From an uncultured Colwellia sp. (lineage in GTDB: Bacteria > Pseudomonadota > Gammaproteobacteria > Enterobacterales > Alteromonadaceae), in contig CAXIBS010000002.1 of the NCBI GenBank assembly GCA_964022585.1, positions 5,102-69,101 of the forward strand: DNA of 64,000 nucleotides, written 5' to 3'. Below, one piece after another: positions 1 through 64,000 of the stretch. The notes beneath the pieces are model-generated. The model had not been told where the DNA came from. It ran no database searches and saw nothing but the letters and a program-made list of their open reading frames with translations. The translations under genes were made by a program, and so were the position numbers. Every line of letters starts with the position of its first letter. Position 1 is the stretch's first letter.

Positions 1-300
1 ACCTTGATCTGCTGCCAAACGCATATAGTGTAACCCTAAAGGAATATCTTTTTTAACACAAACGCCATAGGCTAGCATATCGCCCCATAAAAATTGATAA
101 GAAGGCATTTTAGCCTTAATAGCGCGTGCTTCAATATCTTGTACTAACTGACACTCATCTATAACCACTTGACTTAAATGTTTATTTTCTTTTATTAAAT
201 TTAATAGCTGATCATCTGTGTAAATTTGCACCGCTGTTAAATTCTGCCCTTTTACTAAAGGCAAAAACAACATAAAGAAGATGAAAAATAAAGTACGCAT
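1..300 (-). CDS. motX: Sodium-type polar flagellar motor protein MotX (Sel1-like), 5' part, truncated by the window edge
   Basis: Not in the ORF track. Manual translation gives MRTLFFIFFMLFLPLVKGQNLTAVQIYTDDQLLNLIKENKHLSQVVIDECQLVQDIEARA...YQFLWGDMLAYGVCV...AADQG: a signal peptide plus the CQLVxDI and GDMLAxGVCV motifs typical of MotX. Confidence 0.85.
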   Translation of the reverse strand, partial: MRTLFFIFFMLFLPLVKGQNLTAVQIYTDDQLLNLIKENKHLSQVVIDECQLVQDIEARAIKAKMPSYQFLWGDMLAYGVCVKKDIPLGLHYMRLAADQG

Positions 301-353
301 GGTAATCCCAATAGTCGAAATTAAAAATTAAACAAAGTCATAACGTTTACTAG

Positions 354-381
354 TTATCGGCAAACAAACACAAAACTAAAC
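354..381 (-). promoter_or_regulatory. Putative sigma-28 (FliA) promoter for motX
   Basis: Minus strand reads GTTTAG-N14-GCCGATAA: perfect sigma-28 -10 element, partial -35. Confidence 0.7.
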
Positions 382-552
382 GATTATATTACGTTAGTGC
401 TTTATGATAATGCAATTTAAAGGCCACAGTCCGCACAGGTAGCGAAAATAAAGTTAAGTGCGAGTGTTAACATAAATTGTGTAAATGATAAAAACTCGTT
501 AGTATGAATAATTATAGTCTTATAACATTGAAGTTAATTGGCCACACATTAA

Positions 553-1725
553 ATGATTGTAGAAAAGCAACTTACCGAATTAAATGTCGGTCATTATGTG
601 ACAAAAATTGCTAAACAAAATGGTAATTTTTCATTAAGCGCTCCAGGGCACATTAAAAGCGACAAAGTCATTAATCACCTCAAGAGTAAGCAAGTTATCT
701 CTGTATTTATTGATGATAGTAAAACTATTTTCAATCCCCCTTCAAATGAAAGCAGCAATGATAATCAAAAAGATCAAACGACGGTAAAAGCTGAAATTGA
801 AGAAGCTAAAGCTATATTTAATGAGTCAAAAGATATTCAAAAACAGCTTTTTGCCCAAGCACTAAGTGGTATGACTGTCGATTTAGACCCTGTTTTAAAG
901 GTAACAAACAAGTCTGTAGATGCAATATTTAATAATCCAGACTCTTTAGCTTGTATGATAAATATCCGTGAAAAAGACGAATATTTATTAGAGCACTCTG
1001 TTGCTGTTGCTATTTATATCACTATATTTGCCCATCATTTAAAAATAAGTAAAGAAATAGTTCAGCACCTTAGTGTTGGCGCTTTTTTACATGATATAGG
1101 CAAAATAAAAATTCCTGACAGTGTATTAAACAAGCCGGGAAAATTAACAGACGAAGAGTTTACTATTATGAAAACTCACGCTAATCATTCAATAGATATT
1201 ATTAAAAAAACTCCCGGTATTAACGAGTTAAGTTTGGAAATTGCAGCTTTACATCACGAAAAACTAAATGGTGAAGGTTATCCTTTTCAGGTAAAAGGAG
1301 AAGATATTAACCAATATGGTCGCATGATTGCAATTTGCGATATATTTGATGCTTTAACAGCAAACCGTGTTTACAAAGAAGGTTTTACCCATAGTAAAGC
1401 CTTTTCAATTTTACGTGAATTAGCCAAAAGTAATCATCTTGATGCTGTGTTAGTAGATCAATTTATTAAGTGTATTGGAGTTTTCCCAATCGGCTCACTT
1501 GTACAATTAGAGTCTAAAAAATTAGCGATTGTAGAACAACGAAATAATGATGCGCCGATACAACCTAAAGTACGCTCATTTTATAGCGTTAACTTAAATC
1601 AGTATGTTGACACTCAGGACATAGATCTAACAGACACAGATGACTTTATCGTTAAAAGTGTTCGAGCAGAGGAGTTTGATCTTGATATGAATACCATTAT
1701 TACTATGTTATTGATGGAAGGATAA
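553..1725 (+). CDS. HD-GYP c-di-GMP phosphodiesterase with N-terminal DUF3391-like domain
   Basis: EHS, LHDIGK, HHEKLNGEGYP, CDIFDALT motifs. Confidence 0.9.
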   Translation: MIVEKQLTELNVGHYVTKIAKQNGNFSLSAPGHIKSDKVINHLKSKQVISVFIDDSKTIFNPPSNESSNDNQKDQTTVKAEIEEAKAIFNESKDIQKQLFAQALSGMTVDLDPVLKVTNKSVDAIFNNPDSLACMINIREKDEYLLEHSVAVAIYITIFAHHLKISKEIVQHLSVGAFLHDIGKIKIPDSVLNKPGKLTDEEFTIMKTHANHSIDIIKKTPGINELSLEIAALHHEKLNGEGYPFQVKGEDINQYGRMIAICDIFDALTANRVYKEGFTHSKAFSILRELAKSNHLDAVLVDQFIKCIGVFPIGSLVQLESKKLAIVEQRNNDAPIQPKVRSFYSVNLNQYVDTQDIDLTDTDDFIVKSVRAEEFDLDMNTIITMLLMEG

Positions 1726-1747
1726 GTAAATAATAGGTGAGCGAATA

Positions 1748-1794
1748 AAGCAAGTCAGTAAAAATTTTTATTCTGAAAAAATAATGACTTGCTT
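1748..1794. terminator. Inverted repeat between convergent genes, likely terminator
   Basis: AAGCAAGTCA ... TGACTTGCTT. Confidence 0.5.
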
Positions 1795-1808
1795 AAATGT
1801 AGTAAAAA

Positions 1809-2162
1809 TTAGATAGAGAAAGATGAACCACAACCACATGTTGTAGAAGCATTAGGGTTATTTACAACAAAGCGACTGCCCTCTAAACTTTCAAGGTAAT
1901 CAACTTCGCCATCAACTAAGTATTGTAAGCTCATCGGGTCAATAACCATGGTTACCCCCTGTTTATCAATAGTCATATCCCCATCATTAACTTTTTCATC
2001 AAAAGTAAAGCCATACTGAAAACCAGAACAACCGCCACCCGTAACATAAACTCTTAGTTTTAATGCTGGGTTTTCTTCTTCTGTTATCAATGACAACACT
2101 TTTTTAGCTGCTGAATCAGTGAATTTAATGGGTAACTCTGGATTTTCGATTGGATCAGACAT
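1809..2162 (-). CDS. erpA: Iron-sulfur cluster insertion protein ErpA
   Basis: [17 protein letters not shown] and CGCGSSF motifs; lies near clc and hemL. Confidence 0.95.
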
Positions 2163-2220
2163 AGAACTCTACTTTCTACTTAAAAATAAGGGAAACAATA
2201 TATATATTTGCAATTATCTT

Positions 2221-2245
2221 AAACCTGACTAATTTAATCAAGTAT
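2221..2245. promoter_or_regulatory. IscR type-1 binding site upstream of erpA
   Basis: AAACCTGACTAATTTAATCAAGTAT matches ATASYYGACTRWWWYAGTCRRSTAT at 23/25 positions. Confidence 0.8.
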
Positions 2246-2982
2246 TATTCTAAATTCCAAAGTAGTGTTTTGTTAAGCTTTTGATATTTTTGCCATTTAC
2301 TTTTGGTCAAAATTGCAGCCACTTGTACTTCTTCAGCAACAAAGCCAATGGGTAATGTAAAGGCACCAGAAATAACTTGAAAATATTTGAAACTAAAAGA
2401 TAAGTTTTTTTTGGTTAAATCAGATATATCTGACAGTTTTAATTGGCTTGGCTTACCTTCAAAACTACCTTTTACAATTAAATCAACATACCCTTTAGCA
2501 TAACGTTTTTTAAGCTTCTGCTGCACTAGGGTCACTTGAAAGTTATAATGCTCAGGACTTTTACTGGCCGAAAATGTAACATTGTCTATCACTAAACCAT
2601 TAGCGCCTTTTTCAGGGGCCATTACTTTTTCATAAAAACCTAATTGTTTTTTAACTTGAAAAGATTCATCTGCAATTTGTTTTAATGCAATTTGTGCATT
2701 TTTATTAGCGAGTTGTTCAACAGCCAGCTCAACTTCTAACATATTAATGCGCTCAACTTGCAACGCTTGTTCTTTATATAAATATTCAAGGCGTTCTTTT
2801 TGTTGTGCTAATGTTGTTTCTTGAAAGTTATGATAGAAGTTGCCGAACCGATAACCTGTAAACAAACAAATGAGTATTAAGCTAATTAAAAAAAGTGCCG
2901 ATTTAAACAGCCCTAAACGTGCAATAACTACAGAAAGATTTATTTTTGCTAACCAATTCATGTCTAACGTATAATAATCCAA
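2245..2982 (-). CDS. Conserved membrane-anchored coiled-coil protein (DUF6776-like)
   Basis: N-terminal TM, coiled coil, FYEKVMAPE and FKYFQ motifs; family name from recall. Confidence 0.6.
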   Translation of the reverse strand: MDYYTLDMNWLAKINLSVVIARLGLFKSALFLISLILICLFTGYRFGNFYHNFQETTLAQQKERLEYLYKEQALQVERINMLEVELAVEQLANKNAQIALKQIADESFQVKKQLGFYEKVMAPEKGANGLVIDNVTFSASKSPEHYNFQVTLVQQKLKKRYAKGYVDLIVKGSFEGKPSQLKLSDISDLTKKNLSFSFKYFQVISGAFTLPIGFVAEEVQVAAILTKSKWQKYQKLNKTLLWNLE

Positions 2983-3019
2983 TAAAAATAATATAAAGCG
3001 ACACTAGTTACCAATAATA

Positions 3020-4819
3020 ATGAAAGTTCTTAACGCAGTAAGAAAACATTTAGCATTACCAAAAACCTCATGGCAAATATGTCTACTTGCCATTATAGGT
3101 GGTTTTGCATCGGCATTGTTAGTCGTTTTGTTTACCTTAACTATTGAAGCAATTCAGCAACTCTACTTAGTTAAACGTGACGACTATACCACTTTAGATG
3201 ACATAAGTCGTTTTGATTTACCAATCATTGGCTCTTTGGTTATATTATTTTTTGCTTGGTTAACGGGCTATCAATACTTAAGAACAGGAATTCCTTTTGT
3301 ATTGCATCGTTTAAAGGTTGCCCACGGTGTTATTCCATTTAAGAATACTTTCAATCAATTTTTTGGAAGCGCAATAGCATTAGCTTCTGGTTTTTCAGTT
3401 GGTAGAGAAGGTCCCGCTGTGCACTTAGGAGCTGCGTGTAGTAGCTATTTAGGCAATTTTTTAAAGCTTCCCCATAATAGTACACGCACTTTATGTGCAT
3501 GTGGTATTGCTGCTGGCATATCAGCTACTTTTAACACCCCTATTGCTGCAGTAATTTTTGTGATGGAAGTAATTATGCGAGAGTATAAGGTGCATATTTT
3601 TATTCCCATCATGCTCGCATCATTAGTTGGTTCATTTGTGACTACCTTTGCTTTTGATGTTTCACATAATTTTGAATATCTTCACAAAATCGAACTAATT
3701 CAGCAACATTATGTTCCATTAGTCATTTTAGCTATTTTTTTAGGGCTACTAGCAGCCGCATTTAATAAAACCTTAGTTAGCATTATTCAACACAGTGCAA
3801 AAGTTCACATTGTACCAAGGCTTATGGTCGCAGCATTGATTACCGGTAGTTTAGGTTACTTAATCCCAGGCGCAATGGGAGCTGGTGCAAGTGCTGTAGA
3901 TGTATCTTTAACAAGTAACTGGCAAGTAGAGTTATTGTTAGGTTTGCTGCTTGCCAAGTTTTTAATGACCACTTTTGCACTCGGTTTAGGCATTCCAGGT
4001 GGAATAATTGGTCCAATTGTTGGTATTGGCGCAATAGCAGGGGCTTTAAGTGGCGCACTCGCTATGCAAATTTATCCTGGAGAGCATTTAGGTAGTGACT
4101 TTATTTTAATGGGAATGGCTGGATTTATGGCTGCTAGTTTAAATGCACCTTTGGCTGCATTATTAGCGGTTGTTGAACTATCTGGACAACTAGAAATAAT
4201 TATACCTGCAATGACGGTAATTACTATTTCAAGCATTGTCTCTGGCCAGCTATTTAAAAACCGCTCAATATTCACTATGCAACTAGATGTTCAAAACCTA
4301 ATTTACAGTAAACCTCCTGTTGAAAAAACATTACAAAAAATTGGTGTTTTAGGCTTGATGATTGAAAAGTTTGAATTAATTGAACAAGCATCAAAGCAAT
4401 CTCTCGCGGGCGTGTTAGCAAGTAGCAACATTGATACTCCAGTAGTACTTAAAACGGTTAAAAATATTATCAAGAATAAAAAAGTAATAAAAGTTACTAG
4501 CTATCATTGGGCTAAGTTTGATGAAGAAACTTCATTAACAAATAACGCCCTTGACACTTCAGAAGCTGCAATACCCTTTGAAGATGGGCATGTTTACCAA
4601 GCTGCTGACAATATGTGTTTGCATAAACTCATTCCTATATCTCATCAAGCAACACTAGCTGAAGCATACCAACTGTTAATTGCAGAGCGGTGTGGTGCTG
4701 TCTATATATATCAAGATAATATTAATGACATTGTCGGTATAGTTACTTTTGAACAAATTAGACAATACCTTGTTACAGGTAAATTAATCATTGGAAAACC
4801 AACCTATATTGAGCAATAA
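3020..4819 (+). CDS. ClC-family chloride channel/transporter with CBS-like C-terminus
   Basis: GREGP, FNTPIAA, GIPGG motifs; many TM helices. Confidence 0.9.
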   Translation: MKVLNAVRKHLALPKTSWQICLLAIIGGFASALLVVLFTLTIEAIQQLYLVKRDDYTTLDDISRFDLPIIGSLVILFFAWLTGYQYLRTGIPFVLHRLKVAHGVIPFKNTFNQFFGSAIALASGFSVGREGPAVHLGAACSSYLGNFLKLPHNSTRTLCACGIAAGISATFNTPIAAVIFVMEVIMREYKVHIFIPIMLASLVGSFVTTFAFDVSHNFEYLHKIELIQQHYVPLVILAIFLGLLAAAFNKTLVSIIQHSAKVHIVPRLMVAALITGSLGYLIPGAMGAGASAVDVSLTSNWQVELLLGLLLAKFLMTTFALGLGIPGGIIGPIVGIGAIAGALSGALAMQIYPGEHLGSDFILMGMAGFMAASLNAPLAALLAVVELSGQLEIIIPAMTVITISSIVSGQLFKNRSIFTMQLDVQNLIYSKPPVEKTLQKIGVLGLMIEKFELIEQASKQSLAGVLASSNIDTPVVLKTVKNIIKNKKVIKVTSYHWAKFDEETSLTNNALDTSEAAIPFEDGHVYQAADNMCLHKLIPISHQATLAEAYQLLIAERCGAVYIYQDNINDIVGIVTFEQIRQYLVTGKLIIGKPTYIEQ

Positions 4820-4860
4820 ATTACTGCTTTATATGAGTAAATTAAAGGATATTTAAAGTA

Positions 4861-5307
4861 ATGAATGAGTTTTTAATTAATCACCTATTATGGCTAAAAG
4901 CGTTCCATGTTATTTTTATGGTTGCTTGGTTTGCTGGCATTTTCTATTTACCTCGCTTGTTTGTTAATCATGCTGAAACAACTTCAACTGAAATTGCCGA
5001 GCAATTAAAAGGCATGGAAAAACGCTTACTTTATTTCATAACTCCCTTCGCTATTTTAACCGTATTGTTTGGTTCATTACTCATATATGCATATGGTTCT
5101 GCATGGTTTGTCGCTGCAAAGTGGCTACATATAAAGTTAACATTAGTCATTATCTTACTTTGTTATCATGGCTATTGCTTTAAGCTTTTAAAGGTCTTTG
5201 CATCAGACAAAAATACGCGTTCTGGAAAGTTTTATCGTATTTTTAATGAGATACCTGTATTAGCACTATTCGCAATTATTATTCTTGCTTATGTTAAGCC
5301 AATTTAA
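4861..5307 (+). CDS. hemJ: Protoporphyrinogen oxidase HemJ
   Basis: WLKAFHVIFMVAWFAGIFYLPRLFVNH, KLTLV, FNEIP motifs. Confidence 0.92.
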   Translation: MNEFLINHLLWLKAFHVIFMVAWFAGIFYLPRLFVNHAETTSTEIAEQLKGMEKRLLYFITPFAILTVLFGSLLIYAYGSAWFVAAKWLHIKLTLVIILLCYHGYCFKLLKVFASDKNTRSGKFYRIFNEIPVLALFAIIILAYVKPI

Positions 5308-5488
5308 GCTAGCTTGTAGCTAAACCTTTCATAGTACTAAATAAAGTTCTCAATATATTGTTGAATAGTTATTGCTCTGAGTTTAAAAGTCACGTATTTT
5401 TAACACGCAAATATAACAATCCATTAACAACCCTGCAGTTTTAGCTTATTTTTTCAGTAGCTCATAAACTGCAGTTAGAGGTTCAACA

Positions 5489-7567
5489 ATGCAACATTAT
5501 TTAAAACTCGCCCTTTTATCAGCTTCTCTATGCGCCGCTTTTAGCAGCGATCTTAGCTTGGCAAAAAGTACATCATTAGTTCCAGTAAAACCTAAAATTG
5601 TTGGTGGTAAAGTTGCCGCTGAAGAACAATGGCCTTGGATGTCAGCACTGGTGTATACCTCAAGTAACATTGCAACTACCTTAACGGTTAACAACACAAG
5701 CTATGAAAGCCAATATTTATCAGGCGGTGTTCTTGGCAATGCGACAGGTAATTTAGTTGATTGTGGTATTGGTGACACTCAATGTGCTGATGCAAGCAAT
5801 AAAATATGCTTAATTGAACGTGGAACCAGTACTTTTGCTGAAAAAGTTACAAACTGTCAAGCTGGCGGTGGGATTGGCGCAATTATTTTTAATAAGGAAG
5901 CAGGCAGCTTTAATGGCACATTAGGTGAAGATTTTTCAGGCACAATACCTGCCGTTTCAATCACTCAAACTGACGGCAAAACTTTACAAGAAAGTATCGG
6001 CGTAAGTGCCAGCTTAACTGTTGCTGCGGGCACTTCTACAGTGCAGTCATCTACTTGTGGCGCTTCTTTTCTTGGCGATAAGTGGGTACTAACAGCTTCC
6101 CATTGTGTAGAAGGCGTTTCTGCTGAACTTCTGAAGGTAAACGTTGGTGAATATGACTTAAGTAACGGCGCTGAAAATGCCAAAGCGATCAAACGTATAT
6201 ACATGCACCCTAATTATCAACTTAATGTTGAACTAGACAATGATATAGCCTTAATAGAGTTAGTCGATAGTGTAGATAACCCTGCGATAACTTTAGTTAA
6301 TTCAGCTGAAACAGAACAATTTGCACAACAAAACGATACCGTAACAGTTGCGGGTTGGGGTGGCACACTCGGCTACAAACCGAATGAGGGTCCAACAGCA
6401 GATTTCCCAGATGTATTACATCAAGTAGATTTACAACTTAGCACTAACCAAGAATGTAAAAGTATTCTGGCACAATCTTTCTCTGATACCTTTGGTGGTA
6501 GATTTACTACGGATCAAACCGGTGTAACAGATGCAATGATTTGTGCATTTGTAGCAGGCGGTGATAAAGGCTCATGTCAAGGAGATAGTGGTGGCCCATT
6601 AATGATTAACACTAATGAAGGCTGGCAACAAATTGGTGTTGTAAGCTGGGGAATAGGTTGTGCTGCAGAAGGCTTCCCTGGTGTTTATACTCGTACTGCT
6701 GTTTTTGAAGAATGGATTAATGAAATCAGCCAAGGTATAGCGATTGATCAAACCCTTGATTTTACAGTTCAAGCAATGAATAAACCACAAACAGCAAGTG
6801 TGGACGTAGTCAATAATAGCGCATTAAGTACCAACCTTACTTTTGAAGTTACTGGCGACCCTAATTTTACTATCGTAAATAATAATTGTAGTAGTTTAGC
6901 TGCAGGCGCCACTTGTACATTAGAAGTTAGTTATGATGCTGCACAAGTAGGCAAACATAGCGCAAGAATAAATATCATCTCAGATAATGGTGCAATTCCA
7001 ACAAGTTCTACTCATATTGTAGCTCGCACGGTTGCGCTTGCCAGCGAAATAAAAACACAATTATCAAGCTCTAATAGCGCATTAACTTGGTATAGTGGTG
7101 GTAGTGATAATAACTCAGCATGGCAACTTGATAACACCGAAGCTGCCATAGTTAGTGGTAATATTAGCGACGAACAACAAAGTATCGCCTTAGTAACAGT
7201 TGCAGGGGGCGGTGAATTATCTTTTGAATGGTCGGTATCTTCAGAAGAAAATACAGATGATCCAGCAAGTCCTTACGATGCCCTTTATTTATATATGGAT
7301 GGCGAGTTAATTAGCTTTATTTCGGGTGAAGTTGCTTACCAACAAGAGTCTGTGAGTTTTGGTTCAGGTGAACACATTATTACCTGGGTATATGAAAAAG
7401 ATGCATCAACTTCGGCTGGAGAAGACAATGCGCACCTTCGTAATGTTGTTTTTACGCCGACTCCAGTAGTTACACCACCAACAACACAAAACACTAGCTC
7501 AGGTGGCGGTAGCATCGCTTGGTTTTCACTAATATTTATGGCAATTATCTGCCTTCGCAAAAAATAG
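5489..7567 (+). CDS. Secreted S1 (trypsin-family) serine protease with inserted PA domain, Ig-like domains and GlyGly-CTERM anchor
   Basis: Signal peptide; IVGG, LTASHC, DIAL, CQGDSGGP; PA motif ICLIERG...FAEKV...IPAVSI; C-terminal SSGGGS-hydrophobic-RKK. Confidence 0.88.
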   Translation: MQHYLKLALLSASLCAAFSSDLSLAKSTSLVPVKPKIVGGKVAAEEQWPWMSALVYTSSNIATTLTVNNTSYESQYLSGGVLGNATGNLVDCGIGDTQCADASNKICLIERGTSTFAEKVTNCQAGGGIGAIIFNKEAGSFNGTLGEDFSGTIPAVSITQTDGKTLQESIGVSASLTVAAGTSTVQSSTCGASFLGDKWVLTASHCVEGVSAELLKVNVGEYDLSNGAENAKAIKRIYMHPNYQLNVELDNDIALIELVDSVDNPAITLVNSAETEQFAQQNDTVTVAGWGGTLGYKPNEGPTADFPDVLHQVDLQLSTNQECKSILAQSFSDTFGGRFTTDQTGVTDAMICAFVAGGDKGSCQGDSGGPLMINTNEGWQQIGVVSWGIGCAAEGFPGVYTRTAVFEEWINEISQGIAIDQTLDFTVQAMNKPQTASVDVVNNSALSTNLTFEVTGDPNFTIVNNNCSSLAAGATCTLEVSYDAAQVGKHSARINIISDNGAIPTSSTHIVARTVALASEIKTQLSSSNSALTWYSGGSDNNSAWQLDNTEAAIVSGNISDEQQSIALVTVAGGGELSFEWSVSSEENTDDPASPYDALYLYMDGELISFISGEVAYQQESVSFGSGEHIITWVYEKDASTSAGEDNAHLRNVVFTPTPVVTPPTTQNTSSGGGSIAWFSLIFMAIICLRKK

Positions 7568-7656
7568 GCAACAAAATGTAAACCTGCACACAAAAGGTCG
7601 TTAAATGGCCTTTTGTGTGCTATATTTCGTCAAATTTTTTCTCGAATGTTTTCACT

Positions 7657-8667
7657 ATGATGAATTTTCAAGGCAGTCATATTTTATCTGTTTCGCAACT
7701 TGACCGCGAAGCAATCGCCAGAATATTAGATATTTCCGCACGAATGGCCCCGTATGCAGCTCGTCAAAAGCGCTGTACAGTTCTTGAAGGGGCAATTCTA
7801 AGCAATTTATTTTTCGAACCAAGTACTCGCACTCGAGTAAGTTTTGGTACTGCCTTCAATCTATTAGGTGGTTATGTAAGAGAAACAGTTGGACAAGAAA
7901 ACTCATCATTGAGTAAAGGTGAATCATTGTTTGATACCGCACAAGTTATCAGCGGTTATTCAGACGTTATTGCCATGCGCCACCCGCAAATGCACTCTGT
8001 TGAGCAGTTTGCTCAAGGGAGTACTGTGCCAGTGATTAATGGCGGCGACGGAGCAAATGAGCATCCGACACAAGCGCTTCTTGATTTATTCACAATACAA
8101 TCTGAAATGATGCACTTTCATAAAGGGCTAGATAACCTTGATATTGTTCTGATGGGAGATTTAAAACATGGTCGAACAGTACATTCTTTATCAAAGCTGC
8201 TTAGCCTTTACAATAATGTCAAGGTAACAATGGTTTCACCAACCGCATTACAAATGCCAGAGAGTGTAGTATCTACACTAGAAAATGCAGGCCATCAAGT
8301 TATTATCACCGACACTATGGCTGGCAACTTATCTTGTGATGTTATTTATCAAACACGCATTCAGCAAGAGCGCTTTGCTAGTAAAGATGAAGCAGACTTA
8401 TATCGTGGCCATTTCAGTTTAAACAAGAGCGTTTATCAAAAATATTGCCGCGAAAACACCGTAATTATGCACCCTCTACCAAGAGACTCTCGTCCAGAAG
8501 CAAATGAGCTAGACATTGATTTAAATGATTTAGATAGTTTAGCCATATTCAGGCAAGCACAAAATGGTGTGTTAGTTCGCATGGCATTATTCGCCTTAAC
8601 ACTCGGCGTAGAAGAACAATTATCCCAATACGAAAAAGAAGTGAATTGGCACACTAGAAAGCGCTAA
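7657..8667 (+). CDS. pyrB: Aspartate carbamoyltransferase catalytic subunit
   Basis: FFEPSTRT, HPTQ, GDLKHGRTVHSL, MHPLPR; start moved to ATG 7657. Confidence 0.9.
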   Translation: MMNFQGSHILSVSQLDREAIARILDISARMAPYAARQKRCTVLEGAILSNLFFEPSTRTRVSFGTAFNLLGGYVRETVGQENSSLSKGESLFDTAQVISGYSDVIAMRHPQMHSVEQFAQGSTVPVINGGDGANEHPTQALLDLFTIQSEMMHFHKGLDNLDIVLMGDLKHGRTVHSLSKLLSLYNNVKVTMVSPTALQMPESVVSTLENAGHQVIITDTMAGNLSCDVIYQTRIQQERFASKDEADLYRGHFSLNKSVYQKYCRENTVIMHPLPRDSRPEANELDIDLNDLDSLAIFRQAQNGVLVRMALFALTLGVEEQLSQYEKEVNWHTRKR

Positions 8668-8774
8668 TCATCTATTTTATTAACAATAATACTGTTGAAC
8701 TTATTAGCTCACTAAGTGAGAAAGGACTATTTTCAGCATAAGTAATTAATCTGTGAAAAACAAAGAGTAAATTT

Positions 8775-10082
8775 ATGGACCAAACAACAAATTTAGTAAC
8801 GAGTAATTCAGAAGAGTTATTTTCTCAAGCGAGTAAAGTAATTCCTGGTGGCGTTAACTCTCCTGTACGTGCTTTTAAAGGAGTAGGTGGTGTACCGCCG
8901 TTTATTAAGCGTGCTGAAGGTGCTTATATTTATGATGCTGACGATAATGCTTACATTGATTATGTCGGTTCATGGGGACCAATGATCTTAGGTCATAACC
9001 ACCCTGCTATTTTAGAAGCCGTTATCAGCACAGCTCAAAATGGTTTAAGTTTTGGTGCACCAACAGAGTTAGAAATAACTGCCGCTGAGAAAGTACGTGA
9101 ACTAGTACCTTCAATGGAATCTCTTCGCATGGTTAACTCTGGTACTGAAGCAACCATGAGTGCTATTCGCTTAGCTCGTGGTTATACCAATCGTGATAAA
9201 ATTTTAAAATTTGAAGGGTGTTACCATGGCCATGCTGATTCATTATTAGTAAAAGCAGGTTCTGGTGCATTAACTTTTGGTGTACCTAACTCTCCGGGTA
9301 TTCCTGCTGACTTTGCTAAGCACACCTTAACGGTTAGCTATAACAACATCGAGCAAGTAAAAGAAATATTTGCTAAATACCCTGATGAAATAGCTTGTAT
9401 TATCGTTGAACCAGTTGCTGGTAATATGAACTGTATTCCTCCGGTTAAAGGCTTCCTTGAAGGCCTACGTGAAGTGTGTGATCAATACGGAACAGTATTA
9501 ATTCTTGATGAAGTTATGACAGGGTTTCGTGTTGCATTAGGTGGCGCACAAGCACATTACAATATCAAACCCGATTTAACCACTTTAGGTAAAGTTATTG
9601 GCGGTGGTATGCCTGTAGGTGCATTTGGTGGTAAACAAGAGATTATGGATTATGTAGCTCCTGTTGGCCCAGTTTATCAAGCGGGTACTCTTTCTGGAAA
9701 CCCTATAGCAATGGCTGCAGGCCTTGCTTCATTAACTGAATTATCGAAAGGCGATAAGCATGCGCAACTAAGTGCTAGCACTGAAAAGTTAGCCATGGGA
9801 CTAAAAGCTGCAGCTGAACGCCATGGTGTTAGCTTAAGCATTAACTATGTTGGTGCTATGTTTGGCTTTTTCTTTACTGATGATGAGCAACCTATTACAA
9901 CATTTGAACAAGTTATGGCTTGTGATAGTGAGAAATTCAATCGTTTCTTTCACTTAATGTTAGAGCATGGTGTTTATCTTGCGCCATCAGCATTTGAAAC
10001 AGGCTTTTTATCAACTGCACATAGCGATGATCTTATTGAACAGACACTTGAAGCTGCGGCTAAGTGTTTCGCTCAACTATAA
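8775..10082 (+). CDS. hemL: Glutamate-1-semialdehyde 2,1-aminomutase
   Basis: [32 protein letters not shown] motifs. Confidence 0.97.
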
Positions 10083-10097
10083 TATTAGAGCAATTGT

Positions 10098-10136
10098 AAA
10101 AAAGGCTTTAAGGTATACATACCTTAAAGCCTTTTT
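10098..10136. terminator. Bidirectional Rho-independent terminator (hemL/moeA)
   Basis: AAAAAAGGCTTTAAGGTAT-AC-ATACCTTAAAGCCTTTTT. Confidence 0.85.
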
Positions 10137-10198
10137 ATTATCAGGATAGTCGGTAATTATTTTCGCGATCTAAGTTTTACTTAGGTCTCTTAAAATAA

Positions 10199-11434
10199 CT
10201 AACAAATAAACTCATCAAATAGTTGTACTTCTACAATTTCACCTGCACTTACCGATCCCTTTTCAGATGGCAGAACAATAAAGCAATTAGCCTGTGCCAA
10301 GCTAGATAAGATGCCTGAGCCTTGCGCGCCCGTAGAGGCAACAATATTTTCACCCTGCTCACTAACTGTTAGTATTCCTCGTTGAAGATCTAAACGTCCT
10401 GGAGACTTTCTCAAATCACTAATGCATTTCACTTTTAACTTTGTTCGTTTTAATGGCTGTGAATTTTGCATTTTAGTTAACGCAACTAACGCTAATTGAT
10501 GAAAGGTTACTAATGCCGATACTGGATTGCCCGGTAAACCAAAAAATACACTATTAGGTAATTTACCAAAAGCAAAAGGCTTTCCTGGCTTTATTGCTAT
10601 TTTCCAAAAACCTATTTCACCTAAATCATCTAAAACAGTTTTAGTATAATCAGCATCGCCAACAGAAACACCACCAGAAGAAATAACAGCATCAGCCTGC
10701 TCATCCGCACTTATAAATGCTGATTTGATCGCTTCAAAGTCATCTTCAATAACACCAAAATCAATAATATCAACATGAAGTTTTTCTAACATACCACGTA
10801 AGACAAAGCTATTACTCTCATATATATCTCCAGAGCTTAATGCTTGTCCTGGGAGTTTAAGTTCATCACCAGTAGCAATTACCGCAACTTTTAACTTACG
10901 ATAAACTTGTACTTCACTAACACCTAGTGAAGCTAAAATACCAATATCTACCGCAGATAATTTGTGCCCTGTTGGTAATACTTTTTGTCCTATCTGGATA
11001 TCTTCACCTGCTTTGCGCACGTGAGATCCAAGCTTTTTATCCTGTAAAAAGGTAATAGATTCATCATTGGCTTGCACATTCTCCTGCATTTCAACACTAT
11101 CACAACAAGATGGCATTTTAGCCCCTGTCATAATGCGAATACATTCACCTATCTCACACTTCCCCTCATAAGGAGCCCCTGCCATTGAGCGCCCAACTAA
11201 GGTTAATATTTTACTTTGCGTTAAGCTTTCAAGTGCAAATGCATAACCATCCATTGCTGAGTTATCATGATTAGGCACATTCAACGGACTAGAAATATCT
11301 TCTGCTAATATATAATTCATCGCCTTATCTATAGCGATATTAACAGTTTCAGTAACTGGGGTTATTTGTGACAACATATTTTGCATTGCCTGTTCAAACG
11401 GCAGCAAACCAGGGGCAGAACAACAATCAGACAT
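10199..11434 (-). CDS. moeA: Molybdopterin molybdotransferase MoeA
   Basis: SAMDGYA, IMTGA, TGDEL, SSGGVSVG, KPGKP, LPGNP motifs. Confidence 0.96.
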   Translation of the reverse strand: MSDCCSAPGLLPFEQAMQNMLSQITPVTETVNIAIDKAMNYILAEDISSPLNVPNHDNSAMDGYAFALESLTQSKILTLVGRSMAGAPYEGKCEIGECIRIMTGAKMPSCCDSVEMQENVQANDESITFLQDKKLGSHVRKAGEDIQIGQKVLPTGHKLSAVDIGILASLGVSEVQVYRKLKVAVIATGDELKLPGQALSSGDIYESNSFVLRGMLEKLHVDIIDFGVIEDDFEAIKSAFISADEQADAVISSGGVSVGDADYTKTVLDDLGEIGFWKIAIKPGKPFAFGKLPNSVFFGLPGNPVSALVTFHQLALVALTKMQNSQPLKRTKLKVKCISDLRKSPGRLDLQRGILTVSEQGENIVASTGAQGSGILSSLAQANCFIVLPSEKGSVSAGEIVEVQLFDEFIC

Positions 11435-11548
11435 AAGGTACTCACTTAACTTTAAACTAATAACTATTTTTAATGGCGCTAGTATCGCCTACTTTTAACA
11501 GAAAGTAATAGCAATTTAACCTTACAAACAGATCGCATTAGCTATTTA

Positions 11549-11562
11549 TTGATGTTAATCAA
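11549..11562. promoter_or_regulatory. FNR binding site upstream of the moaA operon
   Basis: Perfect TTGAT-GTTA-ATCAA; -10-like TACGAT at 11585-11590 fits class II spacing. Confidence 0.75.
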
Positions 11563-11645
11563 AATAATCAAATTCAAAATCAATTACGATATTTGCCAAT
11601 AAATGATATATACTCAATTTTAGTCATACGACTAAAAATAATTTT

Positions 11646-11780
11646 ACACCGAGCTGTAATTGCTAACACTAACATTTTTCAAATGATGGTTAAGTAGTTA
11701 TAAGCCGTAGTAGGTATTGTAAACCACTTACTACCAGGGTTAACAAGGAAACACGTTAGCCTCCCACATTTGGAAAGGTG
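11646..11780 (+). ncRNA. Moco RNA motif (molybdenum cofactor riboswitch candidate)
   Basis: ACACCGAGC...CTAA...ATGG...GCC...CAGGG...GAAA...GCCTCCC...TTTGGAAAGGTG directly before the moaA ATG; 5' CACC can pair with GGTG over the RBS. Confidence 0.85.
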
Positions 11781-11782
11781 AC

Positions 11783-12754
11783 ATGTTAACAGACAATTTC
11801 GGCCGCCGATTTTATTATCTGCGCCTCTCTATCACTGATGTATGTAACTTTAGTTGCAACTACTGCCTGCCTGACGGCTATCAATGTGATACTCCACGAG
11901 ACTTTATGTCCCTCGCTGAAATAAAGCGTTTAACGACTGCTTTTGCTAGCTTAGGCACAGAAAAAATCCGTATTACCGGTGGCGAACCTGCACTGCGTAA
12001 AGACTTACCTGACATTATTTCTCAATGTAAACAAACGCAAGGTATTAAAAAGGTTGCTATTACTAGTAATGGTTTTAAATTACCAGAGCATTTACCTCAG
12101 TGGTTAGACGCAGGAATTGATGCAATAAATATCAGTATTGATAGTTTAGATCCTCGTCAATTTCTAGCTATCACTGGCCATAATAAATTAGATACCATTT
12201 TAAAAGGTATCGATATGGCACTTGCTGATGGTCGACCAACAGTCAAAGTCAACACCGTTTTAATGCGTGAATATAGCGGGCGAAATATTCAAAGTTACTT
12301 GGATTGGTTAAAAGATACACCCGTCACGTTACGCTTTATTGAACTAATGCAAACAGGTGACAACCAAAGTTTCTTTGATGCGCAGCATGTTCAAGGCTCT
12401 CGTATTAAACAAAACTTAATTCTTGATGGTTGGCTGCCTGTTATTCAAGACAGATCTGCAGGCCCAGCACAAGAGTTTTATCATCCTGATTACCAGGGTC
12501 GTATTGGTTTGATTATGCCGTACTCCACCGATTTTTGTGATAGTTGTAATCGCTTACGTGTTAGCTCTTCAGGAAAACTACATTTATGCTTATTTGGTGA
12601 AAATGGCTTATCGCTACGTGAGCAATTACAATCAGATAACATTGAGCCCTTACAAGCTCAAATACTTTCCTTATTAGGTGATAAGAAAGCTGCTCATTTT
12701 TTGCATGATAAACTCACTGGTGGCACTAAACACTTGGCCATGTTAGGTGGCTAA
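11783..12754 (+). CDS. moaA: GTP 3',8-cyclase MoaA
   Basis: CNFSCNYC radical SAM motif, FCDSCNRLR, C-terminal GG. Confidence 0.97.
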   Translation: MLTDNFGRRFYYLRLSITDVCNFSCNYCLPDGYQCDTPRDFMSLAEIKRLTTAFASLGTEKIRITGGEPALRKDLPDIISQCKQTQGIKKVAITSNGFKLPEHLPQWLDAGIDAINISIDSLDPRQFLAITGHNKLDTILKGIDMALADGRPTVKVNTVLMREYSGRNIQSYLDWLKDTPVTLRFIELMQTGDNQSFFDAQHVQGSRIKQNLILDGWLPVIQDRSAGPAQEFYHPDYQGRIGLIMPYSTDFCDSCNRLRVSSSGKLHLCLFGENGLSLREQLQSDNIEPLQAQILSLLGDKKAAHFLHDKLTGGTKHLAMLGG

Positions 12755-13376
12755 CATGACCAACTTTAACAGTAACTTTTCAAATGATGAATGCATGGGT
12801 GTGTTACTAGCAGGTGGTTTGTCATCTCGCATGGGGCAAGATAAAGCAAAGCTACGCCATAATACTACTGACATGCTTAATTTTTCTAAGCAATTACTCA
12901 TTAAGTCAGGTATCAATAATATTATTGTAAGTGGCGATCAATACGACATACCAGACAAGATAAAACAATGTGGCCCTGTTGGTGGCATTTATAGTGTTTT
13001 ATCACGCTTCCCTCTCACTAAATCATTGTTAATACTTCCTGTTGACCTACCCTTTATGTCAGCAGAAGTATTAAAAAAATTGCGTATTAGCGGTGAATTA
13101 AGCCAAAAAGCCACTTACTTTAAAAAACATAATATTCCGTTATATTTACCAAATAGCACCTACGTGGAACTATTTTTCTCGAACGTTTTTTCTAAAAATT
13201 TAGAAAACAATAGCGATGAAATATCAGGAAAAACAACTAAAAAAAATGGGCCGTCAATAAAAGCCCTACTTCAACAAGTACCACATCAAGCAATTCAAGT
13301 TGATGATGAAAAAGCTTTATTTAATACCAATACGCCTGAACAATGGCAACAAGCAGTAAAACAGTTTAGCGTTTAA
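12747..13376 (+). CDS. mobA: Molybdenum cofactor guanylyltransferase
   Basis: LAGGLSSRMGQDK, GPVGGI, PVDLP, NTNTPE motifs. Confidence 0.9.
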   Translation: MANMTNFNSNFSNDECMGVLLAGGLSSRMGQDKAKLRHNTTDMLNFSKQLLIKSGINNIIVSGDQYDIPDKIKQCGPVGGIYSVLSRFPLTKSLLILPVDLPFMSAEVLKKLRISGELSQKATYFKKHNIPLYLPNSTYVELFFSNVFSKNLENNSDEISGKTTKKNGPSIKALLQQVPHQAIQVDDEKALFNTNTPEQWQQAVKQFSV

Positions 13377-13432
13377 AAGCTTGTTTACTTAAACATTTAT
13401 ACATTAACTTATATAAGACTAAAGGAAATACT

Positions 13433-13975
13433 ATGTCGGCACACGGCGGAAAAACATTTATCCCTTTAAACATAGCAGTATTAACTGTATCTGATACACG
13501 TAATGAGTCTAACGATACTTCAGGACAAGCACTGGTTGAACGTTTAACGGCAGCAGGTCATCAATTAGCTGATAAAGCGATTGTTATTGATGATGTTTAT
13601 CAGCTACGTGCACAAGTATCTAAATGGATTGCTGATAGTAATATCAGCGCGATTATTTCAACAGGCGGTACAGGATTCACTGAGCGTGATAATACTCCTG
13701 AAGCACTAATGCCATTGTTTGATAAAAATGTTGAAGGTTTTGGTGAAGTATTTCGTCATGTATCATTAGCTGAAATAGGCACATCAACTATTCAATCTCG
13801 CGCCTTTGGTGGCATTGCAAATAAAACAGTTGTGCTTTGTGTGCCTGGTTCAACCAATGCTTGTAAAACAGCATGGGACAAAGTTATTAAAGAGCAGCTT
13901 GATGCGAGTCACAGACCATGTAATTTTGTACCTCATTTAAATATTTCAGCTGAACAGTGTGAGACTCGTGGCTAA
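13433..13975 (+). CDS. moaB: Molybdenum cofactor biosynthesis protein B
   Basis: [25 protein letters not shown] motifs. Confidence 0.93.
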
Positions 13976-14472
13976 TGAGTAATTTAACTTCTTCATCACC
14001 GGAATTAAGCCACCTTAATCAGCACGGTGAAGCGAATATGGTTGATGTCACTGAAAAAGCGATGACCTCACGTACAGCCACAGCGCAAGGTTTCATTAAA
14101 ATGAATAGTGAAACTTTTGAGTTGATTACTACAGGTAAACATAAAAAAGGCGATGTTTTTGCCGTAGCACGTATTGCAGGCATACAAGCAGCCAAAAAAT
14201 GTAGTGATTTAATTCCTTTATGTCATCCTCTCATGTTGAGTAAAGTACAAGTTGATTTCACCTTAGATGCTGAAAACACATCAGTAAAAGTAACTAGCTT
14301 ATGTCGTCTAACAGGACAAACTGGCGTAGAAATGGAAGCGCTAACTGCTGTTTCAGTTGCGTGCTTAACTTTATTTGATATGTGTAAAGCAGCCGATCCA
14401 GCAATGGAAATTTCAGGCATAAAAGTATTAACAAAAGAAGGCGGTAAGTCAGGCCAGTGGCAAGCAAACTAA
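13975..14472 (+). CDS. moaC: Cyclic pyranopterin monophosphate synthase MoaC
   Basis: [25 protein letters not shown] motifs. Confidence 0.96.
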
Positions 14473-14520
14473 TTTTCAATGTTGAATAAATAGCCACAAC
14501 AAACATTGTAAGGATGTATT

Positions 14521-14769
14521 ATGATCAAAGTTGTTTTTTTTGCCGCATTACGTGAGCAATTGAACTGTAGTGAGCTCACTGTCAGTTGTGAAAATATCTC
14601 AACTGTTGCAGAATTAAAAGATCAACTTGCTAGTAAAAATGAGCAATGGGGCACTCTTTTTAACAACACCTCATTATTAAGTGCAATAAACCACGACATG
14701 GTTGATAGCACACATGCAATCAGATCAGGTGATGAAGTTGCTTTCTTTCCGCCTGTTACTGGTGGCTAA
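14521..14769 (+). CDS. moaD: Molybdopterin synthase sulfur carrier
   Basis: FFAALRE; C-terminal FFPPVTGG. Confidence 0.96.
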   Translation: MIKVVFFAALREQLNCSELTVSCENISTVAELKDQLASKNEQWGTLFNNTSLLSAINHDMVDSTHAIRSGDEVAFFPPVTGG

Positions 14770-14789
14770 AGCGTGTAAAGAGCAAAAAT

Positions 14790-15242
14790 ATGAACCAAGA
14801 GATATCCATACAAACAGCTGATTTTAGTTTAGCCGATGAAGTGGCTTTACTTGAGCAAGATAACGCAATCGACGGTGCTGTGGTCACCTTTACTGGTCGT
14901 GTGCGAAATAATAACAATGGTATGAGTGTGAGTGGCTTAACCCTTGAGCATTATCCCGGCATGACCGAAAAGTCGTTAGCTAAGATTATTGATCTTGCTA
15001 AATCACGCTGGAATATTGGACGTGTGAAAGTAATACATCGCATAGGTGAGTTAAATATTGGCGAACAAATAGTTTTTGTTGGTGTTACCAGTAAGCATCG
15101 ACACGATGCCTTTGCTGCAAATGAATTCATTATGGATTTTTTGAAAGTACAAGCGCCCTTTTGGAAGAAAGAGCGCACCGAGCAAGGTGAATCTTGGCTT
15201 GACGCCAAAGCTACTGATGATGCAAAAGCACAAGATTGGTAA
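14790..15242 (+). CDS. moaE: Molybdopterin synthase catalytic subunit
   Basis: GAVVTFTGRVR, EHYPGM, HRIG, APFWKKE motifs. Confidence 0.96.
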   Translation: MNQEISIQTADFSLADEVALLEQDNAIDGAVVTFTGRVRNNNNGMSVSGLTLEHYPGMTEKSLAKIIDLAKSRWNIGRVKVIHRIGELNIGEQIVFVGVTSKHRHDAFAANEFIMDFLKVQAPFWKKERTEQGESWLDAKATDDAKAQDW

Positions 15243-15250
15243 GTTAAGTA

Positions 15251-16054
15251 ATGAACTTATATAAATATTGTTCACTATTTCTTATTTTATCATTGCACTG
15301 CATGAGTACCGCCTTTGCTTTCAATAACAACGAAAGCAAACCATTACGAATTGCAGTTGCGGCTAACTTTACCCCAGTACTAAAAGCGTTATTAGTAGAG
15401 TTTCATAAACAAACCAAAATTGAAACACAAATTATTAGCGGTGCTACTGGCGCTTTATACTTACAAATAAAGCATGGAGCTCCCTTTGATCTTTATATTT
15501 CTGCCGACAGCATTAGACCTGAATTACTCGAACAACAAAATCTTATTGTAGCTAACAGTCGAAAAACTTATGCTGTTGGGCAATTAGCTTTATTATCAAT
15601 GAATAAAAAAGTACAGTTAAGTGACTTAGCCAAGCCAGCAAAACGTTTTGCCATAGCCAACCCTAAGTTAGCTCCTTATGGTAAAGCTGCTAAACAAACA
15701 CTAGAATATTTAGGTCTTTGGCAACAGTATCAAGCTCGCTTAATTACAGGGATTAACATAAACCAAACATTTGCCCAAGTACGAAGCCAAGCAGTGAAAA
15801 GCGGTTTAGTTGCCAATAGCCAATTAGTGATTAACGAACTATCCGGTGTAGTAATCCCGAGTAGCTATCATCAGCCAATATTGCAACAGTTAGTCATTAT
15901 TAAAAGTAGTAAAAACATTGCTCAGGCAAAAAAATTAAGTCAGTTTTTATTATCTGCGCAAACCCAGCAAAAAATTGTAAACTTTGGTTACGCAAATAAC
16001 GCACCAGCCCAAAAGCTAATCCAACAACAAGAGAAAATTCATGCCAAGCCCTGA
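15251..16054 (+). CDS. modA: Molybdate ABC transporter substrate-binding protein
   Basis: Signal peptide; AVAANF, GAPFD, IANPKLAPYG motifs. Confidence 0.93.
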   Translation: MNLYKYCSLFLILSLHCMSTAFAFNNNESKPLRIAVAANFTPVLKALLVEFHKQTKIETQIISGATGALYLQIKHGAPFDLYISADSIRPELLEQQNLIVANSRKTYAVGQLALLSMNKKVQLSDLAKPAKRFAIANPKLAPYGKAAKQTLEYLGLWQQYQARLITGININQTFAQVRSQAVKSGLVANSQLVINELSGVVIPSSYHQPILQQLVIIKSSKNIAQAKKLSQFLLSAQTQQKIVNFGYANNAPAQKLIQQQEKIHAKP

Positions 16055-16724
16055 TTTTTTAGCTCTCATTGTTACGCTGAAAATGGCAGCAATTACTACG
16101 CTAATTCTATTATTAATTGGCACGCCACTGGCTTGGTATTTAGCTAAAATGACTAGTCGATTTAAAGTCATTATTGAAGCTATTGTTGCCCTCCCCTTAG
16201 TACTACCCCCAACGGTTTTGGGGTTTTATTTATTAATTGCATTCTCCCCACAGCATTTACCCGGACAACTATGGCAACAAGTAACAGGTCAACAACTTGC
16301 CTTTAGTTTTTCAGCCATTGTTATTGGCTCAGTTTTGTATTCATTACCCTTTGTTGTACAGCCATTACAGAAAGCTTTTGAACAATTAGGCGATTCATTA
16401 CTTGAAGCTGGGGCTATGCTAGGTGCAGGCCCAATTGATAGATTTTTTACCATTGTATTACCGTTAACAAAAGCCAGCTTTATCACTGCTGCTAGTTTAG
16501 GCTTTGCTCACACTGTTGGTGAATTTGGTGTGATATTAATGATAGGTGGTAATATTCCTGGGGAAACGCGTGTGCTATCAATCGCCTTATTTGATCATGT
16601 TGAAGCTTTTGATTACGCCAAAGCCCATGTTCTTGCGGTAAGTTTACTAATTGGCTCAATGATTTTATTGGCGAGCGTTTATTTATTAAACTTGCCACGT
16701 CAAAAGTCAGGGAAGATGAGCTAA
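16041..16724 (+). CDS. modB: Molybdate ABC transporter permease
   Basis: LPLVLPPTVLGFYLL, GEFGVILMIGGNIPG motifs. Confidence 0.95.
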   Translation: MPSPDFLALIVTLKMAAITTLILLLIGTPLAWYLAKMTSRFKVIIEAIVALPLVLPPTVLGFYLLIAFSPQHLPGQLWQQVTGQQLAFSFSAIVIGSVLYSLPFVVQPLQKAFEQLGDSLLEAGAMLGAGPIDRFFTIVLPLTKASFITAASLGFAHTVGEFGVILMIGGNIPGETRVLSIALFDHVEAFDYAKAHVLAVSLLIGSMILLASVYLLNLPRQKSGKMS

Positions 16725-16727
16725 TTT

Positions 16728-17840
16728 ATGACGACACTTAAATTAGATTTCGATCTTTCATATAAAGCGTTTAATTTCACCATAAATCAAACACTGGATT
16801 TAAATGGTATTACAGGCGTTTTTGGTCATTCCGGTTCAGGAAAGTCGACTCTACTCAGAGCAATTGCAGGACTTGAGAAAAACATTTCAGGTTCGATAGT
16901 TTTTGATAACAATACTCTGATCAATACAACACAAAAATTCAACCAAAAAGCAGAACAGCGACATATCAGTTTAGTGTTTCAAAACAGTCGCTTGTTTCCA
17001 CATTTAAATGTACTTGATAACTTAAAGTATGCAGCCAAGCGTTGCGCTAATAGTCAGCTAAAGCTCAGTGACATATTAACATTAACTGAATTAGATAATT
17101 TAACCCAAGCTAACGTTGAAGAGCTTTCTAGTGGTCAAAAGCAGCGAGTTGCCTTAGCTAGAGCTTTACTAAGTGAACCAAAATTGTTACTGCTTGATGA
17201 ACCCTTAAGCGCCCTTGATCAAACAAGTAAAACTAAACTGCTAAGATTAATTGTCAAAGTGCAACAGCAACTTAATTTACCTATTTTGTACGTTAGCCAT
17301 TCTTTAGATGAACTTCAACAAGTGTGCGATAACATGCTAATACTATCTGAGGGGAAAGTAATAAATTATGGTAATATTCACCAAACGATTCATCAATTAA
17401 ACTTTCTTTCTAATAGCATTTCCTCTGAGCAATTAATCCACCAACAAACCAGCTTATCTTTACCCATATCAAATACAGATAACGGCCAAGGATTAATGGT
17501 ATTAGCACTAGCAGAGCAGGAAATATTACTACCTCTCTCATCTGAGGAATTAGTTAATAATGAATGTCTACGTTGTTTTATCCTTGCGAGTGACATCAGC
17601 ATTTGTTTATCTGAGCCCCAAAATAGTACTATTGTAAATCAATTATCAGGTACTATTACCGCAATTAAATCGAGCATTATCGATGAATCTACCCATTCAG
17701 TATTAGTAACAGTAGCCTGCTCAGAACAAGAATTTTATGTTCATATCAGTACCTATTCACAACAAAGATTAGCATTAAATATAAATCAAAAGGTATATTT
17801 ACAGTTTAAAGCAGGTGCAGTGCGAACTTATTTATACTAA
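16728..17840 (+). CDS. modC: Molybdate ABC transporter ATP-binding protein
   Basis: GHSGSGKS, LSSGQKQR, LLLDEP; TOBE-like C-terminus. Confidence 0.93.
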   Translation: MTTLKLDFDLSYKAFNFTINQTLDLNGITGVFGHSGSGKSTLLRAIAGLEKNISGSIVFDNNTLINTTQKFNQKAEQRHISLVFQNSRLFPHLNVLDNLKYAAKRCANSQLKLSDILTLTELDNLTQANVEELSSGQKQRVALARALLSEPKLLLLDEPLSALDQTSKTKLLRLIVKVQQQLNLPILYVSHSLDELQQVCDNMLILSEGKVINYGNIHQTIHQLNFLSNSISSEQLIHQQTSLSLPISNTDNGQGLMVLALAEQEILLPLSSEELVNNECLRCFILASDISICLSEPQNSTIVNQLSGTITAIKSSIIDESTHSVLVTVACSEQEFYVHISTYSQQRLALNINQKVYLQFKAGAVRTYLY

Positions 17841-17874
17841 ATTTACCTTTCAAAAAATATAATAGGAAGCAAAC

Positions 17875-18627
17875 GTGTTAACAACACAAGAACAGCTAAA
17901 GTATTCAAGACAGATTATGCTCGACAAAATAGGCGAGCAAGGGCAAATTTCTTTGCGTAATGCCAAAGTACTTATTGTGGGTGTTGGTGGCTTGGGAAAT
18001 CCAGCTAGCTTGTATTTAGCTGCAGCAGGTATTGGCACGCTATATTTAGCAGACGGTGATATTATTGAATTGAGTAACTTACCTAGACAAATACAGTTTA
18101 GCGAGCAAGATATTGATCAAAGCAAAGCTGATACTGCAGCAGAAAATCTCACTCAACAATTTCCTGATTGTCATATTGAAGCAATAGATGACATGCTTGA
18201 TCAGGAGTTATGTGAATACTATTTACCGCAAGTCGATTTGGTACTTGATTGTTCAGATAACATCGCCACACGCTATTTAATCAACCAAGCATGTATTACA
18301 CACAAAACCCCTTTAGTTGTAGGTGCTGCAACAGGGTTTGATGGACAACAAATGGTAATAGATCCAAGAGATGACAATAGCGCTTGTTATCATTGTCTCT
18401 TTCCCGCTTCGGAAAAAGCACCAGCCAATAATTGTCAAACCATAGGTATTTTAGGGCCTGTTCTAGCAATTGTTGCAGGTATGCAAGCATTGCAAGCGAT
18501 AAAGCTGCTAACCGGTAATAAAGCACAAATTAATAAGCTCAATTTATTTGATGGCTTATCGAATCAATGGCAACATTTTACAATGAAAAAACAACAAAAA
18601 TGCGCAGTGTGCGGGAATAAAGAATAA
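17875..18627 (+). CDS. moeB: Molybdopterin-synthase adenylyltransferase MoeB (ThiF family)
   Basis: YSRQ, GVGGLG, SNLPRQ, CYHC and CAVC zinc motifs; operon context. Confidence 0.9.
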   Translation: MLTTQEQLKYSRQIMLDKIGEQGQISLRNAKVLIVGVGGLGNPASLYLAAAGIGTLYLADGDIIELSNLPRQIQFSEQDIDQSKADTAAENLTQQFPDCHIEAIDDMLDQELCEYYLPQVDLVLDCSDNIATRYLINQACITHKTPLVVGAATGFDGQQMVIDPRDDNSACYHCLFPASEKAPANNCQTIGILGPVLAIVAGMQALQAIKLLTGNKAQINKLNLFDGLSNQWQHFTMKKQQKCAVCGNKE

Positions 18628-18665
18628 CACCTTAATTAAACTAGCACTCAGTAAAAAAGCCGCGC

Positions 18666-21600
18666 CTATTCTGTTTTAGGCGCTTTTGCTAATAACAGTG
18701 ATGAGATTTCTTTTACTGGTAATGGTTTAGCAAAGAAAAAACCTTGATACTGCCCACAACCATATGATTTCAGCTCAACCAATTGTTGTTCGGTTTCTAC
18801 ACCTTCAGCAATAACTTTTAAGTTAAGGCTGTGTGCCATTGCAACAATGGTTTTACAAATGGTTGCATCATCAGGATCTGTGGTGATGTCTCTTACAAAA
18901 GATTGATCAATTTTCAATGTATCAAGTGGAAAACGTTTAAGATAACTTAAGCTAGAATAGCCCGTACCAAAATCATCTATGCTTAACTGCACTCCTAATT
19001 CATGAATTTTATTTAAGGTATCAATCGTTTTCTCAACGTTATTCATTACCGCACTTTCTGTTAATTCCAATTCTAATAAATCAGCAGGCAATTTAACCTC
19101 ATCTATCACCTGCTCAATCTGCATAACTATATCAGACTGACCAAGCTGTACTGCGGACAGGTTAACAGAAACGACTAAATTTTCTATTCCTTGTTGGCGC
19201 CATTGCTCTGCTTGAGCCACAGCCTGTTTTAGCACCCAGTTTCCGAGTTGATTTATATAGCCTGTTTCTTCGGCAACCGGAATAAATTCAGCTGGAGAGA
19301 TAAAGCCTTTTTCAGGGTGTATCCAACGTAATAGGGCCTCAACACCACGTATATCACTATTGTTAAGACAGACTTTAGGTTGGTAATACACTTGTAATTG
19401 GTTACGTTCAATAGCTTGATAAAGTTCGCTTTCAAGTTCAATACGTTGATTAATATGCTGATCAATACCACGGTTAAAAAATTGATGCTGATTTCTACCA
19501 TGAGACTTACTATGATACATAGCTGCATCGGCATTTTTCATTAACGTAGCAAGGTCTTTACCGTCTTCTGGATATACACTAATTCCAGTACTTAAGGTCA
19601 GATATACTTCGTTTGTTCCAATACTAATAACTTTTTCAAAAGCAGTTTGTAAATTATGAATAATACATTCGATGTCATAATCACAAGTAATATGGGTGAG
19701 CACAATAATAAACTCATCGCCTCCAAAGCGAGCAACAGTATCGGTTTCACGAACGGTATCAGTTAAACGCTTGGCAACTTCTTTGAGCAATGAATCACCG
19801 TGCTGGTGACCTAATGAATCATTGATATTTTTAAAACGATCTAAGTCGATAAACAGTAAAACCACCTGTTCTTTGGTTCTATCTGCATGATGTAGTGCTT
19901 CGTTTAGCCTATCCTCAAGCAAGTTACGGTTTGGCAATCCAGTCAGTGGATCATGAAGTGCTAAATGTTTAACTTTTTCTTCAGCAACCTTACGGTCTTC
20001 AACTTCGTCGTGTAACAGTTTTATAGTGCTATTAAGCTCCTGAGTACGTTGCTCTACACGTAATTCTAGTTCTTGATGAAGTTGTTTACGTGATAGTTCA
20101 GCCTGTTTACGTTCGGTAATATCCATAAAGATCCAGATAATGCCTTTATTAATATCATTTGGATCACAAGCGCTCCCACGTACATCACACCATATTTGGC
20201 TACCGTCCTTACGACGAAGAAACATTTCTTCTGAATAGCTTTCACCTCTATTAAGAGGGGGGAAGCAGCGTTCTCCGGCTGATTTCCAGTCAGCATCATT
20301 CATATACCATAACCGCGAAGAAGCTCCATCAACTTCACCACGTTGATAATCAAATATTTCTTCAAAGCGCCGGTTGCATCGTGTCAGTTTATTATCAACC
20401 ATGCAAATAATGCCAACCATTGCATGATCAAGAATAACCCGTTGTTCATCAAGCAGCTTATTTAACGCTTCTTGAGCGAGTATTTCTTCGTGTATATCCT
20501 TGGTAATCCATATCGTTCCCTTGCTTAAATCAGCAGAATCAATTGCTCGACTTTGCACTTCACACCAAACAGGGGTTCCATCTTTTTTGCCTAATAACAT
20601 TTGGGCAGAAAATGTACGCCCAGTTTGTAATGGCTCATAACAAAGTTCGCCAGCATTTTGCCAATCTTCATCAGATAGATACCATTGACGAGAAGTTCCT
20701 CCCTCTAATTCACCAAAAGTATAGCCAAACATTTCTTCAAACCGTTTATTACACTGGGTTACTTTACGGTCTTTCAAAAACATTATTCCAACCATAGCAT
20801 GGTCTAGAATAAGTTGTTGCTGGGCTAGGCTGTCATGTAAGGCATCTTGCGCTAATTTAAACTCATGTATATCTTCAACAATCCAAATAGCACCTTCATC
20901 TGGGTTGGCTGGGTCAATTAATTTACCTGTTAAACTTGCCCAGAATAACTCGCCATTACGGCGCTTCATTTGCATTTCGGTTCTGTAACGTTCTCCTTTA
21001 TTGAGTACCAGATAGGCTTCATCACCCAATTTTCTATACTTTTCTTTATCTGGATATAACATTAGGCTGTTGTTATTAATCAACTCATCATTAGAGTAAT
21101 TGAAAATTTCTTCAAAGCGTTTATTACAACGCAACATACGGCGATCACGAATAAAGCCGATACCGATACTCGCATTATCAAGTACCGCATCTTGTTCTTT
21201 AAGGGAGGTTAATAGCTGTTGTTCATTTTCTAAATAGTTATGAACATCATGTTCAAAAACATGAAAATTGATAGAACCATCATTCCAAATAATTTTTTCA
21301 ATACTGATACGATGCCATCTCTCGCCATTACGAGTATTGACTTCCATATCTCCTGAGAAGCTTTTAGTACCTCTTAGTTCATCCCAGACCTCTTGTGCTT
21401 CAATGCGAGACACAAAGTGGTGAATAAACTTATTATCAGACGTTAAAAAAAGATCATCTGCAGGACTGGAACGTTCAATCAATTCACCGCTGTCATTATA
21501 CAGTGATGATATTCTTTGTGATGCTTTGACAACTCTGGCAAATTTTTCTCCTGAGCTATCCTTTTTCTGAACGGGAGCTGCCTGAAATATATAATTTTGT

Positions 21601-21848
21601 TGATCAATCTTAAGAAGAGATAATTCATAGGAATTACCAAACTTTTGGGGAATAGTGAGATTGAAAACTGATATATCTTCTACGGCAATAAGTTGCCATT
21701 CAACTGGAGGGGTTAGTTGACAAAAGTCCCCCTGTGTTTGACAGTCCCAAAGTAACCAAGCAGCTTCATTTCCCCATACGAAGCATCTTGTTTCGATGTT
21801 ATAGCACCATACAGGTTGTTGTTTATGCGAAATAATCATTTTCCTCAA
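18666..21848 (-). CDS. PAS-repeat GGDEF-EAL diguanylate cyclase/phosphodiesterase
   Basis: Three similar PAS-PAC units (CNKRFEE/CNRRFEE), HDPLTGLPNR, GGDEF, VEALLRW, DDFGTGYSS. Confidence 0.93.
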   Translation of the reverse strand: MRKMIISHKQQPVWCYNIETRCFVWGNEAAWLLWDCQTQGDFCQLTPPVEWQLIAVEDISVFNLTIPQKFGNSYELSLLKIDQQNYIFQAAPVQKKDSSGEKFARVVKASQRISSLYNDSGELIERSSPADDLFLTSDNKFIHHFVSRIEAQEVWDELRGTKSFSGDMEVNTRNGERWHRISIEKIIWNDGSINFHVFEHDVHNYLENEQQLLTSLKEQDAVLDNASIGIGFIRDRRMLRCNKRFEEIFNYSNDELINNNSLMLYPDKEKYRKLGDEAYLVLNKGERYRTEMQMKRRNGELFWASLTGKLIDPANPDEGAIWIVEDIHEFKLAQDALHDSLAQQQLILDHAMVGIMFLKDRKVTQCNKRFEEMFGYTFGELEGGTSRQWYLSDEDWQNAGELCYEPLQTGRTFSAQMLLGKKDGTPVWCEVQSRAIDSADLSKGTIWITKDIHEEILAQEALNKLLDEQRVILDHAMVGIICMVDNKLTRCNRRFEEIFDYQRGEVDGASSRLWYMNDADWKSAGERCFPPLNRGESYSEEMFLRRKDGSQIWCDVRGSACDPNDINKGIIWIFMDITERKQAELSRKQLHQELELRVEQRTQELNSTIKLLHDEVEDRKVAEEKVKHLALHDPLTGLPNRNLLEDRLNEALHHADRTKEQVVLLFIDLDRFKNINDSLGHQHGDSLLKEVAKRLTDTVRETDTVARFGGDEFIIVLTHITCDYDIECIIHNLQTAFEKVISIGTNEVYLTLSTGISVYPEDGKDLATLMKNADAAMYHSKSHGRNQHQFFNRGIDQHINQRIELESELYQAIERNQLQVYYQPKVCLNNSDIRGVEALLRWIHPEKGFISPAEFIPVAEETGYINQLGNWVLKQAVAQAEQWRQQGIENLVVSVNLSAVQLGQSDIVMQIEQVIDEVKLPADLLELELTESAVMNNVEKTIDTLNKIHELGVQLSIDDFGTGYSSLSYLKRFPLDTLKIDQSFVRDITTDPDDATICKTIVAMAHSLNLKVIAEGVETEQQLVELKSYGCGQYQGFFFAKPLPVKEISSLLLAKAPKTE

Positions 21849-22128
21849 TGATAAACCCTAACTATCTAGGGTAGCTCTAGGTTATCCATTTAAATCATCA
21901 TTTTATAGCTTATTTATATCATATATGTCTCATTAATATTTGCATATATTCAAAGCAAGGTTCAATTAAGCATTACCAATTTTGATGATTCAAATACGGA
22001 ACTATTTAATAGTAGCAAGCAACTAAAAGAATCTATAATATTTATCATAGCTAACGTGAGTAAAAACGCTACTTTCCAGTTAACGTAACGTACTCATAGT
22101 AATGAGCTTTAACATAAAATATAAACTA

Positions 22129-22347
22129 TTAAGCTTTTAATAATGGCTTTAACATAGTTTCTAAACCATTTAGTTTTACTTCATACATTAAGGCTAATTG
22201 TTGCCCTAATTTCCCTTCAGGAAATCCCTTGCTGTGAAACCAAACCAAGTAAGGCTCAGGTAACTGTAATAACTTACGGCCAGCATACTTTCCAAAAGGC
22301 ATTGTTTGGTTAATTGCTTCGATTAATGCTTGTTGATTTTCTAACAC
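22129..22347 (-). CDS. Small conserved protein (DUF3820 family)
   Basis: MPFGKY...LPEPYLVWF...GFP.GKLG...KLNGL pattern. Confidence 0.8.
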   Translation of the reverse strand: MLENQQALIEAINQTMPFGKYAGRKLLQLPEPYLVWFHSKGFPEGKLGQQLALMYEVKLNGLETMLKPLLKA

Positions 22348-22486
22348 GTCATTCTCTTTATTATCATATTAGGATTTGTATAAGCTTCTTGTCATCAATT
22401 TACCATGAAGCTGACATAAAACTGTCATTTATTCGTCATACACTAGCTGGACTTACGTTATTTATCACTTTCAGCAAGGACAAACT

Positions 22487-23632
22487 ATGTCAATCATTAG
22501 AAAGCGTAGTGCAGAGCATACAAGTTATCTCCCGAGTAACGCGCGGGATAACCAATATATTTTAGCCGAATTCACTATAACTGATGAACTAATTCAACGC
22601 TTTTCAGCAGCAAAAAATAAAAACGGTAAATATTCACCTGAAAACTACTGTGGCTTCTATCAACGTTTAGCCAAGATACTATTCGATTTGTCCGATCTTT
22701 TTAAAGTCGAGAATTGTCTTTTTATTGCTAATGATAAATTAACCCGTGTGCGCTTTAATCAAGAAATGCATCAATGGCAGACTAACCAACAAATTTTATT
22801 TTATTATAATCCCCAAACTCACCAGTTAAAAAAATCTTTTTTTGATGCCAATAAACGCGCAAAAAAAATATCATTACTGTTTTTAACTAAAGGACAAAAT
22901 ATTAGGGATAATGCGGCCAAATATCATGAACGCATCACGCAATTGGTTACAGCCTTTGCTAAGGAAGTAGTTATTGACATCAATGATGTTCGCCTGCGAG
23001 ATCATCAACACATTACTTATGATTTATTTAATGAAAATAAACAAGATAGTAGCAAACATGATAATGTTGATACGACTAAACAAACACACAAACTTCGACC
23101 TATTATAGATCGTTATGCTAGCCAACAAGTAGCATTACCTGAATTTCACAGCGCGATGACATACGCCATTATTAACTTACCTATATCAAATAGGTTACTA
23201 AATATGGTTGATGTTGATCCAAGCTCAGCCGATCCATACAATCCACTTTACACTTATTTAACCGACACATTTACTCAATCAGCAAAGCGCTATAATTTAA
23301 ACAACGGCGCATTAATCGCTAATGGGTTAGTGCCGATAGTTCGTTACAGTATCCATGAAATTACTTCTCGTATGGGGGAGTTACAAATGCTTGGTTACAA
23401 TCCAGAACAAAACCCTTGTGGTATTGTAAGTAAATGGGATGCCAGTGAATTAGTTGATAATGTGCAGTTAGTTTTTGTTGCAACAAATAAAAACCAAACT
23501 GAACATGGGTTTGGTCAGTTTTTAAATCAAATAGAGCAAGCTATGAAATTAATGGCTACAGAATTAGAGATGGAGCCTCATAAAGAAGAAGTAATTATTA
23601 GGTTCCATCAACATGTTGCTTATAATTTTTAA
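22487..23632 (+). CDS. Conserved hypothetical protein (DUF3083-like)
   Basis: 381-aa ORF with RBS AAGGA; family assignment from recall only. Confidence 0.6.
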   Translation: MSIIRKRSAEHTSYLPSNARDNQYILAEFTITDELIQRFSAAKNKNGKYSPENYCGFYQRLAKILFDLSDLFKVENCLFIANDKLTRVRFNQEMHQWQTNQQILFYYNPQTHQLKKSFFDANKRAKKISLLFLTKGQNIRDNAAKYHERITQLVTAFAKEVVIDINDVRLRDHQHITYDLFNENKQDSSKHDNVDTTKQTHKLRPIIDRYASQQVALPEFHSAMTYAIINLPISNRLLNMVDVDPSSADPYNPLYTYLTDTFTQSAKRYNLNNGALIANGLVPIVRYSIHEITSRMGELQMLGYNPEQNPCGIVSKWDASELVDNVQLVFVATNKNQTEHGFGQFLNQIEQAMKLMATELEMEPHKEEVIIRFHQHVAYNF

Positions 23633-23672
23633 GCTCTACTTACCTGTTACGCTAAATTTTAAGGAAAGACTC

Positions 23673-24209
23673 TTACGTCGCTTGAGGTCTTTTCTGCAGT
23701 TTTCTTTGTAAAGTTCTTCTATGCATAGATAGCTGCCTAGCCGTTGCAGATATATTACCGTCATTAGCTTTTAAAACTTGTTGAATATGCTCCCATTGCA
23801 CCTGCTCAGCTGAAAGTGTTTCGCCATCTACATCAGAGCTAGTAGCTATTTCACCGGCTTTACTTTCATTTAATGCCGCTAATAATGTTTGTGTATCAAC
23901 AGGTTTAGTTAAATAGTCATCTGCGCCAAGCTTTATTGCATCTACCGCGGTAGCAATACTGGCAAAGCCTGTGAGTAAAATAATACGACTTTGTGGGCGT
24001 AATTGCCTGATAGGGGTAATAATATTTAACGTTGTCTCATGTGACAGTTTCATATCTAATAAAATATAATCAGGCTGATGGCGATGACAAGCCAATAACG
24101 CTTCTGAATTGGTTTCAACATGACAACAATCGAACCCGTGTTTAGTTAAACGCCTTTTTAGCGTATTAGCAAAAATAACATCATCTTCAACTATCAATAA
24201 ATTTTTCAT
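23673..24209 (-). CDS. regA: RegA/PrrA/ActR-family response regulator
   Basis: Receiver domain, LTGFASIATAV, and WEHIQQVL...NISATARQLSMHRRTLQRKL helix-turn-helix. Confidence 0.88.
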   Translation of the reverse strand: MKNLLIVEDDVIFANTLKRRLTKHGFDCCHVETNSEALLACHRHQPDYILLDMKLSHETTLNIITPIRQLRPQSRIILLTGFASIATAVDAIKLGADDYLTKPVDTQTLLAALNESKAGEIATSSDVDGETLSAEQVQWEHIQQVLKANDGNISATARQLSMHRRTLQRKLQKRPQAT

Positions 24210-24212
24210 TTT

Positions 24213-25463
24213 TTAATTGCTCACCGGTAAGCTTAACGTGACTAATGCGCCACCTCGATTATGATTGGTTAAGGTTAATTTTCCACCTAACCGTTCTAAA
24301 CTTGCATGACTTAAAAATACCGCCATGCCCAATCCTTGTTCGCTATTTACAGGGTTGATCCCCAATTGCTGGAGTTTTTCTAACGAAAAGCCAACACCAT
24401 AATCTCGAATAACAAACTGCCAGTTATCACCTTCAACTTGGCTAATTAATGCAATTTCGTTACAGCTATTTGCTTTAGTTGCTCGTATTGCGTTGTTAAT
24501 TAAATTTAAAATAGCAGGTAATAATGCCGCATCAGCCATTATTGCAGTATTGGGTGGTTGTTGCGCGTTTAAATCAACATTAATATCAGGGTAATTAACA
24601 TGTAAGTTTTCTAATAAATCCGCTAGTAGATCATCAACCTTACTAGAAACAATTGTTTGCTCTTTAATATCAAATACCATAGCACGAAAAGCAGTTAAGC
24701 TATCAGTACAACGGGTTAACTGACTCTGAATATCATGAATAATATCATTATCTGGGTAGTCTTCACTTAGCTCATCGGTAAGTAATTGCACCGTTGCAAT
24801 AGGCGTAGCAAGTTGGTGAGTAACTTGAGCAGAAGCTACCCCTAGTGACGTCACTTGCTCTTGTTTTAATAAATTTTCTCTATAAGCAGCAATAGCTAGT
24901 TCTCTTTGATTAATACTCCGCGCCATTTTTCCAACAACAATTGCCACCACTAAAGCAGAGAATAAAAAATTCATTCCCATACCAATAAAGTGTCCTTGCA
25001 TGTTTCCGTGCATAACACTCATGGGTAAGTGCCATAATAAAATGCTATAAGAAAGAATAGCTAAAAAAGCAACCAAAGCTAATAAGGTAGAGGTTAGTGT
25101 TACCGCAGCAATTGCGATAGGAATTAACAGTAATGATACAAAAGCATTTGTGGCTCCACCACTAAAAAATAGCAACAGTGATAAGAACAAAATATCAGCA
25201 CAAATCTGCATTAATAGTGCGCCTTGACTAATTTGCGCTTTATTACGATAAAAACCAAAGCTGATAAAGGTAAAGCCAAGTTCTAATAAAATAACGCTAA
25301 ATAATGGCATCCATGGCAGTTCATACTCTAAACCTAAATTTACAAAAAAGATTAAAAATAATTGAATAATAATTGCGGCACTGCGTAGTGCTAGCACTAA
25401 TTGAATTTGATTATTGACTTTCGCTTTTTTGCTTGAGCTATCTTTTTTAAAAAATGGTGACAT
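24213..25463 (-). CDS. regB: RegB/PrrB/ActS-family sensor histidine kinase
   Basis: Six TM segments, GGATNAF (GGxxNPF-like), H-box HQLATP, N/G boxes; start moved to ATG 25463 to avoid overlap with msrA. Confidence 0.8.
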   Translation of the reverse strand: MSPFFKKDSSSKKAKVNNQIQLVLALRSAAIIIQLFLIFFVNLGLEYELPWMPLFSVILLELGFTFISFGFYRNKAQISQGALLMQICADILFLSLLLFFSGGATNAFVSLLLIPIAIAAVTLTSTLLALVAFLAILSYSILLWHLPMSVMHGNMQGHFIGMGMNFLFSALVVAIVVGKMARSINQRELAIAAYRENLLKQEQVTSLGVASAQVTHQLATPIATVQLLTDELSEDYPDNDIIHDIQSQLTRCTDSLTAFRAMVFDIKEQTIVSSKVDDLLADLLENLHVNYPDINVDLNAQQPPNTAIMADAALLPAILNLINNAIRATKANSCNEIALISQVEGDNWQFVIRDYGVGFSLEKLQQLGINPVNSEQGLGMAVFLSHASLERLGGKLTLTNHNRGGALVTLSLPVSN

Positions 25464-25539
25464 AAATTCTTTATTCGATCGGTCTATGTAGTTTAAGTAC
25501 AATATTATACTAACGAATATCGCAAGAGAAACTATAAAA

Positions 25540-26094
25540 ATGACAAATGTTACTAACAAAAATGAGCTAAAAATCGCCACCGTTGCAGGTGGTTGCTTTT
25601 GGTGTATAGAAGGTGCCTTTTCTCAAGTAAAAGGAATTCATTCAGCCGTTTCTGGTTATATGGGAGGACACAGTGAAAACCCTACTTATGAAGCCGTTTG
25701 TAAAGGCGATACCGGATATGCCGAAGTTGTGCAATTAAGTTTTGATGACACAGAAATCACGTATCAAGAAATTATTGAAATTTTCTTTACCTTACACAAC
25801 CCTACCCAGTTAAATAGGCAAGGTAATGATGTGGGTACTCAATACCGCTCTGCTATTTTCTTTCATGATGAAATACAGCAACAAATTGCAGAAAAAAATA
25901 TTCAAGAATTAAATGACGGGCAAGTATTTGAACAAGACGTAGTCACACAAGTATGTCCTGCTGAGCACTTTTATTCAGGTGAAGAGTATCATCAAGATTA
26001 TTTTAATAACAACCCACAAAACCAATATTGTCAGGCAGTTGTATCACCTAAGCTAGCAAAATTCAAACAAACCTTTGTTAATAAATTAAAATAA
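25540..26094 (+). CDS. msrA: Peptide-methionine (S)-S-oxide reductase
   Basis: GGCFWC, GYMGG, QGNDVGTQYRS, EEYHQDY motifs. Confidence 0.96.
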   Translation: MTNVTNKNELKIATVAGGCFWCIEGAFSQVKGIHSAVSGYMGGHSENPTYEAVCKGDTGYAEVVQLSFDDTEITYQEIIEIFFTLHNPTQLNRQGNDVGTQYRSAIFFHDEIQQQIAEKNIQELNDGQVFEQDVVTQVCPAEHFYSGEEYHQDYFNNNPQNQYCQAVVSPKLAKFKQTFVNKLK

Positions 26095-26147
26095 TTAGCC
26101 TACTTCCTTATAAATAGTAGAAATATCTTTTCTTATTTATAGCCCAT

Positions 26148-26187
26148 TGTTACCCAATAAGCAGAAGCTCTGCATATTGCGGTAACA
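26148..26187. repeat. Intergenic imperfect palindrome (REP-like or terminator)
   Basis: TGTTACC-CAATA-AGCAGA-loop-TCTGC-ATATTG-CGGTAACA. Confidence 0.5.
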
Positions 26188-26324
26188 TTGTTTCCTTATC
26201 TATTTTCCTAAGCAAACCTTCCAGTGTCCTTCTTGTATAACCAGATGCTCTAACTTAAATAATATAACTATTAGCTTATTTTAAGATCAACAGTTGACAA
26301 TTCAATCAATTTCCAAGACTATAT

Positions 26325-26340
26325 AGACATCTAAACGTCT
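26325..26340. promoter_or_regulatory. Tandem MetJ (Met) boxes
   Basis: AGACATCT-AAACGTCT, each 7/8 to AGACGTCT, just downstream of TTGACA at 26294-26299. Confidence 0.8.
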
Positions 26341-26366
26341 ATAAACAATTTAATAAGAGATATATT

Positions 26367-27344
26367 TTGAATAAGCAATCAGAGCTTCGAGCTAGGTATA
26401 ACGACATTAATCGTGGCGTCTACTTTATTGGCACAACGCCACCAAAAAATGACACGCCATTAAATGAGATTGAAACCATTGCTGAAAAATTATTAGAGCG
26501 TGTTAGCGATATCGATTTTGATGGACTTATTGTTTACGACATTCAAGATGAAAACTCTCGAACAAATAAGCCACGACCTTTCCCATTTAAGTTAACTCAC
26601 GACACCCGTCTCTATTCAACGTTACTTAATAAAAAATCTTCACGACCTGTTATTACTTATAAAAGTGTTGTGCAATCTAATAATACTGATTTTAATCAAT
26701 GGGCTAATGAAGCTTGGAATGAATATGGTATTAGAGATATTGTTCTGGTTGGTAGTCCATCTAAAAAGAATGATATATCACTACCCTTAGCTGATGCATA
26801 TAAAACACTTGTTGATAATGAAAATGATTTTTTTATTGGTGGCGTCACTATTGCTGAACGTCATGCGAGTAAAAAAAATGAGCACGACCGTTTAATAGAA
26901 AAGCACAAGCAAGGGTGTAACTTTTTTGTCTCACAGGCTATTTACAACCCACAAGCCACTATAGACATGCTTACTCGTTACGCTATTGAGTGTAAAAAAC
27001 AAGGCTTAAAGCCACAGCGCTTAATACTAACATTCTCTCCTTGTGGCAGTAAAAAAACATTAGAATTTATTGAGTGGTTAGGGGTAAATGTACCAGAAGC
27101 GACAAGCCTACGTATTTTGCATTCAGAAAGTCCGCTTTATGAGTCAATTCGTATTTGTACAAGCAGCTTACAGCAAATATTAGATGCTGTTATTCCTTAC
27201 GACTTACCACTAGGTTTGAATATAGAAAGTTTAACTAACCGTAAAGAAGAGATAGATGGCTCTATTTTACTTTATAAGTTATTACGCTCAACCATGGAAA
27301 ATTATTTAGCGAAAAAAGAGTTAAATTTATTAAATAAAAAATAG
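26367..27344 (+). CDS. Non-canonical methylenetetrahydrofolate reductase-like FAD-linked oxidoreductase
   Basis: GTTPP, VYDIQDE, GGVTIAERH, FFVSQAIY resemble MTHFR-like barrel motifs; upstream Met boxes; TTG start. Confidence 0.7.
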   Translation: MNKQSELRARYNDINRGVYFIGTTPPKNDTPLNEIETIAEKLLERVSDIDFDGLIVYDIQDENSRTNKPRPFPFKLTHDTRLYSTLLNKKSSRPVITYKSVVQSNNTDFNQWANEAWNEYGIRDIVLVGSPSKKNDISLPLADAYKTLVDNENDFFIGGVTIAERHASKKNEHDRLIEKHKQGCNFFVSQAIYNPQATIDMLTRYAIECKKQGLKPQRLILTFSPCGSKKTLEFIEWLGVNVPEATSLRILHSESPLYESIRICTSSLQQILDAVIPYDLPLGLNIESLTNRKEEIDGSILLYKLLRSTMENYLAKKELNLLNKK

Positions 27345-27357
27345 AATGGAGATATAG

Positions 27358-27444
27358 ACTCGTTCCATTTACAGACACTGTTTCTGCCGGAACGAGTTTC
27401 AAATACATTCAAACAATACAGCTCAGTTTTGTATGAATGTATTT
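27358..27444. repeat. Two adjacent hairpins between convergent genes
   Basis: ACTCGTTCC...GGAACGAGT and AAATACATTC...GAATGTATTT. Confidence 0.5.
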
Positions 27445-27470
27445 TATTCTAGGTAATAATACGCATTGGA

Positions 27471-28367
<897 letters not shown>

Positions 28368-28381
28368 TTACTTTTTTCCTG

Positions 28382-28903
28382 TTAAAGAGGTTCTCGTAAA
28401 ATTAATTTTTTGCCTGTTTGTTGAAAATCTAACTGCTTTAAAGCACTCATGCCTAGCAGTATTTCATCATTTTTCATCGCAGGATTTATATGTGCGGCGA
28501 CATTATATAGGAAAATATTGCCAATGCTAAGCTGATCTATTTTAGTTTTATAAACAGTAACTCTTCCATTAGCTGTTTGCACCGGATAACTACCATAACT
28601 TTCAAGCTGTAATTGGTCAGCAATATGTGCGGGAATAGACACTTGTGTAGCACCGGTATCAAGTAAAAAAGTGACAGGCGATTCATTTATACTGCCTTTA
28701 GTAACATAGTGCCCCTGCCTATTTTGTTTTAAAGCAACTTCAGCTTTACCTGAACTATTTAAGCTCATTTCTGGTTGGCTATTTGGGTTATATTGCTGAT
28801 TAAGCACATCTTCAAAAACAAACATCAATAAAGCAATAGCAATAATCCATGCAAACCAAACAAAAAGTTTACCAATTTTGTTTGTCGAGTCATCTTCAGT
28901 CAT
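28382..28903 (-). CDS. Clan AA (retropepsin-like) aspartic protease, TIGR02281 type
   Basis: FLLDTGAT, TANG, LLGMS motifs; N-terminal TM; start moved to ATG 28903. Confidence 0.88.
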   Translation of the reverse strand: MTEDDSTNKIGKLFVWFAWIIAIALLMFVFEDVLNQQYNPNSQPEMSLNSSGKAEVALKQNRQGHYVTKGSINESPVTFLLDTGATQVSIPAHIADQLQLESYGSYPVQTANGRVTVYKTKIDQLSIGNIFLYNVAAHINPAMKNDEILLGMSALKQLDFQQTGKKLILREPL

Positions 28904-28977
28904 AATAAGGTACAATTTTTTCAAAAAGTTATTGTATGTCGTCAAACGACAAGAGCAAAGGATGAAATGGTAATAAT

Positions 28978-29571
28978 TTGCAACCAAATAATGAACAAAC
29001 ACAACAATTAGTGATAGAGAATGGCTGGCTGCAAAAAACTGAGCACCAAGTCTCTAATTTTTTTAGTCCAAGAGAATCACAAGACGCAATTAGTTTATTG
29101 GTCGTACATAATATTTCTTTGCCTGCTGGATGTTTTGGTGGCAACCAAATAACAGAATTATTTCTTGGTACATTGAATATCGATGCACACCCAAGCTTTT
29201 GTGATCTTAAAGGCGTTGAAGTTTCTGCTCATTGTTTAATTAGGCGTGATGGGAAAATAATTCAATACGTGTCTTTTAATAATAAAGCTTGGCACGCCGG
29301 AGTATCATGTTTTAATGGTCGCGATAAATGTAATGATTTTTCTATCGGAATTGAACTTGAAGGGAGTGATAATATCCCCTATGAAGAGGCACAATATCAA
29401 CAATTAGTAAAATTAACGGCTAGCTTACAAAAAAATTACCCGTTAATTACCAATGAAAATATTGTAGGCCACTGTGATATAGCTCCAATGAGAAAAACAG
29501 ATCCAGGAAAAGCATTTATTTGGCCTTATTTTCATCAACAATTACAACAACTGAAAATTAGCAACCCATAA
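28978..29571 (+). CDS. ampD: 1,6-anhydro-N-acetylmuramyl-L-alanine amidase
   Basis: HNISLP, VSAH, AWHAG, SIGIELEG, GHCDIAP.RKTDPG motifs. Confidence 0.95.
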   Translation: MQPNNEQTQQLVIENGWLQKTEHQVSNFFSPRESQDAISLLVVHNISLPAGCFGGNQITELFLGTLNIDAHPSFCDLKGVEVSAHCLIRRDGKIIQYVSFNNKAWHAGVSCFNGRDKCNDFSIGIELEGSDNIPYEEAQYQQLVKLTASLQKNYPLITNENIVGHCDIAPMRKTDPGKAFIWPYFHQQLQQLKISNP

Positions 29572-29658
29572 GCAAATTTATATTAACAGTGAACACATCC
29601 ATTCTGCTTTATAATTGAAGACGCTTATTAACTATCGACATAAAGAACAAGGTTATAC

Positions 29659-30573
29659 ATGAGCTTATTAAGTTTACTAATTGCCCTAGCTGCAGAAAAA
29701 TCACTTTCTTCATCTTTTTGGCGTTTTGATTATTACTATCAAAAATATGCCAGCTTTTTCCAACGCTATATAGTGCAATTAAAGCGTAAAGATAACATCT
29801 TCGCCTATACGTTATTCCTGCTATTACCTGTTGCTTCAATTTATGCCATTTTGTCACTGGTTGATAACGCCTTTTTACATTTTATAATTTCTACATTGAT
29901 ACTTATTATTTGTTTTGGTTGTTTCACTACCAGAAGCAGCTATAAACAATATTTACATGCCGCTAGTCGCGGTGAAGAGACAACCTCAACATTTCATCAT
30001 CAGCAATTATTAGAAGATAAAAACTTGCACGAAATGTCATTTGGCCAAGCACTTATCTGGTTAAATTACCGTTATTACATTGCCATCATGCTATTTTTTA
30101 CCTTATTTGGCGCTACTGGTGTAATTTTTTATCGTTTACTTACCACTGTTATTGAACAACAAAATAATAACGTTTTAGCGCAAGATAATACTGAAAATCA
30201 GAATAATCAAAATGAAAGTAAAGGTGATGCAGAAGAGGAAAAAACCAATACTCCTCATATTTCAGCTGGTTGTAAGCACTACCACAGTTTTTTGTTTCTT
30301 TTAGACTGGCTACCTGTGCGTATAACTTCCTTTGGATATATGTTTGTAGGCCATTTTGTTAAAGCATTTCCTATTTGGTTAGAAAGTTTTTTTGATGGTA
30401 AAAAGCCAACCCACAAAGTATTAACAGACGTAGCTCAAAAATCTGAAGATAGTCTGATAGATACAGGTAACTGCACAGCAGAGCCTTGCTTATTAGTACG
30501 ATTGTCTAAACGTAACGTTTTATTATTACTTGCCGTCATAGCATCGTTAACTTTATTTGGCGTTATTCGCTAA
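29659..30573 (+). CDS. ampE: AmpE-family membrane protein
   Basis: Follows ampD; WLNYRYY, DWLPVR motifs. Confidence 0.85.
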   Translation: MSLLSLLIALAAEKSLSSSFWRFDYYYQKYASFFQRYIVQLKRKDNIFAYTLFLLLPVASIYAILSLVDNAFLHFIISTLILIICFGCFTTRSSYKQYLHAASRGEETTSTFHHQQLLEDKNLHEMSFGQALIWLNYRYYIAIMLFFTLFGATGVIFYRLLTTVIEQQNNNVLAQDNTENQNNQNESKGDAEEEKTNTPHISAGCKHYHSFLFLLDWLPVRITSFGYMFVGHFVKAFPIWLESFFDGKKPTHKVLTDVAQKSEDSLIDTGNCTAEPCLLVRLSKRNVLLLLAVIASLTLFGVIR

Positions 30574-30587
30574 TAAAAACACAGTTA

Positions 30588-30615
30588 AAACTGCTAGGTA
30601 ATTACCTAGCAGTTT
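30588..30615. terminator. Perfect 28-bp palindrome, terminator after ampE
   Basis: AAACTGCTAGGTAATTACCTAGCAGTTT. Confidence 0.7.
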
Positions 30616-30709
30616 CCTTCCTGAATAAGCTTTCTACTCTATTAATCATTCAAAAAATTATTACAAGTGTAATGATTTCATTACTATTAGATAAGTATAA
30701 TTTCAATGA

Positions 30710-30731
30710 GATGGTTGCAGATACAACTATC
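30710..30731. promoter_or_regulatory. Candidate MarR-type operator
   Basis: GATGGTTGCA-GA-TACAACTATC inverted repeat just downstream of TATAAT (30696-30701). Confidence 0.55.
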
Positions 30732-30829
30732 CAGTTGTAATCTTTATTTAAGTAATAGTTCTTGTTTACAAAAAACCATCAACAATAAAGTTAACAAGAA
30801 TTCACAGTAAAGATTTAGGAAGGTACATT

Positions 30830-32971
30830 GTGAATATAGTTTCTACTCAAATAGACTCTCATAACGAAATAGCTACGAAAGCTATTTTTACAAACATAGA
30901 CTGGCAAAAGCTCAGTTATTTATTGCTGCTTTCAAGAGCAATGGATGATGTTGAGGAAAAAGAGTTGGTCCCCGCAAAGCTAGTATTTAATCAGTTTTCT
31001 GCTCGGGGTCATGACTTTGCTCAAATATTATTAGGCATGCAATTAACTCATCCACACGATGGTGCAACCGGTTATTATCGCTCAAGACCATTCGTGTTAT
31101 CTCTTGGCTTAGATATAGATGAAGCCGTAGCATCTCCAATGGCAAAGTCAGGCGGCTACAGTGACGGTCGTGATATTGGTGTAGTGTGTAATTACCCAAA
31201 TGTAGAGCGAAAAGGCGCTATGCTGTTTCCTATGTGTGGCGGTGTAGGTGCACAATATTCTCCTATTGCAGGTTGGGCACAATCTATTGTTTACCACAGA
31301 GATGAGTTAAAAGATGAGTCATACCATGGTGCATTAGGTTTATCCATGGGAGGAGACTCTTCCATGTCTACCAGTGGTTTTTGGGCATCGTTGAATATTT
31401 CAACAACCAACAATTTACCTCATTTATTCTATATAGAAGACAATGGTTACGGTATTTCAGTACCACAAACAGTACAAACACCGGGAGGCGATCAAGTAGC
31501 AAACCTGAGCGCATACAAAAATCTAAAAATTATTGATGGTGATGGTACTGATCCCGTCGTTACCCCAAAACTTGTACAAGAAGCCGTTGATTATGTTCGT
31601 TCAGGTAAAGGAACTTGTTTATTACGCCTCAAAGTCCCCCGTTTATGTGGCCATACTTTTCAAGATACACAAACTTACAAGCCTGAAGCAATGTTAATAG
31701 AGGAACAAGCAAATGATCCTTTACCAAAACTAAAAGAATATTTAGCAAAAGAAAATATTATCAGCACAAGTGACTGGCAAGCACTAGAGGAAAAAGCCTA
31801 TGCTGAAACTCGTGCTAGCGTTGAACGTGCCAAACAGCGCCCAGAACCGAACACTGACAAATTAACCCGTTACGTTTATGCTGAAAAGCTTGAAAACGGT
31901 GAGCCTGATGTACAACTTCGTGGTGGCTTGCATGGCGATAACTATCAATTCCCAACGGTTACGGAAACAGCTAAACCTGAAGGTCAACGTTTGAATATGC
32001 AAACGGCTATTCGTAAAGTGTTAGCCCACGAACTAGAAACCAATCCAAAAGTGCTTGTTTTTGGTGAAGATGTCGGACCTAAAGGCGGTGTTCATGGGGC
32101 AACCCTCGGCTTAAATGAAAAATACGGTGATCATCGTGTTTTTGATACATCGCTATCAGAAGAAGGCATTATCGGTCGGGCTGTTGGAATGGCTCTGTCT
32201 GGTTTAATGCCAGTTCCTGAAATTCAATTTAGAAAATATGCAGAACCAGCGGCAGAACAAATTACTGATACTGGCATTATGAGATGGCGCACAAATAATC
32301 AATTTGCAGCACCCATGGTTATTCGTATCCCCGGTGGTTTTGCAGGTCGTGGCGACCCATGGCACTCAATGAGTGATGAAGTAGAGTGGGCACACAAAAC
32401 TGGCTGGCAAGTAGTTATGCCGTCAAATGCAGAAGATGCTGCCGGTTTATTACGCTACGCTCTGCGTGATAACAATCCAACAATATTTTTTGAGCACAGA
32501 TCATTACTTGATAACCGCTGGGCTCGTCGACCATACCCAGGAGATGATTTTGTTATTCCGTTTGGCAAAGCAAACATATTAGCAAAAGGTGACAAATTAA
32601 CCTTAGTAACTTGGGGAGCTATGGTAGAGCGCTGTGACGCTGCTATTGAAGAACTTAAAAAAGAACATACACCTGATAGCATTGAGCTTATTGATTTACG
32701 TACTATTCAGCCATGGGACAAAGAGACTGTATTAAAAAGTATAGCTAAAACAGGACGTTGTTTAATTGTTCATGAAGATAATATGACTGCAGGTTTTGGT
32801 GCAGAAATTGCCGCTGTAATTGCTAAAGATGGTTTTTTTGATTTAGACGCACCTATTGAGCGTTTAACCATGCCTGACACGCCAAACCCGCATAATATTC
32901 ATTTGTTAAATGCCGCGGTTCCTACCGTTGAACGTATAGTACAAACGATTATTGACGTTGTAGAATTTTAA
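30830..32971 (+). CDS. 2-oxoacid dehydrogenase E1, fused alpha/beta subunits
   Basis: TPP motif GDS...EDN; beta-part FGEDVG, DTSLSE, EIQF, FFEHR, IDLRT motifs. Confidence 0.9.
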   Translation: MNIVSTQIDSHNEIATKAIFTNIDWQKLSYLLLLSRAMDDVEEKELVPAKLVFNQFSARGHDFAQILLGMQLTHPHDGATGYYRSRPFVLSLGLDIDEAVASPMAKSGGYSDGRDIGVVCNYPNVERKGAMLFPMCGGVGAQYSPIAGWAQSIVYHRDELKDESYHGALGLSMGGDSSMSTSGFWASLNISTTNNLPHLFYIEDNGYGISVPQTVQTPGGDQVANLSAYKNLKIIDGDGTDPVVTPKLVQEAVDYVRSGKGTCLLRLKVPRLCGHTFQDTQTYKPEAMLIEEQANDPLPKLKEYLAKENIISTSDWQALEEKAYAETRASVERAKQRPEPNTDKLTRYVYAEKLENGEPDVQLRGGLHGDNYQFPTVTETAKPEGQRLNMQTAIRKVLAHELETNPKVLVFGEDVGPKGGVHGATLGLNEKYGDHRVFDTSLSEEGIIGRAVGMALSGLMPVPEIQFRKYAEPAAEQITDTGIMRWRTNNQFAAPMVIRIPGGFAGRGDPWHSMSDEVEWAHKTGWQVVMPSNAEDAAGLLRYALRDNNPTIFFEHRSLLDNRWARRPYPGDDFVIPFGKANILAKGDKLTLVTWGAMVERCDAAIEELKKEHTPDSIELIDLRTIQPWDKETVLKSIAKTGRCLIVHEDNMTAGFGAEIAAVIAKDGFFDLDAPIERLTMPDTPNPHNIHLLNAAVPTVERIVQTIIDVVEF

Positions 32972-32990
32972 CTAAATAGCGAGTAAAAAA

Positions 32991-34307
32991 ATGAGTACAA
33001 TTGATATAATCTTACCTGCTGCCCAGTTAGAAGGTACTACAGCGACATTATCAAAATGGTTAGTTGCCATTGGTGAAGAGGTTAACGAAGGTGATCCGTT
33101 AATAGAGTTAGAAACAGATAAGGTTTCGATGGAGGTTTGTGCACCTAGCTCAGGATTTTTATCTACTATTTTTTTTGCAGAAGGCGAAGAAATATCTGTC
33201 GATACCGTATTAGGACATTTAGATCCAGAATTGAAAGTAGGTATCACTGAAAAAGTTGCTGTTGATAGCAAAGACAGCGAGCAACCTAACAGTAATGAAC
33301 CACAAAGTAATAACACCAACAATAGTGTTCAAAATAATCAAGTTGCTTCAAATGGTCTTTCAAGCGAGCAATTAAATATTAAAGCAGAGTTTCATATAGA
33401 AGAAAGTGAACAATATTTACTTGGCCCAGCCGCTCGTCGTTTATTAAAAAGTCATCATATACACCCAAACCTAATCACAGGTACAGGCCATCACGGCAGG
33501 GTTACAAGAAATGATGTGCGTAACTACATTCAAAATACGCCTACCTCTCATCCTTCTTCACCGATAAGCTCACCCACTTCTGCTAATGTTTTAGCCGCTA
33601 GGCCACTTAAAGGTACTATGGTGAAGCATACCAACATGCGTAAATCTATTGCTAGCCATATGGTAAATAGCTTGTTGGAAACGTCACCCCATGTGACGAG
33701 TGTTTTTGAAATGGACATGAGTAACATTATTGAACATAGAAAATGGCACAAAGCTGAATATGCAGAGTTAGGTGTTAAATTAACTTTTACCGCTTATTTT
33801 TTAGCTGCAGTTGTTAAAGCTGTTAACGAAGTACCACAGGTGAATGCTCGCTTTCATGAAGATGCATTAGAACTTTTTAGTGATATTAATATAGGTGTTG
33901 GCACCGCTTTGGGTGATAAAGGGTTAGTCGTTCCTGTTGTTCAACAAGTTCAATCAATGAATTTATTCTCTATTGCTCACGCTCTCAATCTACAAACTGA
34001 AAAAGCACGCAGTGGTAACATCGTACCAAGCGATATGAAAAATGGCACCTTTACTATATCTAACCATGGCGTTAGTGGTAGCTTGTTTGCAACGCCAATT
34101 ATTATTAATCAACCTGAAGTAGCCATACTTGGTATAGGAAAACTAGAAAAACGCGTGTCAGTTGAAGAAGTATCAGGTGTGGATACTATGGTTATTAAAC
34201 CAAAATGTTATGTCTCATTAAGTATTGATCACCGAGCACTTGATGCCCACCAAACAAATATGTTCTTAGCAAAATTTGTTGATGTAATTGAAAACTGGGG
34301 GCAGTAG
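32991..34307 (+). CDS. Dihydrolipoamide acyltransferase E2
   Basis: One lipoyl domain (ETDKV), E3-binding domain (PAARRL...GTG), catalytic DHRALDA. Confidence 0.92.
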   Translation: MSTIDIILPAAQLEGTTATLSKWLVAIGEEVNEGDPLIELETDKVSMEVCAPSSGFLSTIFFAEGEEISVDTVLGHLDPELKVGITEKVAVDSKDSEQPNSNEPQSNNTNNSVQNNQVASNGLSSEQLNIKAEFHIEESEQYLLGPAARRLLKSHHIHPNLITGTGHHGRVTRNDVRNYIQNTPTSHPSSPISSPTSANVLAARPLKGTMVKHTNMRKSIASHMVNSLLETSPHVTSVFEMDMSNIIEHRKWHKAEYAELGVKLTFTAYFLAAVVKAVNEVPQVNARFHEDALELFSDINIGVGTALGDKGLVVPVVQQVQSMNLFSIAHALNLQTEKARSGNIVPSDMKNGTFTISNHGVSGSLFATPIIINQPEVAILGIGKLEKRVSVEEVSGVDTMVIKPKCYVSLSIDHRALDAHQTNMFLAKFVDVIENWGQ

Positions 34308-34317
34308 TATTTTAAAT

Positions 34318-34364
34318 GGGGTCAGAGTAGAATCATAGTTATTATATGAACAGCTCTGACTCCC
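34318..34364. repeat. Short inverted-repeat element GGGGTCAGAG...CTCTGACTCC
   Basis: 10-bp inverted arms with one mismatch around a 26-nt AT-rich spacer. Confidence 0.6.
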
Positions 34365-34385
34365 TATCCTATCGGATTATTTACC

Positions 34386-34925
34386 ATGAACTTACCTGAA
34401 AATTTATCAAGCACCGCAAAAAAAGAAAAATCTCCTCAAGGAAAAGTAAACTGTAGCTTAGATTTACAAACATTTCTTCCCTATCGTATGTACTACTTAG
34501 CCGCTCAAATGTCACAAGCCGGCTATGATCTACCTGAATTACTCAACGAAACTGGAATTACCATTGGTGAACGAGAGTGGCGAGTTATTTCTATTTTAGG
34601 TGCGTATGGCGGCTTAACTAACGGCAACGTGGCGAATGCTTTAAAAACAGATGCAGGAACTATTTCCAGAGCAGTTAAAGTCTTAAAAAAACAACAATTA
34701 ATAGATACCCTAAGTTCCAAAAAAGATAGACGTAAAGTGCTGATTTATCTTACAGAAGCGGGTGCTAATCTTTATGACAAAGTAACACCAAAACGTATTG
34801 AAACGGGAAATATGATCGATAGCTGTTTCACACACGATGAGCTATCAACCTTGCACCATTTACTCAACAAATTAGATAGACATTTACAGCATATGGAAAA
34901 TGAATTAGAAGATGAATGGGAATAA
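34386..34925 (+). CDS. MarR-family transcriptional regulator
   Basis: FLPYR, EWRVI, ISRAV, DRRKVLIYLT.AG motifs. Confidence 0.9.
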   Translation: MNLPENLSSTAKKEKSPQGKVNCSLDLQTFLPYRMYYLAAQMSQAGYDLPELLNETGITIGEREWRVISILGAYGGLTNGNVANALKTDAGTISRAVKVLKKQQLIDTLSSKKDRRKVLIYLTEAGANLYDKVTPKRIETGNMIDSCFTHDELSTLHHLLNKLDRHLQHMENELEDEWE

Positions 34926-34959
34926 AACTTAGCCGTACAACCCTTAAAAGATTAAAATA

Positions 34960-34976
34960 AATTGGTAAGACCAATC
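34960..34976. promoter_or_regulatory. PdhR operator (distal)
   Basis: AATTGGTAAGACCAATC versus consensus AATTGGTnnnACCAATT. Confidence 0.85.
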
Positions 34977-35104
34977 AAATTTCAAACAAATGTTTTAAGT
35001 TCCAGCTCTATTTTGTCTATAAAACAACCTTGCTTTAATACCCTCCTTCAACTATATTAGACTGAAATTATCATCAGTTTTGCTTTTTTTATTTCCTAAA
35101 AAAA

Positions 35105-35121
35105 CATTGGTAATACCAATT
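35105..35121. promoter_or_regulatory. PdhR operator (proximal)
   Basis: CATTGGTAATACCAATT. Confidence 0.85.
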
Positions 35122-35206
35122 TACCAAATGAATTTATTATTAATGAGTGGCACAATAAAAAACTCATCATAGAAATATAAATGAAATTATTAAGGTTAAA
35201 TCGTTA

Positions 35207-35965
35207 ATGACACAGTTACTAAAACAAAAGCTCGCTCCACAAAAACTGTCGGATATTATCCTAGCTCAACTAGAAGAATTAATTATTGAAGGCAGCTTAC
35301 AACCAGGTGAAAGGTTGTTACCAGAACGAGAGTTGGCCAAAAAATTTGACGTATCAAGACCTTCACTACGAGAAGCTATACAAAAATTAGAAGTGAAAGG
35401 GCTAGTTACGCGTAAACAAGGAGGAGGAACATTTGTTAGTAAAAACATAATGAAGTCTTTTTCTGATCCTATGTTTGATTTAATGGCTAGAAGTAGTGAG
35501 TCACAATTTGATTTATTAGAGTTTCGTCATGGTATCGAAGGTATGGCTTCTTACTATGCAGCCATGCGAGGTACTGTCACTGATTTTGAACAAATTCAAG
35601 CGAAGCACGACAACATTGGCGATAGCCAATTAGAAGACGATTTCCGTTTAGAAGCTGAAGCAGTATATGAGTTTCATTATGCTATCTGTGCAGCCTCACA
35701 CAACGTGGTGATATTACAAACCACACGCAGTATGGCTGAGCTCATCATAGACAACATAGAACAAAATCTAACAGTTTTGGCTAAACGTCCTGATGTATTC
35801 AGCAAAATAACAGATTACCGAAAAAGCTTGCTCGATGCCATTATGAGTGGAAAACCTCAAAGAGCTTGGGGTGCTAGTCACCGTCACCTAGCCTTTATTG
35901 AAGAAGTACTTTTAAAATTAACACAAGAAAATAGTCGCATGGAACGTTCCATGCGCAGAATGTAA
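35207..35965 (+). CDS. pdhR: Pyruvate dehydrogenase complex repressor (GntR/FadR family)
   Basis: GntR HTH (ERELAKKFDVSRPSLREA); precedes aceE. Confidence 0.93.
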   Translation: MTQLLKQKLAPQKLSDIILAQLEELIIEGSLQPGERLLPERELAKKFDVSRPSLREAIQKLEVKGLVTRKQGGGTFVSKNIMKSFSDPMFDLMARSSESQFDLLEFRHGIEGMASYYAAMRGTVTDFEQIQAKHDNIGDSQLEDDFRLEAEAVYEFHYAICAASHNVVILQTTRSMAELIIDNIEQNLTVLAKRPDVFSKITDYRKSLLDAIMSGKPQRAWGASHRHLAFIEEVLLKLTQENSRMERSMRRM

Positions 35966-36009
35966 AAAATAATTATAAACAAACCAAACAATATTGGAGA
36001 CAAAACAAT

Positions 36010-38685
36010 ATGTCAGATCTACCAAACATTGATATTGATTCATTAGAAACCCAAGAGTGGTTAGAGTCAATGGAGTCAGTATTGGAAAATGAAGGCCCTG
36101 AGCGCGCTCATTTTATACTTGAAGCATTAATTGATCGTGCCCGTCGTGGTGGAACACATTTACCTTTTGAAGCCAAAACAGCTTATGTAAATACAATATC
36201 TCCTGGCCAAGAACCTCACATGCCAGCAGATCAAACAATTGAATACCGCATACGTGCTGCTATTCGTTGGAACGCATTAGCTCTAGTATTAAGAGCGTCT
36301 AAAAAAGATTTAGAATTAGGTGGTCACGTAGGTAGTTTTGCTTCTTCAGCATTACTTTATGATGTAGGTTTTAACCACTTCTTTAAAGCGGCTTCAGAAA
36401 AAGACGGTGGCGATTTTATTTTCGCTCAAGGTCATATTGCTCCAGGTATCTACAGCCGTGCGTTCTTAGAAGGACGCTTAACTGAACAGCAAATGAATAA
36501 CTTCCGTCAAGAGTGTGATGGTGAAGGTCTATCTTCTTACCCACATCCTCATTTAATGAATGATTTCTGGCAGTTCCCAACAGTTTCTATGGGTTTAGGT
36601 CCATTACAAGCTATTTACACTGCTCGCTTCCTTAAATACCTAACAGATCGTGGTATCAAAGATTGTTCAGGACAACGTGTTTATTGTTTCCTAGGTGATG
36701 GTGAAACTGATGAGCCAGAATCATTAGGTGCTATCGGGTTAGCTTCTCGTGAAGGCTTAGATAACTTAACGTTTATCATCAACTGTAATTTACAACGTTT
36801 AGACGGTCCTGTTCGTGGTAACGGCAAAATTATCCAAGAACTAGAAGGTACCTTCCGTGGCGCTGGCTGGGAAGTTGTTAAAGTTATTTGGGGTAGTTAC
36901 TGGGATGCTCTTATTGCTCGTGACACTTCAGGCAAATTATTACAACTAATGGAAGAAACAGTTGATGGTGAATACCAAAACTGTAAAGCCAAAGGTGGTA
37001 AATACACGCGTGAAAACTTCTTCAATAAATATCCTGAAACTGCGGCACTTGTTGCTAACATGTCAGATAAAGATATCTATCGCTTAAACCGTGGTGGTCA
37101 TGATCCGGTTAAAGTTTATGCTGCATACAAAAGAGCAATGGAAACCAAAGGTCGTCCAACAGTTATTTTAGCTAAAACAGTTAAAGGCTTTGGCTTAGGC
37201 GCTGCAGGCGAAGGTTTAAACATAGCTCATAACGTTAAGAAACTTGATATTGATTCATTGAAGCATTTCCGTGATCGCTTTAATATTCCAATTGACGATG
37301 CAGATATTGAAGGCTTACCGTACTATAAATTTGCTGAAGATAGCGAAGAATACAAGTACATGAAGGCACGTCGTGAAGCACTAGGCGGTTCAATGCCTGC
37401 ACGTCGTGAACAAGCAGAAGAGTCATTAGAAGTTCCATCATTAAAAATCTTTGATGCGATTTTAAAAGGTTCTGGTGAACGTCAAGTTTCATCAACAATG
37501 ACTTTTGTTCGTGTATTAAATAGCTTACTTAAAGACAAAAAAATTGGTAAGCGTATTGTGCCAATTATCCCTGATGAAGCAAGAACTTTTGGCATGGAAG
37601 GTTTATTCCGCCAAGTTGGTATTTATGCAAATGAAGGACAAAAATATGTTCCTCAAGATGCCGACCAAGTAGCGTACTATCGTGAAGACAAAAAAGGTCA
37701 AGTACTACAAGAAGGTATTAACGAATTAGGCGCAATGGCATCATGGGTTGCTGCTGGTACGTCTTATTCAACGTGTAATGCGACAACTATTCCATTCTAC
37801 GTATACTACTCAATGTTTGGTTTCCAACGTGTTGGTGACTTAGCATGGGCAGCAGGCGATAGCCAAGCTAAAGGTTTCTTACTTGGTGCTACTGCGGGTA
37901 GAACAACCCTTAATGGTGAAGGCTTACAACACCAAGATGGTCATTCACATGTTCAAGCTGGTTTAATTCCTAACTGTGTTACTTATGATCCAACATACGG
38001 TTATGAAGTTGCCGTTGTAATACGTGAAGGTTTACGCCGCATGTATGAAGAAAATGAAAATATCTTCTTCTACTTAACCTTAATGAATGAAAACTATCAA
38101 CACCCTGCAATGCCAGAAAATAAAGATGTTGAAGAGCAAATTATTAAAGGTATTTATAAATTAGAAAGTGTTGCTGCGAAGAAATCTAAACTAAATGTTC
38201 AATTGATGGGCTCTGGTACTATCTTATTGCAAGTACGTGAAGCTGCGCAAATACTTGCAAAAGATTACGGTGTTTCAAGTGATGTTTACTCTGTAACGTC
38301 TTTCAATGAGTTAGCACGTGAAGGCCAAGATGTAACACGTTGGAATATGCTTAACCCTGAAAGCAAGCAAAAAATTGCTTATGTTGGACAAGTTATTACT
38401 CAAGATAAAGGTCCTGCAATTGCAGCTACCGATTATATCAAAAACTATGCAGATCAAGTTCGTGCGTTTATTGATACTGAATATCGTGTACTTGGTACTG
38501 ATGGCTTTGGCCGTAGTGATAGCCGCGCTAACTTACGTCAGCATTTTGAAGTAGATCAAAACTATATTGTTGTTGCTGCATTGTTCGAACTAGCCAATCG
38601 TGGTGATGTTGAACGTTCAGTAGTAGCTGAAGCAATCAAACGCTTCAATATAGATACTAATAAACTTAACCCACTTTACGCTTAA
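36010..38685 (+). CDS. aceE: Pyruvate dehydrogenase E1 (homodimeric)
   Basis: ETQEWL, PTVSMGLG, GDGETDEPES, CNLQRLDG motifs. Confidence 0.98.
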   Translation: MSDLPNIDIDSLETQEWLESMESVLENEGPERAHFILEALIDRARRGGTHLPFEAKTAYVNTISPGQEPHMPADQTIEYRIRAAIRWNALALVLRASKKDLELGGHVGSFASSALLYDVGFNHFFKAASEKDGGDFIFAQGHIAPGIYSRAFLEGRLTEQQMNNFRQECDGEGLSSYPHPHLMNDFWQFPTVSMGLGPLQAIYTARFLKYLTDRGIKDCSGQRVYCFLGDGETDEPESLGAIGLASREGLDNLTFIINCNLQRLDGPVRGNGKIIQELEGTFRGAGWEVVKVIWGSYWDALIARDTSGKLLQLMEETVDGEYQNCKAKGGKYTRENFFNKYPETAALVANMSDKDIYRLNRGGHDPVKVYAAYKRAMETKGRPTVILAKTVKGFGLGAAGEGLNIAHNVKKLDIDSLKHFRDRFNIPIDDADIEGLPYYKFAEDSEEYKYMKARREALGGSMPARREQAEESLEVPSLKIFDAILKGSGERQVSSTMTFVRVLNSLLKDKKIGKRIVPIIPDEARTFGMEGLFRQVGIYANEGQKYVPQDADQVAYYREDKKGQVLQEGINELGAMASWVAAGTSYSTCNATTIPFYVYYSMFGFQRVGDLAWAAGDSQAKGFLLGATAGRTTLNGEGLQHQDGHSHVQAGLIPNCVTYDPTYGYEVAVVIREGLRRMYEENENIFFYLTLMNENYQHPAMPENKDVEEQIIKGIYKLESVAAKKSKLNVQLMGSGTILLQVREAAQILAKDYGVSSDVYSVTSFNELAREGQDVTRWNMLNPESKQKIAYVGQVITQDKGPAIAATDYIKNYADQVRAFIDTEYRVLGTDGFGRSDSRANLRQHFEVDQNYIVVAALFELANRGDVERSVVAEAIKRFNIDTNKLNPLYA

Positions 38686-38703
38686 TAGAGTCTGGAGACT
38701 ACT

Positions 38704-40353
38704 ATGTCAGATATACAAAAAATTCTAGTCCCAGATGTTGGTGGCGATGAAGTAGAAATTATTGAAGTTTGTGTTGCAATTGGTGATTCAGTTGAAGCTG
38801 AAGATGCCATTATTACGGTTGAAACAGATAAAGCTTCAATGGATATTCCTGCACCTGCTGCTGGTACTATCTCAGCACTATTAGTTGCTGTTGGTGATAA
38901 GCTTAAAGAAGGTGATGCAATCGCTGAAATGAGTGGAAGTGCAAGTGTTGATAGTGCACCAGTTGTAGAAGAGGCAGCTGCACCAACAGCACCTCAAGCA
39001 GCAGTTGAAGCTCCTGCTGCTGCACCACAAGCAGCAGCCCCAGCCGCTAGTGCAATCATTGATGTTGAAGTGCCTGATATTGGTGAAGATGGCGAAGTAG
39101 ATGTTATCGAAGTACTTGTTGCTGCTGGTGATGTTATTGCTGAAGAAGACGGCTTAATTACTTTAGAAACCGATAAAGCAACAATGGACGTACCTACGCC
39201 TGCTGCTGGTACTGTCGTTGAAGTATTAATAAATACTGGTGATAAAGTAAAACAAGGTTCACTCGTAATACGTTTAGAAACTTCATCAGGTGCTGCAGCA
39301 CCTATTGAGGTAGCTCAACCATCAGCACCTGCTCCTGTTGCTGCTGCGCCACAAAAGACGGCACCAGAAGCTAAAAAATCATCTCCTGTACCACATCATC
39401 CACAAGCTGGAAATGTGAGTAAAGGCGCCATTTATACTTCACCATCAATTCGTCGCATTGCACGTGAATTTGGTGTTGATTTAACCTTAGTTAAAGGCAC
39501 AGGTAATAAAGGTCGTATTTTAAAAGAAGATGTACAATCTTATGTGAAATATGAACTTTCTCGCCCTAAAGCTAATGCTGGTAGCTCAGTTGCCGCAGGT
39601 GAAGGTGGTTTACAAATAGTTAGTACTAAGCCAATTGATTTCTCTAAGTTTGGTGAAATTGAGACAAAACCACTAACACGTATTCAAAAAATATCAGGTC
39701 CATTTTTACACCGTAACTGGGTAACTATTCCTCATGTTACTCAATTTGATGAAGCTGACATCACCAATGTTGAAGCATTTCGTAAAGAACAAAACGTTGT
39801 TTGTGAAAAACAAAAGCTTGGTTTTAAAATTACGCCATTAGTATTTATTCTAAAAGCTGCTGCGGATGCACTACGTACATTCCCAGTCTTTAACTCAAGT
39901 TTGAGCGAAGACGGTGAAAGCTTAATTCTGAAAAAATACATTCACATTGGTGTTGCTGTTGATACACCAAACGGCTTAGTAGTACCAGTAGTACGTGACG
40001 TTGATCAAAAAGGTATACATCAATTATCACGTGAACTATTAGAAATTAGCATCAAAGCACGTGATGGCAAACTAAAAGCACAAGACATGCAAGGCGGTTG
40101 TTTTACTATTTCTAGCTTAGGCGGTATTGGTGGCACAGCATTTACCCCGATTGTAAATGCACCTGAAGTTGCTATTTTAGGTGTTTCAAAATCTGAAATG
40201 AAACCAAAATGGAATGGCAGCGAATTTATTCCTAAATTAATGCTTCCATTATCAATGTCTTACGACCATCGTGTTATCGATGGTGCACTTGCAGCACGCT
40301 TTACCGTACATTTAGCAAGCGTAATGTCAGACATACGTAAGTTAATATTATAA
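38704..40353 (+). CDS. aceF: Dihydrolipoamide acetyltransferase (two lipoyl domains)
   Basis: Two ETDKA motifs, Ala/Pro linkers, DHRVIDG. Confidence 0.97.
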
Positions 40354-40388
40354 TTAATTACCGACTTTAGTCGGTTCTTACCAATTAA

Positions 40389-40430
40389 TATTGGCGAAAT
40401 TCACTAGATAAGCGTAGAATTTCGCCAATA
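40389..40430. repeat. Stem-loop in the aceF-lpdA spacer
   Basis: TATTGGCGAAATTC ... GAATTTCGCCAATA (14-bp stem); a smaller hairpin lies at 40360-40375. Confidence 0.6.
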
Positions 40431-40478
40431 AGATATTTACACAAAATAAGAAACTTTAACCAGTTTATTGAGGACAGT

Positions 40479-41909
40479 ATGAGTAACGAAATCAAAACTC
40501 AAGTAGTAGTATTAGGTGCAGGCCCTGGCGGCTATTCTGCAGCATTTCGCGCAGCAGATTTAGGTTTAGATGTTGTATTAGTAGAAAGCCGTGAAACGCT
40601 TGGTGGCGTTTGTTTAAATGTAGGTTGTATTCCTTCAAAAGCATTATTACACGTGGCTAAAGTTATTGATGATGCAGCAGCGATGGCATCTCATGGTGTT
40701 ACTTTTGGTGCACCTCAAATTGATTTAGATAAAATTCGTGACTGGAAAGAAAGCGTAATTGGTCAATTAACAGGCGGTTTAGGCGGAATGGCTAAACAGC
40801 GTAAAGTTAAAACTGTATTTGGCTACGGTAACTTCACATCAGATAAAACAATTGAAGTAGAAGGCCCAGACGGTAAAACAACAATCACTTTTGATAATGC
40901 TATTATCGCAGCAGGTTCTTCAGTGGTAGATCTTCCATTTATTCCTAAAGATGACCCTCGAGTAATCGATTCTACTGGCGCATTAGAGCTTAAAGATGTA
41001 CCAGAAGAAATGCTTGTTCTTGGTGGTGGTATTATCGGTTTAGAAATGGGTACGGTATATTCTGCATTAGGTTCAAACGTATCTGTTGTTGAATTTGCTG
41101 ACCAATTAGTACCAGCAGCTGACAAAGATATTGTTCGTGTTTATAACGCTTACAACAAGAAAAAATTCAACATCATGCTTTCAACGAAAGTGACTGCTGT
41201 TGAAGCAAAAGATGACGGTTTATGGGTTACTTTTGAAGGTAAGAAAGCGCCGAAAGAACAAGTACGCTACGACAAAATTTTAGTTGCTGTTGGTCGTAAG
41301 CCTAACGGTCACTTAGTTTCTGCTGATAAAGCGGGTGTTAATGTAGATGAGCGTGGTTTCATTAATGTAACTAACGAACTTCGTACAAACGTTCCTCACA
41401 TTTTCGCTATCGGTGATGTTGTTGGCCAACCAATGCTTGCGCATAAAGCTGTTCATGAAGCACATTGTGCTGCAGAAGTTATCTCAGGTAAGAAACATAC
41501 TTTCGAACCACGTTGTATTCCTTCAATTGCTTATACTGATCCAGAAATGGCTTGGGTTGGCGTTACAGAACGTGAAGCTAAAGAAGAAGGCTTAAGCATT
41601 GAAGTTGCTAACTTCCCATGGGCTGCTTCAGGTCGTGCTATCGCTTCTGCACGTACTGAAGGTAAAACTAAGCTAATTTTTGAAAAAGAAACTGGCCGCG
41701 TTTTAGGTGGTGCTATTGTTGGTATCAATGCTGGTGAAATGTTAGGTGAAATTTGTCTAGCCGTTGAAATGGGCGCAGATGCTGAAGATGTTGGTTTAAC
41801 TATTCATGCTCACCCTACTTTAAATGAGTCTATTGGTTTAGCAGCTGAAATCTTTGAAGGTTCAATTACTGATTTACCAAATGCTAAAGCAGTAAAAAAG
41901 AAAAAATAG
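40479..41909 (+). CDS. lpdA: Dihydrolipoamide dehydrogenase E3
   Basis: GAGPGG, CLNVGCIPSK, HAHPT motifs. Confidence 0.98.
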   Translation: MSNEIKTQVVVLGAGPGGYSAAFRAADLGLDVVLVESRETLGGVCLNVGCIPSKALLHVAKVIDDAAAMASHGVTFGAPQIDLDKIRDWKESVIGQLTGGLGGMAKQRKVKTVFGYGNFTSDKTIEVEGPDGKTTITFDNAIIAAGSSVVDLPFIPKDDPRVIDSTGALELKDVPEEMLVLGGGIIGLEMGTVYSALGSNVSVVEFADQLVPAADKDIVRVYNAYNKKKFNIMLSTKVTAVEAKDDGLWVTFEGKKAPKEQVRYDKILVAVGRKPNGHLVSADKAGVNVDERGFINVTNELRTNVPHIFAIGDVVGQPMLAHKAVHEAHCAAEVISGKKHTFEPRCIPSIAYTDPEMAWVGVTEREAKEEGLSIEVANFPWAASGRAIASARTEGKTKLIFEKETGRVLGGAIVGINAGEMLGEICLAVEMGADAEDVGLTIHAHPTLNESIGLAAEIFEGSITDLPNAKAVKKKK

Positions 41910-41948
41910 TCTATTGATTTAGCTTCCAAGCTAAAACATAAGCATACT

Positions 41949-41986
41949 AAGCCAGATAACTATTCTTAATAGTATCTGGCTTTTTT
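41949..41986 (+). terminator. Rho-independent terminator after lpdA
   Basis: AAGCCAGATA...TATCTGGCTTTTTT. Confidence 0.8.
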
Positions 41987-42004
41987 ATTCCCTATGTTTA
42001 ATGA

Positions 42005-42622
42005 TTAATCATTATATCCCCATGGGGTAACTGGCTGCTCAACCGTTTTTGTTAAATCAAAATCGACCCTAAACTCCCTTCCCGGCCGAGTTAACCTATA
42101 GGTAAATTTTTCAGGGTAAATATACATGTGCCATGTATTTTCAATTGATTGGGGAATCCCCTGATTAACAAATAATGCTTTTGAATATTGATCCGCAGGG
42201 AATGCTTGCACTTGCGGCCAGCCAGTTTCAATAGTGTGCCCTCCATACATGGTAGACACATCACTACTGCCATCATTGTGGCGATGATCATGCTTTAAAC
42301 TCAAACCACTACCTGTTTTAGTAATCAACCAAGTTCTTGAAGCATTCTCTCCAACATGAAAAGGTATCTGTAATTGGTTATCTGTGCATTTTCTTATATG
42401 CATAACTAATTTACTGGTATTAAAGCTACTTGGCGGTGCATTATCTACAACAACTTTTCCTTCGAAAGACTTACCACAAAGAGATTTTAACTTATTAAAA
42501 AAAGCATCTTGGCTAGTAATTGACACTAAGGACGCATTTGCTAGGCTGTTCGCAGAAAACAACATTAAGCTCGCAAATGTTAAGGTGTTTGCATAAGTAG
42601 ATATTTTCATTGTAGTCCTCAA
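42005..42622 (-). CDS. Conserved hypothetical secreted protein
   Basis: Signal peptide; LKHDHRH.DG, YGG, PWG motifs; true start probably ATG 42610. Confidence 0.7.
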   Translation of the reverse strand: MRTTMKISTYANTLTFASLMLFSANSLANASLVSITSQDAFFNKLKSLCGKSFEGKVVVDNAPPSSFNTSKLVMHIRKCTDNQLQIPFHVGENASRTWLITKTGSGLSLKHDHRHNDGSSDVSTMYGGHTIETGWPQVQAFPADQYSKALFVNQGIPQSIENTWHMYIYPEKFTYRLTRPGREFRVDFDLTKTVEQPVTPWGYND

Positions 42623-42844
42623 ACTTCACTCTAAATAAAAGACGTCTACTATAACTAAAAAACAACCAGTTAAAATGATAGCTTTATAATTAGTTAAGAG
42701 TGAAGGTTATTAAAAATGGTCTAAGGTGTTTTCCCACCTTTACACTTTTATTTCAATCTTACTTTCAAATTAGTTAATCCTCTTTTTCCAAAAGAGTTTC
42801 TATTTTATACTGCGAACCTTGTCTATTAACTTACTGAGAAAAGT

Positions 42845-45559
42845 TTGAAAATGCTATTTAAAAGTCTCGCGAATAAGCCTGTTTTAATCGTTCTGTCGAT
42901 ATTGTTACTTAATGGGTGTCAATTAACCCAAAGTGATAATAATGCTGCTAAACAATCTATTAAAAAAATAACAAAAACAGCGAGTGTTTTACCCCGTGAG
43001 GAAAATAAGTATTTATCTCAAGAACAAGCTTTTAAACGTTCTAAGCGAGTGTCTCAAGTAAATTATAAACTTAACTTCTCTTTAACCGGCGATGAAACCT
43101 TCACAGCAAGTTCAACGATAAACTTTACCTTGAATGATGCAAGTCAGCCGCTTACTGTCGACTTAAATGAAGCCCAGCTAGATGGTATTGTTATCAATGG
43201 AAAAAAGCTCTCTAAACAAGCGTTAAGTGAAAGCTATAATAATTGGTTTATTACGTTACCAGCAGCACAATTAACACAAGGTAAGAACTCTGTAACTATT
43301 GATTTTACCCGTAAGCACAGTACAAACGGCGAAGGACTGCATCGTTTTAAAGATCCTGTAGATGATCGAGTTTACCTATATTCTCACTTTGAACCTGCAG
43401 CAGCGCAACAAATGTTCGCCTTATTCGATCAACCAGATCTAAAAGCAAGCTTTGAAATGACCGTTTCTGCTCCAAAAGATTGGACAGTATTTTCTGCAAT
43501 GCGAGAAGATAATATAACCAAACAAGGCGACTTTAATCTTTGGCATTTTCCGCAAAGTGAAATTTTAAGCCCTTACAATTTTTCTTTGCATGCTGGTCCA
43601 TACAGAATGTGGAAAGATAATAGTGGAAAATACCCATTACGTTTATTCACTCGCCAATCGGTTGCCAACCAAATAACACCTAAGCATTGGTTCACTTATA
43701 CTCAACAAGGTTTTGAGTTTTTTGATGACTATTTTGGCATTGACTATCCATTTAAAAAATACGATCAAGTATTAGTACCTGATTTTTTATATGGCGCTAT
43801 GGAAAATGCTGCTGCTATAACGTTTGCCGAAGGAAGCTTTTTAACCAATGGCGAAATGAGTCAGAGTCGAAGAGAGAGTTTAGCTAATGTAATTATGCAT
43901 GAAATGGCGCATCAATGGTTTGGTAATTTAGCCACCATGAATTGGTGGAACGGCTTATGGCTAAATGAAAGCTTTGCTGCCTTTATGGCCACTTTAGCCA
44001 CAAGCGAAGCAACTGAGTTTACCAATGCTTGGCGTACTTTTTATTCTCGCGGTAAGCAAAGTGCTTATCGTGCAGATCAGCGTGTAACAACTCACCCAAT
44101 AGAAGTACCGGTACCGTCAACTGCAAATGCTTTTGATAATATTGATGCTATTACTTATTCAAAAGGTGCTTCTGTACTTAACCAGCTTCGCTATTTACTT
44201 GGTGAAAAAACATTCCAGCAAGGTATCCATAATTACCTTAGCGGAAATGCCTATAAAAATGCAGTATTAGATGACTTTATTGATAGCTTAGCCAAAGCCA
44301 GTGGTAAAGATTTAAGTCAATGGCAACAAAAATGGCTTTATCAAGCCGGTGTAAATACAATCGAAGCCAGTTATCAATGTGAAGCGGGTAAGATAAGTTC
44401 TTTTAACCTACTGCAAACGGCTGATGCAAGCCAACCAACATTACGAGAGCAAATAGTTCAAGTCGCGTTGTTTAAAGCAAAAAAACCGGGTTTTAATTTA
44501 ACGAAAAAGATCAGTGTTATTTATCAAGGAAAGAATACTCAAGTTAATGAATTAGTTGGCGAAGCTTGTCCTGACTTAGTTTATCCAAACTATCAAGATT
44601 GGGCTTTTGTGAAAGTAAACTTAGATGATCGTTCTTTTAAAACGACTAAAAACTATTTAGCACAAATTCAAGATCCACTATTGCGCTCCATGTTGTGGCA
44701 AAGTTTATGGGATAGTGTTCGCGATGGTAAATTACCATTAAATGAATACTTGCAGGTTGCATTAGCCAATGCACCACTAGAACAAGACTATACAACGCTA
44801 GGTCAAATTTTAGGGCAGATTTCTTCAGCTAAAGTTTACCTAAACAAAGGATTAGGTAGTCAACATGCTTATGTAAAAGATATTGCTCAACAATTAGAAG
44901 AAATAACATGGCAAAGTACACTATACAATACCGATAGTAAAAACAGACAACGTAGTTGGTTTAACAGTTACATAAACTTTGCCCACAGCGAAAGTGCCTT
45001 AGATAATCTATATAAGTTGCTTAAGGGGCAGCATTCCTTAGAAGGGCTAACCATAAGTCAGGATATTCGTTGGGATATAATCGCACAACTTAGCCGTTAT
45101 AATCACCCTAAAGCCGCTAAACTGATCGCTCAGGAGCTTAAAACAGATAGCTCTGATACAGGTGAAAAATCAGCGATTTTTGCACAAGTTATTGCGCCTG
45201 ATGCTAAAATAAAAGCTGACTGGTTAGCAAAAATTCAGCAAAAGAATTCTACTATTGGTTTCTCTAAATTACGCACAGCCATGGCTGCACTTTATCCTAG
45301 TGAACAAAATAACTTTAATGAGCAAAATGCTGCGCAGTTTATGTTAAGTTTAACTGAAATGGATCAAGCCAATGGCCCTGTATTCATGCGTAGTTATAAC
45401 AGCTTAATCCCTGCGACTTGTAGTGATGTAAGTGTTGCTAGGTTAGCAAAAGCAGTAAGTGAATTAAGCGACATTTCTGCAGGAACTAAACGTAGTTTAC
45501 TAATAAAGCAGCAGGAAGATCAGCGCTGTGTACTTATTAAAAATAAAGTGACTTTGTAG
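42845..45559 (+). CDS. pepN: Aminopeptidase N (M1 family), predicted lipoprotein
   Basis: GAMEN, HEMAH-x18-E, YSKG motifs; lipobox-like LNGC. Confidence 0.9.
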   Translation: MKMLFKSLANKPVLIVLSILLLNGCQLTQSDNNAAKQSIKKITKTASVLPREENKYLSQEQAFKRSKRVSQVNYKLNFSLTGDETFTASSTINFTLNDASQPLTVDLNEAQLDGIVINGKKLSKQALSESYNNWFITLPAAQLTQGKNSVTIDFTRKHSTNGEGLHRFKDPVDDRVYLYSHFEPAAAQQMFALFDQPDLKASFEMTVSAPKDWTVFSAMREDNITKQGDFNLWHFPQSEILSPYNFSLHAGPYRMWKDNSGKYPLRLFTRQSVANQITPKHWFTYTQQGFEFFDDYFGIDYPFKKYDQVLVPDFLYGAMENAAAITFAEGSFLTNGEMSQSRRESLANVIMHEMAHQWFGNLATMNWWNGLWLNESFAAFMATLATSEATEFTNAWRTFYSRGKQSAYRADQRVTTHPIEVPVPSTANAFDNIDAITYSKGASVLNQLRYLLGEKTFQQGIHNYLSGNAYKNAVLDDFIDSLAKASGKDLSQWQQKWLYQAGVNTIEASYQCEAGKISSFNLLQTADASQPTLREQIVQVALFKAKKPGFNLTKKISVIYQGKNTQVNELVGEACPDLVYPNYQDWAFVKVNLDDRSFKTTKNYLAQIQDPLLRSMLWQSLWDSVRDGKLPLNEYLQVALANAPLEQDYTTLGQILGQISSAKVYLNKGLGSQHAYVKDIAQQLEEITWQSTLYNTDSKNRQRSWFNSYINFAHSESALDNLYKLLKGQHSLEGLTISQDIRWDIIAQLSRYNHPKAAKLIAQELKTDSSDTGEKSAIFAQVIAPDAKIKADWLAKIQQKNSTIGFSKLRTAMAALYPSEQNNFNEQNAAQFMLSLTEMDQANGPVFMRSYNSLIPATCSDVSVARLAKAVSELSDISAGTKRSLLIKQQEDQRCVLIKNKVTL

Positions 45560-45670
45560 CTGCTATAGTTTAGAAAGAGAATGATAGTTAGAGGGTATGT
45601 ATTAATGATATACCCTCTTTCACTCTCTTTATTCGCTATTATTTTAAACTAAAGTTTTGCAGGTGTTTTA

Positions 45671-46021
45671 ATGAAAAAAATCTCTCAATTACTTTTGTGT
45701 ACCATACTCTTTTCCACAACATCCAGTTGCACTAGCTTACAGAAATCAATAGGCAGTGATAGCACTACTATGTGGGATTTTGACCATAATGTTCAATTTA
45801 AGAAAACCAAGTTGTCTGATAGGCAATTTACTCTAGAAGTTATTCCCAATAATAAAGTCGGCTTTGAGCAATTAGCTACTTTTTTACTGCGTAAATCTTA
45901 TAGTTTGTGTGGTGGTTACCATTACAAAATTGAGATGCTTCAAGGTATTGAAGGCTTTGATGATAAACGTGCTATGCCTAACTATATATTTCCCTCACTG
46001 ATTGCCAAAATTAAATGTTAA
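45671..46021 (+). CDS. Hypothetical small lipoprotein
   Basis: Signal peptide ending TSSC; RBS AGGTG. Confidence 0.65.
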   Translation: MKKISQLLLCTILFSTTSSCTSLQKSIGSDSTTMWDFDHNVQFKKTKLSDRQFTLEVIPNNKVGFEQLATFLLRKSYSLCGGYHYKIEMLQGIEGFDDKRAMPNYIFPSLIAKIKC

Positions 46022-46297
46022 TGCCGCTAGACATCAATAGTGCGATTATCTCAGCAAGAAAATAGCTCATATCAACTACTCTTCAAATAAGTAAAATATT
46101 AGGGTGTAGAAATAAGCCTCTTTTAATAAGTTGTTTAGATAATAAAATATAACGTCACTTTAGTGCATTGAAGACATTAGCCTAAGGTTTTTTTTCATAT
46201 ATTTTCTAATGAATTGATAAACTGATTTCTGCTTTGATATAGTCATTTAAAGATGCTAATTTGTCGGTGTCCTATCAATTCTATAATTATTGAGCAA

Positions 46298-47240
46298 TCA
46301 AGCTGGTGTTAAGCATTTAAGGAGTATCATGGCTAAAAGGATGTCTATTCCTAAAAAGGTTAAGGAAATTCTAAGGACAGAAGTAGGATTTGGCTGTCCT
46401 GTTCGAGATTGTGGTAATCCATATTTGGAATATCACCATTTTGATCCACCAGTTCACATTATTCCTCATAATAATCCAGATGGGATGATTGCATTATGTG
46501 CACAACACCATAAAAAAGCTGATGGAGGTGCTTATTCGAATGAACAGTTACATGAGTTCAAAAGGAATAAAGTTCATTCAAAAAGTGTACGAGGTAATCT
46601 TGATTGGTTGAGGCGTGACTTACTTTCTATAGTTGGTGGTAACTTATTTTATGAAACCCCAATAGCAGTTCAAATTGATGGTCATAATGTAGTTTCATTT
46701 AAGAGGGATTCTGAAGGATACCATAGGCTCAGTATTTGTATGTTGTCTTTATTGCCAGAAGAAAGAGTAATCATTGAAGAAAATTCTTGGGAAAATATTG
46801 GTAAACCGTTAGATCTTCGCTCTCCTCCTCAAGGTAAAGAGTTAGAGGCTAGTTATAATAACGGAGATTATTTATATTTAAAATTTTCAGAAGTGGTTGA
46901 TGAAATAGCTCTTCAAGAAAAATTTCATATATTACCTAGTGTGAGTACTGAGTTTAAGTTTCCAATCACTGTTGTAGAAATCAATTTTGCAATTGGTGGT
47001 AGCAATATAAATTTCTCCTCTAAAGGAACTCAAGCTTTTGGTCTTAGCGTAAAGCAAAGTGCCATAAGTCATTGTGGCGTCGGTTTTAGCTTAAATTATG
47101 GAATCGACTGGCAACAAAATCCGAAGTGGAAATTAGAAAAAAAATATGAGGTTCGTCTTGGGAATGTTATTAAAGTGGCATTCGGTAAATAATGTATAAG
47201 ACCTTTAAGCGGAGAAAAATAATTGGTTACGTTCCGCTGA
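46298..47240 (+). mobile_element. Probable integron gene-cassette fragment (orphan) with truncated attC-like ends
   Basis: GTTAAGC core-like site at 46308-46314 just before the RBS/ATG; after the stop, GTATAAGACCTTTAAGCGGAGAAAAATAATTGGTTACGTTCCGCTG resembles the left arm of an attC site. Confidence 0.55.
46329..47192 (+). CDS. HNH endonuclease-domain protein
   Basis: CPVRDC...EYHH...N...LCAQHHKK zinc/HNH motif; RBS AAGGAG before ATG 46329. Confidence 0.8.
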   Translation: MAKRMSIPKKVKEILRTEVGFGCPVRDCGNPYLEYHHFDPPVHIIPHNNPDGMIALCAQHHKKADGGAYSNEQLHEFKRNKVHSKSVRGNLDWLRRDLLSIVGGNLFYETPIAVQIDGHNVVSFKRDSEGYHRLSICMLSLLPEERVIIEENSWENIGKPLDLRSPPQGKELEASYNNGDYLYLKFSEVVDEIALQEKFHILPSVSTEFKFPITVVEINFAIGGSNINFSSKGTQAFGLSVKQSAISHCGVGFSLNYGIDWQQNPKWKLEKKYEVRLGNVIKVAFGK

Positions 47241-47374
47241 ATTGATGAAAACTCTAATCTAAACTTCAATTTAACATCAACTATTAATGACCGTAATATA
47301 TCACTAGTCACGTTAATCCTAGCTAACAAACACTAAGCAACACAATGAGTTTATTGTCATTGTATTCGAGAAAT

Positions 47375-47417
47375 AAAAAAGGGCTCCTTTACTTATTATA
47401 AGTAAAGGAGCCCTTTT
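47375..47417. terminator. Bidirectional Rho-independent terminator
   Basis: AAAAAAGGGCTCCTTTACTTAT-T-ATAAGTAAAGGAGCCCTTTT. Confidence 0.88.
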
Positions 47418-47451
47418 GTTTTGTTCTACTTAACTAATAAAAATAGCGAGC

Positions 47452-50250
47452 CTAGCTAGGATCTGCAATTCTTACTGCTGGTGTAGTTAGTGCTTCAGTT
47501 GGTGGTTCAAAACGAGTTAAATCGATACCTTCAACTGCAGACTTGTACTCATCCATAGTAGGGAAACGACCAAGCATAGTAGAAAGAACTACTAGTGGCG
47601 TTGAACCTAATAAAGATTCACCTTTCTTCTCTGCTGTATCAGCAACAACACGGCCTTGGAAAAGACGAGTTGAAGTAGCAATAACCGTATCACCTGGTTC
47701 AGCTTTTTCTTGGTTACCCATACATAAGTTACAACCTGGGCGTTCTAGGTATAAGATGTTTTCATACTTAGTACGTGCAGCATTTTTAGGTGATGCATCA
47801 TCAAATTCAAAACCAGCGTACTTCTCAAGTAATTCCCAGTCGCCTTCAGCTTTAAGTTCATCAACAATATTATACGTTGGTGGAGCAACAACTAACGGTG
47901 CATTAAATTCAATCTTCTGACCTTTAGCTTCCATGTTACGTAACATTTGCGCAATAATTTGCATATCGCCTTTATGTACCATACATGAGCCAATAAAACC
48001 TAAGTCTACTTTCTTGCCGTCATAGTGAGAAACTGGACGAATAACATCATGCGTATAACGCTTAGATACATCTTCGTTGTTTACATCTGGATCAGCAATC
48101 ATTGGCTCAGCGATAGCATCTAAATCAACCAATACTTCTGCGTAGTAGCTAGCAGTGTCGTCTGGTGCTAAAGCAGGGTTAGTACCTGATTTAACTTCTT
48201 CGATACGTTTGTCAGCTAGAGCAATTAAGCCACTAAGCGTTTTAGCTGGATTTTCCATACCCTTGTCGATCATGATTTGGATACGGCTCTTCGCAAGCTC
48301 AATAGACTGAATTAACGTTTCATCGTTTGAGATACAAACAGATGCTTTCGCTTTCATTTCAGCAGTCCAATCGGTAAACGTAAATGCTTGGTCAGCTAAT
48401 AATGTACCAATGTGTACTTCAATTACGCGACCTTGGAATACGTTTTCACCACCAAACTGCTTAAGCATTTGTGCTTGAGTAGCATGAACAATATCACGGA
48501 AATCCATATGATCAGCCATGTGACCTTTAAAGGTAACTTTTACTGATTCAGGAATTGGCATTGCAGATTCACCCGTAGCTAGTGCAATTGCTACAGTACC
48601 TGAGTCAGCACCAAAAGCTACACCCTTAGACATACGAGTATGAGAGTCACCACCGATGATGATAGCGCGGTCATCAATAGTAATATCATTCAATACTTTA
48701 TGAATAACATCAGTCATTGAATGGTAAACGCCTTTTGGATCACGTGCAGTGATTAAACCAAACGCGTTCATAAACGCCATTAACTTAGGAGTGTTTGCTT
48801 GTGCTTTGCTATCCCAAACAGAGGCAGTGTGACAACCTGATTGGAATGCACCATCAACACTTGGAGAGATAGTAGAAGCAGCCATTGCTTCTAATTCCTG
48901 ACACGTCATAGGACCTGTAGTATCTTGAGAACCAACAATGTTCACTTTTACACGAACGTTAGAGCCTGCATGTAATGGCGCTTCTGAAGCAACACCAACA
49001 GCATTACGGTTAAAGATTTTCTCTACCGCTGTTAAGCCTTGGCCTTCATGCGAGATTTCTTTAGATGCTGCGTAAACAACTGGTGCGTCAATACCTAAAG
49101 CTTCAGCTGCAAATGTTTGTAGTTTCTTACCGAAAGTTACAGCATAAGAACCACCCGCTTTCATAAACTCTTGCTTTTGCGGTGTGAATGCAGAAGAGAT
49201 ATCAGCAAGCTCTTGGTCACCGTTAAATAATTTCTGTGCTTTAGTATCGATAGTTAATACAGTACCTGTAGCAACTGAATACGCTTCTTCAAGCACTGCA
49301 TCGCCATTTGCATCAACAACTGCATTACCACTTGCGTCTACTTTCTTAACCCAGTTTTTAAGATCAAGACCAATACCACCTGTTACATCTACCGTTGTAA
49401 GGAAGATTGGCGCTATACCATTAGTACCAGCAACAATTGGTGCAAAGTTAATAAAAGGTACGTATGGGCTTGCTTTTTTACCTGTTAATAGTGCAACGTT
49501 GTTAACACCAGACATACGAGATGAACCAACACCCATAGTGCCTTTTTCAGCAATTAGCATTACTTTCGCGTTAGGATGCTTAGCTTGTAATTCTTTTATT
49601 TCTGCTTGAGCTTCTGGCGTGCTCATACATTGGCCATGTAATTCACGGTCAGCACGAGAATGAGATTGATGACCTGGAGATAATAAATCAGTAGAGATAT
49701 CACCTTCACCAGCAATACAAGTAACTACTTCAATTTTTTCTTCAATTTCAGGCAGCTTAGTGAAAAACTCTGCTTGTGCATAGCTTTCTAAAAGTTCTTT
49801 AGCAATTGCGTTGCCCGCTTTAAATGCAGCTTCAAGACGAGCTGTATCAGCGTCATATAAAAATACTTGTGTTTTTAATACGTCTGCAGCTTGAGTAGCT
49901 AACGCAGCGTTATCACCTAATGCTAAATCAAGTAATACTTCAATTGAAGGACCACCTTTCATGTGAGAAAGTAATTCAAACGCAAATTCAACTGAAATTT
50001 CTGCAACAACAGCTTCACCTAAAATAATTTCTTTTAAGAATTTAGCTTTTTCGCCAGCAGCACTAGTAGTACCAGGCAAAGTGTTATAAATGAAGAAGTT
50101 CAACGAATCTTCACGATTTGCATTCCCTTGATCTTTAATCTGCGCAATAATTTCCGCTAATAACTCAGCACTATCAATTGGCTTAGGCGCTAATCCTAGC
50201 TCCTCTTTACGACTTGCAATTTCTGCTATATATTCTAGGTACAGGCTCAT
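47452..50250 (-). CDS. Divergent long-type aconitate hydratase B / 2-methylisocitrate dehydratase
   Basis: TDLLSP, GSSR, GSQDTTGPMT, GGDSHTR, GSCM, PGCNLCMGNQ motifs. Confidence 0.9.
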   Translation of the reverse strand: MSLYLEYIAEIASRKEELGLAPKPIDSAELLAEIIAQIKDQGNANREDSLNFFIYNTLPGTTSAAGEKAKFLKEIILGEAVVAEISVEFAFELLSHMKGGPSIEVLLDLALGDNAALATQAADVLKTQVFLYDADTARLEAAFKAGNAIAKELLESYAQAEFFTKLPEIEEKIEVVTCIAGEGDISTDLLSPGHQSHSRADRELHGQCMSTPEAQAEIKELQAKHPNAKVMLIAEKGTMGVGSSRMSGVNNVALLTGKKASPYVPFINFAPIVAGTNGIAPIFLTTVDVTGGIGLDLKNWVKKVDASGNAVVDANGDAVLEEAYSVATGTVLTIDTKAQKLFNGDQELADISSAFTPQKQEFMKAGGSYAVTFGKKLQTFAAEALGIDAPVVYAASKEISHEGQGLTAVEKIFNRNAVGVASEAPLHAGSNVRVKVNIVGSQDTTGPMTCQELEAMAASTISPSVDGAFQSGCHTASVWDSKAQANTPKLMAFMNAFGLITARDPKGVYHSMTDVIHKVLNDITIDDRAIIIGGDSHTRMSKGVAFGADSGTVAIALATGESAMPIPESVKVTFKGHMADHMDFRDIVHATQAQMLKQFGGENVFQGRVIEVHIGTLLADQAFTFTDWTAEMKAKASVCISNDETLIQSIELAKSRIQIMIDKGMENPAKTLSGLIALADKRIEEVKSGTNPALAPDDTASYYAEVLVDLDAIAEPMIADPDVNNEDVSKRYTHDVIRPVSHYDGKKVDLGFIGSCMVHKGDMQIIAQMLRNMEAKGQKIEFNAPLVVAPPTYNIVDELKAEGDWELLEKYAGFEFDDASPKNAARTKYENILYLERPGCNLCMGNQEKAEPGDTVIATSTRLFQGRVVADTAEKKGESLLGSTPLVVLSTMLGRFPTMDEYKSAVEGIDLTRFEPPTEALTTPAVRIADPS

Positions 50251-50810
50251 TTGATACTCTCTCTCACTATAAAAATAAGATGCTAATTCAAGATGTTTTA
50301 CGATATTAAATTAGCAGGGATAAAAATTTTGCACCTATTCTACCTGATTTTTTGCTAACTCCTAATCATTTGCTTAAATAAGCACTATTCATAGTACTCA
50401 TAGCTATTAGAAATTATAGTTATGGCAGTTATACCGGTTATTAGCCCCATTAGTAACCGCTTTTATTAGGCTATCTCCATGCCAAAATCATCTTTATTTG
50501 TTCATACAATTAGCTAAGCACTATCTATTTGATCAGCACACAATATTTCTATCGCTAAAATTAAAATATTCCGAGAATGTTTACGTTATAAATACTGCAA
50601 GCTAAATCAAACAGATCTCAATTGTAAAAATTTCACTTAGCAAAGATGAATCAGCATAAGATTTCCGACAATATTTAAATCTCATAAAAATAGACTAGTA
50701 TTATAGTCGTACAAATAAAACGAGATAGCAACACAACCACCTGATAAATAAGCACTATAAACAAAAGACATATTAAAAATAAACAGCGCAACTATTAGCA
50801 GGTAACAATA

Positions 50811-50822
50811 AGTGTCGACAAT
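50811..50822. promoter_or_regulatory. Candidate PrpR-type (GntR) site upstream of acnB
   Basis: AGTGTCGACAAT, 11/12 to the palindrome ATTGTCGACAAT; a second copy ATTTCCGACAAT at 50661-50672. Confidence 0.5.
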
Positions 50823-50942
50823 ATTGTATTATTAAGAGGAATTTACAATCCTAGATACTTAATAGCTTTGTCCTCAATTGGCTCTAAATTTAACCGAGTC
50901 ATCCTGAAAGTGACTAGTGTCTCCAATAAAAAGGTGAATGTC

Positions 50943-53534
50943 GTGCTTCAAGAATATCGTAACCACGTAGCAGAACGTGCAGTAGAAGGTCTAGTACCTA
51001 AAGCTTTAGACGCTGAACAAACAGCAGCATTAGTTGAATTAGTTAAAAATCCACCAGAGGGTGAAGGAGATTTTTTAATTGATTTATTAACAAATCGCGT
51101 ACCTGCAGGTGTAGATGATGCAGCTTATGTTAAAGCAGCCTTTTTAGCTGCAGTTGCTAAAGGTGAAGCGAATTCATCAATATTAAGTGCTGAGAAAGCC
51201 ACTGAATTATTAGGCACCATGTTAGGCGGTTATAATATTCAGCCAATGATTGACCTTTTAGATAATGATGCATTATCTTCAGCAGCTGCACATGGTTTAT
51301 CAAATACCTTATTAATGTTCGATGCTTTCCATGATGTGCAAGAAAAAGCTGAAGCAGGTAATGTTGCAGCGAAACAAGTTATGCAATCTTGGGCTGATGG
51401 TGAGTGGTTTACCTCGAAAGAAAAAGTCGCTGAAAAAATTACAGTTAAAGTATTTAAAGTAACCGGTGAAACTAACACTGATGATTTATCACCAGCACCT
51501 GATGCTTGGTCTCGCCCTGATGTACCATTACACGCTAAAGCGATGCTTAAAATTGCTCGTGACGGTATTAACCCTGAAGAAGACGGCGTTATTGGTCCTA
51601 TTTCTCAAATTGAAGAATTACAAAAAGACGGTATCCCACTAGCTTATGTTGGTGATGTAGTTGGAACGGGTTCTTCTCGTAAGTCAGCTGCTAACTCTGT
51701 TTTGTGGTTTATGGGCGATGATATCCCTTGTATTCCTAACAAACGCAATGGTGGTGTGTGCTTAGGTGGTAAAATTGCGCCTATTTTCTACAACACTTTG
51801 GAAGATTCAGGTGCATTACCTATTGAACTTGACGTTCAAAAAATGCACATGGGCGATATTATCGACATTTACCCATACGAAGGTGTTGTTAAAAATGCTG
51901 CTGGTGAGGTTATTTCAGAATTTGAACTTAGCCCGGTATTATTAGATGAAGTTCGTGCTGGTGGTCGTATTCCACTAATCATCGGTCGTGGCTTAACGGG
52001 TCGTGCTCGTGAAGCATTAGGTTTACCTGAAGCTGATTTATTCGCTAAACAAGTTGCTGTTGCTGATACAGGTAAAGGCTTTACCCTTGCTCAAAAGATG
52101 GTAGGTAAAGCTTGTGGTGTTGAAGGTGTTCGCGCCGGTCAATACTGTGAACCTAAAATGACCACGGTTGGTTCACAAGATACTACTGGACCTATGACAC
52201 GTGATGAGCTTAAAGATTTAGCGTGTTTAGGTTTCTCTGCTGATTTAACTATGCAGTCTTTCTGTCATACTTCAGCTTACCCTAAGCCTGTTGATGTTAT
52301 TACTCACCACACATTGCCTGATTTCATGATGAATCGTGGCGGTGTTTCACTTCGTGTGGGTGATGGTGTAATTCACTCTTGGTTAAACCGTATGTTATTA
52401 CCTGATACTGTTGGTACTGGTGGTGATTCTCATACACGCTTCCCATTAGGTATTTCATTCCCTGCAGGTTCTGGCTTAATTGCTTTTGCTGCAGCGACAG
52501 GCACAATGCCTTTAGATATGCCTGAATCAGTTTTAGTTCGTTTTAAAGGTGAAATGCAGCCTGGCATTACATTACGTGACCTAGTGCATGCTATTCCTTA
52601 TACAGCAATTAAAAATGGTTTATTAACTGTTGAAAAAGCAGGTAAAGTAAACGAATTCTCTGGTCGTGTATTAGAGATTGAAGGTCTTAAAGGTTTAACC
52701 GTTGAGCAAGCATTTGAATTATCTGACGCATCAGCTGAACGTTCAGCTGCAGGTTGTTCAATCAAACTTGAAGAAGATGCCGTAGCTGAATACTTAACGT
52801 CTAACATTGTTATGCTTAAGTGGATGATCAGTGAAGGTTATGGTGACGTTCGCACTATTACTCGTCGTATTAAAGCGATGGAAAAATGGTTAGCGAATCC
52901 TTCACTAATGGAAGCTGATAGCGATGCTGAATATGCTCACATTATTGAAATTGATTTAAATGAAATCAAAGAGCCTATCGTTTGTTGTCCTAACGACCCA
53001 GATGATGCGAAACTATTATCTGATGTTTCTGGTGTTGATGTTGATGAAGTATTTATTGGTTCATGTATGACTAACATTGGTCACTTCCGTGCTGCTGGTA
53101 AACTAATTGAGAAGTTCGGAGGTTCATTACCAACACGTATGTGGGTTACACCGCCAACTAAAATGGATAGCGCACAACTTAAAGACGAAGGTTACTTCAA
53201 TATTTATGGTAAAGCTGGAGCTCGTGTTGAAACTCCGGGTTGTTCACTGTGTATGGGTAACCAAGCACGTGTAGGTGATAATACTACCGTATTGTCTACT
53301 TCAACTCGTAACTTCCCTAACCGCTTAGGAACGGGTGCAAACGTTTACTTAACGTCTGCTGAACTTGCTGGTGTTGGTGCTATCTTAGGTAAGCTTCCAA
53401 GTCCTGCTGAGTATATGGAGTACGCCTCTCAAATTGATGCAACGGCAGCCGATACTTATCGTTACTTGAACTTTGATAAGATGGAAGAATACACGAAGAA
53501 AGCAGATACTGTAATTTTACAAGTAGAAGCTTAA
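50943..53534 (+). CDS. acnB: Aconitate hydratase B (canonical)
   Basis: GTG start giving MLQEYRNHVAERA; ETNTDDLSP, GDSHTRF, GSCMTN, PGCSLCMGNQ motifs. Confidence 0.97.
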   Translation: MLQEYRNHVAERAVEGLVPKALDAEQTAALVELVKNPPEGEGDFLIDLLTNRVPAGVDDAAYVKAAFLAAVAKGEANSSILSAEKATELLGTMLGGYNIQPMIDLLDNDALSSAAAHGLSNTLLMFDAFHDVQEKAEAGNVAAKQVMQSWADGEWFTSKEKVAEKITVKVFKVTGETNTDDLSPAPDAWSRPDVPLHAKAMLKIARDGINPEEDGVIGPISQIEELQKDGIPLAYVGDVVGTGSSRKSAANSVLWFMGDDIPCIPNKRNGGVCLGGKIAPIFYNTLEDSGALPIELDVQKMHMGDIIDIYPYEGVVKNAAGEVISEFELSPVLLDEVRAGGRIPLIIGRGLTGRAREALGLPEADLFAKQVAVADTGKGFTLAQKMVGKACGVEGVRAGQYCEPKMTTVGSQDTTGPMTRDELKDLACLGFSADLTMQSFCHTSAYPKPVDVITHHTLPDFMMNRGGVSLRVGDGVIHSWLNRMLLPDTVGTGGDSHTRFPLGISFPAGSGLIAFAAATGTMPLDMPESVLVRFKGEMQPGITLRDLVHAIPYTAIKNGLLTVEKAGKVNEFSGRVLEIEGLKGLTVEQAFELSDASAERSAAGCSIKLEEDAVAEYLTSNIVMLKWMISEGYGDVRTITRRIKAMEKWLANPSLMEADSDAEYAHIIEIDLNEIKEPIVCCPNDPDDAKLLSDVSGVDVDEVFIGSCMTNIGHFRAAGKLIEKFGGSLPTRMWVTPPTKMDSAQLKDEGYFNIYGKAGARVETPGCSLCMGNQARVGDNTTVLSTSTRNFPNRLGTGANVYLTSAELAGVGAILGKLPSPAEYMEYASQIDATAADTYRYLNFDKMEEYTKKADTVILQVEA

Positions 53535-53653
53535 TTTGAAATTTTCTTGTTGTTAAATTTCACTCTTTCGTTGTTGGAAGTACTCACCTATAGTCATAGG
53601 CTCCGTGCTTCCTCCTAGAAAAAGTATTACTTAACTTAAAGAAAAGTATCAAA
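53535..53653. repeat. About 120-bp imperfect palindromic intergenic element
   Basis: Nested complementary arms: TTTGA/TCAAA, TTTTCTT/AAGAAAA, GTTAA/TTAAC, GGAAGTAC/GTGCTTCC, CCTAT/ATAGG. Confidence 0.6.
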
Positions 53654-53664
53654 TAGTTAATTAT

Positions 53665-53698
53665 AAAAAATGCCGCTTTATTACAAAGCGGCATTTTT
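53665..53698. terminator. Bidirectional Rho-independent terminator
   Basis: AAAAAATGCCGCTTT-ATTAC-AAAGCGGCATTTTT. Confidence 0.88.
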
Positions 53699-53727
53699 AT
53701 TTTAATAAGAATCATGACTAAAATCGA

Positions 53728-54600
53728 TTAATTTTCTTCAAATAATTCTTTAAAGAAATACACTACTTTTCGTCGAGATCTTTTCGCTATTTTTCGATTA
53801 GGTGATAAAAGAACTTCACCTCCTGTACCTAAGTGTGAAGTAGGGTCAGTAACTAATAATTCTGGTTCTAAGCGGTCCCAAGCGTGATAAGCATTCCTAT
53901 AGACTTTAAGTTCAACTAACTCTCTGTCAGCTTCAATTAAACTACTTACCATTAGCGGACAAGTTTCTTCCTGATCATAATCATCCAACGCACCTGTTTG
54001 AATCATTATCGGTGCACCTGTTAAATTATTGAATTCAAAACCAGGCACTCTATTATAAATCCAACACAAAGGGTAATGAGCTACATGCCCAGCGAACCGA
54101 TAAGGGGCACCTGTCATTGACATATACTGTTCAGTTGCTGTTAACATAGATAAAACCCCACCCCAAGAAAAGCCAATAACGCCAATTCGTTCAGCATCTA
54201 TTTCTTCTCGTTGAGCAAGAAAGTGTAAAGCTGCAATAGCATCCGGTAAAGTTTCAAGAGGAGATTCAGGTCTATTATTAGTTCCACCTAACAAACCTCT
54301 TGATCCCCAAAGATCAAGCTCTAAGGTAGCAATACCTGCATTATTTAACGCTTTAGCATAAAACTTTCCTGTACTATCAACCCCACCAGAGCTATGTAAA
54401 ATAACCACAGCAGGAATAGGTAAAGTACTTTCAAGTCTCGGTAAACGATATTGTGCAGATACCTGTCCAACACCTTCAGGCGTCTGAACAGGAATATTGA
54501 CATAATAGATTCGAGGTAATTGGTTTTTTGTTACTTTCGCAAAAGATGAAAATTGACAAAGCAACAAGCTAAGACTAATTAGTAACACATTTTTCAACAT
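53728..54600 (-). CDS. Secreted dienelactone hydrolase-family alpha/beta hydrolase
   Basis: Signal peptide; GFSWGG nucleophile elbow; Asp and HAWD His motifs. Confidence 0.82.
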   Translation of the reverse strand: MLKNVLLISLSLLLCQFSSFAKVTKNQLPRIYYVNIPVQTPEGVGQVSAQYRLPRLESTLPIPAVVILHSSGGVDSTGKFYAKALNNAGIATLELDLWGSRGLLGGTNNRPESPLETLPDAIAALHFLAQREEIDAERIGVIGFSWGGVLSMLTATEQYMSMTGAPYRFAGHVAHYPLCWIYNRVPGFEFNNLTGAPIMIQTGALDDYDQEETCPLMVSSLIEADRELVELKVYRNAYHAWDRLEPELLVTDPTSHLGTGGEVLLSPNRKIAKRSRRKVVYFFKELFEEN

Positions 54601-54949
54601 GGTAAATCCTTTTATTTAGAGTAAAAACAAATTTATAGAGTATAAATTTACTTGCCAAAGATTACCCTCTCTCACCGGTTAAGTCTACATGGCGTATTAA
54701 TTGAAATAAGCAAGTGCTTTATTGTATTAAGTAGATGGTAACAATAGCTTTTCTAGATATTAACTAGAATTATATATATTCACTCAAGTTCTATATTGCT
54801 TAGCAGTTCAGAGTATTATCATTAGGAAAACTGGGAAATTATTAGGCTTTCTGTTAATATGCGCGCCCAAAAACTTGTACTATTCTAATAAAGATTAATC
54901 AAGTTTGATTATTAATCTACAGCACTGAATTTACGTTTCAGTTAGCTCA

Positions 54950-55957
54950 ATGGAGTCAAACATGTCTACAGTTTCAACAGCTGGCGCAATTACTATTTGT
55001 GCCTTATATAAATTCGTACGTTTAAATAATCACGTTGAATTACGCGATACACTACTAGCCCAAATGACAAGTGTTGGTATCAAAGGTACTCTCCTGCTAG
55101 CCGCTGAGGGTATTAACGGCACTATAGCAGGCTCACAAGACGGTATTAATAAAGTACTTTCTTTCCTAGATAAACAACCTGGTTTAGATAATATTTCTCA
55201 TAAGGAATCTTATAGTGAAGAGAACCCATTTCATCGCACTAAAGTAAAACTAAAGAAAGAAATTGTAACCATGGGTGTTGAAGGAATTGACCCAAATCAA
55301 GTGGTTGGTACTTACGTCAAACCTAAAGATTGGAATGCATTAATCTCTGATCCAGAAGTATTATTAGTAGATACTCGTAATGATTATGAAGTTGATATTG
55401 GCACGTTTGAAGGCGCACTAAACCCAGATACAGAAACATTTAGAGAATTTCCACAATACGTAGAAGAAAACTTAGATAAAACTAAACATAAAAAAGTAGC
55501 TATGTTTTGTACTGGTGGCATTCGTTGCGAAAAGTCAACAGCTTACTTGAAAGAGCAAGGGTTCGAAGAGGTGTATCATTTAGAAGGTGGCATTTTAAAA
55601 TACCTTGAAGAAGTTCCTAGTGAAGAAACTATGTGGCAAGGAGAGTGCTTTGTTTTTGATGGTCGTGTCGCGGTTAATCATGACTTAGAACAAGGGCAAT
55701 ATGATCAATGCTTTGCTTGTCGTTTTCCTTTAACTGAAGCTGAAAAAGAAAGTGAGCACTATGTTAAAGGTGTCAGCTGTCATCGTTGCCATGATAAAGT
55801 GAGCGAAGAACAACGTCATCGATTTATTGAACGTCAACGTCAAATTGCATTAGCGGCTAAACGCGGCGAAAGTCATATCGGTGGCGATGTTCAAAATACT
55901 ATGAATGAGCGTCGTCAAAGTAAAATAGCAAAAAAATCAGAACAAGCCAAAAAATAG
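54950..55957 (+). CDS. trhO: Rhodanese-related tRNA uridine(34) hydroxylase
   Basis: [28 protein letters not shown] motifs (YceA/UPF0176). Confidence 0.92.
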
Positions 55958-56217
55958 ACTCTCATTAATAAGCCCTAGTTACTATAGTTCACAAGTAATT
56001 TTGCCGTTCAGATAACAGCTTAGTAACTAGCTCGCTTACGTAGCACATTGACATTGGTCTTGAAATTTAGCCATAAGGTGATTCAAGGCCATGTACAACC
56101 TCCTAGGCTCTTCGTCACGTTTCTATACTTAATAATCAAACTCTTCATCTGGTCTGCTCTCTTTACTTCAATTGCATAAATTGCCATTATATCTGTAAAG
56201 ATAGGGTAGGAATCATC

Positions 56218-56757
56218 ATGAAAACAGTTGAAGATCAGTTATCAAGCTACAAAAGCGTACACTTAAATAAAAATAATATTAAGACCCATTTCATTGGTAT
56301 ACCTCTAATTATCTTAGCAATTACCGTACTATTAAGTTTGAATCACTTCACTATAAACTTAGCTGACAACCTACTGGCTTTTACACCCGCCATAGCGTTA
56401 TACACTATTGCCCTACTTTACTATTTTAAATTACATATTAAGTTAGGGTTTGGAATGCTACTGTATCTTGTTGTAAATATATATCTAGCCAGTTTAATTT
56501 CACCTTTAGAACATGCACTTTGGCTAGCTATTTTGGTCTTTGTCCTAGGCTGGATAATTCAATTTATAGGTCATATTTATGAAAAAGCCAAACCAGCTTT
56601 TTTTGATGACATTATGGGTTTAGTTATTGGCCCATTATTTCTAATGGCAGAAGTCTACTTTGCTTTTGGATTTGAAAAAAAGCTACATGAAGACATAACA
56701 CCAATGGCTATCGAAAAGCGTAAAGCTCTTGAAAAGAAGAAAAAAGAACTAGCATAA
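56218..56757 (+). CDS. DUF962/Mpo1-family membrane protein
   Basis: Y.SVH...N...H..GIP and QFIGH.YEK.KPAF motifs. Confidence 0.85.
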   Translation: MKTVEDQLSSYKSVHLNKNNIKTHFIGIPLIILAITVLLSLNHFTINLADNLLAFTPAIALYTIALLYYFKLHIKLGFGMLLYLVVNIYLASLISPLEHALWLAILVFVLGWIIQFIGHIYEKAKPAFFDDIMGLVIGPLFLMAEVYFAFGFEKKLHEDITPMAIEKRKALEKKKKELA

Positions 56758-56811
56758 ATATATACAGAGATAGATAACAAGGAGCTTTATGTAACCCATA
56801 AATTATTTAAT

Positions 56812-57273
56812 TTATGGGACCTTATTTTTGTTTATCGATTCTTCTAATTCAAGAAGCTTTTTATAAATAAGCTCATTTTGATGACGAAGCTCTCTATTTT
56901 TAACATTGGTATCTGAGAAACCCAGTAATTTTGATGCTATTAGCGCACCTAAACCACCAATAATTCCCACACCGCAAATAAACATCAATGTTACCATTGT
57001 GCGTCCTAGTATAGTAACAGGATATTGAGAACCAAAACCTATAGTTGTACTAGACATGATCATTAACCATAGCGCATCACCAAAATTTTCAATGGTTGCC
57101 CCATCAACACCATATTCAGCATGATAAGTGATCGCACCAAAGAAAAAGATTAAAGCTGTCATTAAGAATACACATAAAAATGCCACAAAGCGTGTTTTGT
57201 AGTTTTTGACACCAAACTCGTCGATTGAATATAGTTTACTTTGCTGTGTAACTGATTGAAATACCGATGTCAT
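56812..57273 (-). CDS. Two-TM potassium channel-family protein
   Basis: TM, pore helix DALW...STTIGFG, YPVT..GR, second TM. Confidence 0.85.
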   Translation of the reverse strand: MTSVFQSVTQQSKLYSIDEFGVKNYKTRFVAFLCVFLMTALIFFFGAITYHAEYGVDGATIENFGDALWLMIMSSTTIGFGSQYPVTILGRTMVTLMFICGVGIIGGLGALIASKLLGFSDTNVKNRELRHQNELIYKKLLELEESINKNKVP

Positions 57274-57422
57274 AATATCCTCTTGAACTACTTTCTTTGT
57301 GCTTCTTTTATACTATTTTATTCAGCTGTTCATTACCTTCTTGATAATTGATAACATGCCAAAGACTTTATCATATTGAATAGCTAATCTATTTTGCAAT
57401 TTATCTTTAAATCAAATAAGTA

Positions 57423-59381
57423 TCAACTGCTAGTCGCTTTACTTGCACGAGATGCTTTTTTATTAAATTTTTTCTTTGCTCTCTTCGGTTTAAATGCAAC
57501 TTTTGGCAACCCTGCAAAAGATTGTTGACTTGAACCAGCTACCATTTCTGTCACATTATCAGTTAAAGGCTGCATAAAATGAAGATATGTTGATTGTTTT
57601 TCACTAATAGCTGTTAGCAAAGATTCCCATTGTGCTGTCATATCTGGCAATGTTGCTTTTAAAGGTAATGCATTTACTAAAGCCACGCCAATTTCAGTCG
57701 GAATTATTTTTTTACCATTTCGTTGTAAAAAATTACGCTTAAAAAGTAAATCGATTATGCCGGCTCGTGTTGCATCCGTACCCAAGCCATCGGTATCTCT
57801 TAATACTTTTTTAATACTCGGATCTTTCACAAACCTTGCAATACCTGTCATAGCACTTAGTAATGTAGCATCTGTAAAGGAGTCTGGCGGCGACGTATGC
57901 TTTTCAATTAACTCGCCCTGCTGACAATATAATATTTGACCACGGGTTAATTTAGGTAATGAACTATCTAAAAGTTCATTTGGATCATTTTTAATAGGAA
58001 ACAGAGATTTCCATCCTAATTCTTGTTCCATTTTTGCTTTAGTTTTAAAAAGTCCGCCTGCTATTTTTACTGTTAATGATGTTTGTTGATAACGGTACGC
58101 TGGGTAAAATTGTACTAGATATTGTCGAACGATCAGTGAATAAATATTTTTTTCAAAAGGGTTTAGCTGGCTGCTGCTAGCTAGTTTTTCAGTTGGAATA
58201 ATAGCATGATGTGCGGTAATTTTACTGTCATTCCATGCTTTACTTTTAATACCTTTATCCGCTCTTTTAGCATGTTGAGCACATGGTAAATCTGTTTGTG
58301 ATAATAAGTCGATAATTGCGGGGGCTTGCTTTAATTGTTCCTTAGGTAAGTAACGACAATCTGAACGTGGATATGTAATTAATTTATGCTTTTCGTATAA
58401 TGCCTGACATACATCCAAAACAAGCTTGGCATTCATAGAAAATTGTTTAGCTGCTGCAATCTGCAAACTTGATAAATTAAAAGGCAGCGGCTGCGTCTGT
58501 TGTTTATCTTCAGTTTTGATATTCTCTACAACAGCATCTTGATTCGTAATTCTACTAACAACATTCATTGCTAGGGCTTTCACTAATACTCGACCTTCCT
58601 CATCACAATATTGCTGACAAGCATCGCTTGGTTGCCATTTAGCACTAAAGGTTTTTTCATCTGTTGCTAAATTTTTATTAACACTCAGGTGTGCAAGTAC
58701 TTGATAAAAGGGCTTACTGATAAATTCTTTAATCTCTTGCTCACGTCTAACCACAAGACCTAATAGAGGCGTTTGTACTCGGCCAACTGATAGCACACTA
58801 TTAAAACCATGCTTTTGTCCTTGTAATGTATAAGCTCGAGTTAAGTTGATACCATAAAGCCAATCAGCTCTTGAACGTGCTAGCGCAGAAATAGACAAGG
58901 ATATAAAGTCTGTATTATTTTTCAAAGCAGATAATGAGCGTTTAACTGCTGGTAAGTTTAAATCACTAATGAGTAAACGTTTAACGCTGTTTTTTTTAGT
59001 TTTTGATACGTTTAAATAATCAATCACTTCATCAACTAGTAGTTGTCCTTCTCTATCGGGATCGCCAGCATGAATTATTTCATCCGCTTGTTTAACTAAC
59101 TTTCTCAACACTGTTAGCTGGGCTTTAGTACGCGTAATTGGTTTTAATTGCCATTTTGAAGGAATAATTGGCAATGTTTCCATACTCCATTTTTTAAATG
59201 TAGCATCATAATCTTCAGGGTTAGCTTGCTCAAGGATATGCCCAACACACCAACTAACTACATCACCATTAGCAAGTACAATATGAGTTTTTAAGTTTTT
59301 ATGTGGCTTTGTTGAGGTATGCGATAATGCGGCTGCAATTGCACGACCTAAACTGGGTTTTTCTGCAATGTATAACTTCAA
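57423..59381 (-). CDS. topB: DNA topoisomerase III
   Basis: IAEKPS, DPDREG, GRVQTP, ITYPRSD, AHHAIIPT, GLGT.ATRA motifs. Confidence 0.95.
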   Translation of the reverse strand: MKLYIAEKPSLGRAIAAALSHTSTKPHKNLKTHIVLANGDVVSWCVGHILEQANPEDYDATFKKWSMETLPIIPSKWQLKPITRTKAQLTVLRKLVKQADEIIHAGDPDREGQLLVDEVIDYLNVSKTKKNSVKRLLISDLNLPAVKRSLSALKNNTDFISLSISALARSRADWLYGINLTRAYTLQGQKHGFNSVLSVGRVQTPLLGLVVRREQEIKEFISKPFYQVLAHLSVNKNLATDEKTFSAKWQPSDACQQYCDEEGRVLVKALAMNVVSRITNQDAVVENIKTEDKQQTQPLPFNLSSLQIAAAKQFSMNAKLVLDVCQALYEKHKLITYPRSDCRYLPKEQLKQAPAIIDLLSQTDLPCAQHAKRADKGIKSKAWNDSKITAHHAIIPTEKLASSSQLNPFEKNIYSLIVRQYLVQFYPAYRYQQTSLTVKIAGGLFKTKAKMEQELGWKSLFPIKNDPNELLDSSLPKLTRGQILYCQQGELIEKHTSPPDSFTDATLLSAMTGIARFVKDPSIKKVLRDTDGLGTDATRAGIIDLLFKRNFLQRNGKKIIPTEIGVALVNALPLKATLPDMTAQWESLLTAISEKQSTYLHFMQPLTDNVTEMVAGSSQQSFAGLPKVAFKPKRAKKKFNKKASRASKATSS

Positions 59382-59435
59382 CGTTTATCTGCACTTGAGT
59401 TATTTTAAATGAGTATAGTTAATCATACTCAAACA

Positions 59436-59451
59436 CTGTTTTTATGTACAG
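59436..59451. promoter_or_regulatory. LexA (SOS) box upstream of topB
   Basis: CTGT-TTTTATGT-ACAG, about 55 bp upstream of the start. Confidence 0.75.
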
Positions 59452-59592
59452 CTTATTTTTAAATGATTACAATAATGTTTTTGTTTTCAATCTATTAAAA
59501 TTATGAGATATTTACCCAAATTAGTAAAAAGTGATTATTAACTTTATAGCTAACATCAACTAAATACTCTAAACATAATAAAAGGACTCATT

Positions 59593-60030
59593 ATGTATAA
59601 GCCTACAGATACGCCAGTAGAACTTTCCTTTATGGAAAGTAAAATAGAACTCAACACCTTTATTCTCAACCTATTTGCTATTCAGTTTATTTTTCATATA
59701 GTCGCATCAATTTTTATCTATATAACATCATATTTTGAATTAAGTTCAGATATACAGGCTCTCAACCCTAAACTTCTCAGCTCTTTTGCTTTAGATACAT
59801 GGATAATTGTATTGTTAGCTAGCTTCTCTTTAATTGGTTACTCAGTCATAGCTAAAATTAAAACATTCTCTCTTCACTTACTCTTTGCTTACCCTACAAT
59901 ATTAATCTTGCTTTCTTTCGTTAGAGACGTATCGCTATTACAAATCATCATTTTATCAATAATATCTTCAACAATTGTTCTGCCATTTAGTTTTCAGAAA
60001 ATTAAACAACTTGAGTATTCTCGGGTTTAA
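59593..60030 (+). CDS. Hypothetical membrane protein
   Basis: RBS AAGGA; about four hydrophobic segments. Confidence 0.65.
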   Translation: MYKPTDTPVELSFMESKIELNTFILNLFAIQFIFHIVASIFIYITSYFELSSDIQALNPKLLSSFALDTWIIVLLASFSLIGYSVIAKIKTFSLHLLFAYPTILILLSFVRDVSLLQIIILSIISSTIVLPFSFQKIKQLEYSRV

Positions 60031-60077
60031 CTATGATTACAGCGATGAATTTTATTTAAAGGATCAAGGTACATTTT

Positions 60078-60581
60078 ATGAAGTTGTTCACTTACCTACT
60101 TTCCATTACTGCAATTGTTGCATTAGCAGGGCTTTTTATATTTAAACAGCCCAATGGTAAAACTTGGTTATCGATGAAAAGCTTTATTCCTGATACACAA
60201 GTAATAAGTGAAAAAATAGATACACTAAGTTTTGAGCTCAATGAACTTTTTAAAAATGATGAAAATAAAAACAGCACTGTGGAAGTTTATCGATGGAGAG
60301 ATAGTAACGGCAATTGGAGTTATTCAGATAAACCACAAACTTCTAGCGAAAGTGAAAAGGTAAGCTTTGATTCAAAGAATATTACCGTATTGCCTAAAGT
60401 TGAAGTACCTTCAAATAACTCACCGGCTTATATAATAAAAGATAAAGGGGCTTCTTCAAATACTTTAATAGCCACGCCGAGCAAAGTAATTAAACTATAT
60501 GAAGACGCAAATAATATTCAAAACTTAATGGATACAAGGCAACAAAGCATCGCCCAGTCACTTGAAAAAAGTATTGATTAA
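60078..60581 (+). CDS. DUF4124-domain protein
   Basis: VYRWRDSNGNWSYSDKP motif; N-terminal TM. Confidence 0.8.
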   Translation: MKLFTYLLSITAIVALAGLFIFKQPNGKTWLSMKSFIPDTQVISEKIDTLSFELNELFKNDENKNSTVEVYRWRDSNGNWSYSDKPQTSSESEKVSFDSKNITVLPKVEVPSNNSPAYIIKDKGASSNTLIATPSKVIKLYEDANNIQNLMDTRQQSIAQSLEKSID

Positions 60582-60700
60582 ATCAATTAACTCATACTGT
60601 TTTAAGAAGATAACCTTAAACAACAAAAATATAATAGCTACTTTATTAGCAAACCACTTCAACTTACAAGTTTGTATGCTGAAGTGGTTTGACTATTTAA

Positions 60701-60868
60701 CTAAATTTTATAAACCCACGCTAAAAAACGTTTTGAATCGGTAACGTTGGTAAATTTAATTAATTTAGAACCATTTTGGTCAGTAACAGCAATGTTATGC
60801 TTGTTAACTGAAATGGAGCTTATTGGGGATTTAATTGAATAAATCCTACCTTGATGGGTATAAGACAT
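60701..60868 (-). CDS. Small hypothetical protein (55 aa)
   Basis: Below the ORF-track cutoff: MSYTHQGRIYSIKSPISSISVNKHNIAVTDQNGSKLIKFTNVTDSKRFLAWVYKI; RBS AAGAG. Confidence 0.6.
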   Translation of the reverse strand: MSYTHQGRIYSIKSPISSISVNKHNIAVTDQNGSKLIKFTNVTDSKRFLAWVYKI

Positions 60869-61266
60869 AATAGAACTCTTTTAATTTGCGTTAGAACGCA
60901 TGAATAATAAAGCCGTATTATTGTATGAAAACTTTTAGATATTTTTTATAAATATCAACTCAATACGAAAAAACAATTCGATAACTCAGACAATAATTTT
61001 AGCTTAATAATTTTCGTGATGACTGACTGTGAAAGGGAAAGGCAAAACATGGATTACCATAGAAGATAATCAGTTAAATAAACGAGAGGAGTATATAACG
61101 GCGAAACTATATAAGTATAAGACTAGAAAGTAAACAGTTTTTAGTCACTATGGCAAATTAATCCCTCCAACGATGATTAATTAACTAAAAGGGATAAAAT
61201 AATTTGGTCTATTGCCAATATATGAGACAATTCAGTTCGCAATAATTAATTACAACATGGCTCATT

Positions 61267-61503
61267 ATGAAACTTCTAGTTCGCAACCTATCACGCTCAA
61301 CAACAGAACAAGAAATCCGTACCTTGTTCTCAAATCATGGTTCTGTTACAGAATGTGATTTAGTTTTAGATAAAGAAACAGGTAAATCAAAAGGCTTTGC
61401 TTTTGTTGAAATGCCAGATGATAAAGCAGCTGAATCTGCAATTTCTGCTTTACATGAAACAAGAGTTGCAAAAAACAGAATTAGAGTGAAAATAGCGCAG
61501 TAG
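61267..61503 (+). CDS. RRM RNA-binding protein
   Basis: RNP2-like LLVRNL and RNP1 KGFAFVEM. Confidence 0.92.
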   Translation: MKLLVRNLSRSTTEQEIRTLFSNHGSVTECDLVLDKETGKSKGFAFVEMPDDKAAESAISALHETRVAKNRIRVKIAQ

Positions 61504-61520
61504 CTAATACGATATCTAAT

Positions 61521-61552
61521 AAAAAAGCAGCTTCAATTGAAGCTGCTTTTTT
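61521..61552. terminator. Bidirectional Rho-independent terminator
   Basis: AAAAAAGCAGCTTCAATTGAAGCTGCTTTTTT. Confidence 0.88.
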
Positions 61553-61592
61553 GTATTTTATCTAAGTAGAATCTATTTATTAAAATACGGTT

Positions 61593-63491
61593 TTAAACCA
61601 TATCTTCAAATGGGTTTTCTGATGGTAAATCAATAGCATACTTAAATTCAGCAAAACTTAAGCTATTATCATTAATTTCAATAGCTGTCTCATCTAGTAA
61701 CCCTTTACCAAACTTATAAACCACATCAAAATCACCTTGATTTGCGCTTAGGCGATAACGCTCTTGTGCTTCTTCTATAAGCGCTAGCTTTTGCTGATAC
61801 TCATTCATTTCTTGCTCGCCATAACGTTTAGACAACATAGCCAACGTCACTTTAGGAGAAAATACAGACGCAGTGGCATTGTTACCACCAAAGCCTTTAG
61901 AATTAATGAAAGCAACATCCATATCACCACAGTTCCAATGATCTGTAGCAATATTTAAACGATCGTTATGCACATCATCAGCTACTTTATCGATTGTTGT
62001 TACACCAGGCATTATATTGTCATTAAAAACACCTAATGCCATCGCCATTTGATCGCCACTAGCAGGGCCAATTGTATGTCCAACAAATGCCTTTGGTGCT
62101 GCAACTGGCCAATTATTAATATCAAAGCTTGTTGCTATACGATCGTATATTAACGACTCTGTTACACGATTTTGTGGTGTACTTGAACCATGAGCTAAAA
62201 TAAAGCTTCGCTGTTGTAGTGACTCTTTGCCTAATATTTTTTGAGCTAAGGCAACTGATTTTGCCATAGTAATATAATTACCTGGTCCAGGCGCTGTAAT
62301 AGATTTTTTATAACCATCAGCATTAACAAAAACATCAGCAACAGAGCCCATCACTTTTGCGCCCATTTTAATCGCTAATGCATCATCCATTAACACTATA
62401 CACTGAGCACCTTCACCGATAGTAAAACCACAATTTTCACCAAATGGTCTACTAGTACGACGATGATCAGCGGTATCGCTATTATCTAGTTTTTTCAACC
62501 CATCTTCATTAGCTAGTGCACTCATATTGCCGAAGCCTTCAATAACTTCAGGCGTTACTGGCGCATCAGAACTGCCTACAACAGCAACACGAATTCGACC
62601 TGCTTGAATATCTTGTACCGCAGAGCGCAAATTATATAAAAAGGTAGCACAAGCTCCAGAAGAGGTTGATGTAGTACCAACATTGCCAATAACATAAGCA
62701 TTTATAAAATCGGTTGGCATAGTATTTAATCCTAATGCCAATTGCTTTGTGCTAACTCTTGAGCCTAAGAGGCGACTTTTTAGTAAACCACCGAAACCTT
62801 CTTGGTGAACTTGACCAACAACAGATGCAGAGTAAGTACCTACTTGATCAGGGTTGATTTCATTTAAAATTGCATCCCATTCAATTCCTGTTGAGCGTAT
62901 TGCATCGGTAGCAGCAAAAATAGTCGCTTGTAATCCGCGTGGTTGGTGCCGACTATTATAAAGAGCGCCAGGTTCAAAACCCGTTGGCATTTGCCCTGCA
63001 GCCTTAATTGGGTTATCACGGTAGGCATCATGAAAGACGGTTAATTCGTTTGGAATTTCAACACTCACATTACCATCACCTAAATCGTTCACCTGCCACG
63101 ACTGAGGTAATGGACTAGGTAACTCTTTAGCACGTAAAGTAAAGCAAATTGCATCATCTCCCGGCTGAACGTGCATTTTTTGATGCCAATGTGTTGCATC
63201 TGGATCAAAATGATTTTTTTCAATTTTTCTAATCAGTGTGCCATCGAGAATTTGCTGACCAAATTTTGCTTCAATATCAGCAGCTAACAATTCTTCACCT
63301 TTCTGGTCGATTATTTTCCCTTCTTTAAAAGAGATTAACTTCATTAAACTAGCTAAGCCAACAAATGTTTCTTGGCGTGCTTCAGCCGTTATTTTATCAA
63401 TAACAATACGGCGAAACCCTTGATGAAAAGATGTACGGCCAGCAGCATTAATGCCGCCCATACCGATAATTACAGGTAATGATGAAGTCAT
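61593..63491 (-). CDS. fabY: Beta-ketoacyl-ACP synthase, FabY type
   Basis: LPVI.G.GG.NAAGR.SFH N-terminus; ACAT Cys, AHGSSTPQN, GHT, NSKGFGGNNA; about 630 aa. Confidence 0.85.
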   Translation of the reverse strand: MTSSLPVIIGMGGINAAGRTSFHQGFRRIVIDKITAEARQETFVGLASLMKLISFKEGKIIDQKGEELLAADIEAKFGQQILDGTLIRKIEKNHFDPDATHWHQKMHVQPGDDAICFTLRAKELPSPLPQSWQVNDLGDGNVSVEIPNELTVFHDAYRDNPIKAAGQMPTGFEPGALYNSRHQPRGLQATIFAATDAIRSTGIEWDAILNEINPDQVGTYSASVVGQVHQEGFGGLLKSRLLGSRVSTKQLALGLNTMPTDFINAYVIGNVGTTSTSSGACATFLYNLRSAVQDIQAGRIRVAVVGSSDAPVTPEVIEGFGNMSALANEDGLKKLDNSDTADHRRTSRPFGENCGFTIGEGAQCIVLMDDALAIKMGAKVMGSVADVFVNADGYKKSITAPGPGNYITMAKSVALAQKILGKESLQQRSFILAHGSSTPQNRVTESLIYDRIATSFDINNWPVAAPKAFVGHTIGPASGDQMAMALGVFNDNIMPGVTTIDKVADDVHNDRLNIATDHWNCGDMDVAFINSKGFGGNNATASVFSPKVTLAMLSKRYGEQEMNEYQQKLALIEEAQERYRLSANQGDFDVVYKFGKGLLDETAIEINDNSLSFAEFKYAIDLPSENPFEDMV

Positions 63492-63568
63492 GGAAAACCC
63501 TAGTTTAACAAAATGAGGAATAAATCTAATAGTGCTAGTGTAAAACTATGCAATACAAAATAATAAGC

Positions 63569-63600
63569 CATAATGGCCACAAAATATGACATAATGGCCA
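63569..63600. promoter_or_regulatory. Direct repeat with 21-bp period, candidate AraC-family site
   Basis: CATAATGGCCA at 63569-63579 and 63590-63600. Confidence 0.65.
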
Positions 63601-63625
63601 ATATAAATAATTAGTAATACTTTTT

Positions 63626-64000
63626 ATGCCTTTTTCCAAAAAAAATGAATTGCAGTTAAGTTTAGTAATATATGAGCATGTATTAGCAACAGGATTAACT
63701 TTACCCCTTGAGATGATGTTGGCTGGTGAAGCGTTTGCTCGTCGCTATGATAAATCGGCAATGGTATTGAAAACTCAACTAATAAGCCAAGAAACTGACG
63801 TTGTGAGATCGCGTGCAGGATTAACGCTTACTCCAGATATTTCGTTGAGTGAATATTCAATTGAAGATATCGACATTCCAGACATTATCTTAATACCAAG
63901 TTTATGGAGAAACCCTCGGCCTATTCTAAAAAAACATAAAAAATTAATTGCTTGGATTAATTACTGTTGGCAACAAGGAGCAACTTTGTTGGCTGTGGGA
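63626..64000 (+). CDS. GlxA-family (DJ-1/PfpI + AraC) transcriptional regulator, 5' part, truncated
   Basis: Manual translation MPFSKKNELQLSLVIYEHVLATGLTLPLEM...SRAGLTLTPD...DIILIPSLWRNPRP...GATLLAVG; the HTH is beyond the window. Confidence 0.75.
   Translation, partial: MPFSKKNELQLSLVIYEHVLATGLTLPLEMMLAGEAFARRYDKSAMVLKTQLISQETDVVRSRAGLTLTPDISLSEYSIEDIDIPDIILIPSLWRNPRPILKKHKKLIAWINYCWQQGATLLAVG

What the first reader, a model, noticed from the sequence alone, without database searches (positions are those of the whole stretch)
46298..47240. Orphan HNH-nuclease gene that looks like an integron cassette stranded in core genome
Seen: a single HNH gene between a lipoprotein gene and an aconitase terminator. 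TCAAGCTGGTGTTAAGC (GTTRRRY core at 46308) lies only 14 bp before its ATG. Right after the stop comes GTATAAG-ACCTTTAAGCGGAGAAAAATAATTGGTTACGTTCCGCTG. Known: cassettes are promoterless single ORFs bounded by GTTRRRY and RYYYAAC...attC, and often carry toxins or antiphage genes. From recall, this downstream text resembles the left arm of Alteromonadales attC sites. Inference: this is a cassette moved out of an integron array. The downstream attC is only half present, its inverse core is degenerate (AAG for AAC), and no intI is in the window. The protein (Zn-HNH plus about 200 aa of unrecognised C-terminus) is a candidate undescribed defence nuclease.
Basis: partly seen in the sequence, partly recalled or inferred. 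Interest (0 to 1): 0.7.

Follow-up and report, generated by a model that had tools for sequence, protein, structure and literature searches.

The report
Palindrome-bounded mini-integron carrying HNH nuclease
This lone nuclease gene is a worn-out integron gene cassette, likely an anti-virus gene, that sits inside a small palindrome-bounded DNA module found scattered through related marine bacteria, which would explain how such cassettes come to lie far from any integron enzyme.

Summary
The 287-aa HNH gene (46329-47192) fills a slot that is empty in 24 of 29 genus-mates, and the 46 bp after its stop are the left half of this genus's attC (best of 2063 gene ends). The site is dead: the AAC core and the right arm are gone. 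Homologues are real cassettes, pdif passengers and prophage extras. But it is not a bare cassette dropped at a secondary site. It lies in a 1.15-kb unit with a left palindrome plus a conserved 16-mer, a leader, the cassette, a conserved right tail and a right palindrome. The left end occurs exactly in 25 of 55 genus genomes; of 60 copies, 34 are followed by same-strand attC, none by opposite-strand attC, and only 4 keep intI sequence. One copy with this leader is 99.5% identical at two unrelated loci, ending at the palindromes. The nearest relative has another gene between the same palindromes. IS91 elements with a tyrosine recombinase integrate into these sites (7 of 9), a candidate enzyme; IS4 does too. 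Antiphage function is inferred, untested. New variant of a known kind.

The parts
46151..46178 (+). Left palindrome ('palA', 9-10-9 imperfect inverted repeat); left border of the variable unit
   Evidence: Genus-wide repeat; identity with the nearest relative G076 stops at 46179; score 20.5 on an arm profile, third in the genome, though shuffles reach such scores too
46196..46211 (+). Conserved 16-mer ('TAIL') 17 bp after palA; in intI-bearing copies it abuts the stop of a second class of intI
   Evidence: Exact pattern in 25 of 55 genus genomes, reversed-pattern control 0; abuts intI 3' end in 4 of 60 copies
46212..46308 (+). Leader; holds a sigma-70-like promoter match (46214-46243, 10 of 12, extended -10)
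   Evidence: 83% identical over 106 bp (from palA into the leader) to modules in G031 and G013; alignment runs on to the G|TTAA; promoter is a consensus match only, 6 found vs 6.2 expected in the region
46308..46314 (+). GTTAAGC, probable cassette crossover (decayed attI or attC end)
   Evidence: Sequence; equivalent G|TTAA in L223. Not significant alone (attI profile, 262 of 2046 genes do as well)
46329..47192 (+). HNH nuclease gene, 287 aa: Zn-binding HNH domain (res 5-90) plus beta-rich domain of unknown fold (res 95-260); RBS AAGGAG at 46319-46324
   Evidence: C23, C28, H36, H37, C57, H61, D65 invariant in 58 homologues
47193..47238 (+). Left half of a genus-type attC, inverse core AAC lost, right arm deleted
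   Evidence: Rank 1 of 2063 gene ends; BLAST hits to attC repeats in genus-mates G005 and G003; no attC fold
47241..47260 (+). Decayed copy of the module's right tail (the segment that follows the last attC)
   Evidence: 47239-47320 ranks 2 of 2050 positions against 34 right ends, behind another true copy on C173; not listed by the genome-wide HMM
47286..47314 (+). Right palindrome ('palC'), decayed; right border of the variable unit
   Evidence: Identity with G076 resumes at 47303, inside it; weak score alone (7.0); part of the rank-2 match

Best explanation
The gene is a former integron cassette, now immobile, lying in a decayed single-cassette copy of a palindrome-bounded, integrase-less integron module that likely moves as one unit by site-specific recombination, and it likely encodes a stand-alone antiphage nuclease. 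Shown: the unit's anatomy (palA, TAIL, leader, cassette, attC remnant, right tail, palC), its many copies in the genus, one copy at two unrelated loci, and a different gene between the same palindromes in the nearest relative. Inferred, step 1: an integron of a second class, flanked by palA-TAIL after intI and by right tail-palC after its last attC, lost intI, leaving a head that still takes cassettes from an integrase acting in trans. Step 2: a tyrosine recombinase exchanges strands near the central GTG of the ~30-bp palindromes and so moves whole modules; the best candidate is the recombinase of IS91-family elements, which sit in the same sites. Step 3: here the attC lost its core and right arm, fixing the gene, which the leader promoter would express. 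Step 4: the HNH domain would cut DNA once the C-terminal domain senses infection, stopping the phage or killing the cell.
For: Anatomy: 60 non-redundant left ends; 34 have same-strand attC within at most 4 kb, 0 opposite-strand; 28 carry a palindromic repeat otherwise seen in the intI-attI spacer of second-class integrons (random control 2 of 2000); 4 abut an intI 3' end. 34 of 60 have the right tail downstream, 0 on the other strand, 0 of 136 attC collected from intI-linked stretches are followed by it; it follows a G, the attC crossover base, in 25 of 34. One copy has everything including a full integron integrase (L118/L222). Mobility: a 1075-bp unit with the window's leader type is 99.5% identical in G031 and G013 among unrelated genes, ending at palA and at palC's GTGG. 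G076 shares both flanks with the window but holds a 574-aa gene between the palindromes; the outer arms of the two junctions match each other 8 of 9. Pairs sharing a right flank are nearly identical from the central GTG rightwards and at background to its left (6 pairs each site type). L187, L202 and L212 share the head from palA's centre to the attI crossover and then differ. Enzyme: 7 of 9 recombinase-IS91 elements with both ends rejoin to whole 30-bp sites (random 0.5%), three of them module ends. Protein: fold closest to the Cap5 HNH domain (Z 7.7, rmsd 3.0, 80 residues) and McrA; 523 homologues, no conserved neighbour, found in cassettes, pdif modules and prophage extra-gene slots.
Against: Every site in the window is decayed and none is found by blind genome-wide profiles; the arm profile does not beat shuffles genome-wide. 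The attI reading of 46308 is weak. No recombinase family recurs beside the 60 copies and the recombinase-IS91 pair was not found in this genome (84% complete). IS4 elements also insert in palA centres, so the sites may simply be favoured targets. In the G031/G013 pair identity includes palA's left arm, which a cut at the GTG would not predict. Breakpoint pairs are few and related. No empty site with a single palindrome was found. G076's insert has the palindromes but no TAIL. For defence: no PADLOC family matches beyond the HNH stretch (best E 0.0014), only 2 of 93 neighbours are candidate defence genes (a third hit is RpoD), Z 7.7 is below the tool's own caution line of 8, and no expression data cover the gene.
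Confidence: 0.62

Rival explanations
1. Same module, but the palindromes are not recombinase sites: the copies arose by integrase loss and rearrangement, and the palindromes are hairpin-like targets that IS91, IS4 and other elements prefer; their transposases carried the modules along.
Against: A module with no transposase and no IS ends sits at two unrelated loci with borders at the palindromes; the recombinase-IS91 junctions carry a variable 3-bp segment and rejoin to whole sites, unlike the IS91 rolling-circle model read in PMC5714925 passages; palA and palC fold poorly as hairpins in the window.
Confidence: 0.18
2. One reading: a bare cassette inserted by IntI at a chromosomal secondary site (attG), giving a SALIN that then decayed.
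For: GTT at the 5' end, half attC at the 3' end, intI in the genome; the process is shown experimentally (10.1101/2022.09.11.507474, sections 27 and 33 read).
Against: The DNA on both sides of the cassette is not ordinary chromosome but the two ends of a repeated module; the borders against G076 lie 130 bp before and 65 bp after the cassette, in the palindromes.
Confidence: 0.08
3. Module as described, but the protein is not antiphage: a modification-dependent restriction enzyme acting on any foreign DNA, or a selfish or toxic nuclease kept by mobility alone.
For: Next-best folds are McrA, TagI and ScoMcrA; HNH plus reader domain is their layout; defence-gene neighbours are rare.
Against: Domain order matches Cap5 (HNH first); no methyltransferase or antitoxin travels with it; carriage in cassettes, pdif modules and prophage tail-lysis slots is typical of defence genes (own knowledge; integron part from 10.1101/2024.07.02.601686 passages and section 7).
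Confidence: 0.12

Closest known systems
SALIN / CALIN (Loot et al., 10.1101/2022.09.11.507474, abstract and sections 27, 33 read; Cury et al., PMC4889954, passages read)
   Same: Cassette(s) with attC far from any intI, in a genome that has intI elsewhere.
   Different: Here the isolated cassettes come with a repeated head (palindrome, 16-mer, attI-type leader) and a repeated terminal segment, and the whole moves as a unit; the passages read propose attG insertion, intI loss, rearrangement or IS transfer, not such a module.
Acinetobacter dif modules (pdif sites, XerC/XerD; recalled, not read here)
   Same: Accessory gene between two ~28-30-bp recombination-type sites, swapped among strains; the same HNH family is itself a pdif passenger in Acinetobacter.
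   Different: The sites do not match pdif (best 14 of 22 in the window, 0 of 60 copies reach 18); cargo is an integron head with cassettes.
Mobile integrons on transposons (class 1-5; recalled)
   Same: An integron platform carried by an outer mobile unit.
   Different: No transposase or IS ends in the unit; most copies lack intI (56 of 60 have no intI next to the TAIL).
CBASS Cap5 (HNH-SAVED effector; PDB 7rwk, 8fmh)
   Same: N-terminal Zn-binding HNH domain of similar fold (Z 7.7; Foldseek E 0.004).
   Different: No SAVED domain and no cyclase neighbour; C-terminal domain has no match above Z 3.7.
Integron-borne antiphage cassettes of Vibrio cholerae (Sirona, Nemetona, Cernunnos; 10.1101/2024.07.02.601686 section 7) and BRiCs (10.1101/2024.07.02.601719 passages)
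   Same: Small single-gene cassettes, some with HNH-like folds.
   Different: Their sequences were not compared; the text describes Sirona and Nemetona as NinG-like, and the BRiC main text has no mention of HNH.

Membership tests
Integron gene cassette | ORF followed by a complete attC (R'', L'', L', R') folding as a bottom-strand hairpin | tested here: not met
   Only the left half remains; no model hit, no fold. It is a cassette remnant.
Integron gene cassette | 3' sequence homologous to attC of real arrays | tested here: met
   Rank 1 of 2063, 0 of 1000 shuffles
Integron gene cassette | 5' GTTRRRY core complementary to the inverse core | tested here: inconclusive
   GTTAAGC present; two mismatches to the core expected from L010; motif common (63 of 2046); same crossover position in L223
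Integron gene cassette | Homologues in cassette arrays | tested here: met
   attC model hits right after the stop in L023, L024, L075, L078; 7 of 7 core/inverse-core match in L014, L015, L016, L024, L033
SALIN formed by attG insertion | Cassette flanked by ordinary chromosomal DNA at a GWT site | tested here: not met
   Flanks are module ends
CALIN | At least two attC sites, no intI nearby | tested here: not met
   One half site only; other copies of the module are CALINs
pdif module | Flanking 11-6-11 XerC/XerD sites | tested here: not met
Palindrome-bounded integron module (described here) | palA + TAIL at the left end | tested here: met
   Exact pattern match at 46173-46211
Palindrome-bounded integron module (described here) | Right tail + palC after the last attC | tested here: met
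   Rank 2 of 2050 in the position-matched test; missed by the blind HMM
Palindrome-bounded integron module (described here) | Recombination at the palindromes by a named enzyme | not testable with these tools
   Indirect only
HNH (His-Me finger) nuclease | Beta-beta-alpha-metal fold with conserved His/Asp and Zn-binding Cys | tested here: met
   Fold matches; invariant residues; Pfam and NCBIfam give no hit; the roles of the residues are assigned from own knowledge
CBASS Cap5 effector | SAVED domain and a CD-NTase in the operon | tested here: not met
   No SAVED match; no CD-NTase among 93 neighbours
Antiphage defence system | Protects against phage | not testable with these tools
   Needs an experiment

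The most novel reading that the evidence does not exclude
These bacteria have a second tier of gene cassettes: ~30-bp palindromic sites, recombined by the tyrosine recombinase that IS91-family elements carry, move whole integrase-less integron heads with their cassettes between loci and species. This would be a dedicated route that makes CALINs and SALINs and seeds core regions with defence genes such as this new HNH family.
Probability: 0.35. Interest if true: 0.85.

Novelty: new variant of a known kind. Interest (0 to 1): 0.66.

Why it matters
Cassette clusters without an integrase are common, most lack an intI pseudogene, and their origin is open (PMC4889954, passages). Here they have defined, conserved ends, a copy caught at two loci and a candidate enzyme, so the question becomes a simple recombination assay. 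It may also give a role to the little-studied tyrosine recombinase beside IS91 transposases. The protein is a widespread single-gene HNH family with an unmatched C-terminal domain, carried by four kinds of mobile vehicle, and is a ready candidate for a phage-resistance test. A stranded cassette alone would be ordinary.

Tried and rejected
BLAST of the downstream string against the own genome gave nothing significant; the 15-bp hit at window 19395 lies in a coding gene. Full-length attC model and half-site HMMs missed the window site. Upstream string as an attC right arm: rejected. TAIL as the coding end of a decayed intI: rejected, it begins at the stop codon. A fold-based attC detector was too noisy to count with (10 of 86 loci vs 7 of 120 controls); only sites with model hits or perfect cores were used. 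The loose attI pattern (32 of 60) has 18% background and was not used as evidence. Folding the C-terminal domain alone without an alignment failed (pLDDT 28), so its fold search rests on the whole model; absence of a match shows no novelty. Atlas search of that domain gave no usable hit; a Bflower cluster at 0.88 for the whole protein is a lead only. PDB sequence search: one weak HNH hit. The metagenome scan for the right flank returned one stretch, apparently the G076 locus again. Sequencing runs show the same allele in DNA contigs and one related strain skipping 46014-47439, no empty palindrome site; RNA contigs cover only acnB, which says nothing on expression. An automated rejoining of IS91 flanks used wrong offsets and was redone. 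Literature searches listed no paper describing these modules or this protein family; the library lacks most subscription journals, and bioRxiv supplements (closed) or a recalled V. parahaemolyticus integron screen, which did not appear in the listings, could include a homologue.

Full report
Setting. The window is contig C2 of a 3.0-Mb, 36% GC, 84% complete assembly, a marine gammaproteobacterium by its runs, probably a Colwellia (my inference; no call names this genome). The order is pepN, a lipoprotein-like gene, the HNH gene, a shared terminator, acnB (gene names from the translations, own knowledge).

The gene is accessory. In 24 of 29 genus-mate loci the lipoprotein gene ends 121-300 bp from acnB, and none of the 29 has the HNH gene there; four loci show no acnB within 1.5 kb and one, G076, has another insert. 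A full-length homologue was found in 1 of 36 genus-mates, at another locus, and a partial one in a second. Homologues number 523 and span many phyla.

It was a cassette. Genus-mates have clear attC arrays beside intI (43 of 55 genomes have an integron integrase over the cut-off). From them I aligned 121 attC. The 63 bases from the stop match this set better than any of 2063 gene ends in the genome, 33 of 42 columns, and no shuffle comes near. The match stops at the loop; the right arm is missing and the AAC of the inverse core is lost (compare L010). Blind searches miss it and it does not fold, so IntI should no longer move it. Homologues sit in true cassettes in Aliivibrio, Luteimonas, Methylotenera, Pseudomonas and Teredinibacter records, beside pdif sites in three Acinetobacter records, and in prophages just before the lysis genes.

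It is not a bare cassette. The nearest relative G076 is 90-95% identical up to 46179 and again from 47303, with a different 574-aa gene between. Both borders fall in imperfect palindromes of 28-30 bp. The left one, with a 16-mer 17 bp further on, is a dispersed repeat: 38 of 55 genus genomes by BLAST, 25 of 55 by exact pattern, 12 of 200 in the family and 1 of 300 in the order, reversed-pattern controls 0. I fetched the DNA around the genus sites and three sites from another genus, 60 non-redundant copies, the genome's own two left out. 34 have an attC on the same strand within at most 4 kb and none on the other strand; 28 have the palindromic repeats seen in the intI-attI spacer of a second integron class; 4 abut the 3' end of intI. 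Leaders of several attI types follow the same left end. After the last attC comes a conserved 21-bp tail and a second palindrome: 34 of 60 copies, none reversed, none after 136 attC collected from intI-linked stretches; the exact right-end pattern is in 15 of 55 genomes. One copy is complete with a full integron integrase. The window's 47239-47320 matches these right ends second best of 2050 positions, after another true copy on C173, though a blind HMM does not list it. So 46151-47314 is a whole, decayed, one-cassette copy.

The unit moves. A 1075-bp copy with the window's leader type is 99.5% identical in G031 and G013, among unrelated genes, with identity ending at the palindromes. Pairs of sites sharing a right flank agree from the central GTG rightwards and not to its left (6 pairs for each site type; related sequences). 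Three loci share a head from the palindrome centre to the attI crossover and then carry different DNA, which fits cassette exchange in trans. Against this: the G031/G013 identity includes the left arm of palA, no single-palindrome empty allele was found, and G076's insert lacks the 16-mer.

The enzyme is inferred. IS91-family transposase genes with an upstream tyrosine recombinase lie inside sites of this family: joining their flanks restores a 30-bp site in 7 of 9 elements with both ends, against 0.5% for random DNA, and three restore module ends. The three bases next to the element vary among close relatives, as expected of a tyrosine recombinase rather than rolling-circle insertion (inference; IS91 model from PMC5714925 passages). 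But IS4 elements also insert in these centres, no recombinase recurs beside the modules, and this assembly has no such element. The sites are not pdif.

The protein. The model is confident over residues 10-230 (mean pLDDT 83). Residues 5-90 match HNH domains, best Cap5 (Z 7.7) then McrA (6.4); the beta-rich remainder has no match above Z 3.7. Cys23, Cys28, His36, His37, Cys57, His61 and Asp65 are invariant in 58 homologues, so the site looks intact. Pfam and NCBIfam give nothing, PADLOC only weak HNH-stretch hits. No neighbour is conserved; 2 of 93 neighbours scanned are candidate defence genes. I put a stand-alone antiphage nuclease at about 0.6, from the fold and from the vehicles that carry it; integron cassettes are often antiphage (10.1101/2024.07.02.601686, passages and section 7; 10.1101/2024.07.02.601719, passages). 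A promoter-like match in the leader could express it (consensus only).

Against what is known. Isolated cassettes (SALIN) and integrase-less clusters (CALIN) are described, with attG insertion as one shown route. Ten searches of the paper library listed no description of palindrome-bounded integron heads or of this family; the library is partial and supplements were not seen. It works like a dif module whose cargo is an integron head. Verdict: real feature, first reading partly right, new variant of a known kind; module membership about 0.8, movement by a tyrosine recombinase about 0.65, the IS91-linked enzyme about 0.4.

Noticed in passing
L150:2904-4628 (G076:C56): 574-aa gene on the minus strand fills the same slot in the nearest relative; no Pfam, PADLOC or NCBIfam hit.
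   Followed up: partly
G000:C173:2380-4020: Second copy of the module in this genome, better preserved: right end of one unit, palA-TAIL, leader, cassettes, full attC, right tail, palC.
   Followed up: partly
G000:C115:6223-7404: Sedentary intI with attI at the contig end; the array is unassembled from it. C179 holds five attC; lone attC on C12, C5, C51, C211.
   Followed up: partly
L193-L194 (G063:C1:1676500-1698500): Tandem run of at least five modules, each with its own head and cassettes, joined by 45-75-bp linkers between palC and palA.
   Followed up: partly
L200-L210, L283-L286: IS91-family elements of about 2.55 kb with a tyrosine recombinase integrate at the centre of 30-bp palindromes of several spacer types.
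   Followed up: yes
L187, L202, L212, L255: IS4-family element inserted in palA centres with an apparent target repeat.
   Followed up: partly
L152:1324-3340 (G028:C35): A distant HNH gene (33% over the N-terminal domain) is the first cassette of an intact module of this kind.
   Followed up: partly
L276-L280: The left end also occurs in viral contigs, some with attI-type leader and cassettes, so prophages may carry the module.
   Followed up: no
L213-L222: A second intI class (about 43% identical to the C115 integrase) with up to three palindromic repeats between intI and attI.
   Followed up: partly
L167:624-1247 (G020:C1): 207-aa gene resembling a small tyrosine recombinase lies divergent from a module head; another candidate enzyme.
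   Followed up: no
P0115, P0117, P0123: Some homologues end in a SEC-C-like zinc motif in place of the last 20 residues.
   Followed up: no
window 46022-46150: 130 bp shared only with G076 among the relatives inspected, outside the left palindrome; origin unexplained.
   Followed up: no
window 47452-53534: Two divergent aconitase B-like genes (932 and 888 aa).
   Followed up: no
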